Positions 1 to 64,000 of a DNA stretch of 64,000 nt are shown in pieces. The notes beneath the pieces were generated by a model. It saw nothing but the letters and a program-made list of their open reading frames with translations, ran no database searches and was not told the origin of the DNA. Each line of letters begins with the position of its first letter. Positions within the stretch are counted from its first letter, which is position 1. Source of the DNA: a virus; the UHGV virus genome UHGV-0211740. One strand, 5' to 3'. The translations under genes and the position numbers were made by a program.

Positions 1-86
1 CAACCTGGTCGAAGTCATAATAGACTATAGCGTCAGGTTCGAGAAGATCAGCAAGACAATCTACAGATTCAATAAGTGGATATTCT

Positions 87-395
87 CTACTCAAAGCCCC
101 TCCTGTTAGTTATTCTGCAAGATGGTTGGATGCTATAATGAAATGCATCATCACTCTCTGCGATAAGTGACTCAACATCCCAATACTTTTCAAAAAGGAA
201 CGGATTAGAACCCCAGTGGTGTGTTATTTTCATCAGAGAGTCTGGTATAAGGTAGCCACAGATCTTAACTACATCACCAGGTTGAATTGTGTTTTCATGA
301 AGGTTGTTTGCCTTCTTCAGAATCATACCTTTGTGATTCTCATTTGCATACAACTGGACAATATCTTTATCTTCAACAATAAAAATTTTAAGCAT
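87..395 (-). CDS. hypothetical protein
   Basis: 102-aa ORF at the start of a dense leftward gene block; no assignable motif. Confidence 0.4.
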   Translation of the reverse strand: MLKIFIVEDKDIVQLYANENHKGMILKKANNLHENTIQPGDVVKICGYLIPDSLMKITHHWGSNPFLFEKYWDVESLIAESDDAFHYSIQPSCRITNRRGFE

Positions 396-454
396 ACCTG
401 GTTCTCCTAGTTAATAAATAGTTAATTGATAATATCAGATTAGAGGCTCATTTG

Positions 455-748
455 TCAAGACTTTTTGGTCTTTCTTGGAGAGCTTTTTGTTGATCTTTTC
501 CTCTTGTGGTAAATTCCAAGTGCAGCATTTTCTTGGGCACACGTTTTAACAGTTTTTAGATCAGAGCTTTCAGCTCTGGACAGATTAAGCTCCCACCAAC
601 CCAGCCAGTAAAGTTCTGATTCCGACAACTGCTCAGATTCAGCCTTCCGGTACAAGGCTTGCATCCCTCTGATGATATCGTCAAGAGGTGTATCGAATAC
701 AAAAGCTGTCTTATCAAATTTCTCTTTTACAGGTTTCTTAGCCATCAA
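455..748 (-). CDS. hypothetical protein
   Basis: 97-aa ORF, basic C-terminus; co-oriented with neighbours. Confidence 0.4.
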   Translation of the reverse strand: MMAKKPVKEKFDKTAFVFDTPLDDIIRGMQALYRKAESEQLSESELYWLGWWELNLSRAESSDLKTVKTCAQENAALGIYHKRKRSTKSSPRKTKKS

Positions 749-1202
749 GGTAACCCTCTATCCACGAAAAGTCAGTCTTCCATTCTGGAACTTTACTAAG
801 CTCGCGCCACTCTGCAAAGCAGTCTCGGTAATAAGCTTCTGCCATACCCTTAGTGATTTTATTCACCTTAGCCAACTGATTAACTGCCTGAGCATACTTT
901 CCACGAATATTTGCTAACCCTGGATGCACCGATGTGTGACAATCTGGGCACAACGCTATCAGCCCGACAAGCCGGATCACTCCATCTTCGAAAGTGTAAA
1001 GTTCATGACACTCAACTGGGTGTTTGCTGCCTTTACCGCCGCACACCTCACAAGTATAGTTGGCTTCTCTGTAGCACTTCTTACGGATCTTATCCCACTC
1101 ACTCTTCTTCACAGCGTTTCTGAGGTTATTATACCAAGCTGTTTCCGGGATCAGTTGCACAATAAGCCTGCGTTCAGACTTCATTAAACGTCCGTCTTCC
1201 AT
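738..1202 (-). CDS. putative HNH-type zinc-finger nuclease-like protein
   Basis: Cys/His cluster CEVCGG..HPVECHELY..LCPDCH resembles a beta-beta-alpha-metal HNH finger; start moved to ATG at 1200-1202, which forms a TGATG overlap with the upstream stop. Confidence 0.35.
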   Translation of the reverse strand: MEDGRLMKSERRLIVQLIPETAWYNNLRNAVKKSEWDKIRKKCYREANYTCEVCGGKGSKHPVECHELYTFEDGVIRLVGLIALCPDCHTSVHPGLANIRGKYAQAVNQLAKVNKITKGMAEAYYRDCFAEWRELSKVPEWKTDFSWIEGYLDG

Positions 1203-1420
1203 CAGCCCTCCAATTTGACCATACAATGACCATCTTTCCACTTAGAAATCGATCTTTCGCCATTAGAGTAATAAACTTCAAGCTTAGCACGGTCATTCTT
1301 GATCTGTATGACCTTCGCTGTTTCTAGGGAACCATAACCGTAGTATACTGCAACAGTATCTCCCACATACACTGCACTCCCACGATAATCGTGAATATAA
1401 TCAGTGCCTTCTAAAGCCAT
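1202..1420 (-). CDS. hypothetical protein
   Basis: 72-aa ORF between the small secreted protein and the HNH-like gene. Confidence 0.4.
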   Translation of the reverse strand: MALEGTDYIHDYRGSAVYVGDTVAVYYGYGSLETAKVIQIKNDRAKLEVYYSNGERSISKWKDGHCMVKLEG

Positions 1421-1430
1421 ATTACCACCC

Positions 1431-1637
1431 TTATTCGAAGAAGTGAGTCCGAGGACAAGATCCAGCCTCGCCTTGTTTCACAAGCTCGTAGAGCTCACCT
1501 TGGCTTGTTTCATAAAGGCAAATACGTTTACCATTGTCCCGATATACATCTACAAGATACGCTGTTTCACCTGCAAACACGACACCACAGGCAAAGCATG
1601 CTGCCATGAATAAAATTGCCAACAGAAAATCTTTCAT
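1431..1637 (-). CDS. small secreted protein (possible lysis accessory)
   Basis: 68 aa with N-terminal signal-like hydrophobic segment LLAILFMAACFACGVVFA and four Cys; directly downstream of the endolysin on the same strand; AAGGAG-like RBS upstream. Confidence 0.4.
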   Translation of the reverse strand: MKDFLLAILFMAACFACGVVFAGETAYLVDVYRDNGKRICLYETSQGELYELVKQGEAGSCPRTHFFE

Positions 1638-1700
1638 GGTTAAACTCTCCTTAACATTTTACTGGGTAACAATACCACATCCGTGTGGTCATGTCAATGA

Positions 1701-2171
1701 TTAATCCAGGACAACACCGCCTGACTTTTTAAACACCTCGATCAACTTTTCGATCTTCTGTTCGTGCTGACCATACCCTGCACCAGGAAGGCTTGCCCAT
1801 CGGGATCTGCAAAGATGGATGGCCTGATGAATACGACCTTCATCGATATCATCGAGCGCCTTGCACTCACGGATCAATTGTAGTGCGATCTTATCCTGAC
1901 TGGCAGGGCCAAAATCTGGTAATCCTAACTGTTTCATATAGTGTTTAGCAAACTTCTCCAAAACTTGGTAGCGCCCCGCAGCAGAGGAGGTAAGTTTAGC
2001 ATTTAGCTTAACGTACACACCTGGATGCTTACTGTAATCGCTAAACAGCTTGCCACCGACTATGACATCATAGCCCCGATCCTTGGTAGGTTGTCTACCA
2101 TTATCTGTACCTTCTGAATATGCGATCATATCTAAGAAAGCTTTTCGTTGAACATTTTTATCAAGTTTCAT
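1701..2171 (-). CDS. endolysin, lambda R-like lytic transglycosylase
   Basis: 156 aa; near-collinear similarity to phage lambda R from memory (QRKAFLDM.A.SEGTDNGRQ, GYDVIVGG.LF.DYS.HP, GAGRYQ, WASLPGAGYGQ). Confidence 0.85.
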   Translation of the reverse strand: MKLDKNVQRKAFLDMIAYSEGTDNGRQPTKDRGYDVIVGGKLFSDYSKHPGVYVKLNAKLTSSAAGRYQVLEKFAKHYMKQLGLPDFGPASQDKIALQLIRECKALDDIDEGRIHQAIHLCRSRWASLPGAGYGQHEQKIEKLIEVFKKSGGVVLD

Positions 2172-2295
2172 TTTTCATACTCTCCAATTTACTCATAACT
2201 AACCCGATCAACAACACTGCATAATGTGGTTATGTAGGTGCCAATTGAAAAACCATCATTCAATTGGCTACCGTTACCTACTAAACCTTCCTACA

Positions 2296-3579
2296 TCATT
2301 CCAGAACCTCCCAAGTGTCAGGGTTAACATTTCGGACGCAGATGCCGACAGGGAATTGGTAGTTGTTGTCTTCTGTCCTTGCTTGATATTTGAAGGTGAC
2401 AAACTTGCCGATCATTTCCTGCATCCTGTCATAGCTACGCTCCTCGTGCGTGCCTTTCATCTTCATTTTAACAACGATACCTTCCTTGTCAACGCAGATA
2501 AGAACACCTTCATCATTCTTATCTTTCTCAACGTCAATAACTTTCACCTCAGCATCGTTGAACTTTTTCCATTTCAATGCTTCAGATGTTCGCTGACCAT
2601 ATTCATATTTACCGCAGAAGTTACGCATGATAGTACCTTCATATCCTTCTGACATGAATACACCAACAGATTCTTCGCAATGATCAACTGTGTACGCAAG
2701 CTCTGCGTCAACAACCTTGATATGGTCAAGCATCAGAGTGGTAATGGTATCTTCTGCATCCATAAGGTCCTTGCATCTTCCAGATTCTGTTTCCGGATCC
2801 CACCATACCTTGTCACTAGGGATGTCGAAAATATGATACTCTAAGTCATAGCTACAGTACCCTCCGTAACGCAAATCATCACGAACAGGCTCAACATCAA
2901 CAGGAATATCTACCTTATTGAAGTTTTTGTATGTTGATAAGCCTGCCTTAATTGCGGCATGACGGCGTTTTTTATCTGCCTCGTAGTCTTTATCTATCTC
3001 GGCCTGAATCTCTTCCTGTGTGCGCCACCGTTTAGCAAGAGACACTATTTTCTGCAGAGGCAGACCATGAATATAGATCTCTCCGTCGAGCTGTTTAATC
3101 CCGGTGGTGAAGTGGAAAGAACGAAGTTGCTCCAGAAGCTTTCCTTGAATAGGGTAGGACTTATTACCACGGGAAATAAATTTAGGCTCACCGTTTTGGA
3201 AAACAACCAGTAGACGAAGGCCATCTAACTTACGCAAGATCCAGCAAGGTAATTTAAGTGCCTTTCCACGCTTCAGGTAGTCATGCATCAGCATGGGTAA
3301 AAGGTCAACCCCCTGCTCGCAATCTTCCATATTTTCAACATACCCCAGACGGACTTGTTTTTCCCACTTACTGATCGCTTCCAGCTCAGCCTGTTGCTCA
3401 GCTGTAGTTTCATTGGCACGGCCCACGTTCTTAGGTGTGCAGATCGTCTCTTTGTATTGCAGTTTACCATCAAGCTTGCCAAACTCTACGATAACCTTAT
3501 CACCATCCGTGAATACTTTCCACTGTTGGTAGCTGCCATCTTTGTTCAGTGCGTACAGTGTTGTTTTGATCTGATGCAT
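2296..3579 (-). CDS. ATP-dependent DNA ligase
   Basis: 427 aa; nucleotidyltransferase motifs in order: I LRKLDGLR, III LDGEIYIHG, IV EGTIMRN, V LKWKKF. Confidence 0.65.
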   Translation of the reverse strand: MHQIKTTLYALNKDGSYQQWKVFTDGDKVIVEFGKLDGKLQYKETICTPKNVGRANETTAEQQAELEAISKWEKQVRLGYVENMEDCEQGVDLLPMLMHDYLKRGKALKLPCWILRKLDGLRLLVVFQNGEPKFISRGNKSYPIQGKLLEQLRSFHFTTGIKQLDGEIYIHGLPLQKIVSLAKRWRTQEEIQAEIDKDYEADKKRRHAAIKAGLSTYKNFNKVDIPVDVEPVRDDLRYGGYCSYDLEYHIFDIPSDKVWWDPETESGRCKDLMDAEDTITTLMLDHIKVVDAELAYTVDHCEESVGVFMSEGYEGTIMRNFCGKYEYGQRTSEALKWKKFNDAEVKVIDVEKDKNDEGVLICVDKEGIVVKMKMKGTHEERSYDRMQEMIGKFVTFKYQARTEDNNYQFPVGICVRNVNPDTWEVLE

Positions 3580-3848
3580 TACTCAGCCTCTTCCTTAAAA
3601 ATTTTAAACATCTCTTCTTTGCTCATTACCAACCAGTCTCCCATAAAGTCAACTAACCAATCCCCTTGGTACAAGACCAGGTTACCAAACGGCTCGACAA
3701 GCTCACACATGCGAAGAATATCTCTGGTCCGAACAGGTGACGGTGTAAACACACCTGTATCAATCCACCGTTGCAGATCAGATACTGATGAAGAGCTTCC
3801 GTCAAACTGGTGTGCTTCTACAGGTTTAGCAAGATTAAATAACGGCAT
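3579..3848 (-). CDS. hypothetical protein
   Basis: 89-aa ORF, start overlaps stop of ligase gene. Confidence 0.4.
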   Translation of the reverse strand: MPLFNLAKPVEAHQFDGSSSSVSDLQRWIDTGVFTPSPVRTRDILRMCELVEPFGNLVLYQGDWLVDFMGDWLVMSKEEMFKIFKEEAE

Positions 3849-4143
3849 TGCAGTCCTCCTTCTCTAATAGGTCTTTTATCGGGTAAACAAGTAGGTGTGG
3901 ATCGTAATAATTTATAGTTTTATTCTGCCACACTATGAACTTAATTACAACTAAATTTACCACATCTTTATCTCCATGTAGTCCAACACACAGATTTGTC
4001 CATATTTTGTGGTTGAAGACCTTACTGTCGATGTAGATCTTAGTGTCAAACTTATCCTCTATCCTGCCTATAAGTTTAACCAATTCTTTCATCTGATCCC
4101 CAAACACAGCATCGTTTTCAAGATACCTAGAGTGCTTGTACAT
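3835..4143 (-). CDS. hypothetical protein
   Basis: 102-aa ORF. Confidence 0.4.
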   Translation of the reverse strand: MYKHSRYLENDAVFGDQMKELVKLIGRIEDKFDTKIYIDSKVFNHKIWTNLCVGLHGDKDVVNLVVIKFIVWQNKTINYYDPHLLVYPIKDLLEKEDCNAVI

Positions 4144-4175
4144 AACTAACTACCTCACTTTCCTACTTTCCACAA

Positions 4176-4199
4176 CAGATAAAGCCGGGTGACCCCGGC
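4176..4199 (-). terminator. rho-independent terminator (leftward)
   Basis: Perfect hairpin GCCGGGTGACCCCGGC at 4184-4199 followed on the minus strand by a T-rich run; lies just after the stop of the 4207-4920 gene. Confidence 0.45.
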
Positions 4200-4206
4200 T
4201 ATGTTG

Positions 4207-4920
4207 TTAAATATACTCTGTTACATCCTTGAAGCTTGAAGGCTTCATAATCTTACCTTTGCTGTCAAGGAAGATGATAACCTTATTACCGTTGTAGAAT
4301 TCTTCTTTAGCAACAAAACCTTCATATCTACCATCGAAGCGTCGCTCAAGATCTTTAATCTCTAACTCTACAAGTTGTTCAACAGGCATATCTGCACTGG
4401 CACCGTGTGAATACCGTAGATGGTTGACCCGTGCAAACTTGCTGTCATTAGATTTGAGAACCTTCCGCATCATCCCGCACACATCACCGCGAAGCTGGAA
4501 TAGCAAAGCTGTTGACAACTCCGCCAGGCGGTAAGCAGAAGCTTTTTGCTTGGAGGTGTTTTTTGCAGCGATCAGTGTGTCATAGAACTCACCGATCTTA
4601 AACTTAAGACCTCGCGGATTATCAAACAGGTTTGACCACTTTTCATGATTATCATTAACAAGATAAGCGGCATAGCTTGTAACAACATGAAGATCGCAGG
4701 CCTCTTTTAGCAGATGATCTCCACCATCACCTTTCTCCAGCTCTTCCAAAACCTCATTAAACTCTTCCTCAATGAAGCTAAGTTGTAATTCGAATGGTGT
4801 GTATGATTTTTTCACTTTAGCTGCCACACGGTTCCAGTTTTCCACCCAGTTGGCAGACCAAAGGTAGTTTTCAGGTTGGGACAGTTTTTCCAGATTGTCA
4901 ATTAACTTAGTATTCAGCAT
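4207..4920 (-). CDS. putative MazG-like nucleotide pyrophosphohydrolase domain protein
   Basis: 237 aa; N-terminal acidic helices IEEEFNEVLEELEKGDGGDHLLKEACDLHVV resemble the paired E-x-x-E / D-L-L motifs of MazG-type NTP pyrophosphatases; tentative. Confidence 0.3.
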   Translation of the reverse strand: MLNTKLIDNLEKLSQPENYLWSANWVENWNRVAAKVKKSYTPFELQLSFIEEEFNEVLEELEKGDGGDHLLKEACDLHVVTSYAAYLVNDNHEKWSNLFDNPRGLKFKIGEFYDTLIAAKNTSKQKASAYRLAELSTALLFQLRGDVCGMMRKVLKSNDSKFARVNHLRYSHGASADMPVEQLVELEIKDLERRFDGRYEGFVAKEEFYNGNKVIIFLDSKGKIMKPSSFKDVTEYI

Positions 4921-4933
4921 TAAAGGTCTCCTT

Positions 4934-5695
4934 TTAAAGTTCCATGAAGTTTTCTACAGTTTCAATCAATGTTTTATCAGAGAAAGCGTCAACCGCACCG
5001 TTAAACCAAACAGGAATGCCGCGATCCTCATACTGGTAAATGTCACTACGTGAAATGCCATTCTCCTCCAAATGCTGTGAGTCATATTTGTTAACAATCA
5101 ACAGCTTAGTTCCCTTGTTACAGGCAGGGAACAGCTCCCAGTTAAAATTGATAACTGTGTTTGAGCACCCTACAAGGATAACCATATCATTGCTTGTCAG
5201 AGAAGTCAACAGATCATACATGTCTGTATACTTTGGAGCAACTTCTCCGAAGAACACCACATTAGGCTTAACCCAAATATACTCGCCTGCATCTACCTCC
5301 GAATACCCAATGTCTTTAATGACATTGCTTCCTTCATCGTCCTCATAGACTATTTCTGGCAAATACCCGTGGACATGTAAAATATCTTCATGTTTTACAC
5401 CAGCACGCTCTAGCAAATCATCTACATTGGTGGTCAGGTTGATCACACGACCAGACCAACGAGAATACCACTCTGCGATCCGGAGATGTGCAAGATTAGG
5501 CTCAACACTGCCCAAAGCTATACGCCGTGCATTGTAAAAGTCATGCACCTTATAATAGTTCTTGGCAAAGGTGTGGATGTTACACACCTCATCGATGCTG
5601 AAATTCTCCCACATTGCAGTGCTACCAGATCGAAAGGTGGGGATACCGGATTCAGCACTCAAGCCAGCACCAGAGATAACAATCAGTCGTCGCAT
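4934..5695 (-). CDS. Sir2-family (sirtuin-like) NAD-dependent protein
   Basis: 253 aa; Sir2 motifs in order: GAGLSAESGIPTFR, TTNVDDLLERAG, HVHG, VVFFGE, ILVGCS; no CxxC...CxxC zinc ribbon visible. Confidence 0.8.
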   Translation of the reverse strand: MRRLIVISGAGLSAESGIPTFRSGSTAMWENFSIDEVCNIHTFAKNYYKVHDFYNARRIALGSVEPNLAHLRIAEWYSRWSGRVINLTTNVDDLLERAGVKHEDILHVHGYLPEIVYEDDEGSNVIKDIGYSEVDAGEYIWVKPNVVFFGEVAPKYTDMYDLLTSLTSNDMVILVGCSNTVINFNWELFPACNKGTKLLIVNKYDSQHLEENGISRSDIYQYEDRGIPVWFNGAVDAFSDKTLIETVENFMEL

Positions 5696-5703
5696 AGGTG
5701 TCC

Positions 5704-6051
5704 TCAGTAAATGTTCTGTTTAATCTCTATTCCAAACTTTTTGAACGAATCTGCAGCAAGCATAAATTTACGAGCTGCCGATGGGTTAGAAGTATGCACG
5801 AAAATCTTCACGTTGTCAACCACAGGTGGCTTGCCAAATACAAATAGCTCTTCCAGTCTCAATAAAACAGCATATCCGTCTTGATCAGAGTCTTCACCCA
5901 AATCGTGGTCAAAGAACCACTCTGTCACTCTTCGATACATTTTAGCAGAATTATTAAGAAACTCCATAGCCTCTTGTGAGGTTTTAAACCAAATTGCATC
6001 TGCCTGTCCGTAGTCAGCTGGGTTACGCAAATCATCTATCCAAACTTTCAT
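5704..6051 (-). CDS. hypothetical protein, receiver-like fold suspected
   Basis: 115 aa; pattern KVWIDD...FFDHDLGED...DGYAVLLRL...KIFVHTSN loosely resembles a CheY-like alternating beta/alpha layout; no confident family. Confidence 0.4.
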   Translation of the reverse strand: MKVWIDDLRNPADYGQADAIWFKTSQEAMEFLNNSAKMYRRVTEWFFDHDLGEDSDQDGYAVLLRLEELFVFGKPPVVDNVKIFVHTSNPSAARKFMLAADSFKKFGIEIKQNIY

Positions 6052-6059
6052 ACATACCT

Positions 6060-6668
6060 CTAAAAATTTTCTATCGGTGTTTTTGAAGATAAAGCTAAAA
6101 CTATCTTATTCTCAATTCTTCGTAATCCTAATAGCAACCTACTATCATCTACAGTTTTAATCAAGTCTCTAAGAAGTTGCAGTTTACATTCTAAGTATCT
6201 CATGTGTGCCTCAATCTGCGTGGGGAAGGTTCCAAGATAAACCTGCGTGTCCTTAACCCCATCTTTGCAATAGGCAGCAAAAGATGGGCCTTTTCTTCTT
6301 ACTCCCATCAAACACTCCCCTCTTTGCGGCATCCTTGCTACAAAGAAGTTGTTTATTTCCCGGGGAACAAAAATACACGCTTCTGGGCAGTATATAAGAT
6401 TATTCTCGAAGAGAATATCTTTATCTAAAAATTTATCCCGCCAATCTTGTTTTTCCATCCAACGCTTGAAGTTGCTGAAGATTTTCCATTCTTCACAAAC
6501 TTCTACCATAGCATAAGCTTCAAATTTCTTGTTTTTAAGGTAGCACCTCCCTAGCATATTTGACCACGTCATATAAAAAGGACACATTATTCTCTTTCCA
6601 GTATCCTTGTCCAAAACCCTGACAGGATAGTCTGCATCATTAACACCAACACCATGTACAAGTTTCAT
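6060..6668 (-). CDS. putative homing endonuclease-like protein with AP2-type DNA-binding region
   Basis: 202 aa; segment KDGVKDTQVYLGTFPTQIEAHMRY fits the AP2 pattern (LGTF.T.EEA..AY) common in phage HNH/AP2 endonucleases; N-terminal GVGVNDADYPV motif. Confidence 0.4.
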   Translation of the reverse strand: MKLVHGVGVNDADYPVRVLDKDTGKRIMCPFYMTWSNMLGRCYLKNKKFEAYAMVEVCEEWKIFSNFKRWMEKQDWRDKFLDKDILFENNLIYCPEACIFVPREINNFFVARMPQRGECLMGVRRKGPSFAAYCKDGVKDTQVYLGTFPTQIEAHMRYLECKLQLLRDLIKTVDDSRLLLGLRRIENKIVLALSSKTPIENF

Positions 6669-6712
6669 ACAGACCTCTTAAGCTGAAATGATTAAAAAGA
6701 ACTTCCCCTTCT

Positions 6713-7669
6713 TCATTGCATATAGTCCTCGTTGTGGAAATAGTAGTCAAGTATCTCACGACGTTCCTGCTCAAGGAGGCAGTTCCACACATCCTCTGTG
6801 TAGTTGTTACGAATGAAGTTTACCATGCCATAAAACTCTTCGTCAATACGTTTAAAGATATCCTCATCCCAAATCTTCCAAGCTCTCCCTCTCATTACGG
6901 CCTTCCGTGCCAGGTAGTATGGAGATTTGATCTTCAACTGCAGGTCATAAGGGTAGTAAGGATTACGGATCATGTACCCTTCGCCCCTTGTTTCTGCAGC
7001 TAATTCTTTTGCATAGCTGAACGGAATTTCACGCACAGTGTGAGGACGTTTTGCACCAAGATACTTGGCAATACCGTCTAAAGCCGCTTCTGGTAGCATT
7101 ATTCCAGAATCATTGTATCTACAACCTATCAAATACGCACCATGATCCTCATGAACAATATGCGGGTCTGAAGGGTGACAAATTTCAAACATAAATGTCA
7201 TGTTTTCATGGCCCATAACCTTCTTGATAAGATCTAAATTGCCACATTGCTCCTGAATGGTTTCCTTTGCAAGGTTACAATATGGAGAATCAAGAGACCC
7301 AGTCGTTGAGAATAATAGTTCACCTTTATGAGAGGATACCACGCCAAGGAACCCGTTCTTTTTCTCTACAGCCGTCACAAGCTTATTGTCAGGTAGGTTG
7401 GTTGAGTTTTCTCCCAAGTTAAACACTTTTGTGAAGGGCCATGCCACAACATTCCCCTCGTTACCGACAACAATGCCTCGGCACTCCAGTAGACGCGGAG
7501 AAAAATGCCATAAATTGTTGTAGAATACTTTTCTGGCATATTTGTAGATCTTTAATCCGAGATCTGGATAATACCGACTGGTTACAAGACCTTTATCCAC
7601 TAAATCATCTGCATTAAAATACTTCATCATGCGTTCCTCATTTGTCATTTTGTTCCACAATCTTCCCAC
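6713..7669 (-). CDS. putative RNA ligase (nucleotidyltransferase superfamily)
   Basis: 318 aa; motif I VEKKNGFLG (K-x-N-G), motif IV EGYMIRN, motif V LQLKIKSP; divergently adjacent to a kinase/phosphatase pair. Confidence 0.5.
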   Translation of the reverse strand: MGRLWNKMTNEERMMKYFNADDLVDKGLVTSRYYPDLGLKIYKYARKVFYNNLWHFSPRLLECRGIVVGNEGNVVAWPFTKVFNLGENSTNLPDNKLVTAVEKKNGFLGVVSSHKGELLFSTTGSLDSPYCNLAKETIQEQCGNLDLIKKVMGHENMTFMFEICHPSDPHIVHEDHGAYLIGCRYNDSGIMLPEAALDGIAKYLGAKRPHTVREIPFSYAKELAAETRGEGYMIRNPYYPYDLQLKIKSPYYLARKAVMRGRAWKIWDEDIFKRIDEEFYGMVNFIRNNYTEDVWNCLLEQERREILDYYFHNEDYMQ

Positions 7670-7691
7670 ACAAACAGTATCATGTCAACAC

Positions 7692-7720
7692 TTGAAATGC
7701 TCAAAAGAACACGGTATACT
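7692..7720 (+). promoter_or_regulatory. sigma70-like promoter
   Basis: TTGAAA (7692-7697), 17-nt spacer, TATACT (7715-7720); about 30 nt upstream of the kinase gene, in the divergent intergenic region. Confidence 0.45.
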
Positions 7721-7748
7721 GTCGTTAAAATTAAAACGGAGGGTCGCT

Positions 7749-8159
7749 ATGTCTAAAATGCTATATATCGTGCGTGGTCTACCAGGGTCTGGCAAATCAA
7801 CACTGGCAAATGCGTTATCTTTAGAAGGTCTGTATCCACATTTTGAGAACGACATGTTCTGGTACGACGATGATGGAAATTACAACTGGGATGCAAGTAA
7901 AGTGACACTTGCTGCAAAATGGTGCAAAGATAATATAGAAGATATGATGCGTATGGGGTACGACCGTGTCGTGGTAAGCAACACATTCACAAAAGAAAAG
8001 CATGTGCAAGAGTATATTGACATGGCGATCCGTAATGGGTATAATTACACAGTAATCGTGGTGGAGAATCGCCACGGTAACAAAAGTATCCACAATGTTC
8101 CAGAAAAGGTTGTGGATCGTATGGAACGTGAACTGAAAAACTGTATTAAACTTAAATGA
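7749..8159 (+). CDS. P-loop kinase, polynucleotide kinase-like
   Basis: Walker A GLPGSGKST near N-terminus as in T4 Pnk kinase domain; start set at ATG 7749 with GGAGG RBS (ORF track start 7629 is upstream in-frame). Confidence 0.55.
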   Translation: MSKMLYIVRGLPGSGKSTLANALSLEGLYPHFENDMFWYDDDGNYNWDASKVTLAAKWCKDNIEDMMRMGYDRVVVSNTFTKEKHVQEYIDMAIRNGYNYTVIVVENRHGNKSIHNVPEKVVDRMERELKNCIKLK

Positions 8160-8166
8160 GGATAGT

Positions 8167-8721
8167 ATGAAATATTTTATAACAAGTGACACACACTTTC
8201 TCCACCAGCGTGTTATGGAGTTCGATTCTTGTCAAAAGCACAGATCGCAGTATAACCACGATCTTGATAGCATGAATGCAGGGATCATAGACAAGTGGAA
8301 CTCAATTGTGTCACCATGGGACACTGTGTTCCACTTGGGAGACATTGCATGCACTAAGGATAAGAATATCAACAACTTACTGCCTGAAATTCTAAATATG
8401 CTGAACGGACATATTATTCTTGTTCGTGGTAACCATGACACAAGGACGACTGTCAGAATTATGAAAGAGTTCTGTCATGAGGTTGTAGATTATTACGAGC
8501 TTCGCCACAACAAGAATCTGATCTGTATGAGCCATTACCAGTTTGCAACGTGGAACAGAAAGCCCCACGGATCAGTTCAACTGTTTGGTCATGCTCACGG
8601 AACCACACAACAGTTATTTGGCAGGCAGTTGGATGTTGGTTGGGATGTATGGGGTAGACTGTTACCACTAGAAGAGGCATACAGCCTTGCAATGAGTTTT
8701 GATATTGACAGCAGGGAGTAA
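8167..8721 (+). CDS. calcineurin-like metallophosphoesterase
   Basis: 184 aa; metallophosphatase motifs SDTHF, HLGDI, GNHD in order. Confidence 0.75.
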   Translation: MKYFITSDTHFLHQRVMEFDSCQKHRSQYNHDLDSMNAGIIDKWNSIVSPWDTVFHLGDIACTKDKNINNLLPEILNMLNGHIILVRGNHDTRTTVRIMKEFCHEVVDYYELRHNKNLICMSHYQFATWNRKPHGSVQLFGHAHGTTQQLFGRQLDVGWDVWGRLLPLEEAYSLAMSFDIDSRE

Positions 8722-8768
8722 TCCCTGCTATATTAAAGAAAATAGCCACACAAGGAGAATCAGGAGAT

Positions 8769-9119
8769 ATGAAAGATGAGGATAAGCTGCCCTATCTTAA
8801 AGTCCCACTTGGGATACTTTCTCTGTCGAAAGTTTTGAATACTACAACTGGAGAGGTGGTTATTCTTGATCTGTATGACAAGGTAGTATACTGCTACCTG
8901 CACAACTGGTATAAGCTTGGAGGAAATTCACGATTCACACCGAGCACAAGGAAAATTGCAGCTGATACAGGGATTAAGAAAACAAAAGCAGCAGAATGCG
9001 TTAGAACTTTAGAGTGTGCGGGGATAGTTGAAACTTCCACACAAGGGAGAGGGAAAAGATGCACATTTTCTAAAGTTTTACCACCAGAAGAAGTGATTCG
9101 CATGTCAACAACTGGTTAG
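8769..9119 (+). CDS. putative winged-helix DNA-binding protein
   Basis: 116 aa; segment STRKIAADTGIKKTKAAECVRTLECAGIVE looks like a helix-turn-helix with wing; immediately upstream of the iteron-like array. Confidence 0.35.
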   Translation: MKDEDKLPYLKVPLGILSLSKVLNTTTGEVVILDLYDKVVYCYLHNWYKLGGNSRFTPSTRKIAADTGIKKTKAAECVRTLECAGIVETSTQGRGKRCTFSKVLPPEEVIRMSTTG

Positions 9120-9194
9120 ACCAGTAAAAACTTAAATATTTGTATTATAAAGGTATGTATGTTTTATGTCCACACCAGCACAAAGATTACAAAC

Positions 9195-16099: not shown

Positions 16100-17656
16100 G
16101 TGTCCAAAAAGAACCGCAGGAAACACAACGCCACAGCCAAAACTGTGAATAAATCTGGGAACGCAGGCGCACCAACTCATAATGTTCGTATGAGTGAGAT
16201 CGGTTCTGGCGCACTTTCCCAAATTATGGCAGAATCGCAATCTATGATGGTTGAGGAATTGCGTTGGCCTCAGCTGATTGCCACAGTGGAGACTATGAAA
16301 TGTGATTCCACAGTTGCTACTGCCTTAGATACAAAATATGTTTTCATCACGAAAGCATTTAATGATTTTAAGATCCTTTATAATGTTAAAAGTGAAGACT
16401 CTAAGAAAGCTGCCGAGCTTATAGAGTATTCTTTGCATAATTTGGCAAACCAACAAACTCTTCGAGATATTGCAAGAAGCGCAGCTACCTTTAACGAGTA
16501 TGGTTTTTCACTGTTTGAGAAAGTATACCGCAGAGAGAAAGAAGGTAAATACGCCGGGATGCTTCTTATTGATAAAATTGCATTCCGACCTCAGGCCAGT
16601 CTGTCCAGATCAGAGCCGTTTGTCTTTGACAAGAACAGTAGAACACTGACAGGTATTTATCAGTCACCTAATGCATTTCTAAACAATCAGAATGCACGCT
16701 GGGCTGGACCTCTTGCTGCAATGCCTTCAAAAGGCTTTAATGAGCCTGAAATTTTCATTCCTGCTAAAAAGCTTATGCTCATGACCCTGTCAGGAACAGA
16801 ATCTAATCCTGCAGGTGTGTCACCGATGATAGGTTGCTACAGATCTTTCCGTGAGAAAGTTCTGATTGAAAACCTTGAGGTTGTTGGCTGCTCCAAAGAC
16901 CTTGGTGGTGTGCTTGAGCTGAAAATTCCTTCCAATATTTTGAATAAGGCCAGTATTGACCCGAATTCGATGGAAGGGAGAATGGTTGCAGATCTGATGC
17001 TTGACGCAGCAAACGCCCACAGTGGTGAGCAAAGTTTCTTTATACTTCCGTCTGATAGGGATAAATCTGGTAAAGAGCTTTACTCTATGACCCTGAAGGG
17101 GGTTGATGGTATTGGTAAGCAGTATTCCACTAAAGATCTGATTGATGCCCGTAAGAAGGCGATTCTTGACCGTTTCGGTGCTGGCTTTATTAACCTCGGT
17201 AACGATAACGTTGGATCCTTCTCTCTGTCTGAGTCAAAACAATCTATCCATGGTCATTTTGTTCAGCGTGATATAGATATTATCACCGAGGCCTTCAATA
17301 AAGATCTTATTCCACAGCTTCTGGCATTGAATGGTATCATCCTTGAAGATGATGATATGCCTAAACTGAAACCCGGTCTGATTGAAGAAGTGGACATGGA
17401 GAGCTTCTCCAAGTTTGTCCAGAGGATCGGTGCTGTAGGTTACTTGCCAAAAACTCCTGCAGTAATTAATAAGATTCTTGAAGTAGGCGGGTTTGATGAA
17501 AGATTTGACGAGGACATGGATCAGGAAGAGCTGATGAAGCTCTTGGGCCAGGATATCAGCAGGGCTGGTGATGGAATGGCTGCAGGATCCACTGGAAACG
17601 GCACTTCTAAGATGTCATCAACCAGAGATAATTCCGTATCCAACATGGAAAATTAA
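16100..17656 (+). CDS. portal protein
   Basis: 518 aa; GTG start with GAGGGG RBS; position directly after terL and before scaffold/capsid genes; size typical of portal proteins. Confidence 0.55.
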   Translation: MSKKNRRKHNATAKTVNKSGNAGAPTHNVRMSEIGSGALSQIMAESQSMMVEELRWPQLIATVETMKCDSTVATALDTKYVFITKAFNDFKILYNVKSEDSKKAAELIEYSLHNLANQQTLRDIARSAATFNEYGFSLFEKVYRREKEGKYAGMLLIDKIAFRPQASLSRSEPFVFDKNSRTLTGIYQSPNAFLNNQNARWAGPLAAMPSKGFNEPEIFIPAKKLMLMTLSGTESNPAGVSPMIGCYRSFREKVLIENLEVVGCSKDLGGVLELKIPSNILNKASIDPNSMEGRMVADLMLDAANAHSGEQSFFILPSDRDKSGKELYSMTLKGVDGIGKQYSTKDLIDARKKAILDRFGAGFINLGNDNVGSFSLSESKQSIHGHFVQRDIDIITEAFNKDLIPQLLALNGIILEDDDMPKLKPGLIEEVDMESFSKFVQRIGAVGYLPKTPAVINKILEVGGFDERFDEDMDQEELMKLLGQDISRAGDGMAAGSTGNGTSKMSSTRDNSVSNMEN

Positions 17657-17724
17657 AAAATTATCAACACAGGGGGTTGCAAAACCTCCTTTGGCGTGAT
17701 AAAATAATCCACATGGGGAATAAG

Positions 17725-18144
17725 ATGCCACAGGAAGAAATGATTTCCTACGAAATCATCTACGAACCTGACACTAAAGATGCTCACGGTGAGTGGATGA
17801 GTAAAGACACCATCAAAAAGGCTAAAGACAACTGGGACGCAGCATACGCCGCAGGACTGGTTTCTGAAAACCTCTTTCACTTGACTTCTACAGATGCTTT
17901 CACTATTGAAAAAACGTGGATTCAAGAAGAGTTTGATGTTGTAGTAATTGGCACTGAGCAGGTCATCAAGGCTGGCTCTTGGGTTGCTAAAGTTAAATAC
18001 AATAATCCTGAGTTATGGGAAGCTAAGAAGGCTGGCATTGTTGGTGGCCTAAGTATTCAGGCAACTGGTAATGTTGATGAAGAAACTGGAGAGATCACCA
18101 ACGTAAATTTCGGGATCAGTGTTGTAGAAGAGGGCAATGAGTAA
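17725..18144 (+). CDS. hypothetical head morphogenesis protein
   Basis: 139 aa from ATG 17725 (GGGGA RBS); between portal and scaffold-like gene; no protease motif recognised. Confidence 0.4.
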   Translation: MPQEEMISYEIIYEPDTKDAHGEWMSKDTIKKAKDNWDAAYAAGLVSENLFHLTSTDAFTIEKTWIQEEFDVVVIGTEQVIKAGSWVAKVKYNNPELWEAKKAGIVGGLSIQATGNVDEETGEITNVNFGISVVEEGNE

Positions 18145-19124
18145 TGTCTGAAAAAACAATCACTATTAAAGAGAAAGGGATTGCCCTGTGCCATAAGGCG
18201 CAAGGCTATAGCGCTAACAATCGACCTGTATCTCTTTTAATGAAGAGCGATCTTCAGCCTGAGCAGTTGACAGAGGATATTGTTAAGGCTCTTCGCCAAG
18301 TCACTGTGGAGCTTAGTTTTGAAGAATACCTGCGTCGTTTCTTCGATATGTGGTATGACGATGCTAAGGCACTGGCTCACCTGCTCGGGTTCGAGATTGA
18401 GGAAGAAGCTTGGGCAAAAGAACACCCAGATTGGGAGTGGGCGCAGGCTGATGCAGAGGCTTGTGTGCAGTGGTTAGAAGAACGTTGTGACAACGTAACC
18501 ATTCACAAAGCTGCTAAAGAAGGTAAAGATTTAAGTATTGTTGACCAATACACTCTGTTAAAAACCCAACAAGTTTTTGAGCAGATGACCGCTGATCTCT
18601 TCGATGAAGAAGGGAAACTTATTAAAGCGGCACAGGAAACCACAGAAGAGGTTGTTACTGATGCTGTGGACAATGTTGATAAATCCGCAAATACCGAGGA
18701 GAATCCGGTGGAAGACGTAACCAAGTCTCAAGAGTACCTGGACCTGCTGAAACAGTTCGAAGAACTGAAGGCTACCAATGAAAAAGCTGAAGAAATCATC
18801 AAGGCTCAGGTAGAAGTTGAAAAAGCTAAAATGCTGGAAAAAGCTCAAGCGTTAAGCTTCGCTACTGAAGAAGATCACACAACTCTGGTCGAATTCATGC
18901 TGGACAAAGCTAATGCTTCTGTTGTTGCATTGCTGGAAAAAGCCCAAGCTCGTATTGCTGAACTGGAAGCTGAAGTTGAAAAAGCTAAAGATGAGTTCGC
19001 AACTACCGAGCAAGGCAAAGATGGTGATGTCGTAGTAGATGACATTGCTAAATCTGCTGAAGATATTATTGCTGAAAACGTCGCTAAAGCTCTGGCTCGT
19101 GCACGTAAAGAATCTAATAAATAA
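18144..19124 (+). CDS. putative scaffolding protein
   Basis: 326 aa, strongly acidic, long helical/coiled-coil-like stretches (AELEAEVEKAKDEF); located between portal and capsid genes. Confidence 0.5.
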   Translation: MSEKTITIKEKGIALCHKAQGYSANNRPVSLLMKSDLQPEQLTEDIVKALRQVTVELSFEEYLRRFFDMWYDDAKALAHLLGFEIEEEAWAKEHPDWEWAQADAEACVQWLEERCDNVTIHKAAKEGKDLSIVDQYTLLKTQQVFEQMTADLFDEEGKLIKAAQETTEEVVTDAVDNVDKSANTEENPVEDVTKSQEYLDLLKQFEELKATNEKAEEIIKAQVEVEKAKMLEKAQALSFATEEDHTTLVEFMLDKANASVVALLEKAQARIAELEAEVEKAKDEFATTEQGKDGDVVVDDIAKSAEDIIAENVAKALARARKESNK

Positions 19125-19142
19125 TTTGCGTAATAGGGGAAA

Positions 19143-19520
19143 ATGATGATCACCACTCAATATTCTGATATCGTGCTCGGCAAAGTAGATGCAAGCGATG
19201 CAGGTTTCAACTTTAAAGAGATTGAAATTACCCTTACTGCTGATCACGTTGCTGGCGCAGTAGTTACCAAAACTGGCACTCTGGCTAATCAAGATGGCAC
19301 AGATACCTTTGGTGTACTGGTTGACCGCGCTCTTCTGCCTGACGATTCTGGTAAAGTTAATCTGGCAGAGCCTCTGAAAGTTGGCGAGAAGTATAAACTG
19401 GTTGTTGCTGTTCGTGGCGTTACTTTCGCTAAAAAACATCTGAAAGTGGCTGGCGGTACGGCTGCACCTGCTGCAGTTCTGGAAGCTCTCGAAGCCAAAG
19501 GCAACAAAGTTCAGGAATAA
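19143..19520 (+). CDS. putative head decoration protein (lambda D-like position)
   Basis: 125 aa, Gly/Ala/Thr-rich beta-type composition, immediately upstream of the major capsid gene as in lambda D-E. Confidence 0.4.
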   Translation: MMITTQYSDIVLGKVDASDAGFNFKEIEITLTADHVAGAVVTKTGTLANQDGTDTFGVLVDRALLPDDSGKVNLAEPLKVGEKYKLVVAVRGVTFAKKHLKVAGGTAAPAAVLEALEAKGNKVQE

Positions 19521-19567
19521 TCCTAGATCTTTGGGAAACAAAATTTTAAAGTTATTTGGAGAAAATA

Positions 19568-20569
19568 ATGCGTAAAGATGATTTTGGTATTGTTGATTTA
19601 GGTGCTACTCTTGAACTGGTTCCGCGCCAATATCGCCTGATTACTGGTATGGATCTGTTTGAAACCCATCTCGGCACCTCAACAATTGCACAGATCGAAC
19701 GTGTTGATGAGGTGGTTGGTGATATTGCCGCTCGTCGTCGTGGTGGTGAACGTAACTACGTTGATAGCGAACGTTCACAGATCAAAAACCTGAACATCCC
19801 GTTCTTCCCACTGGATAAGGGAATCACTGCTGCGGACGTTCAGAACTTCCGTCGCTACTTCACTCCGGATGCACCGAAAACTGTGCAAGACGTGGTTACT
19901 CGTGTAGTTCGTCGTATTCGTCTGAGCCACGAAACCTTGCGTGAAAAAGCTCTTTTTGCTGCAGTTCTGGGTAAATCCTATGCACCTGGTGATGCAACCT
20001 GTCAGTATGACTATTACAAACTGTGGGGCGTTTCCCAGAAATCTATCGAAATCGATCCTAAAAATGCAGCACAGGACCCGATGGAAGTAATCGAAGATGC
20101 ACGTCTGCACATTGCTCTGCAGGCTGGTGACAACGCTGGTGCTTACAACATCATCGCGCTGTGCTCTCCGAAATTCTTCTCTGCACTGGTTCATCATCCG
20201 CTGGTAGAGCTGGCTTACACCTACTACAGCTCTTCTCAGGAACCGCTGCGTCGTCGTCTGGGTGCAGGTGGCGAACAGAGCATTTACCGTGTGTTTGAAC
20301 ACAAAGGCATGACCTTCATCGAAGACATCTCTGGCAACATTCCGGACGGTGAGGCTCGCCTGATGCCTATGGGTATTGACCAGATGTTCCAGCTGCACTT
20401 TGCTCCTGCTGACACTGTGGAAGATGCAAATACCCCAGCTCAAGAACTGTATATGTGGTATAAACACTCTGCCTACCTGAGAGAACAGAAAATCGAATCT
20501 GAAACCTCTATGCTGGCAGTTAACACCCGTCCAGAGCTGGTTGTTAAAGCAACTCTGAAAAGTGAATAA
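19568..20569 (+). CDS. major capsid protein (lambda E-like family suspected)
   Basis: 333 aa from ATG 19568 (GGAG RBS); size and position match lambda gpE; loose motif resemblance to gpE; followed by a strong terminator. Confidence 0.6.
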   Translation: MRKDDFGIVDLGATLELVPRQYRLITGMDLFETHLGTSTIAQIERVDEVVGDIAARRRGGERNYVDSERSQIKNLNIPFFPLDKGITAADVQNFRRYFTPDAPKTVQDVVTRVVRRIRLSHETLREKALFAAVLGKSYAPGDATCQYDYYKLWGVSQKSIEIDPKNAAQDPMEVIEDARLHIALQAGDNAGAYNIIALCSPKFFSALVHHPLVELAYTYYSSSQEPLRRRLGAGGEQSIYRVFEHKGMTFIEDISGNIPDGEARLMPMGIDQMFQLHFAPADTVEDANTPAQELYMWYKHSAYLREQKIESETSMLAVNTRPELVVKATLKSE

Positions 20570-20593
20570 TCACTAAGGTGATTCATCCCATAT

Positions 20594-20621
20594 GGGGAGG
20601 GGGTTCTCCCCTCCCCTTTTT
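20594..20621 (+). terminator. rho-independent terminator
   Basis: GGGGAGGGGG-TTCT-CCCCTCCCC hairpin then TTTTT, directly after the capsid gene. Confidence 0.7.
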
Positions 20622-20649
20622 ATTTATTAGGGTTTAACAGGAGTGTCCC

Positions 20650-21492
20650 GTGAAGAGAGCCGTATATCCAGTCGAGTATGATCCTCTATTAAGAGTTTTC
20701 AATAACCAGTTAAGTTTTTATCAATTTTTAGCACAATATAACCCAGAAATCAATGTTGGTTTATCAGCCCTGCTGCCACCAACAGAATTCGTTATTGGCA
20801 GTGTTCATTACCCGTGCAGAACAATTGTAGACTTCTTCAAGAAGATTGCAAAACATACGGGCCTGCCAATCGATACTGGTATTTCAACTATCCGTATGGG
20901 TGTTATTCTTCTGTTCTTCACAGAGAACCTTGATGAAAGCACTTTAACACTGCAAAGCGGTGATGTCAATATCACACTCACCCCGTCAGTCTTTAAAGAA
21001 GTAGATGCTGCTTTCAAGGTTTCCGTGGCAGAAGGTTATCTGTGGGATCCTGAAGGGATGCCTAAAAAAGTGACCATAAACGATGAGCAATGCGATGTTG
21101 TTTATGCAGCTGATACCCAAACTTTCACCATTGAGTGGCCTAAGAAACGTTCTCAGGTTGTAAATCTTGGTTTGACCTCTACAGTGGCACCGGAACCAGC
21201 TCCACCTGTGCCGCCTGTAGGTCCTACTGAACCTGGTGGTGGTGAAGAATCCCAAGGTCCGACTGTACCGGAGGAAGGCACTGAGCAGGATCCTGAACAG
21301 GCACAAGAATCAAGATCTTCTCGTAGTGATGTTGATGCCGTGCTACAGCAGGCCGCAGCTCTTAACAACGAAGATGACAAAAGTGGTTCAAAAGATGCAC
21401 TCCAAACCTTCGCCAAAGAGCACGGTGTTACCTTAAGTAAGGCAAAAACTTTCCAAAATATGATGAAAGATTTTGAGGCTGCACTGGCATAA
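20650..21492 (+). CDS. hypothetical virion-associated protein
   Basis: 280 aa, GTG start with AGGAG RBS; contains a Pro-rich linker (APEPAPPVPPVGPTEPGG). Confidence 0.45.
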   Translation: MKRAVYPVEYDPLLRVFNNQLSFYQFLAQYNPEINVGLSALLPPTEFVIGSVHYPCRTIVDFFKKIAKHTGLPIDTGISTIRMGVILLFFTENLDESTLTLQSGDVNITLTPSVFKEVDAAFKVSVAEGYLWDPEGMPKKVTINDEQCDVVYAADTQTFTIEWPKKRSQVVNLGLTSTVAPEPAPPVPPVGPTEPGGGEESQGPTVPEEGTEQDPEQAQESRSSRSDVDAVLQQAAALNNEDDKSGSKDALQTFAKEHGVTLSKAKTFQNMMKDFEAALA

Positions 21493-21501
21493 TTTTGTTA
21501 A

Positions 21502-21537
21502 GGCCCCTTCCAAATCAGGAATGGGGCTTTATTTTTA
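21502..21537 (+). terminator. terminator-like hairpin
   Basis: GCCCC ... GGGGC stem with 15-nt loop followed by TTTATTTTTAT. Confidence 0.4.
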
Positions 21538-21551
21538 TGAGGTATTTTCAA

Positions 21552-22172
21552 ATGGCATGGTATGAAGATGAAGAGATTATCCCGTCCCCTCCTAACCATG
21601 ATGGTGTAGTCGATACCCCAGAAGATCCACCAAAAGAAGATCCTGTGCCTCCAGAACCTGATCCGGACCAACCTCTTATTGATATTATGAGGTTATTGCT
21701 TGGCAATGTTGATGAGGAAACACTACCCGATGAGGTAATTAAAACATTCCTCGACATGGAGAAGCTGAAACTAAATTACCCGGCAAACCCTGATAAGCTA
21801 CCTCTGCTTAAGTACAATGTGCTTGTGCAGCTTGTGCGGTGGCTGATGATGCAAGAAGTGTCCAGCGGTAATGCAAGTATAACTTCCCGTCTGGAAAAAA
21901 TAGGTGATGAGACCATAGAGATTCGTGGTGGATCTTCCTACGCCCAGTGGAAAGATTTCCTTGATTGGCTGCTGGCACACCCCGACTATGTAGATTCTGA
22001 TCTGGATGCTTATAGCAGAATGATCATTATCGGTGGTGTTCGTGTAGACGAAGGAGTTCGGGTTAAATTTAATGAAAACAGTAACGGCCCGTTCGATGTT
22101 CAGGGGATTACACCTATTAGTGGTCTAAATAATCAACCTCCTCGCCACCCAAGACGCAAACGCAGTTTTTAA
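21552..22172 (+). CDS. putative head-tail connector/adaptor protein
   Basis: 206 aa from ATG 21552; acidic Pro-rich N-terminus; position between capsid and tail genes; function tentative. Confidence 0.3.
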   Translation: MAWYEDEEIIPSPPNHDGVVDTPEDPPKEDPVPPEPDPDQPLIDIMRLLLGNVDEETLPDEVIKTFLDMEKLKLNYPANPDKLPLLKYNVLVQLVRWLMMQEVSSGNASITSRLEKIGDETIEIRGGSSYAQWKDFLDWLLAHPDYVDSDLDAYSRMIIIGGVRVDEGVRVKFNENSNGPFDVQGITPISGLNNQPPRHPRRKRSF

Positions 22173-22178
22173 AAATTG

Positions 22179-22207
22179 TTGCTTTTGATGCATCTTTGTG
22201 GTAAAAT
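22179..22207 (+). promoter_or_regulatory. promoter with conserved TGGTAAAATA extended -10
   Basis: TTGCTT (22179-22184), 17-nt spacer including TGG, TAAAAT (22202-22207). Confidence 0.45.
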
Positions 22208-22226
22208 ACATTAGTGAGGAATAATA

Positions 22227-22691
22227 ATGCTAAAGGTTAAATGTCAAACAAGGTTCAACCTAAAGCGTTTAGATCGCTTTTACAAAGAACTTGTGAAACT
22301 TGAGAGCAAAACAATAACCTACGGCTTTTATGACGAACCTCACCCTTCGGGCTTAAATATGGCGACATTGGCAGCTATTCACAACTTCGGTTGGAACGGG
22401 CTGCCTGTTCGCAATTTTATGGAGACAGCCTTTGCATTTCACAGCACTCAGCTGCAGACCTTAACAGAAAAATTGTTGAGAGCTATGGCTAGAGGGTCAA
22501 ATGCAGAGGCCATTCTTAGGCAGATGGGGGATACAGGGGCCAAAGCTATCCAGTTTGTTATTGAGGCTGGGCAGTTTAGTAATCCTACGGTTAGTGAGCA
22601 GTGGGCACAAGAGAAGGGCTTCAACGAAGCTATGCGGCATTATGATGTGCTGCTTGAATCTGCAACCTTTAAAATTGGACAGCAAAAATAA
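22227..22691 (+). CDS. hypothetical neck/head-completion protein
   Basis: 154-aa ORF with GAGGA RBS, in head-tail joining region. Confidence 0.45.
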   Translation: MLKVKCQTRFNLKRLDRFYKELVKLESKTITYGFYDEPHPSGLNMATLAAIHNFGWNGLPVRNFMETAFAFHSTQLQTLTEKLLRAMARGSNAEAILRQMGDTGAKAIQFVIEAGQFSNPTVSEQWAQEKGFNEAMRHYDVLLESATFKIGQQK

Positions 22692-22700
22692 GGGGGTTGA

Positions 22701-23126
22701 GTGGCAGCAGGTTATAGGCTGATAGGAAAGAACAGGCTAATACCTCGTAAAACATTCAAAGGTCGCCACAGAGTGTATAACAAAACAATTGGTGGGCCTT
22801 TTGTCAACGAGGGGTTAGAACTTGAATATGAAGAGTTTGATGTCTTAGAGTGTGTTGTGCAGCCGTTGACAGGAAGGGCAGCTAAAGATTACTCCTCTCA
22901 AATAAACCCTGAGGGTGACAGACAGTATGAGGCTTTTACAGTTTACTCATCAACCAAGTTGTATAGTCCGGATGAAGGAACGTATGCAATGGCTGATCAA
23001 ATTCAACTGCCTGACATACGTGGTGACTTGAAATGGTTTACCGTTTTAAAGTGTGATGCATATGTCACGTCTGGTGGGGGAAGATATAGATTTTTTGTGG
23101 TAGAAGAGCCTGAAGGAGAAAACTAA
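22701..23126 (+). CDS. hypothetical neck protein
   Basis: 141-aa ORF, GTG start after AAGGGGG RBS. Confidence 0.4.
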   Translation: MAAGYRLIGKNRLIPRKTFKGRHRVYNKTIGGPFVNEGLELEYEEFDVLECVVQPLTGRAAKDYSSQINPEGDRQYEAFTVYSSTKLYSPDEGTYAMADQIQLPDIRGDLKWFTVLKCDAYVTSGGGRYRFFVVEEPEGEN

Positions 23127-23677
23127 TGGAAGCTTTCGAAAAAGTTTTTTCTGATCTTGAAACCACTATTGCTAAACTCGTCAAGGTTGCTACAGGAAGA
23201 ACTGTGGTTCTGGCAGAAAGTTCTACCATACCGAAGCCGGAAGGTGAGTTTGTACTTTTACAAACATTGGCGATCAATCCTACCACTTGGGAAGACAATG
23301 AGTTTCAAGATGCGGAGGGTAATGCTTACGTCACCCACAGTTACACTGTTACTTATCTGTTAACAGCTTATCGTGGCAGGGCATATGCTGCACTGAGTAG
23401 AGTACTGCAAGCAATCAATCTCCCAATGTTTTATGACAAGTATTTCCCTCTGGGATCGTGCTTTGCCTACTCTAACAATTCAACAATCTCACCTCAAAGG
23501 GTGCCGTTGAATAAGCAGACGTATGAAAATAGAGCCACTGTAATGTTGACATTTAACGTAAGGTTTGTTGAGACAGACATTGGGGCTTTTGAAGATCTCC
23601 AGGGAATCAAGGCTGAAGTAACCACACATTTCCCTTCACCCGATGCTGGTCAAGCGGTTACAGACAGCGGTCAGTAA
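23126..23677 (+). CDS. hypothetical neck/tail terminator-like protein
   Basis: 183-aa ORF immediately upstream of the large tail protein. Confidence 0.4.
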   Translation: MEAFEKVFSDLETTIAKLVKVATGRTVVLAESSTIPKPEGEFVLLQTLAINPTTWEDNEFQDAEGNAYVTHSYTVTYLLTAYRGRAYAALSRVLQAINLPMFYDKYFPLGSCFAYSNNSTISPQRVPLNKQTYENRATVMLTFNVRFVETDIGAFEDLQGIKAEVTTHFPSPDAGQAVTDSGQ

Positions 23678-23749
23678 TCGTTATAATTGTGTAGTGTAAT
23701 GATTACACTGCGTGTTTGATATCCGTGCACAGATATTAAGAGGAAACAA

Positions 23750-25126
23750 ATGCCATATTTAGATAAAGTGGTAGATGTTACAGTTAACCTCGGAACCCAG
23801 CCTATTGACACTGTAGGTTTCGAAACTCCCCTGTTCATCGCTATCCACAATAACTTTACTGAGCGAGCTCGCGTATATGCTGAGCTGGACCAGATGGTGG
23901 AAGATGGTTTCGCACAAGGCTCTGCAGCATATGAGTTTGCAGCAAAAGCTTTTGGTGGTGTATTCCCTCCACAATATGTTATGATCGGCAGACAAGCCAA
24001 AGAAAAAACCACTGTAGATTTTAAAGGTATTGCTGCCGCAGCCGATACCGATGTCGTAATGACTATTGCAAAAGGTGACTACAATACTGCCTTGATAGTC
24101 CCTGTTTCTGGTGGAACAGCTGCAACTCAGATTGCAGAATCAATGAAGACCAAAATTGAAGCAGATGATAGCTTGAACGATATCACTGTAGTGGCTTCTG
24201 AAGGTGTTCTCACCATCACTGGTGACTGCACTGTTGGTTATCATACTGGTAACTATACCATTAAGAATGTCCCTAATGCTGAAAAACCTTCTACAGTAAT
24301 TGACAAGATCAATGCTGAGCGAGACAATTGGTACTTCCTGTGCCATGAAGACCACACTGACATTGAAGCGTGTGCTAAGTGGGCTCAGGCTAACTACAAG
24401 TTGCATGTCTACTCTACTTCAGAAGATGTAACTGGTAAAGACAGCAACATCGCCGCTAAACTGAAAGCTGCAAAATATGACAGTGTTGGTATGTACGACC
24501 CTCGCGCCGACAAAGACTTCCCAGAGGGCGGTATTATCGGTGCTATGGCATCCAACGACCCATCTTACGGCGACAGCTTACACTTAAAACAGATGCCTGG
24601 TGTGCTTGCACCATCACTGACATTGACCCAGCGCATGGCGATTTGGGAGAACAACATTAACTTCTACAGAACAATCAACGGTGTTGGTGCTTTCTGGGAA
24701 GGTAAATGTGCCTCTGGTCAGTATGCAGATGCTATCCGCTTCGCTCACTGGATTAAGTTTAGATCTGAAGAGTCCATGTTCGGATATATGCACCGCCGCT
24801 CTAATATGGGCCTGAGCATGAAGATGTCTGATGATGATCTGCCAGTTATCAAGTCTGTTCTGATGAACAACCCGATCAATACGGGCATTAAGAACGGTGC
24901 GATCCTGACAGGTTTTGACGAAGACAATAATGTATTCTACGACCCGATCATTACAGTTCCAAAACGTGCAGAAATCCCGACCAACCAGTTGGCTGCTCGT
25001 GTTCTGGAAGGTGTGAAAGTAGAACTGGTGTATAACAACGCTCTGCACTTCGTTCGTATCCGGATCAACGTTCTTCTGGACAAAGTTGGTTCTAAATCCA
25101 CCAATGCTGTTGCAATGACTGAATAA
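23750..25126 (+). CDS. major tail structural protein (tail sheath-like; assignment tentative)
   Basis: 458 aa; followed by a 157-aa gene, a chaperone pair and the tape measure, the order expected for sheath-tube-chaperone-TMP; a C-terminal segment (FWEGKCASG) is reminiscent of sheath proteins from memory. Confidence 0.4.
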   Translation: MPYLDKVVDVTVNLGTQPIDTVGFETPLFIAIHNNFTERARVYAELDQMVEDGFAQGSAAYEFAAKAFGGVFPPQYVMIGRQAKEKTTVDFKGIAAAADTDVVMTIAKGDYNTALIVPVSGGTAATQIAESMKTKIEADDSLNDITVVASEGVLTITGDCTVGYHTGNYTIKNVPNAEKPSTVIDKINAERDNWYFLCHEDHTDIEACAKWAQANYKLHVYSTSEDVTGKDSNIAAKLKAAKYDSVGMYDPRADKDFPEGGIIGAMASNDPSYGDSLHLKQMPGVLAPSLTLTQRMAIWENNINFYRTINGVGAFWEGKCASGQYADAIRFAHWIKFRSEESMFGYMHRRSNMGLSMKMSDDDLPVIKSVLMNNPINTGIKNGAILTGFDEDNNVFYDPIITVPKRAEIPTNQLAARVLEGVKVELVYNNALHFVRIRINVLLDKVGSKSTNAVAMTE

Positions 25127-25136
25127 GGAATACTAG

Positions 25137-25610
25137 ATGGAAACTCAAATTTTAACTCCTTATGCGTATGACCCTAAAAAGGTCAAACTGTATCTGATGC
25201 AGCAGCGTGTCACTGGCTTCGCTGCTGACACCAAGATCGTTGTTTCAAGAAATGAAGACAACATCTACCCTCACGTCGGTGTGGATGGCGAAATGTCTGC
25301 GGCTCTGTCTCGTAACCAATCCGGTGTTATGACTGTATCTTTGCAGAACACTTCTGTATGGAACGCCTACCTTTCTGACTGGCAGAAACAGGCATCAATC
25401 ACTGGTCTGGTATTCTTCCCGGTTCTGTTGGAAGGTAGCCAGGGTCCTGGTATTGCCACAATCGGTTGGATCCAGAAACAGCCCGACCTGACTTATGGAA
25501 CCGAAGTAGGTCAGCTGGACTGGGATATCGGTATCCTGGATGCATGGCTCAACCGTGACAACATCACTGGTGCTCTCACTGGCCTCGCAGGTCTTGCAGG
25601 TATTATCTAA
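25137..25610 (+). CDS. putative tail tube protein
   Basis: 157 aa directly after the sheath-like gene. Confidence 0.4.
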   Translation: METQILTPYAYDPKKVKLYLMQQRVTGFAADTKIVVSRNEDNIYPHVGVDGEMSAALSRNQSGVMTVSLQNTSVWNAYLSDWQKQASITGLVFFPVLLEGSQGPGIATIGWIQKQPDLTYGTEVGQLDWDIGILDAWLNRDNITGALTGLAGLAGII

Positions 25611-25628
25611 GAGCACACTTCAGCATAA

Positions 25629-25659
25629 GCCTCACCTTCAGGTGGGGCTTTTTGCTTTT
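25629..25659 (+). terminator. rho-independent terminator
   Basis: GCCTCACC-TTCA-GGTGGGGC hairpin then TTTTTGCTTTT. Confidence 0.6.
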
Positions 25660-25700
25660 ATGGTTCTGACACACGTTCTTGAATTGCTTGAAAGGTTAAA

Positions 25701-25729
25701 TTGACAATGCACCATAATCATGGTAAAAT
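25701..25729 (+). promoter_or_regulatory. promoter with conserved TGGTAAAATA extended -10
   Basis: TTGACA (25701-25706), 17-nt spacer, TGGTAAAAT (25721-25729). Confidence 0.5.
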
Positions 25730-25772
25730 ACACAAATATGGTGCACAACATGACTAATAAGGATGCTATAAA

Positions 25773-26246
25773 ATGGCTATAAACTTTAGACCTACAACAG
25801 AGATTGACTTAGCAGGGCACAACTTCGTGATCACCCACTGGGGGCCGATGAAGGCAATGAAAAACATGCCTAAGATTGGCAAGATTGTGGCTGTCCCGTT
25901 GGGTGCTATCGGTGGATCTATTATCTCAGGCGGTCAGAATATGGCAGAGGTCCTTCCTACTGCTCTGGCCTACCTGTTCCAGGAACTTGATGATAACTCT
26001 ATTGAAGAGTTATTTAAAATCTTGTTCGAAGATATTACTGTAGACGGTGTGGATAGGCTTAATCCCGATGTCGTGTTTGCAGGGCATCTGCTGGAAATGA
26101 TTAAACTGGCAGGTAAGGTTCTGGAGGTTAACTACGGCTGTTTTTTCACACAAGACGGTTTAGGAAGCCTTCTGGAGATGTTACAGCAGATGGGTATGAT
26201 TCAGCAGGTGAACAATCTGGATCAGACTCCGGAAGAGCAGGAATAA
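25773..26246 (+). CDS. tail assembly chaperone
   Basis: 157 aa, acidic C-terminus, directly upstream of tape measure; overlapped at its 3' end by an open -1 frame. Confidence 0.55.
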   Translation: MAINFRPTTEIDLAGHNFVITHWGPMKAMKNMPKIGKIVAVPLGAIGGSIISGGQNMAEVLPTALAYLFQELDDNSIEELFKILFEDITVDGVDRLNPDVVFAGHLLEMIKLAGKVLEVNYGCFFTQDGLGSLLEMLQQMGMIQQVNNLDQTPEEQE

Positions 26247-26506
26247 GCAAAGTTGTTGTGAGAGCCAGTGAGTGGGCAGCTAAGAATAGCTCACTTAACT
26301 GGTTCGACTTTCTTTGGTGTAGGGTGCTCAAGAACTTTAAAGGGGAAAATTTTGAATCGCTTAATCTTGCAGATATGGCGTATTTCCTCAAGCTCTGTGA
26401 GTATCTTGATATCGAAGAATTCCTAGATACCGTCCAAAACAGGGAAATGGAGCGGGAGCAGAAGGCTGCCGCAGCTGCTGCGAAAGCTAAGCGCAGGAGA
26501 GGATAA
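26132..26506 (+). CDS. tail assembly chaperone frameshift extension (GT-like, -1 frame)
   Basis: Frame open from 26132 to 26506 overlapping the last 115 nt of the chaperone gene; slippery heptamer T_TTT_TTC at 26141-26147 in the chaperone frame. Confidence 0.5.
   Translation, partial: LRLFFHTRRFRKPSGDVTADGYDSAGEQSGSDSGRAGISKVVVRASEWAAKNSSLNWFDFLWCRVLKNFKGENFESLNLADMAYFLKLCEYLDIEEFLDTVQNREMEREQKAAAAAAKAKRRRG
26141..26147 (+). other. candidate -1 programmed ribosomal frameshift slippery site
   Basis: TTTTTTC read as tgT TTT TTC (YGCFF) in the zero frame; matches X_XXY_YYZ. Confidence 0.5.
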
Positions 26507-26511
26507 TCTAA

Positions 26512-26549
26512 GGGCCGGATTCCTTTTCTGGGATCTGGCCCTTTTTATT
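26512..26549 (+). terminator. terminator-like hairpin
   Basis: GGGCC ... GGCCC stem followed by TTTTTATT. Confidence 0.4.
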
Positions 26550-26560
26550 ATGAGGAAAAC

Positions 26561-28900
26561 ATGGCTACAAATAAGATAGTTGCCACAACAGTCAACAAGA
26601 TTGGCTTTGAGATAGAGAACTCCTCCTACAAAAAAGCTGTAGAGAAAATTCGCAGTATCGGGAAGGAGTTCAGGAAACTGGGCGAGGATTTTAACTCAGC
26701 CAACCCCATGAGCAGATGGCAGGCAGTGGCTGTTAAAACTCAGCAGACAATGCAACGTGTTGCCAGACAGCAATCCCAAGCAAATGCTAAACTACACAGG
26801 GAGAGCGTTGCTCAGGCCAAGAAAGAGGCTGCAGTAAAGGCTGCAATAGAGCGCAGGGAGAATGCAAGACGTAAGCAAGCTGTAGGCAATCTTACCGCCA
26901 AAAACCCAGAGATGGCTAGGATGCGTAAGTTCTACCAGCAGCAAGCTAAAGAGGCCAAAAAAGCTGCCAAATCTGCACCAGTATCCTATGGTGGTTATAA
27001 GGCACCTAAGGCAAGAGTTCTTGCTAACGCCAAGTCTTTCAGATATATTCCCGGCAACCCTAACATGGGTGGGGTGGCTTCAGATCCTAATCTTGTGAAA
27101 GCCCAGACTGCTGCCATGAACCGTTATCACAGACAGCTAAGAAGGGACAGCAAGGCTGGGATGGATAATAGGCTTATGGCAGATCGTGAGGCAAGGAGAA
27201 CCCACCTCTACAACTCTGCGATAAGACTTTCTGCTAAATATGGTGCCGGATTCCGTGGCAGATTGTCTGGGTATTCGGAGTTAGAGTCCCGATTTGCTCG
27301 CGGGGAAATGAGTAAGTCAACCTTTAACGCCCACCTGTCTGCGTTGCAGTCTGGATTCAAAAGTGCCACCAGCCAAACTCTGACCCTCGGTGATGCTATG
27401 AGGGATTTGCGTAGATCTGTGATCAACGCTACAGCTGCGTATACAGCTTTTTCTGGATTTGCTGCAGTTAACAGATCCGGTCATATGATGGAGGGGGCAA
27501 GTGCTGCTCTTACTGCTGTTACTGGAGATCCAAACAAAGCCAACAGTGAAGTTGCGTTTGTCCAGCAGGAGGCTATGCGTCTTGGTTTTGACCTCAAGTC
27601 TGGTCTTCAGGGTTATTCTCAGATGGCGGTAAACGCCAAAAATCAGATGACAAACCAAGAGGTGCATGAGCTATTCTCTGCATACTCCCAATATGCTGCT
27701 GCTTACGGTGCCGATGAGGTAAAATACCAGCGCGGTATTATGGCAATCCAGCAAATGCTCGGTAAAGGGCAAGTAATGTCCGAAGAACTGAAGCAACAAC
27801 TTGCTGAAGCATTACCTGGTGCATACGAACCTTTTATCAAAGCTACCCAAGAGGCTTTTGGTCTTGCTGAGCTCTCCATGGATCAGTTCATGGACATGAT
27901 GAAAAAAGGTGAAGTTAAAACAGCCAAGATAATGAAGTATGTGGCTAAGTACATGAATGAGGCATCTGCAGCTGGTTATGAAAGAATGCAGAAGTCTAAC
28001 GTACTGGCAGAAAACAGACTGAAAACCTTCATCGAACTGTCCCGTCAGAAACTGTTCACACGTTGGGCAGATGAACTGACAGAGTTCTACTACACCCTGA
28101 TCCGCACAGGGGAAACTTTCCAGTTCCTATGGGACGCTTCTGGTGACTTTGTCAGCGGATTTGTGAGAGGTTTGAACTGGGTTGTTGGTGAACTAAACAA
28201 CACTATAGTTAAGATCCGTTTGTTTTTCCTTGAATGGGGAATTAAATGGGGGCTCATAACCGCCAAGACGAAGGAATATTCTGAAGAGATACATGACACC
28301 TTTAGCATGGCTAAATGGGCAGGGTATGCTGCTGCAATCATGCTGGTAGTGAACGCCCTTACAAAAGGGTTTGTTATGGCATCCATGCTTGTAAAAACAT
28401 TTAAGTTCCTCAGCAACCTGAGAGGTGCAGCTGGAGCTGCAGGTGCTGGTGCAGTAACCGCAGACGGCTCTGGAGGAGGAGCAGCCGGAAAAGGTGGTGG
28501 TGGCCTCAAGACACCTGGTGGCAAAGTTGGTCTGCTCGGTAAGCTGGGCATTATCGGTACAATACTAAGCGCCGGGGAATTATTTAATGACCGTTTCAAC
28601 CCGCTGAGTGAAAGAAATCAACAGCTGGATACCATCGGCGATATGATTCGTAAAGACATCATATCTGGAGGTAACGGGTTTGTTGATCCTCTAAGCACCT
28701 TGCCGGGAGGTACTCTTCCGTTACCAGGTGGCCCTGGTTTTGCTTCTCAGTTAAGAACTATGGAAATGCTACCTTTAGAGATCAGTGATGGTAAAATCAC
28801 GATTTCAATAGATGAGGGCGAGTTTAGCAAAATATTTGATGCAAAACTTGAGTGGGAGAACAGTAAAGATATCAACTTTATGTCCACAGATCTTTGGTAA
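26561..28900 (+). CDS. tail tape measure protein
   Basis: 779 aa; immediately after the chaperone frameshift pair; helix-rich N-terminal half with basic repeats, C-terminal Gly/Ala-rich hydrophobic segment (GAAGAAGAGAVTADGSGGGAAGKGGGG). Confidence 0.75.
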   Translation: MATNKIVATTVNKIGFEIENSSYKKAVEKIRSIGKEFRKLGEDFNSANPMSRWQAVAVKTQQTMQRVARQQSQANAKLHRESVAQAKKEAAVKAAIERRENARRKQAVGNLTAKNPEMARMRKFYQQQAKEAKKAAKSAPVSYGGYKAPKARVLANAKSFRYIPGNPNMGGVASDPNLVKAQTAAMNRYHRQLRRDSKAGMDNRLMADREARRTHLYNSAIRLSAKYGAGFRGRLSGYSELESRFARGEMSKSTFNAHLSALQSGFKSATSQTLTLGDAMRDLRRSVINATAAYTAFSGFAAVNRSGHMMEGASAALTAVTGDPNKANSEVAFVQQEAMRLGFDLKSGLQGYSQMAVNAKNQMTNQEVHELFSAYSQYAAAYGADEVKYQRGIMAIQQMLGKGQVMSEELKQQLAEALPGAYEPFIKATQEAFGLAELSMDQFMDMMKKGEVKTAKIMKYVAKYMNEASAAGYERMQKSNVLAENRLKTFIELSRQKLFTRWADELTEFYYTLIRTGETFQFLWDASGDFVSGFVRGLNWVVGELNNTIVKIRLFFLEWGIKWGLITAKTKEYSEEIHDTFSMAKWAGYAAAIMLVVNALTKGFVMASMLVKTFKFLSNLRGAAGAAGAGAVTADGSGGGAAGKGGGGLKTPGGKVGLLGKLGIIGTILSAGELFNDRFNPLSERNQQLDTIGDMIRKDIISGGNGFVDPLSTLPGGTLPLPGGPGFASQLRTMEMLPLEISDGKITISIDEGEFSKIFDAKLEWENSKDINFMSTDLW

Positions 28901-28911
28901 TTAAACTATGT

Positions 28912-28937
28912 GGGGGGGCTCTGGCCCCCTTTATTTT
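28912..28937 (+). terminator. rho-independent terminator
   Basis: G5/C5 stem (GGGGG-CTCTGG-CCCCC) followed by TTTATTTT. Confidence 0.5.
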
Positions 28938-28944
28938 ATCAGTG

Positions 28945-28973
28945 TTGTAAAAACGGCTATTTTATGATACAAT
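28945..28973 (+). promoter_or_regulatory. sigma70-like promoter with extended -10
   Basis: TTGTAA (28945-28950), 17-nt spacer, TGaTACAAT (28965-28973). Confidence 0.4.
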
Positions 28974-29006
28974 ATCTAAATGGTATCGGAGTGTCCTGGA
29001 GAGGTT

Positions 29007-29891
29007 ATGCCAAGTAATATAGTTGATGAAAAAGACCTGTACAAGCCTCAAGAGGTTAAATCTCCAAAGGCTGAAAAGGCAGAGCAGCAAACTGAAAGTG
29101 ATGTAAAGTATACTATGTTTGTCAGCGGTCTTAACTACGGCGGTCGCAATATAGAGATGAAGGGTAAAAACTTCACTAACGACCTTGCCATTATCTTCGA
29201 TCAGGTTGAGAATTATTCTTTTAAACAAACGGTCGATAAGTCAGATTTTGCAGTAGAAGATAAGTCTACCCTGTCAGATCATGCAGTGGTTAAGGATGGG
29301 GTATTTTCTTTCACTGGTCGGGTAAATACATCCCCTCATATAATTTATGAGCAAAACTACATTGATAGAAACACTGACTCCAAAAACCCTGCAGCGTCTA
29401 TGCGACCTGGTGCGGCATTAGAAGCTTTGACAGAGATCATTAATAAGCGACAGTTGGTTTCTTTAGTTACCGAGGAGAGACTCCTTGAAAACTACATTAT
29501 AACCAGTCTTTCTGCCAACAAGTCTGTTGGTGAAGGTGCTGCAATGGTGTTTGATGTGGAACTTACAGAATTCCGCACATTCTACTTGAACAAGGTTGTT
29601 AATGCAACTGTATACAGCAATCCTAAGAAGGTCGGCAAGACTCAGCAAAAAGGTGCTGTCAACGATTGCAAGAATGGTAGTAACGTAGGTAACAAGAGAG
29701 ACACAGGGGCATTTGCAGACACCGCGTCCACAAATGCTGCAGAAGAGTGGCAGCCATACAAATCTATGATGTGGACAGATGAAAACGGTGTTACCCAATC
29801 GGCTGCAGATTGGTACTATCAGGAATATGGAAGACCTTCCACCATAGTCCCATCTGAGCAGGGAAACTACAACAAAGTTAACGGAAAATAA
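29007..29891 (+). CDS. hypothetical tail/baseplate protein
   Basis: 294 aa from ATG 29007 (GGAGAGG RBS); first gene after the tape measure. Confidence 0.4.
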   Translation: MPSNIVDEKDLYKPQEVKSPKAEKAEQQTESDVKYTMFVSGLNYGGRNIEMKGKNFTNDLAIIFDQVENYSFKQTVDKSDFAVEDKSTLSDHAVVKDGVFSFTGRVNTSPHIIYEQNYIDRNTDSKNPAASMRPGAALEALTEIINKRQLVSLVTEERLLENYIITSLSANKSVGEGAAMVFDVELTEFRTFYLNKVVNATVYSNPKKVGKTQQKGAVNDCKNGSNVGNKRDTGAFADTASTNAAEEWQPYKSMMWTDENGVTQSAADWYYQEYGRPSTIVPSEQGNYNKVNGK

Positions 29892-29903
29892 GGGGAGCGT
29901 GTA

Positions 29904-30284
29904 ATGGAGCTTAAAGATTGGTGCGTAATCACCTTTGTGTGGGACATTGACGGCTTTCCTGATCAGACTATGCGTGTGGTTTTAGATAATGAAACCTATG
30001 AAATGCGTATGCAATGGAACGAGAGGGATGAGTCCTGGTGGTTATCTCTTGGTCCAGTAGGCGACAGTCCTTTAGTAACCAGAAAAGTAACAGCTTGTCA
30101 AGACATTTTAGACGGGCTGCATTACAGAGACGATTTACCGAAGGGTAGGCTAATGGCTCTGTCGTTTAAAGACGATCAATATTGGGGCAGGGTTGGAAGA
30201 TACAACCTTGGGGCCAGATCTGAGCTACAACTTGTATACGGCACCCCGGTTGATCTTTACAAGGAACAGCAAGGGTTAGACTAA
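29904..30284 (+). CDS. hypothetical tail/baseplate protein
   Basis: 126-aa ORF, Trp-rich, tightly packed in the tail module. Confidence 0.4.
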   Translation: MELKDWCVITFVWDIDGFPDQTMRVVLDNETYEMRMQWNERDESWWLSLGPVGDSPLVTRKVTACQDILDGLHYRDDLPKGRLMALSFKDDQYWGRVGRYNLGARSELQLVYGTPVDLYKEQQGLD

Positions 30285-31288
30285 TGGCAGAGTATAGACG
30301 TAGAACATGGCGATTGTTGTTTGGTCGCCCTGTAGAACATGGCGGAAAATCAAAAACCAATATCCCAAAATCTGTTGAAAAGAAAGGAGAAAGTGATTCT
30401 GGAGTTTATGAGGTTAGCTCAGACACAGGTGCTGCCAATATAGAGTTCGACATACAAAAGGATAACACCAAAGAGCCAAACAAAGGCTATGTGATAGTTT
30501 ACAACCTGTCTGACGATACGGTTAACTATCTGGACATGCACCAAGCTGATGCTCTTGCAGTGATGTTTGAGGCTGGCTATGATAATGAGAACCAGTTGAT
30601 ATTCTCAGGAACTGTAGAGTTTGTTGAAGATAGGTGGGAAGGCCCGACTAGGAAAACTAAGTTCATCTTCGGAGACGGCACTGAGAATATCATTAAGTGC
30701 CAAAGCACCAGATCTTATCAGAAAGGCACACCTCTGGACTCTGTGCTTAATGACCTCCTGAAGGATATGAACTTACCAAAAGGTAGGGTTGTTGGTTTTG
30801 GAAACCAAACTTTGCAATACTCTATGGCTTTCTCTGGGAACACTGCAGAGAACCTCCGCAGATTTGCAAGACTGACCAACTCAACATTTAGCGTTCAGGA
30901 TGGGGCTTTGTATTGGACCAAGGTTGGGAAAAGGTTCAAGGACTCTGTATTTGAAATCAGTGCAGAGTCTGGGATGCACGGATCGCCCACCCCTAAAAAC
31001 CCAGAGCCTGCGAGAAAACGAAAAGCTAAAGCTGCTGCAAAAGGCGGTTCAACATCTAAAAAGAAAAAGAAAAACCCGAAAGAGGACGTTGGTCTTACCG
31101 TGACAACATGTCTTAACGGGGCTATCCTCCCAGAGTCAACCATCTATCTTAAGAGCAGGCAATATACAGGCTTCTACAAGGTGATCACAGTGCACCACAA
31201 GGGCACCATCGAAGGAGGTGATTACATTACAGAGCTTGGACTTGGGGAAGCTGTTGGTGGGGTTGTTGACAAAACTGAGGAGGTATAA
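30284..31288 (+). CDS. hypothetical baseplate protein
   Basis: 334 aa; contains a Lys-rich stretch (KRKAKAAAKGGSTSKKKKKNPKE); ATGA overlap with upstream gene. Confidence 0.4.
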   Translation: MAEYRRRTWRLLFGRPVEHGGKSKTNIPKSVEKKGESDSGVYEVSSDTGAANIEFDIQKDNTKEPNKGYVIVYNLSDDTVNYLDMHQADALAVMFEAGYDNENQLIFSGTVEFVEDRWEGPTRKTKFIFGDGTENIIKCQSTRSYQKGTPLDSVLNDLLKDMNLPKGRVVGFGNQTLQYSMAFSGNTAENLRRFARLTNSTFSVQDGALYWTKVGKRFKDSVFEISAESGMHGSPTPKNPEPARKRKAKAAAKGGSTSKKKKKNPKEDVGLTVTTCLNGAILPESTIYLKSRQYTGFYKVITVHHKGTIEGGDYITELGLGEAVGGVVDKTEEV

Positions 31289-31965
31289 TGGCAATAAACA
31301 GGAAAGATGCTGCTGTAAGATCCTTTATAGAAAAGATAATGAGGGACTACCACACCAGTATTAGAGCCAGAGTTGTCAGTGTAGATTACAGTATCCCCTC
31401 TGCAGCCGTGCAGCCAATAGCCGAAACCATGTTTGACGATGGGGATGTAGAAAGGTACCCTCTTATCTATGATGTCCCAATTCAGGTGATGTCTGCAAAT
31501 GGTGGTAAGGCAAGGTTAACACTTCCTATTAAAGCTGGTGATGTTGTAGGGCTGCAATTTTCAGAGAGAAATGAAAACAATAACGATGACCAGCAAACCC
31601 ACGGCCTGTTTCCAGGATGGGCTATCACCTCTGTTCATTCTGACTCTAATGCCTTGCAGATCGACCCTGATAATGTAGAGTTATGGAACGACAGGGTTTA
31701 TTTTAAACTAACACCTTCTGGTGATTTTGAGCTTCAAACACCGGGCGGAACATTACGGTGCGACAGTAGCGGGGAGTTTTCTTTTACTAACGGAGCTGCC
31801 AATTTACGCGCTGCCGTAGATGGGAATATTAGAATGAATGGTGCCACAATAGATCCGTCAGGTAGAATCATAACGGCTGCTGGTGTGGATTTGGATTCAT
31901 TCTATGCAGAATATAAAGGTCATACTCACTCTTGCCCTGATGGCGAGACCAGTGGACCGCACTAA
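31288..31965 (+). CDS. hypothetical baseplate protein
   Basis: 225-aa ORF with GAGGAGG RBS. Confidence 0.4.
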   Translation: MAINRKDAAVRSFIEKIMRDYHTSIRARVVSVDYSIPSAAVQPIAETMFDDGDVERYPLIYDVPIQVMSANGGKARLTLPIKAGDVVGLQFSERNENNNDDQQTHGLFPGWAITSVHSDSNALQIDPDNVELWNDRVYFKLTPSGDFELQTPGGTLRCDSSGEFSFTNGAANLRAAVDGNIRMNGATIDPSGRIITAAGVDLDSFYAEYKGHTHSCPDGETSGPH

Positions 31966-31977
31966 TAGAGGGCTTGC

Positions 31978-32694
31978 ATGGCTACGCTTTATAGTGATAT
32001 ATTGATGGACCCGCAGACAGGCGATTTGGCAATAGACAACGGTCTTGAGTTGATAGATTCAAACCAAATAAGTCTGCGCCAGCGCCTGTGGATGAGGTTT
32101 AACACATGGAAGGGGAGCTGGTACTTTGACGAGTTGTTTGGCTTCCCTTATATGGACTTTCTTAGTAAGAAGGTCATGAAGACTGTTCTTGATAACAAGA
32201 TTATGGAGGTGGCAAGACAGGAGCCTGATGTGCTAAACATCATAAACTTCCAGTCTACCATGGATCGAAGATCGAGAACATACCAGGCGTTCTTTGAGGT
32301 TGTTACCAAGGAGAACGAAATTGTAAGACTGGCCTTCGTAGGTCTTGATCAGTTCACTTACCCACAACCTGATGATGGAGCAACTTCTCTTTGTGATGAT
32401 GAAGGCTGGATTAAGTGGGCTAATAAGCTGTACTACCTAATCAACTTCAGACTACCGAGGACAGGTGATGCCACATGGTGGAACCAGTATGCTGGCCCTG
32501 AGATGGAAAACCCGATCCCTGTAGGCTCTTTGTTGACTCAGGATAAAGATCTGCTGATGACTGAGGCAGAACAAACCATTAACCGTAATACCTGGACGCT
32601 TGCTCCAGATGAGCGCGAATACTCTGGCGTTATTGCTACCTCTAATGATGAGGCTATTGCCAACCAGTCTGGTCGTGCTATTGATGTTAACTAA
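31978..32694 (+). CDS. hypothetical baseplate protein
   Basis: 238-aa ORF; translationally close to neighbours. Confidence 0.4.
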   Translation: MATLYSDILMDPQTGDLAIDNGLELIDSNQISLRQRLWMRFNTWKGSWYFDELFGFPYMDFLSKKVMKTVLDNKIMEVARQEPDVLNIINFQSTMDRRSRTYQAFFEVVTKENEIVRLAFVGLDQFTYPQPDDGATSLCDDEGWIKWANKLYYLINFRLPRTGDATWWNQYAGPEMENPIPVGSLLTQDKDLLMTEAEQTINRNTWTLAPDEREYSGVIATSNDEAIANQSGRAIDVN

Positions 32695-32703
32695 GGAGAA
32701 ATC

Positions 32704-33372
32704 ATGGCTGTAGCTTATCCTACAATACCAATTCCAGATCTTGAAGATGCAGAAACAGTCTTGAGCGATGACTTCTTGGTTGTCAACCAGACTGATGGGA
32801 CAAGAAAGGCTAAGATTGATGATGTTGTCAATGATCTTAGTATTACTAAGATAGTTTATTTCACAGAGGGTGGTTATCTTAAAAGTAAGAAAGATTTTGC
32901 CTACGATCCTGAGACTAAGCGCTACTACACGTGGAACGGGGATTATCCTAAAATAATCCTTCCTGATTCCACTGTGGAGGGGGCAGGAGGGGTATCTGCA
33001 AAAGCCTGGTCTGTTTTTGGAGAGCTTGCTGCAACTTCTTCAGGCAGGATAGTTGACTACGGGTCTATCGGCGGTCAGTTGGACATGGATCTTAACGTTG
33101 CAGACACATTTAAAGTTAGGCTTACTTCGAATACCACAATCTCTTTTGAAAATCAAACAGAGGGGCTTAACGAGGTGGCAAGAACTGTGACTGTATGCAT
33201 TACCCAGTCCTCTGGCGGCAACAAGGTTTATTGGCCTGACAATGTTAAATGGGCCTACGGAAGAGATCCTATCCTAACATTCACAGCTGGTGCAACAGAC
33301 ATTTTCAAGTTAGAAACCTACGATAATGGACTAACTTGGTACGGGGCACTGATTATAGCAGGAGCTATCTAA
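32704..33372 (+). CDS. putative fibre/spike adaptor protein with virion-anchor N-terminal domain
   Basis: 222 aa; N-terminus (DDFLVVNQTDGTRKAKIDDVV ... FTEGG ... DFAY ... YTWNG) is paralogous to the N-terminus of the Stf-like fibre at 36007. Confidence 0.45.
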   Translation: MAVAYPTIPIPDLEDAETVLSDDFLVVNQTDGTRKAKIDDVVNDLSITKIVYFTEGGYLKSKKDFAYDPETKRYYTWNGDYPKIILPDSTVEGAGGVSAKAWSVFGELAATSSGRIVDYGSIGGQLDMDLNVADTFKVRLTSNTTISFENQTEGLNEVARTVTVCITQSSGGNKVYWPDNVKWAYGRDPILTFTAGATDIFKLETYDNGLTWYGALIIAGAI

Positions 33373-33373
33373 G

Positions 33374-35971
33374 ATGCGTATTCAACACAACATTGATAAC
33401 GTATTTCAGATGATTGAGGGGCACAGGAAGTGCCTCGATAATAACACAGGTATTACCAACACCACTACACAAAATAAGCTAGTAAACCCTGATGGTCTTA
33501 TAGCTGCAGGGTGGGCAGGTAATAAGATAAACAATGATTGGGCAATGCATGAGGCCCAAGCTGTGTTGATTCTGGGGTACATTGAAGCATATAGGGCATC
33601 GAAAAGCGATTTCTATCTGGACAGGGCAAAAGAGGCTTGGGAAGCTTACAATAGTCATCTCTTGGGAGTATACGCAGTAGAAAGTAAAATGCAAAGACTA
33701 TCCCACTACCCGTTATCTACTGATGGGGTTCCATCCCATGGTGGGTTTAAAGATGTGGTGGTGTCTTTTAACAAAGGTAGAGGAAAAATTCCGGCGGGAT
33801 CTCCGACATGGGGTGAATACCTGGATAAAGCATTCCAGGCGTATAACGGTGTGTTGGGAAGAAACACAGTTGATGCGGATGTTTACGGCGGCACAGATGC
33901 TAACCCCAACTGGACAACATCCGGATTAAGTTGGTGGGTTGAATGGTATATAGCGTGGGACGGTAACCGCTATTGGGCCAACGGCAGCATAGCTGACAGT
34001 GGGCACACATCTGCAGAGTTTGGCACAATACAGCTGCAAGATAAGGGCGTTACAGGTAGCCATAAGGTAACCTACTGTGTGAGATTGCCTCAAGAGCAAG
34101 GTGGATCTGTGATACCTTCAGGATCTCCAGTAGTTGTAAACCCTATAAACGTGGTTGCAGATAATCAGGCTCCGGAATTGGACGGAGAAGAGATGTGGTG
34201 TGACGCTTGTTATCAACTCTACTCTTTGACAGGCGAGGAGAAGTATTACACTGCGTTTAAACAGTCTTACGACAAGCTGCTTAATTTCAGTGATATAAAC
34301 GCCTACGACAAACTGTTTAGAAAGACCACGTTGATTAAGGCACCGTTTACAGATGGTACTTGTCTTGTTGCAGGAACAGTTCCTGCTATGAGCAGGGACA
34401 GTGACGGATATATCAACTTTAGAATGAACGCACGCCAGCCCTGCGAGATAATTCAAAAAGGTACCACCTACAAAATAGGTAGAGATACTGAAATTGTTAT
34501 GAATTTCGGGGGAGAAGGTGTTCTGTTCCAGCCTCATTTCATCATTAACGATGGCAACAATAATAAAAAACAATACAGAATAGGGGTTCCTTTTGGTGCG
34601 GCAGATGTAACAGAGGTAGTTGCCAAAGTTACTGATTTCGTCGAGGTGGTGGGGAAGGATGGTAACCCGTACCTCCTGCCTGAGGAGGAGAACATTGTCG
34701 TAACTGGTGGCGCTAGTGTTAGTATGCAATACGCTACTGACATTTACAACCACTCTGACAACTTCTCCCGTTGCAATATAGCAAAAGGTAAAGTAACTTT
34801 CAATTTCGGAAGAGAGATTTCTTTAAACTCAGTGACTTACCGATCAGATGATGAAATGGTAAGAGTCAAATTCCTTGACAAAGATCGTTGGTTATGGTAT
34901 GCTGATCTATATGCTACTAACGGACAATGGGTAACAGAAACTCTTACTTTAGGGGATTTCAAACTAGACCCAACACAACCTCATCACACCGAGGAGGAGA
35001 TTAAGCCTTTCTTTGCTAACACCAAAGGTATTACCTCTGTAGATTTCAGTCTGAGCGATAGACAGATAGGAAATGGCCTGTTTGATCTGTATTGCGTCAA
35101 TACGCTGCCTCAATTCTATATTGCAGATATGGATGCTTACCTAATCTGGTTTAGTGTATGGATGGCAAGCAAGACAGAATCGGTTGCTAAAGTTGGCGAT
35201 TGCTATGTCAGAAACTACAAGCAAGGGGCATACAGACACACTCCAGGTGTGTTCCCTGCAGGGAAGGTGATAGATAAGGAAAGTTATCTTCTGGAAGAAA
35301 AGCCAAATTGGCCCTACCCAGGCATGCAATACCCAGCGGTATATTGTATGGGCGCGGAAAACATAGATCGCCTCAGGTTGTCAAATACAATTGGGTTTAT
35401 GTACGACTCTCAAGTTTGGTATAATAACACATTTAAAACCGAAGGACCAGTCGCATCCCGCTACGTGTGGCAGAGAGGTAATGAGGGATTGTCTGGTTGG
35501 TGGGAGATGGTAGATAACTCTAAACTCCAGTCAAGATCTTTTGTTGCTGCGTGCCGCACAATATATGAGCTCAAGAAACATAAAGAGCCTGTTGATGAAA
35601 AACTTTTCCTGTTCTGCCAGAGATGGGCATGGTTCCTCAACAGATTCCAATCATCTCATTCTGGAAATCTTCCCACAGACTTTAACACCTCTGGAGGATA
35701 TTCTTATCAAGACAGAGGAGACAGGATGTGGGTGGTCGGTGAGTGGCTTGCAGGTTGCTGCTGGTTAGGCTTGTGTGGGTATTCAGAGACAATACCTCAA
35801 ATAGATATTGTTGTAGAAGCTTGCATGAAGCTGCTGCAAAAGCACCACTTCATTAATGGCGATAATGTTTTAAACGGCTGCTGGGCAGTTTCTGATCCGG
35901 TAGGCTATCACTCTGGCGAAATCCTTCGCGGTCTAGGCCTTTATGCTCAATACCGTGGATTGTACCTTTAA
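33374..35971 (+). CDS. putative tail spike / glycan-degrading enzyme-like protein
   Basis: 865 aa, very Trp/Tyr/Asn-rich; ATG overlaps the stop of the adaptor gene (TAAGATG); enzymatic role is a guess from composition. Confidence 0.35.
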   Translation: MRIQHNIDNVFQMIEGHRKCLDNNTGITNTTTQNKLVNPDGLIAAGWAGNKINNDWAMHEAQAVLILGYIEAYRASKSDFYLDRAKEAWEAYNSHLLGVYAVESKMQRLSHYPLSTDGVPSHGGFKDVVVSFNKGRGKIPAGSPTWGEYLDKAFQAYNGVLGRNTVDADVYGGTDANPNWTTSGLSWWVEWYIAWDGNRYWANGSIADSGHTSAEFGTIQLQDKGVTGSHKVTYCVRLPQEQGGSVIPSGSPVVVNPINVVADNQAPELDGEEMWCDACYQLYSLTGEEKYYTAFKQSYDKLLNFSDINAYDKLFRKTTLIKAPFTDGTCLVAGTVPAMSRDSDGYINFRMNARQPCEIIQKGTTYKIGRDTEIVMNFGGEGVLFQPHFIINDGNNNKKQYRIGVPFGAADVTEVVAKVTDFVEVVGKDGNPYLLPEEENIVVTGGASVSMQYATDIYNHSDNFSRCNIAKGKVTFNFGREISLNSVTYRSDDEMVRVKFLDKDRWLWYADLYATNGQWVTETLTLGDFKLDPTQPHHTEEEIKPFFANTKGITSVDFSLSDRQIGNGLFDLYCVNTLPQFYIADMDAYLIWFSVWMASKTESVAKVGDCYVRNYKQGAYRHTPGVFPAGKVIDKESYLLEEKPNWPYPGMQYPAVYCMGAENIDRLRLSNTIGFMYDSQVWYNNTFKTEGPVASRYVWQRGNEGLSGWWEMVDNSKLQSRSFVAACRTIYELKKHKEPVDEKLFLFCQRWAWFLNRFQSSHSGNLPTDFNTSGGYSYQDRGDRMWVVGEWLAGCCWLGLCGYSETIPQIDIVVEACMKLLQKHHFINGDNVLNGCWAVSDPVGYHSGEILRGLGLYAQYRGLYL

Positions 35972-36006
35972 CATAAGGGGGCTGTTTGCCCCCTTCAGGA
36001 GAAAGA

Positions 36007-38487
36007 ATGGCTGATATTAAAGTTGTCAGAATTGAATCTCTTCCTGCCACCACAGCAGTGGCAGAGGATGATTACCTGGTTGTTCAACAACCAGACCTGA
36101 CCCGTCGTGTAAAAATTGGCGATGTTGTCCATGTGGATGGGACTGTTTCTCATGTGATCTCCTTTAAGGAAGGTGGTAAGTTAAATGGCCCAATGGATTT
36201 TGCCTACTTCGAAGAGGAAGACCTCTACCTGCGTTGGAAGGGCGAATTCCCGCACACTGTTCCTGCACTGTCCTCACCATACTCTGATGGCGGTATTACT
36301 GATGCCACATGGATGGTATATACAGACCCTTCCTTAAGAGAGGAGCTGGAATCAACAATTGGCGCATCCATGATTATGACAGCCGAAGGGCAGTCTGTCC
36401 AGGATGTAATGGATGTTACAGTTAAGACAGCCAACGATGCTAAAGCGCTTGCACAGCGGGTGGATTTTGGCACTGTGCACACAGTGGGTGATGTTATTCA
36501 CCTGGATAATTTTGTTGGCCCTGCAGTTATTGAAGAGGGAAGAACCACCAACTATCCTTCTGAAGCCACTGGTGAAAAATTTCTGAACGGTGTGGTATCT
36601 CGTCGTGATACTACAACTGTTGATGGCATTTTCCGTGGCGCTACCTCTGGAGCTATGTACACCATTGCAGTAACCAACGGTGTCGCAACAACAAAAAGAA
36701 TAGCCCTTCGTGATGAATTTAAACGCCTGGAGGCAAGCAACCCAACAAGAACAGTTATCCGTGCTGGAGATGATTTAAACACGGCAGGGTACTTGCAGCT
36801 TGATGCAACAGGCCGTTGGGGTATGTGGAACCAACAAACAGCTTCGTGGCAACCTCTTGCTATAGAGCAAGGCGGTACAGGGGCCAGAGATGCCGCAGGT
36901 GCACGTATTAACTTAGGGGCTTTCTATAAGCAACGTGCAGCCCTTGAGCCAAATTTCAATATCAATAACTTGACTGGTAATCAGGATGGTGTATACTACC
37001 AGCCGATGACTGCTTATGCAACCGAGGCAAATGGTTACCCTGCAGGTTCTGGTGCTGGTCACTTGATTGTTTGGCAGAACAATGCTAACGGCGGTACAGG
37101 TTGTCGTCAGGAATACTACCCGTTCTCTAACGTGGATGTTTGGTATCTGAGAACCTACCAAGCCAACACAAACCAGTGGACTGCATGGCAGCCGATGGTC
37201 AGACCTCGTAACGATGATACCTTTAGAGCGCACATCGGTCTTGGTTCCAGAAATTCCCCTACCTTCGGGCACCTTTACCTGTCTCAAAGCTCTGCGGATG
37301 TTAAGTCAGCATCAGGTATTGTTCACGGAGACAAATACAGTGCTGACGGCGTTCTTGAGCATGGGTATAGAATTTACTCCGAGGTAAGAAACGACAATAA
37401 GGCTTGGTTGACAATCCACCTCCACAAAGGTGCAAAAGGGTCTGAAACTCATAGATATTTAGGCTTCCGTGAAGACGGTGTGTTAGATTGTCCTAAATAT
37501 ATGCAGGTTGGTGATCTGAACGGTCAGCTGGCAAACTGGGGACTTGGAGAATGGATCCGCAGTTCAGGAGCAGAAAGAGGTTTCTGGGGATCCAAGAAAG
37601 CCGCCAAGATGGTCATCTGGGATGGCGGTATGGATGAGCAAGGTGAAGGCACTCTGGAATGGGGTGTTTATAACAACCGCAAGGCTAAATGGGAACCTTT
37701 GCCGATAGGTTGCGGTGGCACCAGTGCTAGGACTGTGGGAGATGCCCAGGCACAATTCAGAATCCCTCTTGCAGCAGGTGTCAGACCATATATAAACCTG
37801 CCTAGAACTGCAGCGATGCAGGATGGCAAGTATTATCCGATTATTGTCAGAACAGATCCTAACCATGCGCCAACAATCGGGACAGATTTAACCATCGTTA
37901 CCAGATCTTCTTCTGGCAGCGATCCTATGAACTGTGCTACACTGCAGTGCCACTACAGAACTGGTGGCTGGACTGATCGTGGTGACTTCTTTACCGGGTC
38001 GATAAATTTCTACCAGAAGGAGAAGGCGATACTTGGGTGCGTTGCTCCAACAAGGGGTAAACAAGAGTATGTTGCGTTCTATGTAGAGGCACGTGCCTTC
38101 CCTGTAACAGTGTATGCCAGCGCTGACGTAATAGAGGTGTCAACAAGAGAGGCAGACTGGCAGGTTGGCAATGTAACAGACAACCAAGACGGTGTTAAAT
38201 TCTGTGCACCTCTAGCATCTGCTGACTTGAATCTAGCAATCAAAGGTGACAATGTAACAAACACTCGACCTCTGGCTGAATTTAATGGTGTAACAGGTTT
38301 CTACACCAATCAGTGGATGTATCGTGGGTCTTCTGACAGATATTTCCTGTCCAATAAAACAGAGTTTGGCCTGACAGAGTTATGGTGCAACGGTCTTAAC
38401 TACATCTGCCCAGGTAGTCAGACTACTCGAAAAGCACTGTTCTCTAACGCAGGGTTCCAGGCTGATAGGAAAGAACAGAGGATCTGA
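36007..38487 (+). CDS. side tail fibre protein, lambda Stf-like
   Basis: 826 aa from ATG 36007 (AGGAG RBS); segment YYPIIVRTD...SDPMNCATL...GGWTDRGDFFTG...YQKEKAILG matches the conserved lambda Stf region from memory (YYPVVVMRS...GDPMNNCEF...GGWTDRG...NNERAILG). Confidence 0.6.
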   Translation: MADIKVVRIESLPATTAVAEDDYLVVQQPDLTRRVKIGDVVHVDGTVSHVISFKEGGKLNGPMDFAYFEEEDLYLRWKGEFPHTVPALSSPYSDGGITDATWMVYTDPSLREELESTIGASMIMTAEGQSVQDVMDVTVKTANDAKALAQRVDFGTVHTVGDVIHLDNFVGPAVIEEGRTTNYPSEATGEKFLNGVVSRRDTTTVDGIFRGATSGAMYTIAVTNGVATTKRIALRDEFKRLEASNPTRTVIRAGDDLNTAGYLQLDATGRWGMWNQQTASWQPLAIEQGGTGARDAAGARINLGAFYKQRAALEPNFNINNLTGNQDGVYYQPMTAYATEANGYPAGSGAGHLIVWQNNANGGTGCRQEYYPFSNVDVWYLRTYQANTNQWTAWQPMVRPRNDDTFRAHIGLGSRNSPTFGHLYLSQSSADVKSASGIVHGDKYSADGVLEHGYRIYSEVRNDNKAWLTIHLHKGAKGSETHRYLGFREDGVLDCPKYMQVGDLNGQLANWGLGEWIRSSGAERGFWGSKKAAKMVIWDGGMDEQGEGTLEWGVYNNRKAKWEPLPIGCGGTSARTVGDAQAQFRIPLAAGVRPYINLPRTAAMQDGKYYPIIVRTDPNHAPTIGTDLTIVTRSSSGSDPMNCATLQCHYRTGGWTDRGDFFTGSINFYQKEKAILGCVAPTRGKQEYVAFYVEARAFPVTVYASADVIEVSTREADWQVGNVTDNQDGVKFCAPLASADLNLAIKGDNVTNTRPLAEFNGVTGFYTNQWMYRGSSDRYFLSNKTEFGLTELWCNGLNYICPGSQTTRKALFSNAGFQADRKEQRI

Positions 38488-39806
38488 TCAACAACACCTT
38501 TACCTCTAAATGTGGCAATGGTGCCGCGCTGAAAGGTCAGGCAGAGTTCAGATCTACTCCAGAGGCTGGTCAGGTTATTGTTCGTGATGTTGTAGGCACA
38601 GCCCATAGATTCTACAATTTCAACAAAGATGGCACTTTCTCAGCCCCTGGTGGTTTTGTATGCCACACGGGTGGTGACTGGAACAACCAGTTTGGGCCTA
38701 ACAACCCGTCAAAAATAATGGCTGGTAATGTCAATGGGCCTGAGGGTTCGATGGTCGTTGGTGGATTGTCTGTGGCGTTTTCTGGAAACTATGCTTTCCA
38801 AATGGCTGGTCGCCTTGATCGATTATACACCAGGTCTATCGAGGGAGGTAACCATAGGGCGTGGAACAAAGTCATACAACACAGAGGCCAGGGTCTGGGG
38901 ACAGACGATCTTAATAGCTATGATGGAACTCGTGACGGTATCTATCATCAGGGTGCAAATTCTGACGCACTCACATCCCGTCATTATCCTGCTCCGTACG
39001 CTGGTACGCTGATTGTTTATCAGAACACTGCTAACCAGTTGACAGGGTGTGTGCAGGAGTATATAACCTATTTTGGTGACAGGTATACTCGTGCTGGCAA
39101 CACGAATGGTGAAGATTTTGTTTGGGAAGAGTGGAGACACGATGCGGGTAAGGGAATCCAGTTAAGACCTAATTACACTTTTGGTGAAACCAGTAATCAA
39201 CTGGAAATTCATGTCGGTGCTAATGGTCTTCCCTCCAACGCAGATGGCTTACCTAAGAATGATGCTGTACTCCATTATTGGGGTAACGGCAGCACAGGGG
39301 ATCGTCCAAACGTGTTAGAGTTTAAGGTTCGTGACGAGTCTCAAGCAAATTGGGTATGGCATTGCGGTACCTTGCCAGATAACTCAAGATATCTTTCTGT
39401 AAATGGTGCTGTGAATTGCACATCTGTCAATCAGAGTTCTGACAGAGACCTGAAAGATAACATATCTGTTATTCCTGATGCGTTAGAAGCTATCCGGAAG
39501 ATGAAGGGTTATACTTACACTCTTAAAGAGAACGGTATGCCTTATGCAGGTGTTATAGCACAAGAGGTGCTTGAAGCGCTGCCGGAAGCAGTTAGCTCTT
39601 TCGTGCAAAGAAAGGAAATCCCAAACCCTGATCAAGATGGAACTCCTTTGATAACAGAGGAAAGATTCTACAGCGTGGATTACGCAGCCGTAACAGGCTT
39701 GCTTGTCCAGGTTTGCAGGGAACAGGATGATAAAATAACCGCCCTTGAGGAGCAGGTTAAAAAATTGACAGAGGTTGTTACTGGGTTGCAAGAGAAATTG
39801 AAGTAA
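38469..39806 (+). CDS. tail fibre C-terminal segment with S74-type intramolecular chaperone domain (no own start codon upstream of 38718)
   Basis: Frame open from 38469; protein-like sequence with no ATG/GTG/TTG until 38718; C-terminus SDRDLKDNISVIPDALEAIRKMKGYTYTLKENGMPYAGVIAQEVLEALPEAV fits the fibre auto-chaperone signature; contains a repeat of the GTLIVYQN.AN..TGC.QEY domain also present in the 36007 protein. Confidence 0.55.
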   Translation, partial: ERTEDLINNTFTSKCGNGAALKGQAEFRSTPEAGQVIVRDVVGTAHRFYNFNKDGTFSAPGGFVCHTGGDWNNQFGPNNPSKIMAGNVNGPEGSMVVGGLSVAFSGNYAFQMAGRLDRLYTRSIEGGNHRAWNKVIQHRGQGLGTDDLNSYDGTRDGIYHQGANSDALTSRHYPAPYAGTLIVYQNTANQLTGCVQEYITYFGDRYTRAGNTNGEDFVWEEWRHDAGKGIQLRPNYTFGETSNQLEIHVGANGLPSNADGLPKNDAVLHYWGNGSTGDRPNVLEFKVRDESQANWVWHCGTLPDNSRYLSVNGAVNCTSVNQSSDRDLKDNISVIPDALEAIRKMKGYTYTLKENGMPYAGVIAQEVLEALPEAVSSFVQRKEIPNPDQDGTPLITEERFYSVDYAAVTGLLVQVCREQDDKITALEEQVKKLTEVVTGLQEKLK

Positions 39807-39813
39807 CTGTTTT

Positions 39814-39843
39814 GCCCTCGCTTCGGCGGGGGCTTTTTGTTTG
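39814..39843 (+). terminator. rho-independent terminator
   Basis: GCCCTCGC-TTCG-GCGGGGGC hairpin then TTTTTGTTTG. Confidence 0.65.
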
Positions 39844-39845
39844 TA

Positions 39846-39874
39846 TTGCGTATTAACTTAAAATCTGGTAAAAT
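39846..39874 (+). promoter_or_regulatory. promoter with conserved TGGTAAAATA extended -10
   Basis: TTGCGT (39846-39851), 17-nt spacer, TGGTAAAAT (39866-39874). Confidence 0.45.
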
Positions 39875-39905
39875 AACTATCATACTTGTTTAACCTGGAG
39901 GCACA

Positions 39906-40496
39906 ATGTTTTTATGGGAAAGGCCTAGATACCTTCCAGATATTAGATTAGAGTTGCTGGCAGATATTGTCACGTTTAAAAGCCCGTTTACAGGTAAAAC
40001 GCAAAAAGTAACCTATGCCACACCTAACTGGAAAGGCACTTTGACGGTTTCCAATATTAGCGAATCGCAGTTGCTTGAGCTCAAGAGTTTTGTTGACCAA
40101 GTTTACAAAGATGGGAATATCTTTCTTATCAAAACTTATGGTCATTCGGTGACAGCCAATGAGCCAATCGCTCTCGGACCGACTGGTAACGACGATTTTT
40201 TGAAGACGGTTGGTTGGGAGCCGAACAGGGATATAGCCAGAGCTGGGGATAAGATATCTGTTAATGATGAGTTGAAAGTGGTAACAGCTCCAGTACGTAG
40301 TGATGGTGTTGGGGCCGCTGTTATAAACATATCTCCAAGACTTAGGAAACCTATTGCAGCAGGGGATACTATGAAGATAATAACTCAATCCCCGAAGGGT
40401 AGGTTTCATATCAGAGATATTTATAAAATTAAGCAAAAAGTTGATGCTATGCAAAAAGGCGATAATATAGTTATCAATTTCTTTGAGGATTTCTAA
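39906..40496 (+). CDS. putative minor tail / tail-tip protein
   Basis: 196-aa ORF with GGAGG RBS; first of three small genes preceding the J-like gene. Confidence 0.4.
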   Translation: MFLWERPRYLPDIRLELLADIVTFKSPFTGKTQKVTYATPNWKGTLTVSNISESQLLELKSFVDQVYKDGNIFLIKTYGHSVTANEPIALGPTGNDDFLKTVGWEPNRDIARAGDKISVNDELKVVTAPVRSDGVGAAVINISPRLRKPIAAGDTMKIITQSPKGRFHIRDIYKIKQKVDAMQKGDNIVINFFEDF

Positions 40497-40497
40497 G

Positions 40498-41049
40498 ATG
40501 ATCAGAGCTCCATTAGATAATTTATTTATTGAAAATATAGAGCTTGATGGCGTTGAGATCTTAATTGCTGCAAAACTGGAGCTACCAACAGGAACTGTCA
40601 GGGTGTGCTCAGGCACTGGTGTTGTAGTAATTGAAGGGCAACATTTTATAGGTATAGGTGGATCAGCTACATTAACTGCTGTGTCGGAGAAAGATGCCAC
40701 CAACTTCGGATCTGTGGTAGCAACATTGAACGGGTTTGACCCTAAATATGTTGGTGATTTGTTGAAGACTGAGTATTCAGGTTGTCGTGCCACGTTATAC
40801 ATTACAGCCATGGAGAATGGTCTGCCAGTAACCACTAATGGCTTGTTTGACGGACTTATAACAGATATGGCTATTCAGACAGGAGAGAATAGTGCTCTAT
40901 CTATATCCATATCTTCAATCTTCAACAGCTGGCTAAGAGGGTTCCCTTATCGCTACACAGAAGAAAGTCATAGCTCAAGAAACGACAACGATAGATTTTT
41001 TAAATATGTGGATCAGGTGGCTAGTCGCCCGATCATTTGGGAGGTTTAA
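40498..41049 (+). CDS. putative minor tail / tail-tip protein
   Basis: 183 aa from ATG 40498; stop overlaps next start (TAATG). Confidence 0.4.
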   Translation: MIRAPLDNLFIENIELDGVEILIAAKLELPTGTVRVCSGTGVVVIEGQHFIGIGGSATLTAVSEKDATNFGSVVATLNGFDPKYVGDLLKTEYSGCRATLYITAMENGLPVTTNGLFDGLITDMAIQTGENSALSISISSIFNSWLRGFPYRYTEESHSSRNDNDRFFKYVDQVASRPIIWEV

Positions 41050-41477
41050 TGAGTATCATACATCCTCGTTTAGTAGACTGGCAAGAAAGATTGTTGAAGG
41101 TGTTTGACGAAGAGTCAGCCGTTCCGTTCGAGTGGGGATTTCACGATTGTTGCACTTTTGCAGCCAAGTGTGTTGATGCTCAGTATGGAACAGATATTCT
41201 CTCTAACTTCGAAGGCACGTACAAAACAGAACTGGAAAGTAAGAGATGGTGTATGTTACATTTCAAAACCACCAACTTGCCTACCATTTTTGATCTCTTT
41301 ATGACCAGACTGGATACTCCTAAACAGGTTCAGCGTGGAGATATTGTTATTTTCAAAGGTCTGAACGGACTTACCGCTGGCGTGTTTTGGAACAATCAGA
41401 TTTGGTCAAAAGGTGATAAAGGGGTCTTTATGTTTGACATGAAAGATTCTATCGTTGTTGATGTCTGGAGGTATTAA
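41049..41477 (+). CDS. putative tail-associated NlpC/P60-like peptidase
   Basis: 142 aa; candidate catalytic Cys context GFHDCCTFAAKCV resembles the G-x-D-C motif of NlpC/P60 peptidases; position directly upstream of the J-like gene. Confidence 0.4.
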   Translation: MSIIHPRLVDWQERLLKVFDEESAVPFEWGFHDCCTFAAKCVDAQYGTDILSNFEGTYKTELESKRWCMLHFKTTNLPTIFDLFMTRLDTPKQVQRGDIVIFKGLNGLTAGVFWNNQIWSKGDKGVFMFDMKDSIVVDVWRY

Positions 41478-44400
41478 TGCCAATTGCAATGATTGATAAC
41501 ATCGTTGCTTCTGCAAGATCTTCGAGCTATGACTGGAACGCATCCAAGGCGGCTCTGGCTGACAGTCTGAACACTGTTACCACCAGAACTCTGGATAAGA
41601 TTTTTGAGGGCAACAAATCTTACAGAGGCCAGCAAGATAGACAAAAGCTTCTCAGATCTTCAGCTGCACCTTGTTCTGTAGTGTATGGGAAGACACGCAC
41701 ATCGGGATTGCTTGCGTTTTTGGAGCAGGACAGGGACAGAACCCTCCATTGTGCCATTGTTCTTGCCAATCACCCTCTGGAAGGTGTAGAAGACATACTT
41801 ATCGACGGTAATCCTATTTCTTCATATGGAGATTTGGTATCGTGGGAGCTGCATAACGACAGAAAAACATCTGATCCTTTCATGGGGACACACTGCCCTT
41901 CGTGGTCACCAGACATGATAGGTAGAGGGATCAGTTGGCTGCGTGCCAGCTTCAAATTTGACCCTAACAAGTTTCCTTTTGGGTTGCCAAACGTTACACT
42001 CGTCAAGGTTGGTAAAAAATGCTATGATCCTCGCATCAGCAAAGAGGTGTATACCAATAACGCGGCCTTGGTGATTCTGGACTATTTAAGAACATACCTT
42101 AAATGTCCTGACGAAACCATCAACTGGGAGTCCTTCAAGGAAGCTGCCAACATATGTGACGAGGCTGTAAGAAACGCTGACGGAACCAGTGAGCGTCGTT
42201 ACACCATCAATGGTGAGTTCGACATGGATGAGGCTCCAGCAAGCATCATGGCAGAAATGCTGAAAGCCTGTGGTGCAGATCTTAGCTATGTGGCTGGTAA
42301 GTATGGATTGCTGGTTGGGGCCTATTATGGACCAGCAACAATGACACTGGGTGAGGATTGTGTTTGTGGTGAAGTCAAGATCTATCCAGAAGCTTCCTTT
42401 GACAAAAGATCCAACACAATAACTGGTAGATTCACCAGTCCTGCCAAAGGATACTCTGAAACAGATTTCCCATCAGTGTTTGTTCCAGAGTGGATAGAGA
42501 AGGATGGGGAAAGAAAGATAATCGATATAGATTATCGTTTTGTCACCAGTCCTTATCAGGCCCAGCGTGTTTCCGCGATATTCTTAAGACGTGCCAGAGC
42601 TGGTAGGATTATTGAAGTCACGTGCAATATGCGTGGTTTTAAATTTAAGCCTGGACGCTACGTCACAATGAACCTCCCAAGTATTGGCATAGTAGGCCAA
42701 GAGATGAGAGTTCTTGAGTGGGAGTTCACTAAAAAGGGCGGTGTTAAGGTAAAACTTCGTCAAGATGCGAAAGAGTGGAATGATGCCACAGGTCAACTTC
42801 CTGACTCTGGTGATGTAGATATTCCTGTGTCCCCATCTGGTGTGGCTCAACCGCAAAACTTCAGATTCTCTGTTCTTCAAGCTGGAGAAGTAACTCATGG
42901 TGTTTTAGCTTGGGACAACGTTGGGACTTACGCTCAAAACATTGTGCAGGTCAGGAAAAATGGAGAGATTGTCTGGACAGCACAGACAGTTGAGCAGTTT
43001 GTCCGTGTTGAAGGTCTGACTAAAGGGTCTTACACAGCCACTGTTGTTGCAACATCTTATAAAGGCGGTGTATCTCCAGAAGCGTACTGTGAGTTTAACA
43101 TTCAGGCACCTGAGGCTCCGGTTTCTGTAGAAGTTAAGCAGGGATATTTTGCTATCACCTTAATTCCGCACAGCAGGGATTTAGCAAGTGTCAGCACCCA
43201 GTATGACTTTTGGACATCCGGCATGACAAGGTTGCCTGACACTAGTGATGCAACCGTCACTTCAAAAGCTACTCGCATGGGTGTTGGTTCAACTTGGACA
43301 TCTGAAGGTCTGCAGAACGATAAGGTTTATTATTGGTATATTCGAACCACAAACGCTTTTGGTAGTTCTCAGTTTGTAGAGTGTGCTGCACGCTGCTATA
43401 CCTCTATTGAAGATTTGATGCCTCAGATAGATGCTGAATTTAAAAAGACAGAGACTTATAAAGAGTTGATGAGCACTTTAGATTCTTCTATCGAAGAGGT
43501 TGAAAATCGGGTCACAGAACTTAACAAGTACATGGATGGTAGAGTTGATGAAGCTTTTGATCACATGGAAAGTGAGTTCTCTAGAGTAGACAAGCTGTAT
43601 GCTCAGCTGGGAGATAGGGTAGGGGTATTCATCCAAGAAACCAGTGAAAACTTCCAAGATGTTAATGGAACGCTTACCGCTCTCGACCAGAAACTGGTAG
43701 CCACTCAGAACAAGTTTACAGATGATCTCTCTAAAGAAAGTGGCAAGCTAACCTCTCTGATCCAGACCACTAACAAAGCTACAACTGATCTTCTTAATAA
43801 GAAAACAGAAGCTTTGGACGAGAAGATTGTTTCGACCAGGGGCGAGTTGGAAGATGCTTTAGCACAGGAAAGCGCTGAGCTGAACTCTCTGATTGTATCT
43901 ACCAATAAAACGACTACAGATCTCCTTAATCAGAAAACCGAGGCACTGGACAATAAGCTGACGGCAACGAAAGGTGAGTTGACCAACAACTTGAATAATG
44001 AGAGTGCTAAACTGTCGTCGTTGATTGAGACAACCAACAAATCCACCACTGATCTTCTTAACAAGAAAACAGATGCGTTGGATGAAAAACTGGTTGCTGC
44101 ACAGGGTGAGCTAACTGAGCAGATTGGCGATGTTGAAAAAGGTTATCTGGCTGGAGATAAGAGCCTAGAAGGTAAGTTGAATACTCAGAGATCTGAGTTG
44201 GATGCAAGCATTCTGAGTACTAATCAGGCTACTGTGGATTTGCTGAATAGAACTTCTCAGACTCTTGACCAGAAGATTAGCCAGACTAACGCCACGGTAT
44301 CTAAAAACTACACCACTCTAGATGGCAAGATCAACACCACCAAATCTGATCTCAATACGTTGATCTCTACCACCAACAAGGCCACAACGGACCTGCTGAA

Positions 44401-45622
44401 TCAGAAAACTGCAGCCTTATCTGAACAATTAACCTCTGCTAAAGGGCAGATTACAACCAACACCAATAATATTACGGGGTTGGATAATAAGCTTACCCAA
44501 GCTAAGAAAGATTTGTCTGCAAATATTTCTGAAACTAATCAGGCCACTGTTGACCTGATTAACGGAACAGCGTCAGCTATTCGTCAAGAACTTGCTGTTG
44601 CTAAGCAGGAGATCATTGATGATGTTGGAGATGTGTCCGAGATCAGGGCTGCAGTAGCTACAACATCTAAGGCTGTAACCGACTTAGAGGGCAAAGTAAA
44701 CGCTCAGTGGGGCACAAAAATACAGGTAGACTCCGCAGGGAATAAATATGTTGCAGGTATCCAGTTGGGGATGGAAGGGTCTGGGGGCCAAGTTCAATCC
44801 TACTTCATGGTTAGTGCAAACAATTTTGCGGTATATAACCCTGGGAATGGAACAGCAACCCTTGCCTTTGCAATCAAGAACAACCAGGCGTTCTTGAAAG
44901 ATGCCTTCATAGAGAATGGCACAATCTCTTCAGCCAAGATTGCACAAGAGATTTCGTCAAACAACTACGATGGCAACGGGTACCACAAATACGGCTGGTA
45001 TATTAACAAGAATGGGCACGCCCAGTTTATGGATGTGTGGGTGAAAGGCAACATCAACGCTAGTGCAGGTAACTTCACAGGAGCAGTTAACGCCACCAGC
45101 GGTACCTTCCGTGGCGATGTTTATGCCAACAACGGTAGTTTTAGAGGTACCATAGACGCAACAGGTGGTACTTTCCGTGGGCGTGTAGAAGCTTCTGTTA
45201 TCCGTGCCAACCAGTTTGAAGGTGCAATTGTTGCACACAGGACCTATGGTGACTGTCCTCCGGTATATAACTCCCAGCAGAGGGTTTGCCGCTGGAAATG
45301 GAGATATGTGGATAACGTGCAAGGCCAAGGTAAGAACGTAACATTCTTCTTTAAACTGAACGGTACGCTCGCCAGCTCCCAGCTTAACGTTTGGATAGCC
45401 GGACATCAAATCCTTGCAGGTAAGAAGTACGGAAACGACAACAACGGCATGTGTGCGGTAGGGATAACGGGTCTAGGTGAACAGACCATAGACATTATCG
45501 TTGAAATTTACACACCATGGTCAACGTCAAGCGTGACAGGAGTTACAATATCTTGTCCTACTGTTGTGGTGAGCCGATCCAACTCAAGTTTCCAAGGCCC
45601 TTGGAACGAGTCTCACGACTAA
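41477..45622 (+). CDS. tail tip / central fibre protein, lambda J-like (host specificity protein family)
   Basis: 1381 aa; several blocks match lambda gpJ from memory (GYFAITLIPH, WYIRTTNAFGSSQFVE, KYVAGIQLGMEGSGGQVQSYFMVSANNFAVYNP...AFLKDAFI); central run of about ten degenerate repeats (TTNK.TTDLLN.KTEALD.KL). Confidence 0.75.
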   Translation: MPIAMIDNIVASARSSSYDWNASKAALADSLNTVTTRTLDKIFEGNKSYRGQQDRQKLLRSSAAPCSVVYGKTRTSGLLAFLEQDRDRTLHCAIVLANHPLEGVEDILIDGNPISSYGDLVSWELHNDRKTSDPFMGTHCPSWSPDMIGRGISWLRASFKFDPNKFPFGLPNVTLVKVGKKCYDPRISKEVYTNNAALVILDYLRTYLKCPDETINWESFKEAANICDEAVRNADGTSERRYTINGEFDMDEAPASIMAEMLKACGADLSYVAGKYGLLVGAYYGPATMTLGEDCVCGEVKIYPEASFDKRSNTITGRFTSPAKGYSETDFPSVFVPEWIEKDGERKIIDIDYRFVTSPYQAQRVSAIFLRRARAGRIIEVTCNMRGFKFKPGRYVTMNLPSIGIVGQEMRVLEWEFTKKGGVKVKLRQDAKEWNDATGQLPDSGDVDIPVSPSGVAQPQNFRFSVLQAGEVTHGVLAWDNVGTYAQNIVQVRKNGEIVWTAQTVEQFVRVEGLTKGSYTATVVATSYKGGVSPEAYCEFNIQAPEAPVSVEVKQGYFAITLIPHSRDLASVSTQYDFWTSGMTRLPDTSDATVTSKATRMGVGSTWTSEGLQNDKVYYWYIRTTNAFGSSQFVECAARCYTSIEDLMPQIDAEFKKTETYKELMSTLDSSIEEVENRVTELNKYMDGRVDEAFDHMESEFSRVDKLYAQLGDRVGVFIQETSENFQDVNGTLTALDQKLVATQNKFTDDLSKESGKLTSLIQTTNKATTDLLNKKTEALDEKIVSTRGELEDALAQESAELNSLIVSTNKTTTDLLNQKTEALDNKLTATKGELTNNLNNESAKLSSLIETTNKSTTDLLNKKTDALDEKLVAAQGELTEQIGDVEKGYLAGDKSLEGKLNTQRSELDASILSTNQATVDLLNRTSQTLDQKISQTNATVSKNYTTLDGKINTTKSDLNTLISTTNKATTDLLNQKTAALSEQLTSAKGQITTNTNNITGLDNKLTQAKKDLSANISETNQATVDLINGTASAIRQELAVAKQEIIDDVGDVSEIRAAVATTSKAVTDLEGKVNAQWGTKIQVDSAGNKYVAGIQLGMEGSGGQVQSYFMVSANNFAVYNPGNGTATLAFAIKNNQAFLKDAFIENGTISSAKIAQEISSNNYDGNGYHKYGWYINKNGHAQFMDVWVKGNINASAGNFTGAVNATSGTFRGDVYANNGSFRGTIDATGGTFRGRVEASVIRANQFEGAIVAHRTYGDCPPVYNSQQRVCRWKWRYVDNVQGQGKNVTFFFKLNGTLASSQLNVWIAGHQILAGKKYGNDNNGMCAVGITGLGEQTIDIIVEIYTPWSTSSVTGVTISCPTVVVSRSNSSFQGPWNESHD

Positions 45623-45630
45623 CCTTTAAA

Positions 45631-45656
45631 GCCCCGCTTCGGCGGGGTTTATTTTT
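45631..45656 (+). terminator. rho-independent terminator
   Basis: GCCCCGC-TTCG-GCGGGGT hairpin then TTTATTTTT. Confidence 0.65.
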
Positions 45657-45665
45657 ATGCTCAGA

Positions 45666-45694
45666 TTGACTATTGTTACAAAATTTGGTAAAAT
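45666..45694 (+). promoter_or_regulatory. promoter with conserved TGGTAAAATA extended -10
   Basis: TTGACT (45666-45671), 17-nt spacer, TGGTAAAAT (45686-45694). Confidence 0.5.
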
Positions 45695-45727
45695 ACCTTG
45701 TAGAGATTTTCATACCGGAGGAGTGAA

Positions 45728-47218
45728 GTGGCTAAGTATGGATTGACAGAGGCTGGTTTCGTTATACCAACCCTAAATGACCTGATCGTTGAAACTAAGC
45801 AAAGCCTGATCCGTGCTTTTGGCGAAAACTTCAACGTACAGAGTAACTCAGTTGCAGATAAGCTGACCACTATCTTCAACGAGCGAGAGTATCAACTTAT
45901 TCTTATGGCAGCGTCTGTGTATGCATCGCAGACACTGTATGGGGCAGAGGGTATTTACCTTGATGAACTTCTTGGAAGACAAGGTATTTACCGAAGAGGT
46001 CGTTCTAAATCATCAGGTACCTGCCAGTTGACAATTAACACAACTGTGCCGTACAATATGATTTATGATTCCAAAACTTACACGCTGGACAGTGGCAACT
46101 TTGTCCTCAGTAATGACGTGCAGGTAGCTGGGAATCTGATTGCTCACAGAATAAACGCTCCAGACCTAAGAATTGGGAAATACAATTTTCAAATTACCAA
46201 CCAGACAGATGGAAGTATCAAAACAAAAAGTCTGGTTTTAACAGATAAGGCCCTGGACTCTTCTGATCTTCCCAGCTTTTACGGGGAGATTAAGCAATTT
46301 ATTGTCGATAATACAACCCTGTTGAACGACGATTTGATCCAGATCGATATGTTGACAGGTACGTTGTGGATAGGTTACAATTCTAACCTTGATCAAGTTG
46401 GGCTTAATAGTAGGGTGGATTTCAGAGTATCTCCGATTGTAGGGGAAAGAACTATCACCCTGGATGTTATCGCTAACGAGGCTGGTGAGCTGTCAAGAGA
46501 GGCAGAAACTGTAACAACAATGTCACCTACCCCTAGTGGGTTTATTAAACTCACCAACCGAGAAAGATTCAATGAGGGCAGGGATGTTGAGAAAGACTCT
46601 GAGTATCGCTTAAGAGCTACCAGCACTAAACAGCTGACATCTAAAGCTACTCGCCCTGCAATCCTTAGCGCCGTAAGCGAGGTGAAAGGTGTTGAGAAAG
46701 TGAGAGTGTTCTCTAACAACACCGATAAAACGGATGCGAAAGGTATACCACCTTACAAATTTCAAGTGGTGGTGTTTGGTGGTACAACAGAGGATATCTG
46801 TCAAGCATTGTATCAAACCATAGCTTGCACAAACAGAACTTATGGTAATATCTTCTACGATATTAATACATCAGACGGTCAAACTGAAAGGATTTATTAT
46901 TCTAAGGCAAACACTTACCGTCTGGATATGAGGATTACCTACTCAGGTGCTGCGCTTTCCACGACTGAAAAAGATGCTATTACAGAGGCCCTTCTGCAGG
47001 TTGTTAATGGACTAGATGTTGCCGATACGTTGTATAATATCCAATTGGTTGGTGCTGCATCTGCGGCTGTTTCTATAGGCAGATTTAACAGACTGGTAAT
47101 TCAAGTTAAACCTGTAGGGGCTTCTGATGAAGCTTACACCACAAACGACATTGTTGCAAACATGACCGAGGTGTTTGACCTCGACGAAAGTAATATAACT
47201 TTCCAACAAACTATTTAA
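45728..47218 (+). CDS. putative baseplate wedge protein (baseplate J-like family)
   Basis: 496 aa, GTG start with GGAGG RBS; N-terminal region pattern resembles P2 gpJ / T4 gp6-type proteins as I recall them; followed by a gpI-like gene. Confidence 0.45.
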   Translation: MAKYGLTEAGFVIPTLNDLIVETKQSLIRAFGENFNVQSNSVADKLTTIFNEREYQLILMAASVYASQTLYGAEGIYLDELLGRQGIYRRGRSKSSGTCQLTINTTVPYNMIYDSKTYTLDSGNFVLSNDVQVAGNLIAHRINAPDLRIGKYNFQITNQTDGSIKTKSLVLTDKALDSSDLPSFYGEIKQFIVDNTTLLNDDLIQIDMLTGTLWIGYNSNLDQVGLNSRVDFRVSPIVGERTITLDVIANEAGELSREAETVTTMSPTPSGFIKLTNRERFNEGRDVEKDSEYRLRATSTKQLTSKATRPAILSAVSEVKGVEKVRVFSNNTDKTDAKGIPPYKFQVVVFGGTTEDICQALYQTIACTNRTYGNIFYDINTSDGQTERIYYSKANTYRLDMRITYSGAALSTTEKDAITEALLQVVNGLDVADTLYNIQLVGAASAAVSIGRFNRLVIQVKPVGASDEAYTTNDIVANMTEVFDLDESNITFQQTI

Positions 47219-47229
47219 GGCGGCGAGAT

Positions 47230-47916
47230 ATGGCAGAGATTAAGTCGGATGTCAACCACATCCACACTCTGCCAGATTTTGTTCAGGGAGGTCTTGACTA
47301 CCTGCCTGGAGATTTTCTGGCTGAGAAGGTTAATTTGGTCACATTCTTAACCGTGTACCTTAAAAGGTTGGAGGATGTTGATAAGATGCTGGTAGGTTTG
47401 GCTGAAGGAAGATTGCTTAACAATGCCAGCGGAAGATACCTTGACGAGGTAGGAAATCAGCTTGGCATTCTTAGGAACGGGCTTTCAGATGCCGATTTTC
47501 GTGCCACACTAATTATTCAGCAGGCAGCATCCTCAAGGGGTGGGACTAGAGAAGATGTCATCTCCACTTTGCGACAATTGTTCGGAAGAAATAATTTCGA
47601 TACGTGGAAAGGTGACAACTTCAGGTTTGACATAAATATTAGAAAAACTTGCTTTGATATACTGCAGTCTATCGATCAGATCTTAGATATGCTACCGCTG
47701 CCTTGCCATTTGCGGCTTACAGAGTCGCAGGGGCAAGCTTTTGGCTTTGAAGGGGACTCAACAGCTCTCGGTTTCGGATCAGTGTGGGAAGAAAACCAGT
47801 TCGGAGTTGGTGGATTGGCTACTTTATTGTACGTTCCTGACGTAAGACCTGATTGGGACACCACAACCATTTATTGTGAAAGTATTACAGTGAACGCAAC
47901 TAGACAGGAGGGTTAA
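47230..47916 (+). CDS. putative baseplate protein (P2 gpI-like)
   Basis: 228 aa; segment SRGGTREDVISTLRQLFG...W..DNFRFDINI resembles the gpI family block (KGT...V.EW...FRLDI) from memory. Confidence 0.45.
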   Translation: MAEIKSDVNHIHTLPDFVQGGLDYLPGDFLAEKVNLVTFLTVYLKRLEDVDKMLVGLAEGRLLNNASGRYLDEVGNQLGILRNGLSDADFRATLIIQQAASSRGGTREDVISTLRQLFGRNNFDTWKGDNFRFDINIRKTCFDILQSIDQILDMLPLPCHLRLTESQGQAFGFEGDSTALGFGSVWEENQFGVGGLATLLYVPDVRPDWDTTTIYCESITVNATRQEG

Positions 47917-49988
47917 TGGCAACAGCTATTTTTAAACCTTACCGTGATTACTCTACAATGGCTGCACGGTTTCATTACCGCACAGTTCAGGATACTGCCG
48001 TTCCAGGTAGGGATTATGATCATGTTGAGGGAGATGTAACTATTCCGGTTGGAGCAACCAGCATTGAGATCCCAGTAGAAATTGTTGACAAATTGCCCAA
48101 CAGGTTGCCAAGAAGCTTCTTCATGGAGTTTTCATCAGAGTCTCAAGGGGTGATGATCGGGACGCAAAAAGCAAAATGCACAATAGTCTCGGATGAGAAT
48201 CTTGACAGATTATCCTGGGATACTGTTGAGGAGAGAATGTTCCACCCAAGGTATTGGGTTACAACCACTCAACAAACTGAAAGTACCTGTATTGTTGCAG
48301 ATAACAACTGTTGTATTAACCGTTTGGTGTCAAGAACGTATGGGGGTATGGCAGGTTGCATTTGGGAAACAGTTGACAAGTATGACCATTTCGGTATTGG
48401 ATTTGATGATCATTATGAAATGAGAAACACCAAGCTTTGGTTCAGAATGTCAATAAACAACGCCACCAACTTCTCCACCCCTGAAAAGATGATTATGACT
48501 GTGGACCTTGTTGATGGCACAATCATCTATGTTCCTTTAGCTCAATATGCCGCCAGCATTTCAGAAGATAAAAATGTTGCAGAGATTCATATTGACTTTG
48601 AGGATTGCATTGGGATGGACCAGCACAACAACATGATGGGTGTTGATCCTCGGCAGGTGAGAAGGATTCTAATTCCGCTTATGCCTAAAGATTGGGTAAG
48701 CAACAGCACAGACCCAAGGACGGAAAATGTAGAGTGCGAGTTGCGCCTAGACCTGCTTCAGCCAGACACAGGCTGGAAAATGATGCAACTTAACAATATT
48801 CAGGTGAAAGAGCACGACGTCGGGATCTGCACTGCATATGATGATATGTGGAACGTATCACCTTTGAGAGTGTTGAACAATATTAAGCGTTTGGGCTACA
48901 CGGGGATCATAAATCACTATGTTGGGATGAGTCATTACTATGACTACACGTGGACTGGTACTCAATGGTCTATAAACAAAACAGGGGCCTTGAACGCAGC
49001 AGCTTATAAATGGCATGATGACTTTATGTATAATGCCAAACAGCATGGCTTCGAGGTTATGCAATCTGTAAGTTTTGAGCTTTACAGTGATGCCTGCCCG
49101 TTAGAATGGACCCAAAGAGATTGGAATGATAACTATGCTAAAACAGGGTACACCCCTTGCAGCTACCTTCTATCTCCGACCATTGAAGAGGGTATGAATT
49201 TCCTTACGGCAGTGTTTAAGAATTTTGCATCGGCAGCTATGCGAAACAATCTGCCAGTGATTATGCAGATCGGGGAGCCGTGGTGGTGGTTCAACACCGA
49301 CACTCGTAAACCTTGTATTTATGATTATCCTACAAAACAAGCGTTTTATGACGAGACTGGAGAATATGCGCTAGATATTGGAACTATTGACGATCCTAAA
49401 ACTGGCGGGGTTTACGACAAGTATGTAGCATTTTGTCGTGGCAAGCTCGGAGCTCGTATTGCAGCCATTTCAAAAGCAATCAAGGCACACGCTGCATCGG
49501 CTCAGATGACAGCTTTGCTGTTTTTCCCAACCATTATGGAAACCGAGCTTACGCAGAAACTGAACCTTGCTGACCAATATAAAAAGGAAGCAGGAGCTCT
49601 TGATTTCTTCTGCACTGAGTGCTACGATTGGGTGATGCAGGGCGGTATTGAAAAGGCAAAAGAGTCTGTAAACATACCTATCGTTAAGTTAGGTTGGCAA
49701 CCGTCTGAAATACAATACCTTGCAGGGTTCGTTCCTAGTAAAGAGCTTGCTCCGGTATATGGCTACGACCCAACCAGGAATTACCAAGAATTTTTATGGA
49801 GATGTATTTGCGGAAACATGGCAACCATAGAGTATAGATACCCTGAGGTAAAACAGTATGTGTGGGCATACCCACAAGTGATGTCTGATAGTATTACTGT
49901 TACTGCCAGGGAGTCTACTGTGCTTCATATGGGGCAGGTTGCTCTGAAAGGGTATGTAGAAGATGTTGTTCCGCCAGACTTCTCATAA
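47916..49988 (+). CDS. putative tail fibre / baseplate-attached enzyme-like protein
   Basis: 690 aa in the position P2 gpH occupies after J and I; Cys/Trp/Tyr-rich body suggests a globular, possibly enzymatic, domain; assignment is positional. Confidence 0.35.
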   Translation: MATAIFKPYRDYSTMAARFHYRTVQDTAVPGRDYDHVEGDVTIPVGATSIEIPVEIVDKLPNRLPRSFFMEFSSESQGVMIGTQKAKCTIVSDENLDRLSWDTVEERMFHPRYWVTTTQQTESTCIVADNNCCINRLVSRTYGGMAGCIWETVDKYDHFGIGFDDHYEMRNTKLWFRMSINNATNFSTPEKMIMTVDLVDGTIIYVPLAQYAASISEDKNVAEIHIDFEDCIGMDQHNNMMGVDPRQVRRILIPLMPKDWVSNSTDPRTENVECELRLDLLQPDTGWKMMQLNNIQVKEHDVGICTAYDDMWNVSPLRVLNNIKRLGYTGIINHYVGMSHYYDYTWTGTQWSINKTGALNAAAYKWHDDFMYNAKQHGFEVMQSVSFELYSDACPLEWTQRDWNDNYAKTGYTPCSYLLSPTIEEGMNFLTAVFKNFASAAMRNNLPVIMQIGEPWWWFNTDTRKPCIYDYPTKQAFYDETGEYALDIGTIDDPKTGGVYDKYVAFCRGKLGARIAAISKAIKAHAASAQMTALLFFPTIMETELTQKLNLADQYKKEAGALDFFCTECYDWVMQGGIEKAKESVNIPIVKLGWQPSEIQYLAGFVPSKELAPVYGYDPTRNYQEFLWRCICGNMATIEYRYPEVKQYVWAYPQVMSDSITVTARESTVLHMGQVALKGYVEDVVPPDFS

Positions 49989-50000
49989 TCAGGAGATAAA

Positions 50001-51041
50001 ATGTCAAAACCTAGTTTTCCATTAGAGATTTGGGCAGAGGAGGATCAGGTTCTGCCTAACACCCACAGACAGAACAGGCTGCGCCCGATTGATGATTTGT
50101 GGAGAAAAGGTTGGGATCTTGGTCAAAAGCCCTCATGTGAAGAGCTTAACTATATTTTTAATATGCTTGGAACTTGGGCAAAATATATTGCTGACGAGCA
50201 GATCCCCGCTCAAGAAGGTCGCTATCTGGTACGGGATAATAACTTGAGCGATCTTTTGAACATCCCTGTTGCCCGTAAAAACCTTGGGATTATTACTAAG
50301 GAAGAGGCAGATGCCCGGTATGTAAAAGTTACAGGGGATACAATGACAGGCCCTTTAGGTCTGCAACGTATCAACTTTAAAGCTGCCGAGACGGACAAGG
50401 CTTGGATAGAGACAACCATTGGTCCAGACAAGACAACTCTTGATTTTGGTTTGAGTGACAATACAGGGTCGTTCGATGATGGTGGAACATCTACAGTAGA
50501 CGCATTCCGCTGGAGATTTCAACCAACTCAGCCGGACATTAACCCTGAGTTTACCTTGATGTACCTGAATGCCATCACAGCTAACCGTGCACTGCTGAAA
50601 GTGATAGGTAATGTTGAAATTGTAGACAACATGAGGTGCAATAACCTTACCATTACCAGCACAGCAACATTCACCAACTGCAATGTGGGAAGCCAGTTAA
50701 CTACAGGGTCACTGTATGTCAATGGAGGCACCAGCTGCGATAGTTTGGTTGTGAGAAGTCAGCACTGTGTTGTTGGTAACCGAAATGTGGTCCGCTCTGT
50801 GAACGGTGTAACCGCCAACGGCAACGGCGATGTGACGATCACTATTCCGCAAACAGGTGTGCAAGACATCAGAATTGGTGCAAGACTTGTTGACGGTGTT
50901 TCTGAATCTCCAGTCCGCAATGGCTACGTTGTCACAGGATGGCATTTTGGTGATAAAAAAGAAATGCGTGGTTCAACTTACTGGGCAGGACCTTTACAAA
51001 AACTTGTAAACGGTCAATGGATCACTGTTAATTATGCGTAG
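50001..51041 (+). CDS. short tail fibre protein (paralog A)
   Basis: 346 aa; classic fibre motif VTGDTMTGPLGLQR; N-terminal 60 aa and C-terminal 20 aa (YWAGPLQKLVNGQWITVNYA) conserved with the 52056 paralog. Confidence 0.55.
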   Translation: MSKPSFPLEIWAEEDQVLPNTHRQNRLRPIDDLWRKGWDLGQKPSCEELNYIFNMLGTWAKYIADEQIPAQEGRYLVRDNNLSDLLNIPVARKNLGIITKEEADARYVKVTGDTMTGPLGLQRINFKAAETDKAWIETTIGPDKTTLDFGLSDNTGSFDDGGTSTVDAFRWRFQPTQPDINPEFTLMYLNAITANRALLKVIGNVEIVDNMRCNNLTITSTATFTNCNVGSQLTTGSLYVNGGTSCDSLVVRSQHCVVGNRNVVRSVNGVTANGNGDVTITIPQTGVQDIRIGARLVDGVSESPVRNGYVVTGWHFGDKKEMRGSTYWAGPLQKLVNGQWITVNYA

Positions 51042-51055
51042 ATCGGAGGACTAGC

Positions 51056-51640
51056 ATGAAAATACTTCAAGAGTTTAAGCTTTACCAGCCAGGATCTGGC
51101 GAATACTCCGCCAATGAGGAAACCAAAGAGTTGACCCCTCAAGAGGTTGAGGATTACACTGCATACACAGGGTATTTTTTACGTAATGATGATGGAGATT
51201 GGTATGTGCAGTCCAGAACATTACGACAAGAAAACCCAGGGTGTATCTTCCTACTTGTTGACGAGAAGGGTATTCTTAAGACATCTACAGAAGAGCCTGA
51301 TGCCTTATGGCCTGCTCCAGGTCTTCGTGTGGTTATCGCCAAAAAAGAAGAGGTACCAGAAAACATTATGCTCCACCACGACGCTTTGCGTTTAGTTGGT
51401 GATGAATTTGTCACAGATAATGAATTCTTTGTTCAACAGGCAGAGGGTGTCATAGAGACAGAACTTGCTTGGGCTACTGCTAGAATTGGTGCCTATCAAG
51501 ACATGATTGACCTTGAATATGATCTTACTGATGACCAAAAACGCAACATCAGAGATTTGAAAATGTACAGGGTAAAACTTCTTGAAATAGATACATCTAA
51601 AGCCCCTGACATTTTCTTCCCGGAACGACCTACCCTCTAA
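51056..51640 (+). CDS. tail fibre assembly protein (Tfa-like chaperone)
   Basis: 194 aa; C-terminus LKMYRVKLLEIDTSKAPDIFFPERP fits the tail-fibre-assembly family ending (W..YR..L...D...AP.I.WP..P) recalled from lambda Tfa / Mu U. Confidence 0.55.
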   Translation: MKILQEFKLYQPGSGEYSANEETKELTPQEVEDYTAYTGYFLRNDDGDWYVQSRTLRQENPGCIFLLVDEKGILKTSTEEPDALWPAPGLRVVIAKKEEVPENIMLHHDALRLVGDEFVTDNEFFVQQAEGVIETELAWATARIGAYQDMIDLEYDLTDDQKRNIRDLKMYRVKLLEIDTSKAPDIFFPERPTL

Positions 51641-51651
51641 GAGGAGGTGTT

Positions 51652-51966
51652 GTGGAGTTGGATTTGGCGGCGTTGTACGGTATCTGCATGGGTACCGTTG
51701 TCCCGATCTGTGTATGGGCTTTCAACCAGTGGCACACCAAATGGAAAGGTATTTCCAAGAGGTTGGATGAGCTGGAGAAAGACCTCATCCTAGTGAAAAA
51801 TAGCATGGTTACAAAAGATAGACTTGATTCCATTATCGAGACCCGGTTAAGTAAGCTAGAGGCCGATATTAACGACCTTAAGCAAGATGTCAGAACAGAT
51901 GTCTCCGGTATCCGAGCTGACGTGCAAAAGATTTTGCACATGCTTGTAGAGCATAGTAAAAGGTAA
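51652..51966 (+). CDS. small membrane protein (holin or superinfection-exclusion candidate)
   Basis: 104 aa, GTG start with GAGGAGG RBS; one N-terminal transmembrane segment (LAALYGICMGTVVPICVWAF) followed by a coiled-coil-like region. Confidence 0.35.
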   Translation: MELDLAALYGICMGTVVPICVWAFNQWHTKWKGISKRLDELEKDLILVKNSMVTKDRLDSIIETRLSKLEADINDLKQDVRTDVSGIRADVQKILHMLVEHSKR

Positions 51967-51996
51967 ACAAAGGTCAGGACGGAAAGGACTCCGTTC

Positions 51997-52025
51997 TTGC
52001 ATTTTGTTCTCTAAAGTGTTAAAAT
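51997..52025 (+). promoter_or_regulatory. sigma70-like promoter with extended -10
   Basis: TTGCAT (51997-52002), 17-nt spacer, TGtTAAAAT (52017-52025). Confidence 0.4.
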
Positions 52026-52055
52026 AGTCCTAAGGAATTTTCTCAGGAGAACGTG

Positions 52056-53099
52056 ATGGCTAAACCAGTTATCCCTCTTGATATTTGGGCCAATCAGGAT
52101 GTTGTGCTTGAAAATACAGGAGAGTTGAATAAGTCTCAACCAAAAAAAGAAGAGAGACTGAAAGGTTGGGATATGACACAAAGGGTGGCATGTGAAGTTG
52201 TTAACTTTGAACTTCACATGCTCTCTGCGTGGTTAAGACATTTAACAGAAGATGTTATTCCAGGGTGGGATAATAGATTTTTAAGGGTTACCAATAATCT
52301 AGCAGACGTTCCAGACAAAGCTGCTGCACGCCAAGTCCTCAATGTATACTCCCCTGAAGAAATGGACGACCTATATGTTGACAAATCTGGGGACACAATG
52401 ACCCAAACTCAAACTTTAGGTCTTCAAAGAATACAGTTCGCATCTGCGTCCACAGATAGTGCGGCAATATATACCACTATAACTCCAGACAAGACGCTGA
52501 TGGATTTCTGGATTATGGACAATATTGGTGGTGCAGACGGTGCAGATCTTGATGATTCTTCTAATCAAATAGATGGGTTTCGTTGGAGATTCCAGCCTTC
52601 TGGTGGACAGCCTGTATTTTCTGCCATGAAGCTTAATGCTATAACTGCCAATCGTGCAAGACTGGCTATTCAGGGGAATCTTGAATGCAACGACGCAAAA
52701 AGTTCCTCTGCAAATGCTAATGCGGTCACGATACCAAGAGCTACCGTCAATGGACAACAATCTTGCGGTAATGCCCAAGTTGGTGGAAGATTGGATTGTA
52801 ATGATGGAACTGTACGAGGTCAGTATTCGATAGTCGGCGGTAGAAACGTGGTTCGTAGGGTGAACGGTAATAGTGCAGACAGCAGCGGTAACCTTACTAT
52901 TCCTATGCCAAGTAGGGGAGTTGACGATGTAAGGATAGCAAACCGCTTCAGAACCACCTACAGAGAATCAAGAGTCTACGTAGGACATGTAATGTGTTCT
53001 GGTAATTACGCTTACAAACACCCATATCAAGGCGACTATTGGACAGGTGCTATCCAAAAACTTGTAAACGGTCAATGGATCACTATATCTTATGCTTAA
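52056..53099 (+). CDS. short tail fibre protein (paralog B)
   Basis: 347 aa from ATG 52056 (AGGAGA RBS); motif KSGDTMTQTQTLGLQR; termini conserved with paralog A, centre divergent. Confidence 0.55.
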   Translation: MAKPVIPLDIWANQDVVLENTGELNKSQPKKEERLKGWDMTQRVACEVVNFELHMLSAWLRHLTEDVIPGWDNRFLRVTNNLADVPDKAAARQVLNVYSPEEMDDLYVDKSGDTMTQTQTLGLQRIQFASASTDSAAIYTTITPDKTLMDFWIMDNIGGADGADLDDSSNQIDGFRWRFQPSGGQPVFSAMKLNAITANRARLAIQGNLECNDAKSSSANANAVTIPRATVNGQQSCGNAQVGGRLDCNDGTVRGQYSIVGGRNVVRRVNGNSADSSGNLTIPMPSRGVDDVRIANRFRTTYRESRVYVGHVMCSGNYAYKHPYQGDYWTGAIQKLVNGQWITISYA

Positions 53100-53110
53100 A
53101 AAGAGGGTAA

Positions 53111-53377
53111 ATGAAACTAACTCAGTTTTTATGGGGACTGGTTGCGGCATCTGATGACCCTACAAAAGTGTCCCAATCTAAGCTATGGTCGAACATCGGC
53201 ATGGCAGTGATGACTGGGGTGTTTATTCACATGGGGTACAATGATACACTTCCTGAATGGTATGCGTGGATATACGCACCATCGGTAGCCTGTCCCCAGC
53301 TTATTAGCAAATTCATCTCGCTCCGGTGGGGTTGCCAGCACCCTGACCACGTTAAAAGCGAAGAGCAAAAAGCTTAA
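53111..53377 (+). CDS. small membrane protein (holin or exclusion candidate)
   Basis: 88 aa with two hydrophobic segments (IGMAVMTGVFIHMGY and WYAWIYAPSVA); lies between fibre genes. Confidence 0.35.
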   Translation: MKLTQFLWGLVAASDDPTKVSQSKLWSNIGMAVMTGVFIHMGYNDTLPEWYAWIYAPSVACPQLISKFISLRWGCQHPDHVKSEEQKA

Positions 53378-53386
53378 GGAGAAATC

Positions 53387-55132
53387 ATGGCGCAAGACAT
53401 GACAAGCTTCGAGCAGGCGGTAGATCAAGTAATTGTGGATTCTGAACGTCTGCACTTGGTTGTCAACGGTAACGCTGTGGATGAAGTTGTCGTAGAGGAT
53501 GGTACCACCATCCCTACGGTACGGAAAGCCATGCTTGACAACCTTTATTTTAAAACGCCACCGATTCCTTGGGCGTACGGGGCATCCACAACAGTTTTTA
53601 ACCAACTTTATGAGTTTAAAGGTGACACAGGTCCTCAGTGGTGGTACGCGCCTGCGGCATCAAAAGCTAATCCGGTTAGAATGCCAGCAGACCCTTCACA
53701 ATCTGCAAACTGGAGATTGTATACCGACTCTGCAGTAATGGCAAAGTACTATGCAAAACTTAACAGCCCGAGGTTTGAAGGTGACCCGCGAGTACCTACA
53801 CCTCCAATGGATGATAAGTCAGAGTCTATAGCAAACACGGAGTTTGTTGTTGACTACGTGGATAGTATATTTGAAGCTATGGAGGGGATGAAAGTTACCG
53901 TAGGTTCTTTGGTGGTAAAAGGTCTTTCAGAGCTTGCCAATACCATAGTTGGAGGGACTCTTACCTTACAAGGGCCTGTCAACGGAGCAGACTCTACGGC
54001 ACGCTTCAGAAACCTAATCCTCACGGCAAATACTTCTACACTTACCTTCGCTTGGAGCGATCCTAAGCATACGGACTGGAAAAGCACAGAACTGCAGCCT
54101 CACGAGGTGTCAACGCACAGGGTTATAGCTGACACTATAACATCTGGAAAACCTGTGGCAAACAACAATGATGTGCATTTTAATGGTCTTGGAAACAACT
54201 TCTTTGACTATGTGTATATCCGTGGTAATGCCATGAAGGCGGCGACCGAACCAACACTGCAGGTTGATGGTATCACCAGGGTTAAAAACCTGGAAGTGAC
54301 AGGCACTGTTACAGGGATAACCTACTCTGTTGATGGCACCATGATTTACCCTAGCTACATCGAAAGCACAGGGGATGCACTGATCAATGGAGATTTAGAG
54401 GTTGGCGGGGCAATAGTTATTCGTGGTACAGCCTCTGTGCAGAACTTGTCCTTAAACACTCTGAGTGTGAACGAGCGTGCCACTTTTGAAGGAGAAGGAA
54501 TTACAGCCAATAAGGGTGCAATTACCTCCCTGACTGCCACCACTTTAACGGCAACAACTGCAAACGCTGAAAACTGCAACGTTAGCAGAAACTTGCAAGT
54601 TAATGGGGATGTGAGTTTGAACGCAGCAGGGACTGGAACTACCTACCTCCACAACCTTGAAATATCAGGTGCCGTCACCGGGTGGTTGCCAGACTTCTCT
54701 AATGTTAACTTTGTCTGTAATGGTATCAACTCTAGTGGTAAGATAACCACCTCTCAAGGAATTGAGGCTGGTAAAACTATCACTGCCCCTGCTTTCCACG
54801 CAGGAAAAGTAGACTTTGACTTAGAAGAGGTTGATGCATCCAGTGGGACATGGACACCTAACGGGCAGGCCAATATGTATGTTGTCCACGCAAAAGGTGA
54901 CTTTACAATAGGTCAGTGGCCTGGAACATCGGCTGAAGATAAACCTTACCCGTTCACTGCAATCATCTATGTCATTCAGGATGCTGTAGGTCACAACGTG
55001 ACTTTACACGATAAGTATGCCATCTTGTCGGCAACGCCTGTTATTAACAACAAGGCCAACAGCGTCACCTTACTACAATTGACATATTGTGGTGTTGGTG
55101 ATATTGTGGATGTGGTTATTGCACAACGTTAA
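53387..55132 (+). CDS. tail fibre protein
   Basis: 581 aa; fibre-type N-terminal motif (DPRVPTPPMDDKSESIANTEFV) and long Gly/Thr/Asn-rich beta-type repeats. Confidence 0.55.
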   Translation: MAQDMTSFEQAVDQVIVDSERLHLVVNGNAVDEVVVEDGTTIPTVRKAMLDNLYFKTPPIPWAYGASTTVFNQLYEFKGDTGPQWWYAPAASKANPVRMPADPSQSANWRLYTDSAVMAKYYAKLNSPRFEGDPRVPTPPMDDKSESIANTEFVVDYVDSIFEAMEGMKVTVGSLVVKGLSELANTIVGGTLTLQGPVNGADSTARFRNLILTANTSTLTFAWSDPKHTDWKSTELQPHEVSTHRVIADTITSGKPVANNNDVHFNGLGNNFFDYVYIRGNAMKAATEPTLQVDGITRVKNLEVTGTVTGITYSVDGTMIYPSYIESTGDALINGDLEVGGAIVIRGTASVQNLSLNTLSVNERATFEGEGITANKGAITSLTATTLTATTANAENCNVSRNLQVNGDVSLNAAGTGTTYLHNLEISGAVTGWLPDFSNVNFVCNGINSSGKITTSQGIEAGKTITAPAFHAGKVDFDLEEVDASSGTWTPNGQANMYVVHAKGDFTIGQWPGTSAEDKPYPFTAIIYVIQDAVGHNVTLHDKYAILSATPVINNKANSVTLLQLTYCGVGDIVDVVIAQR

Positions 55133-55141
55133 TATATCTGA

Positions 55142-55166
55142 CCGCTCCTGACGGGGCGGTTTTCTT
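55142..55166 (+). terminator. terminator-like hairpin
   Basis: CCGCTCC-TGAC-GGGGCGG hairpin then TTTTCTT. Confidence 0.45.
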
Positions 55167-55180
55167 ATCTGGAGAACACA

Positions 55181-58100
55181 ATGCTTCCAATCCCTTTGCT
55201 AAAACTTGGTCGTCATTTCCTCGATAAGAGGGGTGGAGTTAAGGAACTTGCTGTTCTGTCATACCCAATAGACAACAGTGACGGTACAAGCACTACAGTA
55301 GCCTATGTAAATAGCTTAGCTATACTTTTTGATAACGGTCAACTCAATATTACAGGTTACAACAGGTTCGGGGAGTGCAGGACTGGAGATCTTGACACGA
55401 TAAACTACCCAAATGAGGCTGCCTGGAACGTTGACCATGTGTGGAGAGCAGACCGTGCGTTTGTGATCCGAACTTTTGATAATCAGTTTTTCTACATCGG
55501 CTGCACTGCAGGGCTTATTGGGTCTGATGCTGCAGGTGGTAATGATGTTTGTGTAAGGGAGTGGACACCTCTTCCTGAACAGATTGTTAAAGGATTGCAC
55601 CTTGACACCCACCCAGAGCGCCTTGTTGAGGTGATGGGCGGTATTAACAACACCGTCTGGGTTATGGCAGAGGCAGAAGGCACTGGCATTTTACACCTGT
55701 ACGGATCTGGTAACAACACCTACGGATCTTTGCATGTGGATAAAAACCAGCATGCAACCCCTGTAAAGATTGGTGAAACATCGGAAAATCCTGAAACAGG
55801 TCCTTGGAAAAACCCAAGCATCAACTGTGAGGTGCATGATAACTCTGTTATTTTCGGCGGTCCTAGAGGTTTCTGGATTGCGGGATACGACTTTCTGAGA
55901 AACAACAGCAGAAACGACCTTGTTTGGCCTCCTGCTCAGATTACCCGTGACGATTTGAGAGGTATTCCTGCAGATGAGGAGTGGAAAGGGTTCATGTGCG
56001 GTCCGAACGGGGCAGTGGTTGTAACACAAAGAATGCACAGACCTGATGACCAGCAACTTGTTAACGTATTCTACGGGCAAAACATCTGGGGAGATGATAC
56101 ATGGCGTTCCTTAAATCTTACCTACACCCATGAAGTAATAATGGCGCGTGGGTACGGAACAAGCGGCATTTTCTTCAATAATGGCACTAAGCAGTATCGT
56201 GGATTCTCTCGCAACTTATGTAATGATATTGGTGCACAGTCTGCAAACAATAGCCCTAGGGATAATTTTATCCACTATCAAGCCCTTGCCACAGCTAAAT
56301 ATGTTGAGCAAAGACTGCCAGTCAGCTGGACAGAGAGTGTTTATTTCCAGGGCATTCACAGAGAGGGTTTTTTAGGGACCTTTACTGTTGTTAATGGTAA
56401 ACTTTGGTGGTCAGGTATCCCAAGGGGAAGTTTTGCAGGCTCTAATAACTTGTTTGGGGGTAGACTTAATAGTCAAGGGTTCACAGAGGTTCCTGAGAAT
56501 TGGTATAAAAATGTTCCAGTAGACAGTTGGGATATTGAGGATATTTTTGACGTTAACGGTGTTAGCAGCGTTAGCAATATTTACATTGGTGACACGGTCA
56601 AGATGAAATTGAAGCCTCAGCCAGAGGGTGCTACGTTCATTATTGACAAGATTGAACTGGTAAATGCTGCAGGCACGGTTGTTACAGATGCAAATTATCA
56701 ATTCTCCACCAACTGGAACCACGGTGGTGCCAACGAAGTTATTGTTACCCAGTATAACAGGAATGTTAACAGACGTGGCCTGTACTCTGTAAAAATAACC
56801 TATCATGACAAGCATGGCACAGGTAGAACTCACACGACAAGGACTTTGAACTGGAACACCATAGTTCCTGCGTATCCGTCTAACGGTAAGTGGCATACTG
56901 TCGGTAGAAACAAGCAGTTCCATGTTAACGATACTGTGTACTTTGGGCTGAATGGTACTCAGCCTGCAGTAGAAGGGGATACATCGTATATGGTCAGACT
57001 CCATAGAATGGATGCTGGATCAGTAACTTATGATGTTACCCAAGAGATTTATGATCAGCGACGAAATACCTACAATAACTTGGTGCAGACACAGGCCTTA
57101 TGGGAGTTCAACCCCAACGGCAGAGGTGGTAAAATGTTGCAGGTCAACGAACAAAACGGGACATCGTTGACTGTACACGAACATTCAGATCCTTGGCCTG
57201 ATCCTGGAAAACCTCACCCAGGCGCTCGTACACTAAAAATTGTCAGCCATGACGTAGGATATTTCGGAATACGCTGGGAAGCTACGGTAAGATATGCCGA
57301 CGGGACGACAAACAATATTGGGATTACTCTTGGCGGCACCAGTGAGGATAACTCGCTGAAAATTGCCTACACACCCAGAGGCATCTCTATTGACAATATG
57401 GATGTTGTTCGCAATGGTTACGGAGATGTAAACATCAAAGTTACTCTTGGTGAGCATCTCGGCGGAGAGAGGATCATTATGTATGCCTTTGATCATGACC
57501 CGCGAACCAACGGAACTTATGCGAATCAGGCCTGGAGTTACCTGATAAGTGCGCCTGAGCCAAATACTAAAGAATTCTACTACGGTATGAAGCGAGATGT
57601 GTGCAAGAAAACAGGAACACATGACTGGATTGCTATCTGCGTTAAAGATGAGAGAACAGCTTGGGATGAGCCTGTTAACAGATGGTTCATAGGTATTCCC
57701 ACTCGAAGTGATAAATACGTTGAAGAATATATTGTGTGCATGGGTGGCACCAACCTCAATATGTGTTGGAACGAGGATGCAAACAAATACTCTGATTATG
57801 ACTATATGAGGGACTACTCTTGCAATCAATGGTTTAACCAAACCGGGTATGCTAATCGGCAGTCAAGAGTAAACCCTGCAATCTTTACAGATACGCAGGT
57901 TTTCTTGACAAAACAGGCAAACGAGGTTCAGACCTTCAAGAACAACTATGACCCTAACAAGTGGTTCTATAACTGCTATGGGGCATTTTTCTGGGGACCC
58001 GGGGAATTACCTGGTGGTGGCTCTTGTTTTGAGGCTGCAACTTACGCCAGTGACAGATTTATGGGCCAGGTCAAGAAATACAAGATAATTCCAGGGCCTG

Positions 58101-60814
58101 AAACTTTAGGTAACGCTGTCGACCCCTATATCATCATGAGTGATCTAAGATCGAACATGGATGGAACATCCATATCTATGCAAGTTCCGGTAACAAACGG
58201 ATACAAGCGTGTTGTGATGATCATTAAGTGCGATCTGATAGGTAAGCAAGTTCTTGCAGAGAACGGAACTTCCACCCACCTATTTGAGACTGCTCTGCAC
58301 TATCAGTTTGCTGATTCCCCTTTTGCAGGGGATAAGAGAATATCTGACACAGACGCTGTGCGATGCAAGAAATTTATGCTAGGTGGTGGGTGGTGGTGGT
58401 ATGAATTTGACTTAACAGACAAATTCACCGACACGTCTAAAGTAGTGACGGGGCTTCGTCTAGACCTTGGCGAAAACATGCACAAAAGTGTTTGTGATGG
58501 CACCTACGGTGACCCAACAATCTACTTAAAGTATGTCTCTTTTGAGCACCCAGAGGATGTTGTTTATGGTCCAAAACTGAGACTGTTTGGCAATTGGATT
58601 GCTAAAGACAGGGTAGGTATGGGCAAGAAGGTAAGAGGTTTCTTAATGGATGCCGGTACAGAGGACATGCTAGTTAATGCAGTGTGGCCTGAATTACCCG
58701 GAACTCAGTGGAACAACTCCGCTAAATCTATAAACTGGTTCAATATCCACAGGGCTATGTGGACAACCAACTGTTATCTGTGGAAAGAGCTGAATGACGG
58801 CGCTTTCGGGTTCACAGGTGGCAGAAGAATGGCAATCATTTGCTGGACAACGTTGCAAAGATGTTATGAACATGACTACGAGATTGGAGGTAGGGCATGG
58901 AAAAATATTAGGGATAGAATCATAACCAACTTTGCAGATCCTAACGGTGGTGGAGCGTATGGCTTTGACTGCAGCAGGCTCATCCATTTGAACGGATCCT
59001 CTGCCTACAAGAAAGAAGGTTACTCTGGGTCTATGATAGAATGGGGCCTGGTGAAAGATGCTCGCGTGCTGATGGGTCAACAACTTGCTGCTGCAATAGG
59101 TCCTAATGCAGTGCAATCTGTTAAACCTGCGTGGTTTGATATCCCATTGTGGTCATCCGGTACACCAGGGACCGCTGCAATCAACCCGACCACGGGGGAT
59201 CTGGAAATATCTTGGGAGGACTTGAAGCAGGTTGGAGGCTGGGATAAAACAGGGTATCAGGTTCAGTGGTGGAGGGCTGACGGATCTTTAGCTGCTGATG
59301 AGTTTGTTAAGGACAACTTCTACACCATGTCCTCTGCAAAAGCACAGCAACTGTTTGGTCAGGCTACTCCGTCAACGATTACCATGTCCATGTGCTGTAA
59401 AGACAACAGGACTGGAGCTTTGGGGCCAAGGGTTGCTAAAGTTTTCTCAGGTATTAAATGGAATCTCCCTGTTCAAAGTGTTTCATGGAAGCAAATAGGT
59501 GATAACAAGCTACTAGTTACTCCTGCCTGCCAGTTCAACGCAACCCTCAACGTTGATCCGGCTGTTGCAGCAAACTCAGCTAAAGCTTCTGACTTCTCTG
59601 TGTCTAACACTGCCATGGCAGATGTGAGAAAGATTGATACACTGAATGCCAGAATTACCTGTAAAAACACTTACGGCACATTCCAGATCATCAACAACTT
59701 CACAGATACTGATTCTAAGGTAGTGAGGACAGCAAGCCAGACTATGCAGTTGGGAACTCTGGCATACTCTGCCCTGATCACTGAACAATCTCCTACCCTT
59801 CAGGGTGGAGGTGTTGGTAAGTTGATCACAACACCTGTGTGGAAGCCAAATGAGTGGGTTGTGTTTGATTTGACTGTAGACTTCTCCAGTGACAATAACT
59901 GGACATGGGTAAGGAATTGCTTGTCACAGTTGATGGGTGGTCCAAGCTCTGTTAGTGATAGCCACGACTCTACGGACCCGAGCGTGTTCCAGGTGGGTAA
60001 AACTCATCCAGAAACTGGGGCACAGTTGCCTGACAGGAAGTATGCTTTGGTTTGCATCTCCAACGGCAAGGCAGATGTAACCTTCTCAGGGACACACGCA
60101 TATAACGGCACTTACAACTTCTCTAAAAAGTACAGCCTCAAGGCAGGTAACATTGTAGATGAAGTTGGTGCGTTGTATAATCCAGGTAACGGCATAGGGA
60201 TTGTGGGTGGTAAACTGCAGATGCAGGAACCTTCTATTACCCCTTCCAATGTGCCAGGGATTAGAAAGACTTGGGAAAGTAGTAATACTAACATTGCAAC
60301 AGTGGATGCTACCACAGGATTGGTAACATTTAAAGCCCCTGGTAATGTCACTATAAAGTTTGTAGTTACGGATGATGCAGGCCGCAAAACGTCTTCAACA
60401 TCTTTCACTGTAAGACAGATGGCACCTCAGTGGAGAATGTGGATAGGCACAGCAACAAACGGGGCATACCCTAATCCGGCAGGGACTTCTGGTATGAAGA
60501 CTTTCTCTACAAGCAAGCCGATGGAGTACGGCAGCGGTCCTAAGGTAGGGCAGATGGTGTACTTTGGTGCATATATTCCTGAAATTATAGGGCTTCCGAG
60601 AAGTCAGCTTCAGTTGCTGTTTGGGGCTGGTGTTGACGATCTTGCCACTTTCGGGTATAGCGACAACATCGAGGCTGCAAGAAGTTCAGGATGGGTAGGG
60701 TTCAGAATGGAGTCTGGAAAGGAAGGCAGGATTCTAGGGACAGCCTCTATAGGTGTTATGTTCCCTGGTGACCAGCAGTATCGTCTGGGAGCCTACGCAA
60801 CTTTCTCTCTTTAG
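55181..60814 (+). CDS. giant virion-associated protein (putative adhesin/fibre) with beta-propeller-like N-terminus and Ig-like C-terminal region
   Basis: 1877-aa uninterrupted ORF; N-terminal repeats of the type G.N..G.LG (RCC1-like impression); near C-terminus a segment (NTNIATVDATTGLVTFKAPGNVTIKFVVTDDAGRKTSSTSFTVR) resembling bacterial Ig-like group 2 domains. Confidence 0.5.
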   Translation: MLPIPLLKLGRHFLDKRGGVKELAVLSYPIDNSDGTSTTVAYVNSLAILFDNGQLNITGYNRFGECRTGDLDTINYPNEAAWNVDHVWRADRAFVIRTFDNQFFYIGCTAGLIGSDAAGGNDVCVREWTPLPEQIVKGLHLDTHPERLVEVMGGINNTVWVMAEAEGTGILHLYGSGNNTYGSLHVDKNQHATPVKIGETSENPETGPWKNPSINCEVHDNSVIFGGPRGFWIAGYDFLRNNSRNDLVWPPAQITRDDLRGIPADEEWKGFMCGPNGAVVVTQRMHRPDDQQLVNVFYGQNIWGDDTWRSLNLTYTHEVIMARGYGTSGIFFNNGTKQYRGFSRNLCNDIGAQSANNSPRDNFIHYQALATAKYVEQRLPVSWTESVYFQGIHREGFLGTFTVVNGKLWWSGIPRGSFAGSNNLFGGRLNSQGFTEVPENWYKNVPVDSWDIEDIFDVNGVSSVSNIYIGDTVKMKLKPQPEGATFIIDKIELVNAAGTVVTDANYQFSTNWNHGGANEVIVTQYNRNVNRRGLYSVKITYHDKHGTGRTHTTRTLNWNTIVPAYPSNGKWHTVGRNKQFHVNDTVYFGLNGTQPAVEGDTSYMVRLHRMDAGSVTYDVTQEIYDQRRNTYNNLVQTQALWEFNPNGRGGKMLQVNEQNGTSLTVHEHSDPWPDPGKPHPGARTLKIVSHDVGYFGIRWEATVRYADGTTNNIGITLGGTSEDNSLKIAYTPRGISIDNMDVVRNGYGDVNIKVTLGEHLGGERIIMYAFDHDPRTNGTYANQAWSYLISAPEPNTKEFYYGMKRDVCKKTGTHDWIAICVKDERTAWDEPVNRWFIGIPTRSDKYVEEYIVCMGGTNLNMCWNEDANKYSDYDYMRDYSCNQWFNQTGYANRQSRVNPAIFTDTQVFLTKQANEVQTFKNNYDPNKWFYNCYGAFFWGPGELPGGGSCFEAATYASDRFMGQVKKYKIIPGPETLGNAVDPYIIMSDLRSNMDGTSISMQVPVTNGYKRVVMIIKCDLIGKQVLAENGTSTHLFETALHYQFADSPFAGDKRISDTDAVRCKKFMLGGGWWWYEFDLTDKFTDTSKVVTGLRLDLGENMHKSVCDGTYGDPTIYLKYVSFEHPEDVVYGPKLRLFGNWIAKDRVGMGKKVRGFLMDAGTEDMLVNAVWPELPGTQWNNSAKSINWFNIHRAMWTTNCYLWKELNDGAFGFTGGRRMAIICWTTLQRCYEHDYEIGGRAWKNIRDRIITNFADPNGGGAYGFDCSRLIHLNGSSAYKKEGYSGSMIEWGLVKDARVLMGQQLAAAIGPNAVQSVKPAWFDIPLWSSGTPGTAAINPTTGDLEISWEDLKQVGGWDKTGYQVQWWRADGSLAADEFVKDNFYTMSSAKAQQLFGQATPSTITMSMCCKDNRTGALGPRVAKVFSGIKWNLPVQSVSWKQIGDNKLLVTPACQFNATLNVDPAVAANSAKASDFSVSNTAMADVRKIDTLNARITCKNTYGTFQIINNFTDTDSKVVRTASQTMQLGTLAYSALITEQSPTLQGGGVGKLITTPVWKPNEWVVFDLTVDFSSDNNWTWVRNCLSQLMGGPSSVSDSHDSTDPSVFQVGKTHPETGAQLPDRKYALVCISNGKADVTFSGTHAYNGTYNFSKKYSLKAGNIVDEVGALYNPGNGIGIVGGKLQMQEPSITPSNVPGIRKTWESSNTNIATVDATTGLVTFKAPGNVTIKFVVTDDAGRKTSSTSFTVRQMAPQWRMWIGTATNGAYPNPAGTSGMKTFSTSKPMEYGSGPKVGQMVYFGAYIPEIIGLPRSQLQLLFGAGVDDLATFGYSDNIEAARSSGWVGFRMESGKEGRILGTASIGVMFPGDQQYRLGAYATFSL

Positions 60815-60825
60815 CAAGCAGTAAA

Positions 60826-60857
60826 TAAAAAAGGGGCCGTTTGGCCCCTTTCTTTTT
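60826..60857. terminator. bidirectional rho-independent terminator
   Basis: AAAAAAA-GGGGCC-GTTT-GGCCCC-TTTCTTTTT, symmetric A-run and T-run, between convergent genes. Confidence 0.75.
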
Positions 60858-60861
60858 ATAG

Positions 60862-61062
60862 TTAGTAATACTCCCAACATGCCCCATCTTCAGACGGCTT
60901 GACTCGCTTACCCTTGTGGTCCACATAGGTGTAACCGCAACCTTCACAAATAACAGGTGCTGCATAACCTTCTTTCCACTGATCCTCAGTGATCAGACCT
61001 TCCAAATCTTTGCAGTCAAAGCCAAACAACTCTTCAGAACAATTTTTGCAAAAATCAGCCAT
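60862..61062 (-). CDS. small zinc-ribbon protein
   Basis: 66 aa with CKNC ... CEGC pairs. Confidence 0.45.
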   Translation of the reverse strand: MADFCKNCSEELFGFDCKDLEGLITEDQWKEGYAAPVICEGCGYTYVDHKGKRVKPSEDGACWEYY

Positions 61063-61065
61063 TTC

Positions 61066-61473
61066 TCAGTCCTCGCATTTAACAAATTTTTCTACAGATC
61101 CACCAAGCACAGCTTGTTGTTTGATGGCACTTTCTTCATCATAGTGGATAGACTTATGTTCCGTACCTCCGAACTTACCTGTGTGGAAGGTGTGCACCCA
61201 AATCTCTTTGGGAAGGGATTTATTCTCTTCTTCCACCAATTCCCACATACCCCACAAGTGATCTGTGATATCTTTGATGAAATATCCCTCGCCGAGGTTT
61301 GTATTCACACTATAGGCCGATTCGTGATCTCCGTGAATATAACGGAAGGCAGTATACTCTTTCCCTGGCGTGAAGTGGGTATCCATCAGTATGGCTGTTA
61401 AAGAATTAGGGTCTCGAAATCCCAAGAACTTTAGTTTAACAATTTCGACGTTTACACTTGCAAGATTCTCCAT
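61066..61473 (-). CDS. hypothetical protein
   Basis: 135-aa ORF, His-rich; the overlapping plus-strand ORF 60916-61401 looks non-protein-like. Confidence 0.45.
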   Translation of the reverse strand: MENLASVNVEIVKLKFLGFRDPNSLTAILMDTHFTPGKEYTAFRYIHGDHESAYSVNTNLGEGYFIKDITDHLWGMWELVEEENKSLPKEIWVHTFHTGKFGGTEHKSIHYDEESAIKQQAVLGGSVEKFVKCED

Positions 61474-61636
61474 GACAGTCTCCTCTGTTTGGTAGGTGAG
61501 AGAATCATATACAAACCCGGTGTCGGTGTCAAGCTTAATTTTAAGGGATCTGAGAGGGTATTTTATTCAGGAAGGTAATCACACAGGGTGGGGCAATTTA
61601 TGAAGGCACAGGCCTCGTTTGAGGCCTTAAATTTTA

Positions 61637-62017
61637 TTATGGCACCTTGACATAGCGCTCTGACAAAGCTGGGAAGCCAAAAGTGGTGCCTATACTGCCG
61701 TACGCTATCCACCATTGAAGTTCATCGTGACACCATTTTCCGATCAGAAAGGTGCTGGGGTATCGGGTCAGTATTTTGGCATAATCTTTAGGATCTGCAC
61801 CTTCTGGGATAATGATGCTTGGAACATCTTTGTTATGACCGCAGCAGCAGTTTAGCGTTTTCAAACCTGCTGCCCACAAGCTCATGATAGGCTTAGCCAT
61901 ACACTTATCAAGGCACACACGTTTTTTGCCGTCACGAAGATTTTTAGGCACATCAACGATAACATTTGGGCGCTTGGCACCTTTCACTTTCCAATTGTAG
62001 GATTTACACTTACACAT
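61637..62017 (-). CDS. hypothetical Cys-rich protein
   Basis: 126 aa with nine Cys. Confidence 0.4.
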   Translation of the reverse strand: MCKCKSYNWKVKGAKRPNVIVDVPKNLRDGKKRVCLDKCMAKPIMSLWAAGLKTLNCCCGHNKDVPSIIIPEGADPKDYAKILTRYPSTFLIGKWCHDELQWWIAYGSIGTTFGFPALSERYVKVP

Positions 62018-62234
62018 TTCATTAGTCTCCGTCTAGAAAGCCGCACTATATGTTTTTGAGGTATATTTTACTTAAAGTCTTTATCACCTGCCACGATTGC
62101 ATGAATCCACTCGTTGTGATGCTTAATGGCGGTGAGGTGTAGCATAATGTAGTGATTGTCATTACCAAGCATGGTGAGATAAGCTTTAGCAGCACCATGA
62201 TATAACTTCCACATTAAGTAATGATACCTTCGTT

Positions 62235-62714
62235 TCATGGCTCTTTCTCCGGTTCAGGATCTGGGTAATCTTCAATAATAAAAGGCCATCCATTACGCTT
62301 TGCGTCAGACTTATACTTAATCTCCTTCATTGCGAACTCTAACTGATTTTTAGCAGGAATGCAAGCCGGAGAATCATCCACCCAGATGTCAGGGTAGATA
62401 TCGAACTGTGCCAAGTAGGCTGCCTTTTGTACACCGCCTGTGTAGAACACACCTACATCCAACTCCTTGCGCCAATACTCAATGTCCACGTTGTCTTGAG
62501 TGATGAACCGAGAAGTCACAAGGTATACTGTCCACCCTTCCTTTTTCAAGTCCTTAATCAGGCGGGAGAAGATGAAAGGACTCGCATTAAACGTTCCATC
62601 AAAGTCAATGGCAATGATGTGTGTGCCGTGGCGAGTCTCATATGGATTGCTCGTGGTGAGATTGCTGTAGTTAAAAGGGACCTCTTCCCCGCAGTAGCTG
62701 TAGTCCATATTCAC
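62235..62714 (-). CDS. HAD-superfamily phosphatase (nucleotidase or polynucleotide 3'-phosphatase-like)
   Basis: 159 aa; HAD motif I IIAIDFDGT, motif II VYLVTSR, later acidic motif IWVDDSP. Confidence 0.5.
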   Translation of the reverse strand: MNMDYSYCGEEVPFNYSNLTTSNPYETRHGTHIIAIDFDGTFNASPFIFSRLIKDLKKEGWTVYLVTSRFITQDNVDIEYWRKELDVGVFYTGGVQKAAYLAQFDIYPDIWVDDSPACIPAKNQLEFAMKEIKYKSDAKRNGWPFIIEDYPDPEPEKEP

Positions 62715-63040
62715 ACCTTCTCGTTGATAAATTTACGGGCGGTTTGGTGAGTTGTTTCTGCTGTCTTCAGGATGATATTAATTTTATCGTCAAGATCATT
62801 CATCTCAGCAGTTAATTCAGGAATCTCTCCGGCATGCATGGTGAAATCATACATAGACATACCCAGGATCTCGTTGATTCGGCGGTTGCATTCTGCAGCA
62901 CGCTGGTTCATTTTCCAGGCTAACACTAAAGCCTCTTGTGTAGCCTCCAGTGCAAAGTCTAATACGTCAGCTTCTTCTTTCGTCATCTCAGTCTCTCTTG
63001 TTGTATTTGTTGGTAGGTGCATGAACACCTTATATCTCAC
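62711..63040 (-). CDS. hypothetical protein
   Basis: 109-aa ORF, start overlaps next gene. Confidence 0.4.
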   Translation of the reverse strand: MRYKVFMHLPTNTTRETEMTKEEADVLDFALEATQEALVLAWKMNQRAAECNRRINEILGMSMYDFTMHAGEIPELTAEMNDLDDKINIILKTAETTHQTARKFINEKV

Positions 63041-63042
63041 TT

Positions 63043-63615
63043 TTATTCAAACTGCAATAGCAAGTCCACCACCGCACTAGGCCTGTCAACAAATTCCCCA
63101 GGTCCACATGCCCATAGAGGGTATCCGTCAACATACCTCCATATCCAACCTGCAGTGTGGAGCTCAAGCAGGGCAGTGCCGTCCTTACTGTCAACCACTC
63201 TTTCCCACAGTGTTGGGCAGCGAAGCTTGAGAATCGGGTCCCCGCCCTTATACCCGTCCATGTAGATACCCATTGCAAAGTTCAGCATCATCTTTTTGTG
63301 CATAGATCTTTTACTGAGGGTGCTCATCACTTCCTCTTTGTGAATGCTTGTAAGCTTCTCCTTAGCTATCCGTAGATCGTTGCAACCATTGTTCAGCAGA
63401 TCTTCCAGGCACTTGATCCGAAGGTCGTGAATGTCTTTGTCGTGTACCGTTGGCACAGGGTCGTAGCGATATAGCACTGTTGATACAAGGTTGCTAGGGT
63501 GTGGGTCTGATAGCAACCCATACCCCCAGTACTCTTCTGTATCTGAAAGGACAAGACACCCAATGTCTCTGTCAAGCTTTCCTGTGTTGTAAGCCACATT
63601 GACCGCCATGATCAT
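63043..63615 (-). CDS. hypothetical protein
   Basis: 190-aa ORF. Confidence 0.4.
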   Translation of the reverse strand: MIMAVNVAYNTGKLDRDIGCLVLSDTEEYWGYGLLSDPHPSNLVSTVLYRYDPVPTVHDKDIHDLRIKCLEDLLNNGCNDLRIAKEKLTSIHKEEVMSTLSKRSMHKKMMLNFAMGIYMDGYKGGDPILKLRCPTLWERVVDSKDGTALLELHTAGWIWRYVDGYPLWACGPGEFVDRPSAVVDLLLQFE

Positions 63616-63857
63616 AACTCCACTAGCAAAGTACTTTCAAAATGCCTCTCATGTAGACCATTATAAGGAACCACTTCCACAACACCATCACGGATATATG
63701 GAGTCATCATAGTGATATAATCCCCGAACGGGTTGGTATTATCACTAACCACAACAACATGCTGCCCTTCCTTGGCAGAGTGCCAGATAGATCTGCACTT
63801 CATCATGTGCTCTAGGGCACCTGGTAAAATTTTGTTACGTTCTTTACGAGTTTTCAT
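63612..63857 (-). CDS. hypothetical protein
   Basis: 81-aa ORF; AAGGAG RBS on minus strand about 11 nt upstream of ATG. Confidence 0.4.
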   Translation of the reverse strand: MKTRKERNKILPGALEHMMKCRSIWHSAKEGQHVVVVSDNTNPFGDYITMMTPYIRDGVVEVVPYNGLHERHFESTLLVEL

Positions 63858-64000
63858 AATAGAAATAGCTCCTTATGAAAATGGGCTTTCAATTTCTCAC
63901 CAAGAAACTTCTTAATGCCTTCTTCAAGGGTGTTCTCGATGTAGTCCAACTTAACCGCTTCGATGGACATATCATAGATCGCCAGCTCTAAGCTGTCAAG

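Follow-up and report, generated by a model that had tools for sequence, protein, structure and literature searches.

Phages related to rV5 rank with the coliphages isolated most often. They serve in typing and therapy cocktails, and a multi-fibre adsorption apparatus is credited with their broad host range. The gene considered here is already catalogued in this group as rV5 gp27 (YP_002003529; PHROG 15684), and an adhesin-like function for it is a prediction. The rV5 authors kept gp27 as a 'conserved hypothetical protein', and BASEL records carry the label 'lateral tail fiber protein with intimin domain'. In sister genera the same slot, the last of the tail block ahead of the strand switch, holds a Phapecoctavirus 'tail protein' (ESCO5 gp226/phAPEC8, 890 aa; phrog_11922) or Seunavirus SPLA5a (573 aa). 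While these proteins share a homologous stretch of ~200 N-terminal residues with the present protein (40% identity) and likewise have RCC1-like blades and then Big_2, they are shorter by a factor of two to three, and the whole centre (aa 781-1460) and most of the Ig array are missing from them; past aa ~200 homology is undetectable save for the generic Big_2. The same N-terminal module heads differently sized proteins in that slot. RCC1-like propeller proteins are also found in Vequintavirinae relatives, namely Septuagintavirus (W70_237-239; phrog_4219), where mass spectrometry (MS) detected them as abundant virion components (141-233 spectra), but they are single-domain proteins of about 40 kDa encoded elsewhere in the genome, and the present protein has no direct phrog_4219 match.

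A further group of relevant proteins consists of Ig-like phage accessory proteins, which reportedly include T4 Hoc, the C-terminal domain of lambda gpV, and T5 pb6. Like these and the Big_2 adhesins (intimin/invasin, S-layer Sap/SbsC), the present protein resembles lab-dispensable beads-on-a-string of Ig-like sandwiches, and intimin, lambda gpV, T5 pb6 and S-layer proteins are among its fold matches. In contrast to T4 Hoc, it is far larger, is encoded in the tail block and has a propeller-like N-terminus. Unlike intimin and invasin, it has no beta-barrel, LysM or lectin domain, so that it does not share their architecture.

The window, a 64,000-nucleotide stretch of virus genome UHGV-0211740, comes from a Vequintavirus (rV5/FV3-like coliphage), and the giant gene makes up ~4% of the genome. 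The features discussed below are, in order:

55140-55170, + strand: intrinsic-terminator-like hairpin with T tract, past the stop of the preceding fibre gene (55132) and ahead of the giant gene
55171-55174, + strand: ribosome-binding site GGAG, 7 nt 5' of the ATG, invariant in 5 aligned relatives
55181-60814, + strand: giant gene, 1877 aa plus stop, ATG start, one uninterrupted ORF in the ORF list
55181-55780, + strand: N-terminal module with RCC1-like blades (aa 1-200), found also in the Phapecoctavirus and Seunavirus tail proteins of the same slot
55781-56500, + strand: rest of the presumed beta-propeller (aa 201-440), beta-strand pairs modelled at pLDDT <50
56525-57520, + strand: two Ig-like beta-sandwich domains (aa 449-780), AlphaFold2 (AF2) pLDDT 70-80 at aa 449-565
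57521-59560, + strand: family-restricted central body (aa 781-1460), matching only its own family in the profile search
58028-58546, + strand: beta-sandwich modelled with confidence, probably a jelly roll of CBM/lectin type (aa 950-1122)
59168-60190, + strand: array of about three Ig/FN3-like domains (aa 1330-1670), AF2 strands with pLDDT up to 88
60194-60445, + strand: bacterial Ig-like domain Big_2, labelled 'intimin domain' in BASEL records (aa 1672-1755), pLDDT 80-92
60446-60811, + strand: C-terminal beta domain (aa 1756-1877), matching phrog_215 positions 301-458 at E=1.6e-17
60826-60858, no strand assigned: bidirectional intrinsic terminator at which the + strand structural block and the converging - strand block both end

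The sequence-only reading had described a single uninterrupted ORF that follows the last fibre gene, closes the structural module and precedes a bidirectional terminator, and this description agrees with the ORF list, the start codon and its ribosome-binding site. The giant gene is the last gene on the + strand, preceded by a gp28-type fibre gene (53387-55132), and its membership in the late structural/tail-fibre block is supported. The antisense ORFs listed within it have no support, and a BLAST comparison with every other ORF of the window revealed no paralogous domains.

Judged by its sequence, the protein is the ortholog of rV5 gp27, with 94.9% amino-acid identity and an end-to-end match to phrog_15684 (E=0, 4444 bits, protein 1-1876 against profile 1-1877/1878). 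Further orthologs are bas49_0041 and bas54_0041, the latter from MaxBurger; all share length, synteny and flanking terminators at 91-97% amino-acid identity, and compared to rV5 and MaxBurger the window differs only allelically, with another allele at aa 126-375. Full-length versions occur in more than 100 sequenced phages (90-97% amino-acid identity). The slot itself is conserved, being the last of the tail-fibre block, 3' of the gp28-type gene and 5' of the bidirectional terminator and strand switch, and the tail-fibre block ends with it in Vequintavirus, Phapecoctavirus and Seunavirus. The suggestion that the gene was recently acquired finds no support in this distribution: the gene is present in essentially every Vequintavirus, a distant relative has a homolog of 44% identity at the syntenic position, and in sister genera the place is taken by a shorter gene headed by the same N-terminal module. 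The compositional comparison proposed along with that suggestion gave GC (0.458), GC3 (0.453) and codon usage indistinguishable from those of the neighbouring genes, which likewise leaves recent acquisition unsupported.

On balance, the giant protein is probably a large, low-copy accessory adhesin of the tail or baseplate periphery rather than an essential receptor-binding fibre. Over all 1877 codons dN/dS is about 0.05 (0.05-0.07), with synonymous divergence up to saturation, which indicates that the whole protein is under selection in nature. In MaxBurger, disruptive transposon insertions in bas54_0041 are tolerated on E. coli K-12, so that this ortholog of rV5 gp27 is dispensable on that host yet conserved. 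Strong purifying selection on a gene that is needless on K-12 implies that it must pay off on other hosts or in the gut; sets of fibre genes in these phages turn conditionally essential on clinical isolates. A multidomain, adhesin-like architecture had been proposed from the start, and it is supported by the domain content, namely an RCC1-like propeller region, a probable CBM-like jelly roll, Big_2 and numerous sandwiches of Ig-like type. Conservation follows a gradient along the chain: in homologs that are ~50% identical overall, the N-terminal 450 aa retain 70-80% identity and the C-terminal 430 aa, the most variable part, 15-35%.

The N-terminal repeats had been likened to RCC1 blades, and this likeness holds by transitive homology. 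Residues 1-200 match a profile of ESCO5, SPLA5a and Csp-D17 (probability 99.7%, E=3e-25), and proteins of that type in turn match PF25390 at E=8e-11 and phrog_4219 at E=1e-34 to 1e-40; the SPLA5a homolog passes PF00415 outright (28.3 bits vs 21.7). The window protein itself does not reach the curated RCC1/RLD thresholds (PF00415/PF25390), its RCC1_2 match having E=0.11 and 12.7 bits vs 22, and family members match PF25390 at E=1e-4 to 3e-3, far under the 150-bit cut-off. An RLD propeller is defined by seven blades of about 50-60 residues; internal repeats were not significant when the two halves of the propeller were aligned with hhalign or in self-BLAST, and pLDDT stays below 50 in the model of aa 201-440. 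Near-identical fragments were all that a word-indexed homolog search with the N-terminal 460 aa yielded. The shared homology stops at about aa 200, and that stretch is proposed as the virion-attachment part. Residues 126-375, however, have divergent alleles among Vequintaviruses, with saturated synonymous divergence relative to rV5 and MaxBurger, and from this variability the propeller could offer a surface for binding and not just an anchor.

The central body (aa 781-1460) consists of a Cys/Trp-rich part (aa 781-950), the probable jelly roll (aa 950-1122), a helical part modelled with low confidence (aa 1130-1320) and the first FN3/Ig-like domain. The Cys/Trp richness noted earlier is real: cysteines cluster at aa 800-950 (5 per 100) and 1150-1300 and are absent from aa 351-750 and 1651-1877, and tryptophan is most frequent at aa 1151-1250 (7 per 100). 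An exhaustive profile search with aa 781-1460 found no homolog outside the family among 1.84 billion representative proteins and no match to PDB sequences even at E<=10. The central body matched nothing in PDB, Pfam, NCBIfam or other PHROGs, and segment-wise Pfam, NCBIfam and PHROG scans of aa 441-1340 added nothing. AF2 models from a 16-sequence family alignment had mean pLDDT 48 (aa 1-820) and 52 (aa 771-1877); of these models, only the Ig-like domains, the sandwich at aa 950-1122 and some of the first blades can be used, the helical centre and most of the propeller not being interpretable.

Perhaps the protein is instead a virion-borne enzyme, in which aa 781-1320 form a novel catalytic domain degrading glycans or cell walls, flanked by carbohydrate-binding and Ig-like modules. 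Conservation is strong in the centre, where many Asp, Glu, Trp and Cys residues are invariant (for example in the motifs GTEDMLV, SINWFNxHRAMW, EIGGRxW and MIEWG), a CBM-like sandwich is present as in many glycanases, adjoining fibre genes have glycosidase or deacetylase domains, and an enzyme would suit the depolymerising 'Swiss-army-knife' fibre set that these phages carry. We nevertheless consider this doubtful, as the centre resembles no enzyme family in Pfam, NCBIfam, PDB or PHROG, the complete lack of extra-family homologs among the 1.84 billion representatives would be unusual for an enzyme fold, and at pLDDT <50 the helical parts reveal no readable active-site geometry. A bolder idea, somewhat less doubtful but still speculative, is that the central body may be a new fold or a new machine for processing or binding glycans, and that the whole may be a monomeric giant adhesin held on a myovirus baseplate through the RCC1-like propeller. 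Such a tail appendage would be unlike trimeric fibres or spikes and would confer conditional host range or environmental adherence.

On both sides of the centre the protein is rich in Ig-like folds. The region aa 449-780 gives weak Bact_surface_Ig-like matches in 12 of 16 homologs, and aa 1330-1670 has a weak fn3 match and Foldseek matches to the Ig arrays of cadherin, S-layer proteins and NUP210, which against PDB are generic Ig arrays only. An Ig-like segment had been expected near the C-terminus and was found there as PF02368 (Big_2) at aa 1685-1732, with 33.0 bits above the 22.8-bit gathering score. The C-terminal beta domain behind it (aa 1756-1877) is a candidate ligand-binding tip, and PF26918 is precomputed on homologs. 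It has two alleles in the genus, with 59% identity to MaxBurger compared to 93-100% just upstream. Of the records matched by a query with the C-terminal 288 aa (aa 1590-1877), 74 have >=94% identity and another 37 about 78%, the window carrying the commoner allele, and a word-indexed search with the C-terminal 287 aa brought up nothing but near-identical fragments. Maffei et al. described moderate allelic variation in their alignment of the tail-fibre locus from gp49 to gp27, and from this extent the variable region is taken to be the gp27 end.

Such distal variation between alleles, which is usual for fibre tips, would also suit a classical trimeric lateral tail fibre, one of three lateral fibre sets. 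The place in the fibre locus and the BASEL annotation point the same way, and dispensability on K-12 is common to other fibre genes. Still, such a fibre is improbable. No coiled coil, beta-helix, collagen-like or S74 chaperone segment and no Pfam or PHROG fibre-shaft match was detected, and no chaperone gene lies next to the giant gene among the window's ORFs. The predicted structure is instead a propeller with separate beta-sandwiches and short helices (the longest of 28 residues), and the fold searches fit monomeric bead-on-string adhesins and S-layer proteins. The baseplate cryo-EM of Bas49/Bas54 resolved only three fibres, and its text assigns no density to this protein, a point that weighs against a baseplate adhesin too. 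The likeness to intimin chains in PDB is confined to 39 residues of one Ig domain, and as a family label 'intimin domain' fails clearly (NF033627 intimin_all, 21.4 bits vs a cut-off of 1400).

That the protein is on the virion, as the sequence-only reading proposed, is weakly suggested by direct data, with stronger, indirect support from the RCC1-like phrog_4219 proteins in W70 virions. In rV5 virion MS, protein 27 was detected with 3 non- or semi-tryptic peptides (3.1% coverage), a quality equal to that of the implausible 'detection' of rIIA. The head decoration protein gp61 reached 85% coverage in the same data, and the low apparent abundance of gp27 next to it argues against a Hoc-like decoration of the entire capsid. 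A Hoc-like role, in which Ig-like domains hold the phage in mucus or on particles, possibly away from the baseplate, is quite unlikely for two other reasons: the gene lies in the tail-fibre block and not a head block, and the N-terminal module is common to proteins classed as tail proteins (phrog_11922). In its favour, the protein combines Big_2 and further Ig-like sandwiches, presumably surface-exposed, with dispensability on K-12 under strong purifying selection; the C-terminal 285 aa match phrog_215, a 'structural protein with Ig domain' in the category head and packaging, and the phages come from gut or sewage. This role and that of an accessory adhesin are not mutually exclusive. A late-expressed non-structural protein would explain the marginal MS evidence, the dispensability for infective virions and the missing cryo-EM assignment but is highly improbable given the position and orientation in the late structural operon, the occurrence of Ig-like and RCC1-like modules in virion proteins of this phage group, and the absence of any signal peptide, transmembrane segment or enzyme signature in the 1877 aa.

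In the accessory adhesin that we favour, the N-terminal ~200 residues, as part of an RCC1-like beta-propeller, would dock the protein onto the baseplate or fibre network. The remainder may project outward as a string of Ig-like sandwiches together with the family-specific central body and its CBM-like jelly roll, and Big_2 with the exchangeable C-terminal domain could form a tip that contacts surface glycans of particular hosts or of the gut environment. Seeing it as a probable propeller-anchored, Ig-rich adhesin with a central domain private to its family, and not as a standard fibre, guides the choice of fragments to express and of knockout phenotypes and corrects both the 'intimin' label and the idea of recent acquisition. 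Expression would occur by read-through of the conserved terminator hairpin directly 5' of the gene, leading to a low dose. This hairpin (55140-55170) has a 9-bp stem with 6 GC pairs, corresponds to rV5 terminator t028, is kept in the distant contig L007 via compensatory pair changes, and probably attenuates read-through into the giant gene. A promoter-like site at 55079-55107 lies 5' of the hairpin and was rejected, such sites being no more frequent than by chance (9 found vs 10.1 expected). At the other end of the gene, a GC-rich hairpin (60830-60851) with an A run on one side and a T run on the other forms the bidirectional terminator, which corresponds to t027/t026 of rV5, where terminators are annotated on both strands.

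We lean, with little more than even confidence, towards reading the giant protein as an accessory adhesin, present in few copies at the periphery of the tail or baseplate. The gene itself is already known: over 100 catalogued genomes contain it, and three papers discuss it. The window was placed in the genus Vequintavirus (rV5/FV3-like coliphages) by megablast and tblastn, and its giant gene is the ortholog of rV5 gp27, described as a 'conserved hypothetical protein, Big_2' of 1878 aa and 208 kDa (PMC3606486). It corresponds to the BASEL genes bas49_0041 and bas54_0041, labelled 'lateral tail fiber protein with intimin domain'. Full-length copies are present in 108-110 phage records, with amino-acid identities of 90-97%, and the match to PHROG 15684 spans the protein end to end. 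Metagenomic homologs reach down to 44% identity, the most distant occupying the same syntenic slot on a 123-kb Vequintavirus-like contig. This analysis adds the recognition of a shared RCC1-like N-terminal module, the restriction of about 680 residues to the family, and the rejection of the labels 'intimin', 'recently acquired' and probably 'trimeric fibre'. Among the records carrying the gene (~91-92% nucleotide identity) are 15-16 'Campylobacter phages' (MG065644-MG065690; host C. jejuni) of about 135-143 kb that resemble ordinary E. coli Vequintaviruses; their host is probably wrongly attributed, or the phages are contaminants. Fragments or full copies deposited under Eggerthella lenta and E. 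coli strains (homologous records P0018; P0002, P0022) are probably phage contamination of bacterial assemblies.

The gene and its flanking hairpins are as follows.
55140-55170: terminator-like hairpin past the end of the upstream fibre gene and ahead of the ribosome-binding site, with a 9-bp GC-rich stem and a T tract
55181..60814, + strand: giant gene, ATG start, 1877 aa, one unbroken reading frame, with a GGAG ribosome-binding site 7 nt 5' of the ATG
60830-60851: hairpin 3' of the gene, with an A run on one side and a T run on the other

In the ORF list this gene closes a long run of + strand genes, and the genes beyond 60.86 kb lie on the - strand; the sign of the GC skew flips at about 60-62 kb. 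The rV5 counterpart of the downstream hairpin carries a terminator annotation on each strand. The sequence-only reading, which had described an uninterrupted ORF closing the structural module before a bidirectional terminator, is therefore right in all its descriptive points. Its further proposal of recent acquisition is rejected on composition (GC 0.458, GC3 0.453), on a codon-usage distance of 0.043 to the pooled neighbouring genes, as near as any gene in the window, and on the wide Vequintavirus distribution with the syntenic 44% homolog. No paralog of any part of the protein was found among the other ORFs of the window.

The upstream hairpin equals the predicted rV5 terminator t028. As prediction placed no late promoter from there to the ATG, expression of the gene probably relies on read-through, which would lower its dose. 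In the distant relative contig L007 (7965-7995; protein 44% identical) the hairpin is kept with compensatory pairs (A-T to G-C, G-C to T-A, T.G to T-A), which suggests a selected attenuator keeping the dose of the giant protein low. The best sigma-70-like match of the region (55079-55107, TTGACA-17-TATTGT, extended -10 TG, 10/12) falls within the preceding fibre gene, at its 3' end and immediately ahead of the hairpin; such sites are not above chance in number there.

The N-terminal repeats reminiscent of RCC1-like blades are supported transitively, not directly. Over residues 1-200 the protein shares 40% identity (E=1e-27) with the N-terminus of an 890-aa Phapecoctavirus 'tail protein', the closing gene of its tail block, and the same stretch also matches a 573-aa Seunavirus equivalent; profile-profile comparison with these shorter proteins gave 99.7% probability for aa 1-200 and nothing past aa 200. 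The shorter proteins in turn match RCC1 models (PF25390, E=8e-11) and phrog_4219, 'regulator of chromosome condensation' (E=1e-34 to 1e-40), and that of the Seunavirus SPLA5a passes the PF00415 gathering score. Weak PF25390 matches occur at aa ~52-202 in 12 of 16 giant-family members, but the window protein on its own reached no RCC1 threshold, and its internal repeats are not significant.

Two Ig-like sandwiches (aa ~449-780) precede the predicted Cys/Trp-rich central body, which was recovered at aa 781-1460. Pfam, NCBIfam, the other PHROGs and PDB sequences offered no match to this body, and when 1.84 billion representatives were searched exhaustively with its HMM, only its own family came up. 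Within it, aa 950-1122 gave a confident beta-sandwich model (pLDDT 74-86), and the model of the helical flanks is not interpretable. A novel virion enzyme would suit so conserved a centre, rich in acidic and Trp residues, yet no homology to enzymes was found and we consider it unlikely. The Ig-like segment expected near the C-terminus is an Ig/FN3 array (aa 1330-1755) whose terminal unit is a bona fide Big_2 domain. The 'intimin' similarity covers 39 residues of this one domain (21 bits vs a family cut-off of 1400), and the label is rejected. The last beta domain (aa 1756-1877) matches the distal part of phrog_215; as precomputed annotation places PF26918 beside Big_2 in the C-terminal region of homologs (P0001, P0021, P0023), it may already have a Pfam name.

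Against the comparison phages EmilHeitz, rV5 and MaxBurger, dN/dS of the whole gene is 0.05-0.07. Synonymous divergence of adjacent 125-codon blocks ranges from about 0.01 to saturation, in a pattern that differs for each phage (L001, L002, L004), which indicates a recombination mosaic. Both aa 126-375 of the propeller and the C-terminal domain (aa 1751-1875 in the block analysis; 59% identical to MaxBurger) behave as discrete alleles, and the C-terminal 288 aa (aa 1590-1877) are at least 94% identical in 74 records and ~78% in 37. In the deeper family, conservation is highest in the N-terminal 450 aa and lowest in the last 430. Maffei et al. described three large fibre genes, two very strongly and one moderately allelic, in an alignment from gp49 to gp27; from its extent we infer that the moderately allelic gene, not named in their text, is gp27. 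At 41477-45622 a 1381-aa protein with lambda-J-type Ig domains and a 'Phage_Tail_Tip' domain (E=5e-39) exceeds rV5 gp37 (1279 aa) by about 100 aa, and is therefore one of the strongly allelic ones. The 690-aa gp34 ortholog (47916-49988), a deacetylase fibre type tied to ECA recognition by Maffei et al., matches the TIM-barrel of the phage N4 non-contractile tail sheath (PF23845, E=5e-80), the N-terminal domain of that sheath protein and a Calx-beta domain.

As an accessory adhesin, the protein would dock via its conserved RCC1-like module and extend outward through Ig-like spacers and a family-specific central body bearing a CBM-like sandwich, to an exchangeable C-terminal tip aimed at glycans of particular hosts or the gut environment. 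A true trimeric lateral fibre is improbable, as shaft and chaperone features were not found in protein or locus. A Hoc-like role in environmental adherence, compatible with the accessory adhesin, is a rather remote prospect. The protein would be of greater interest should its central body prove to have a new fold or activity, or should it define a class of propeller-anchored monomeric appendages.

A non-structural protein is very improbable. Operon position supports a structural role indirectly, as do the RCC1-like phrog_4219 proteins, which are robustly found in virions of the related phage W70; Ig-like domains of phages, typically borne by structural proteins, count likewise. Mass spectrometry weakly indicates gp27 in rV5 virions: three peptides (3.1% coverage; PMC3606486, Additional file 5), non- or semi-tryptic with marginal scores and of a quality like the rIIA 'detection', were not flagged as MS support by the authors. 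Low-coverage identifications there (proteins 27, 1 = rIIA, and 228) share non-tryptic peptides and marginal scores, so part of this published 'virion proteome' is likely noise. Low-resolution cryo-EM of the Bas49 and Bas54 baseplates resolved only three fibres, against nine annotated fibre proteins. A transposon-sequencing preprint reports tolerated disruptive insertions in bas54_0041, the MaxBurger gene whose orthology we confirmed, which is therefore dispensable for E. coli K-12 infection and the production of infective virions; on clinical isolates, different fibre genes turn conditionally essential.
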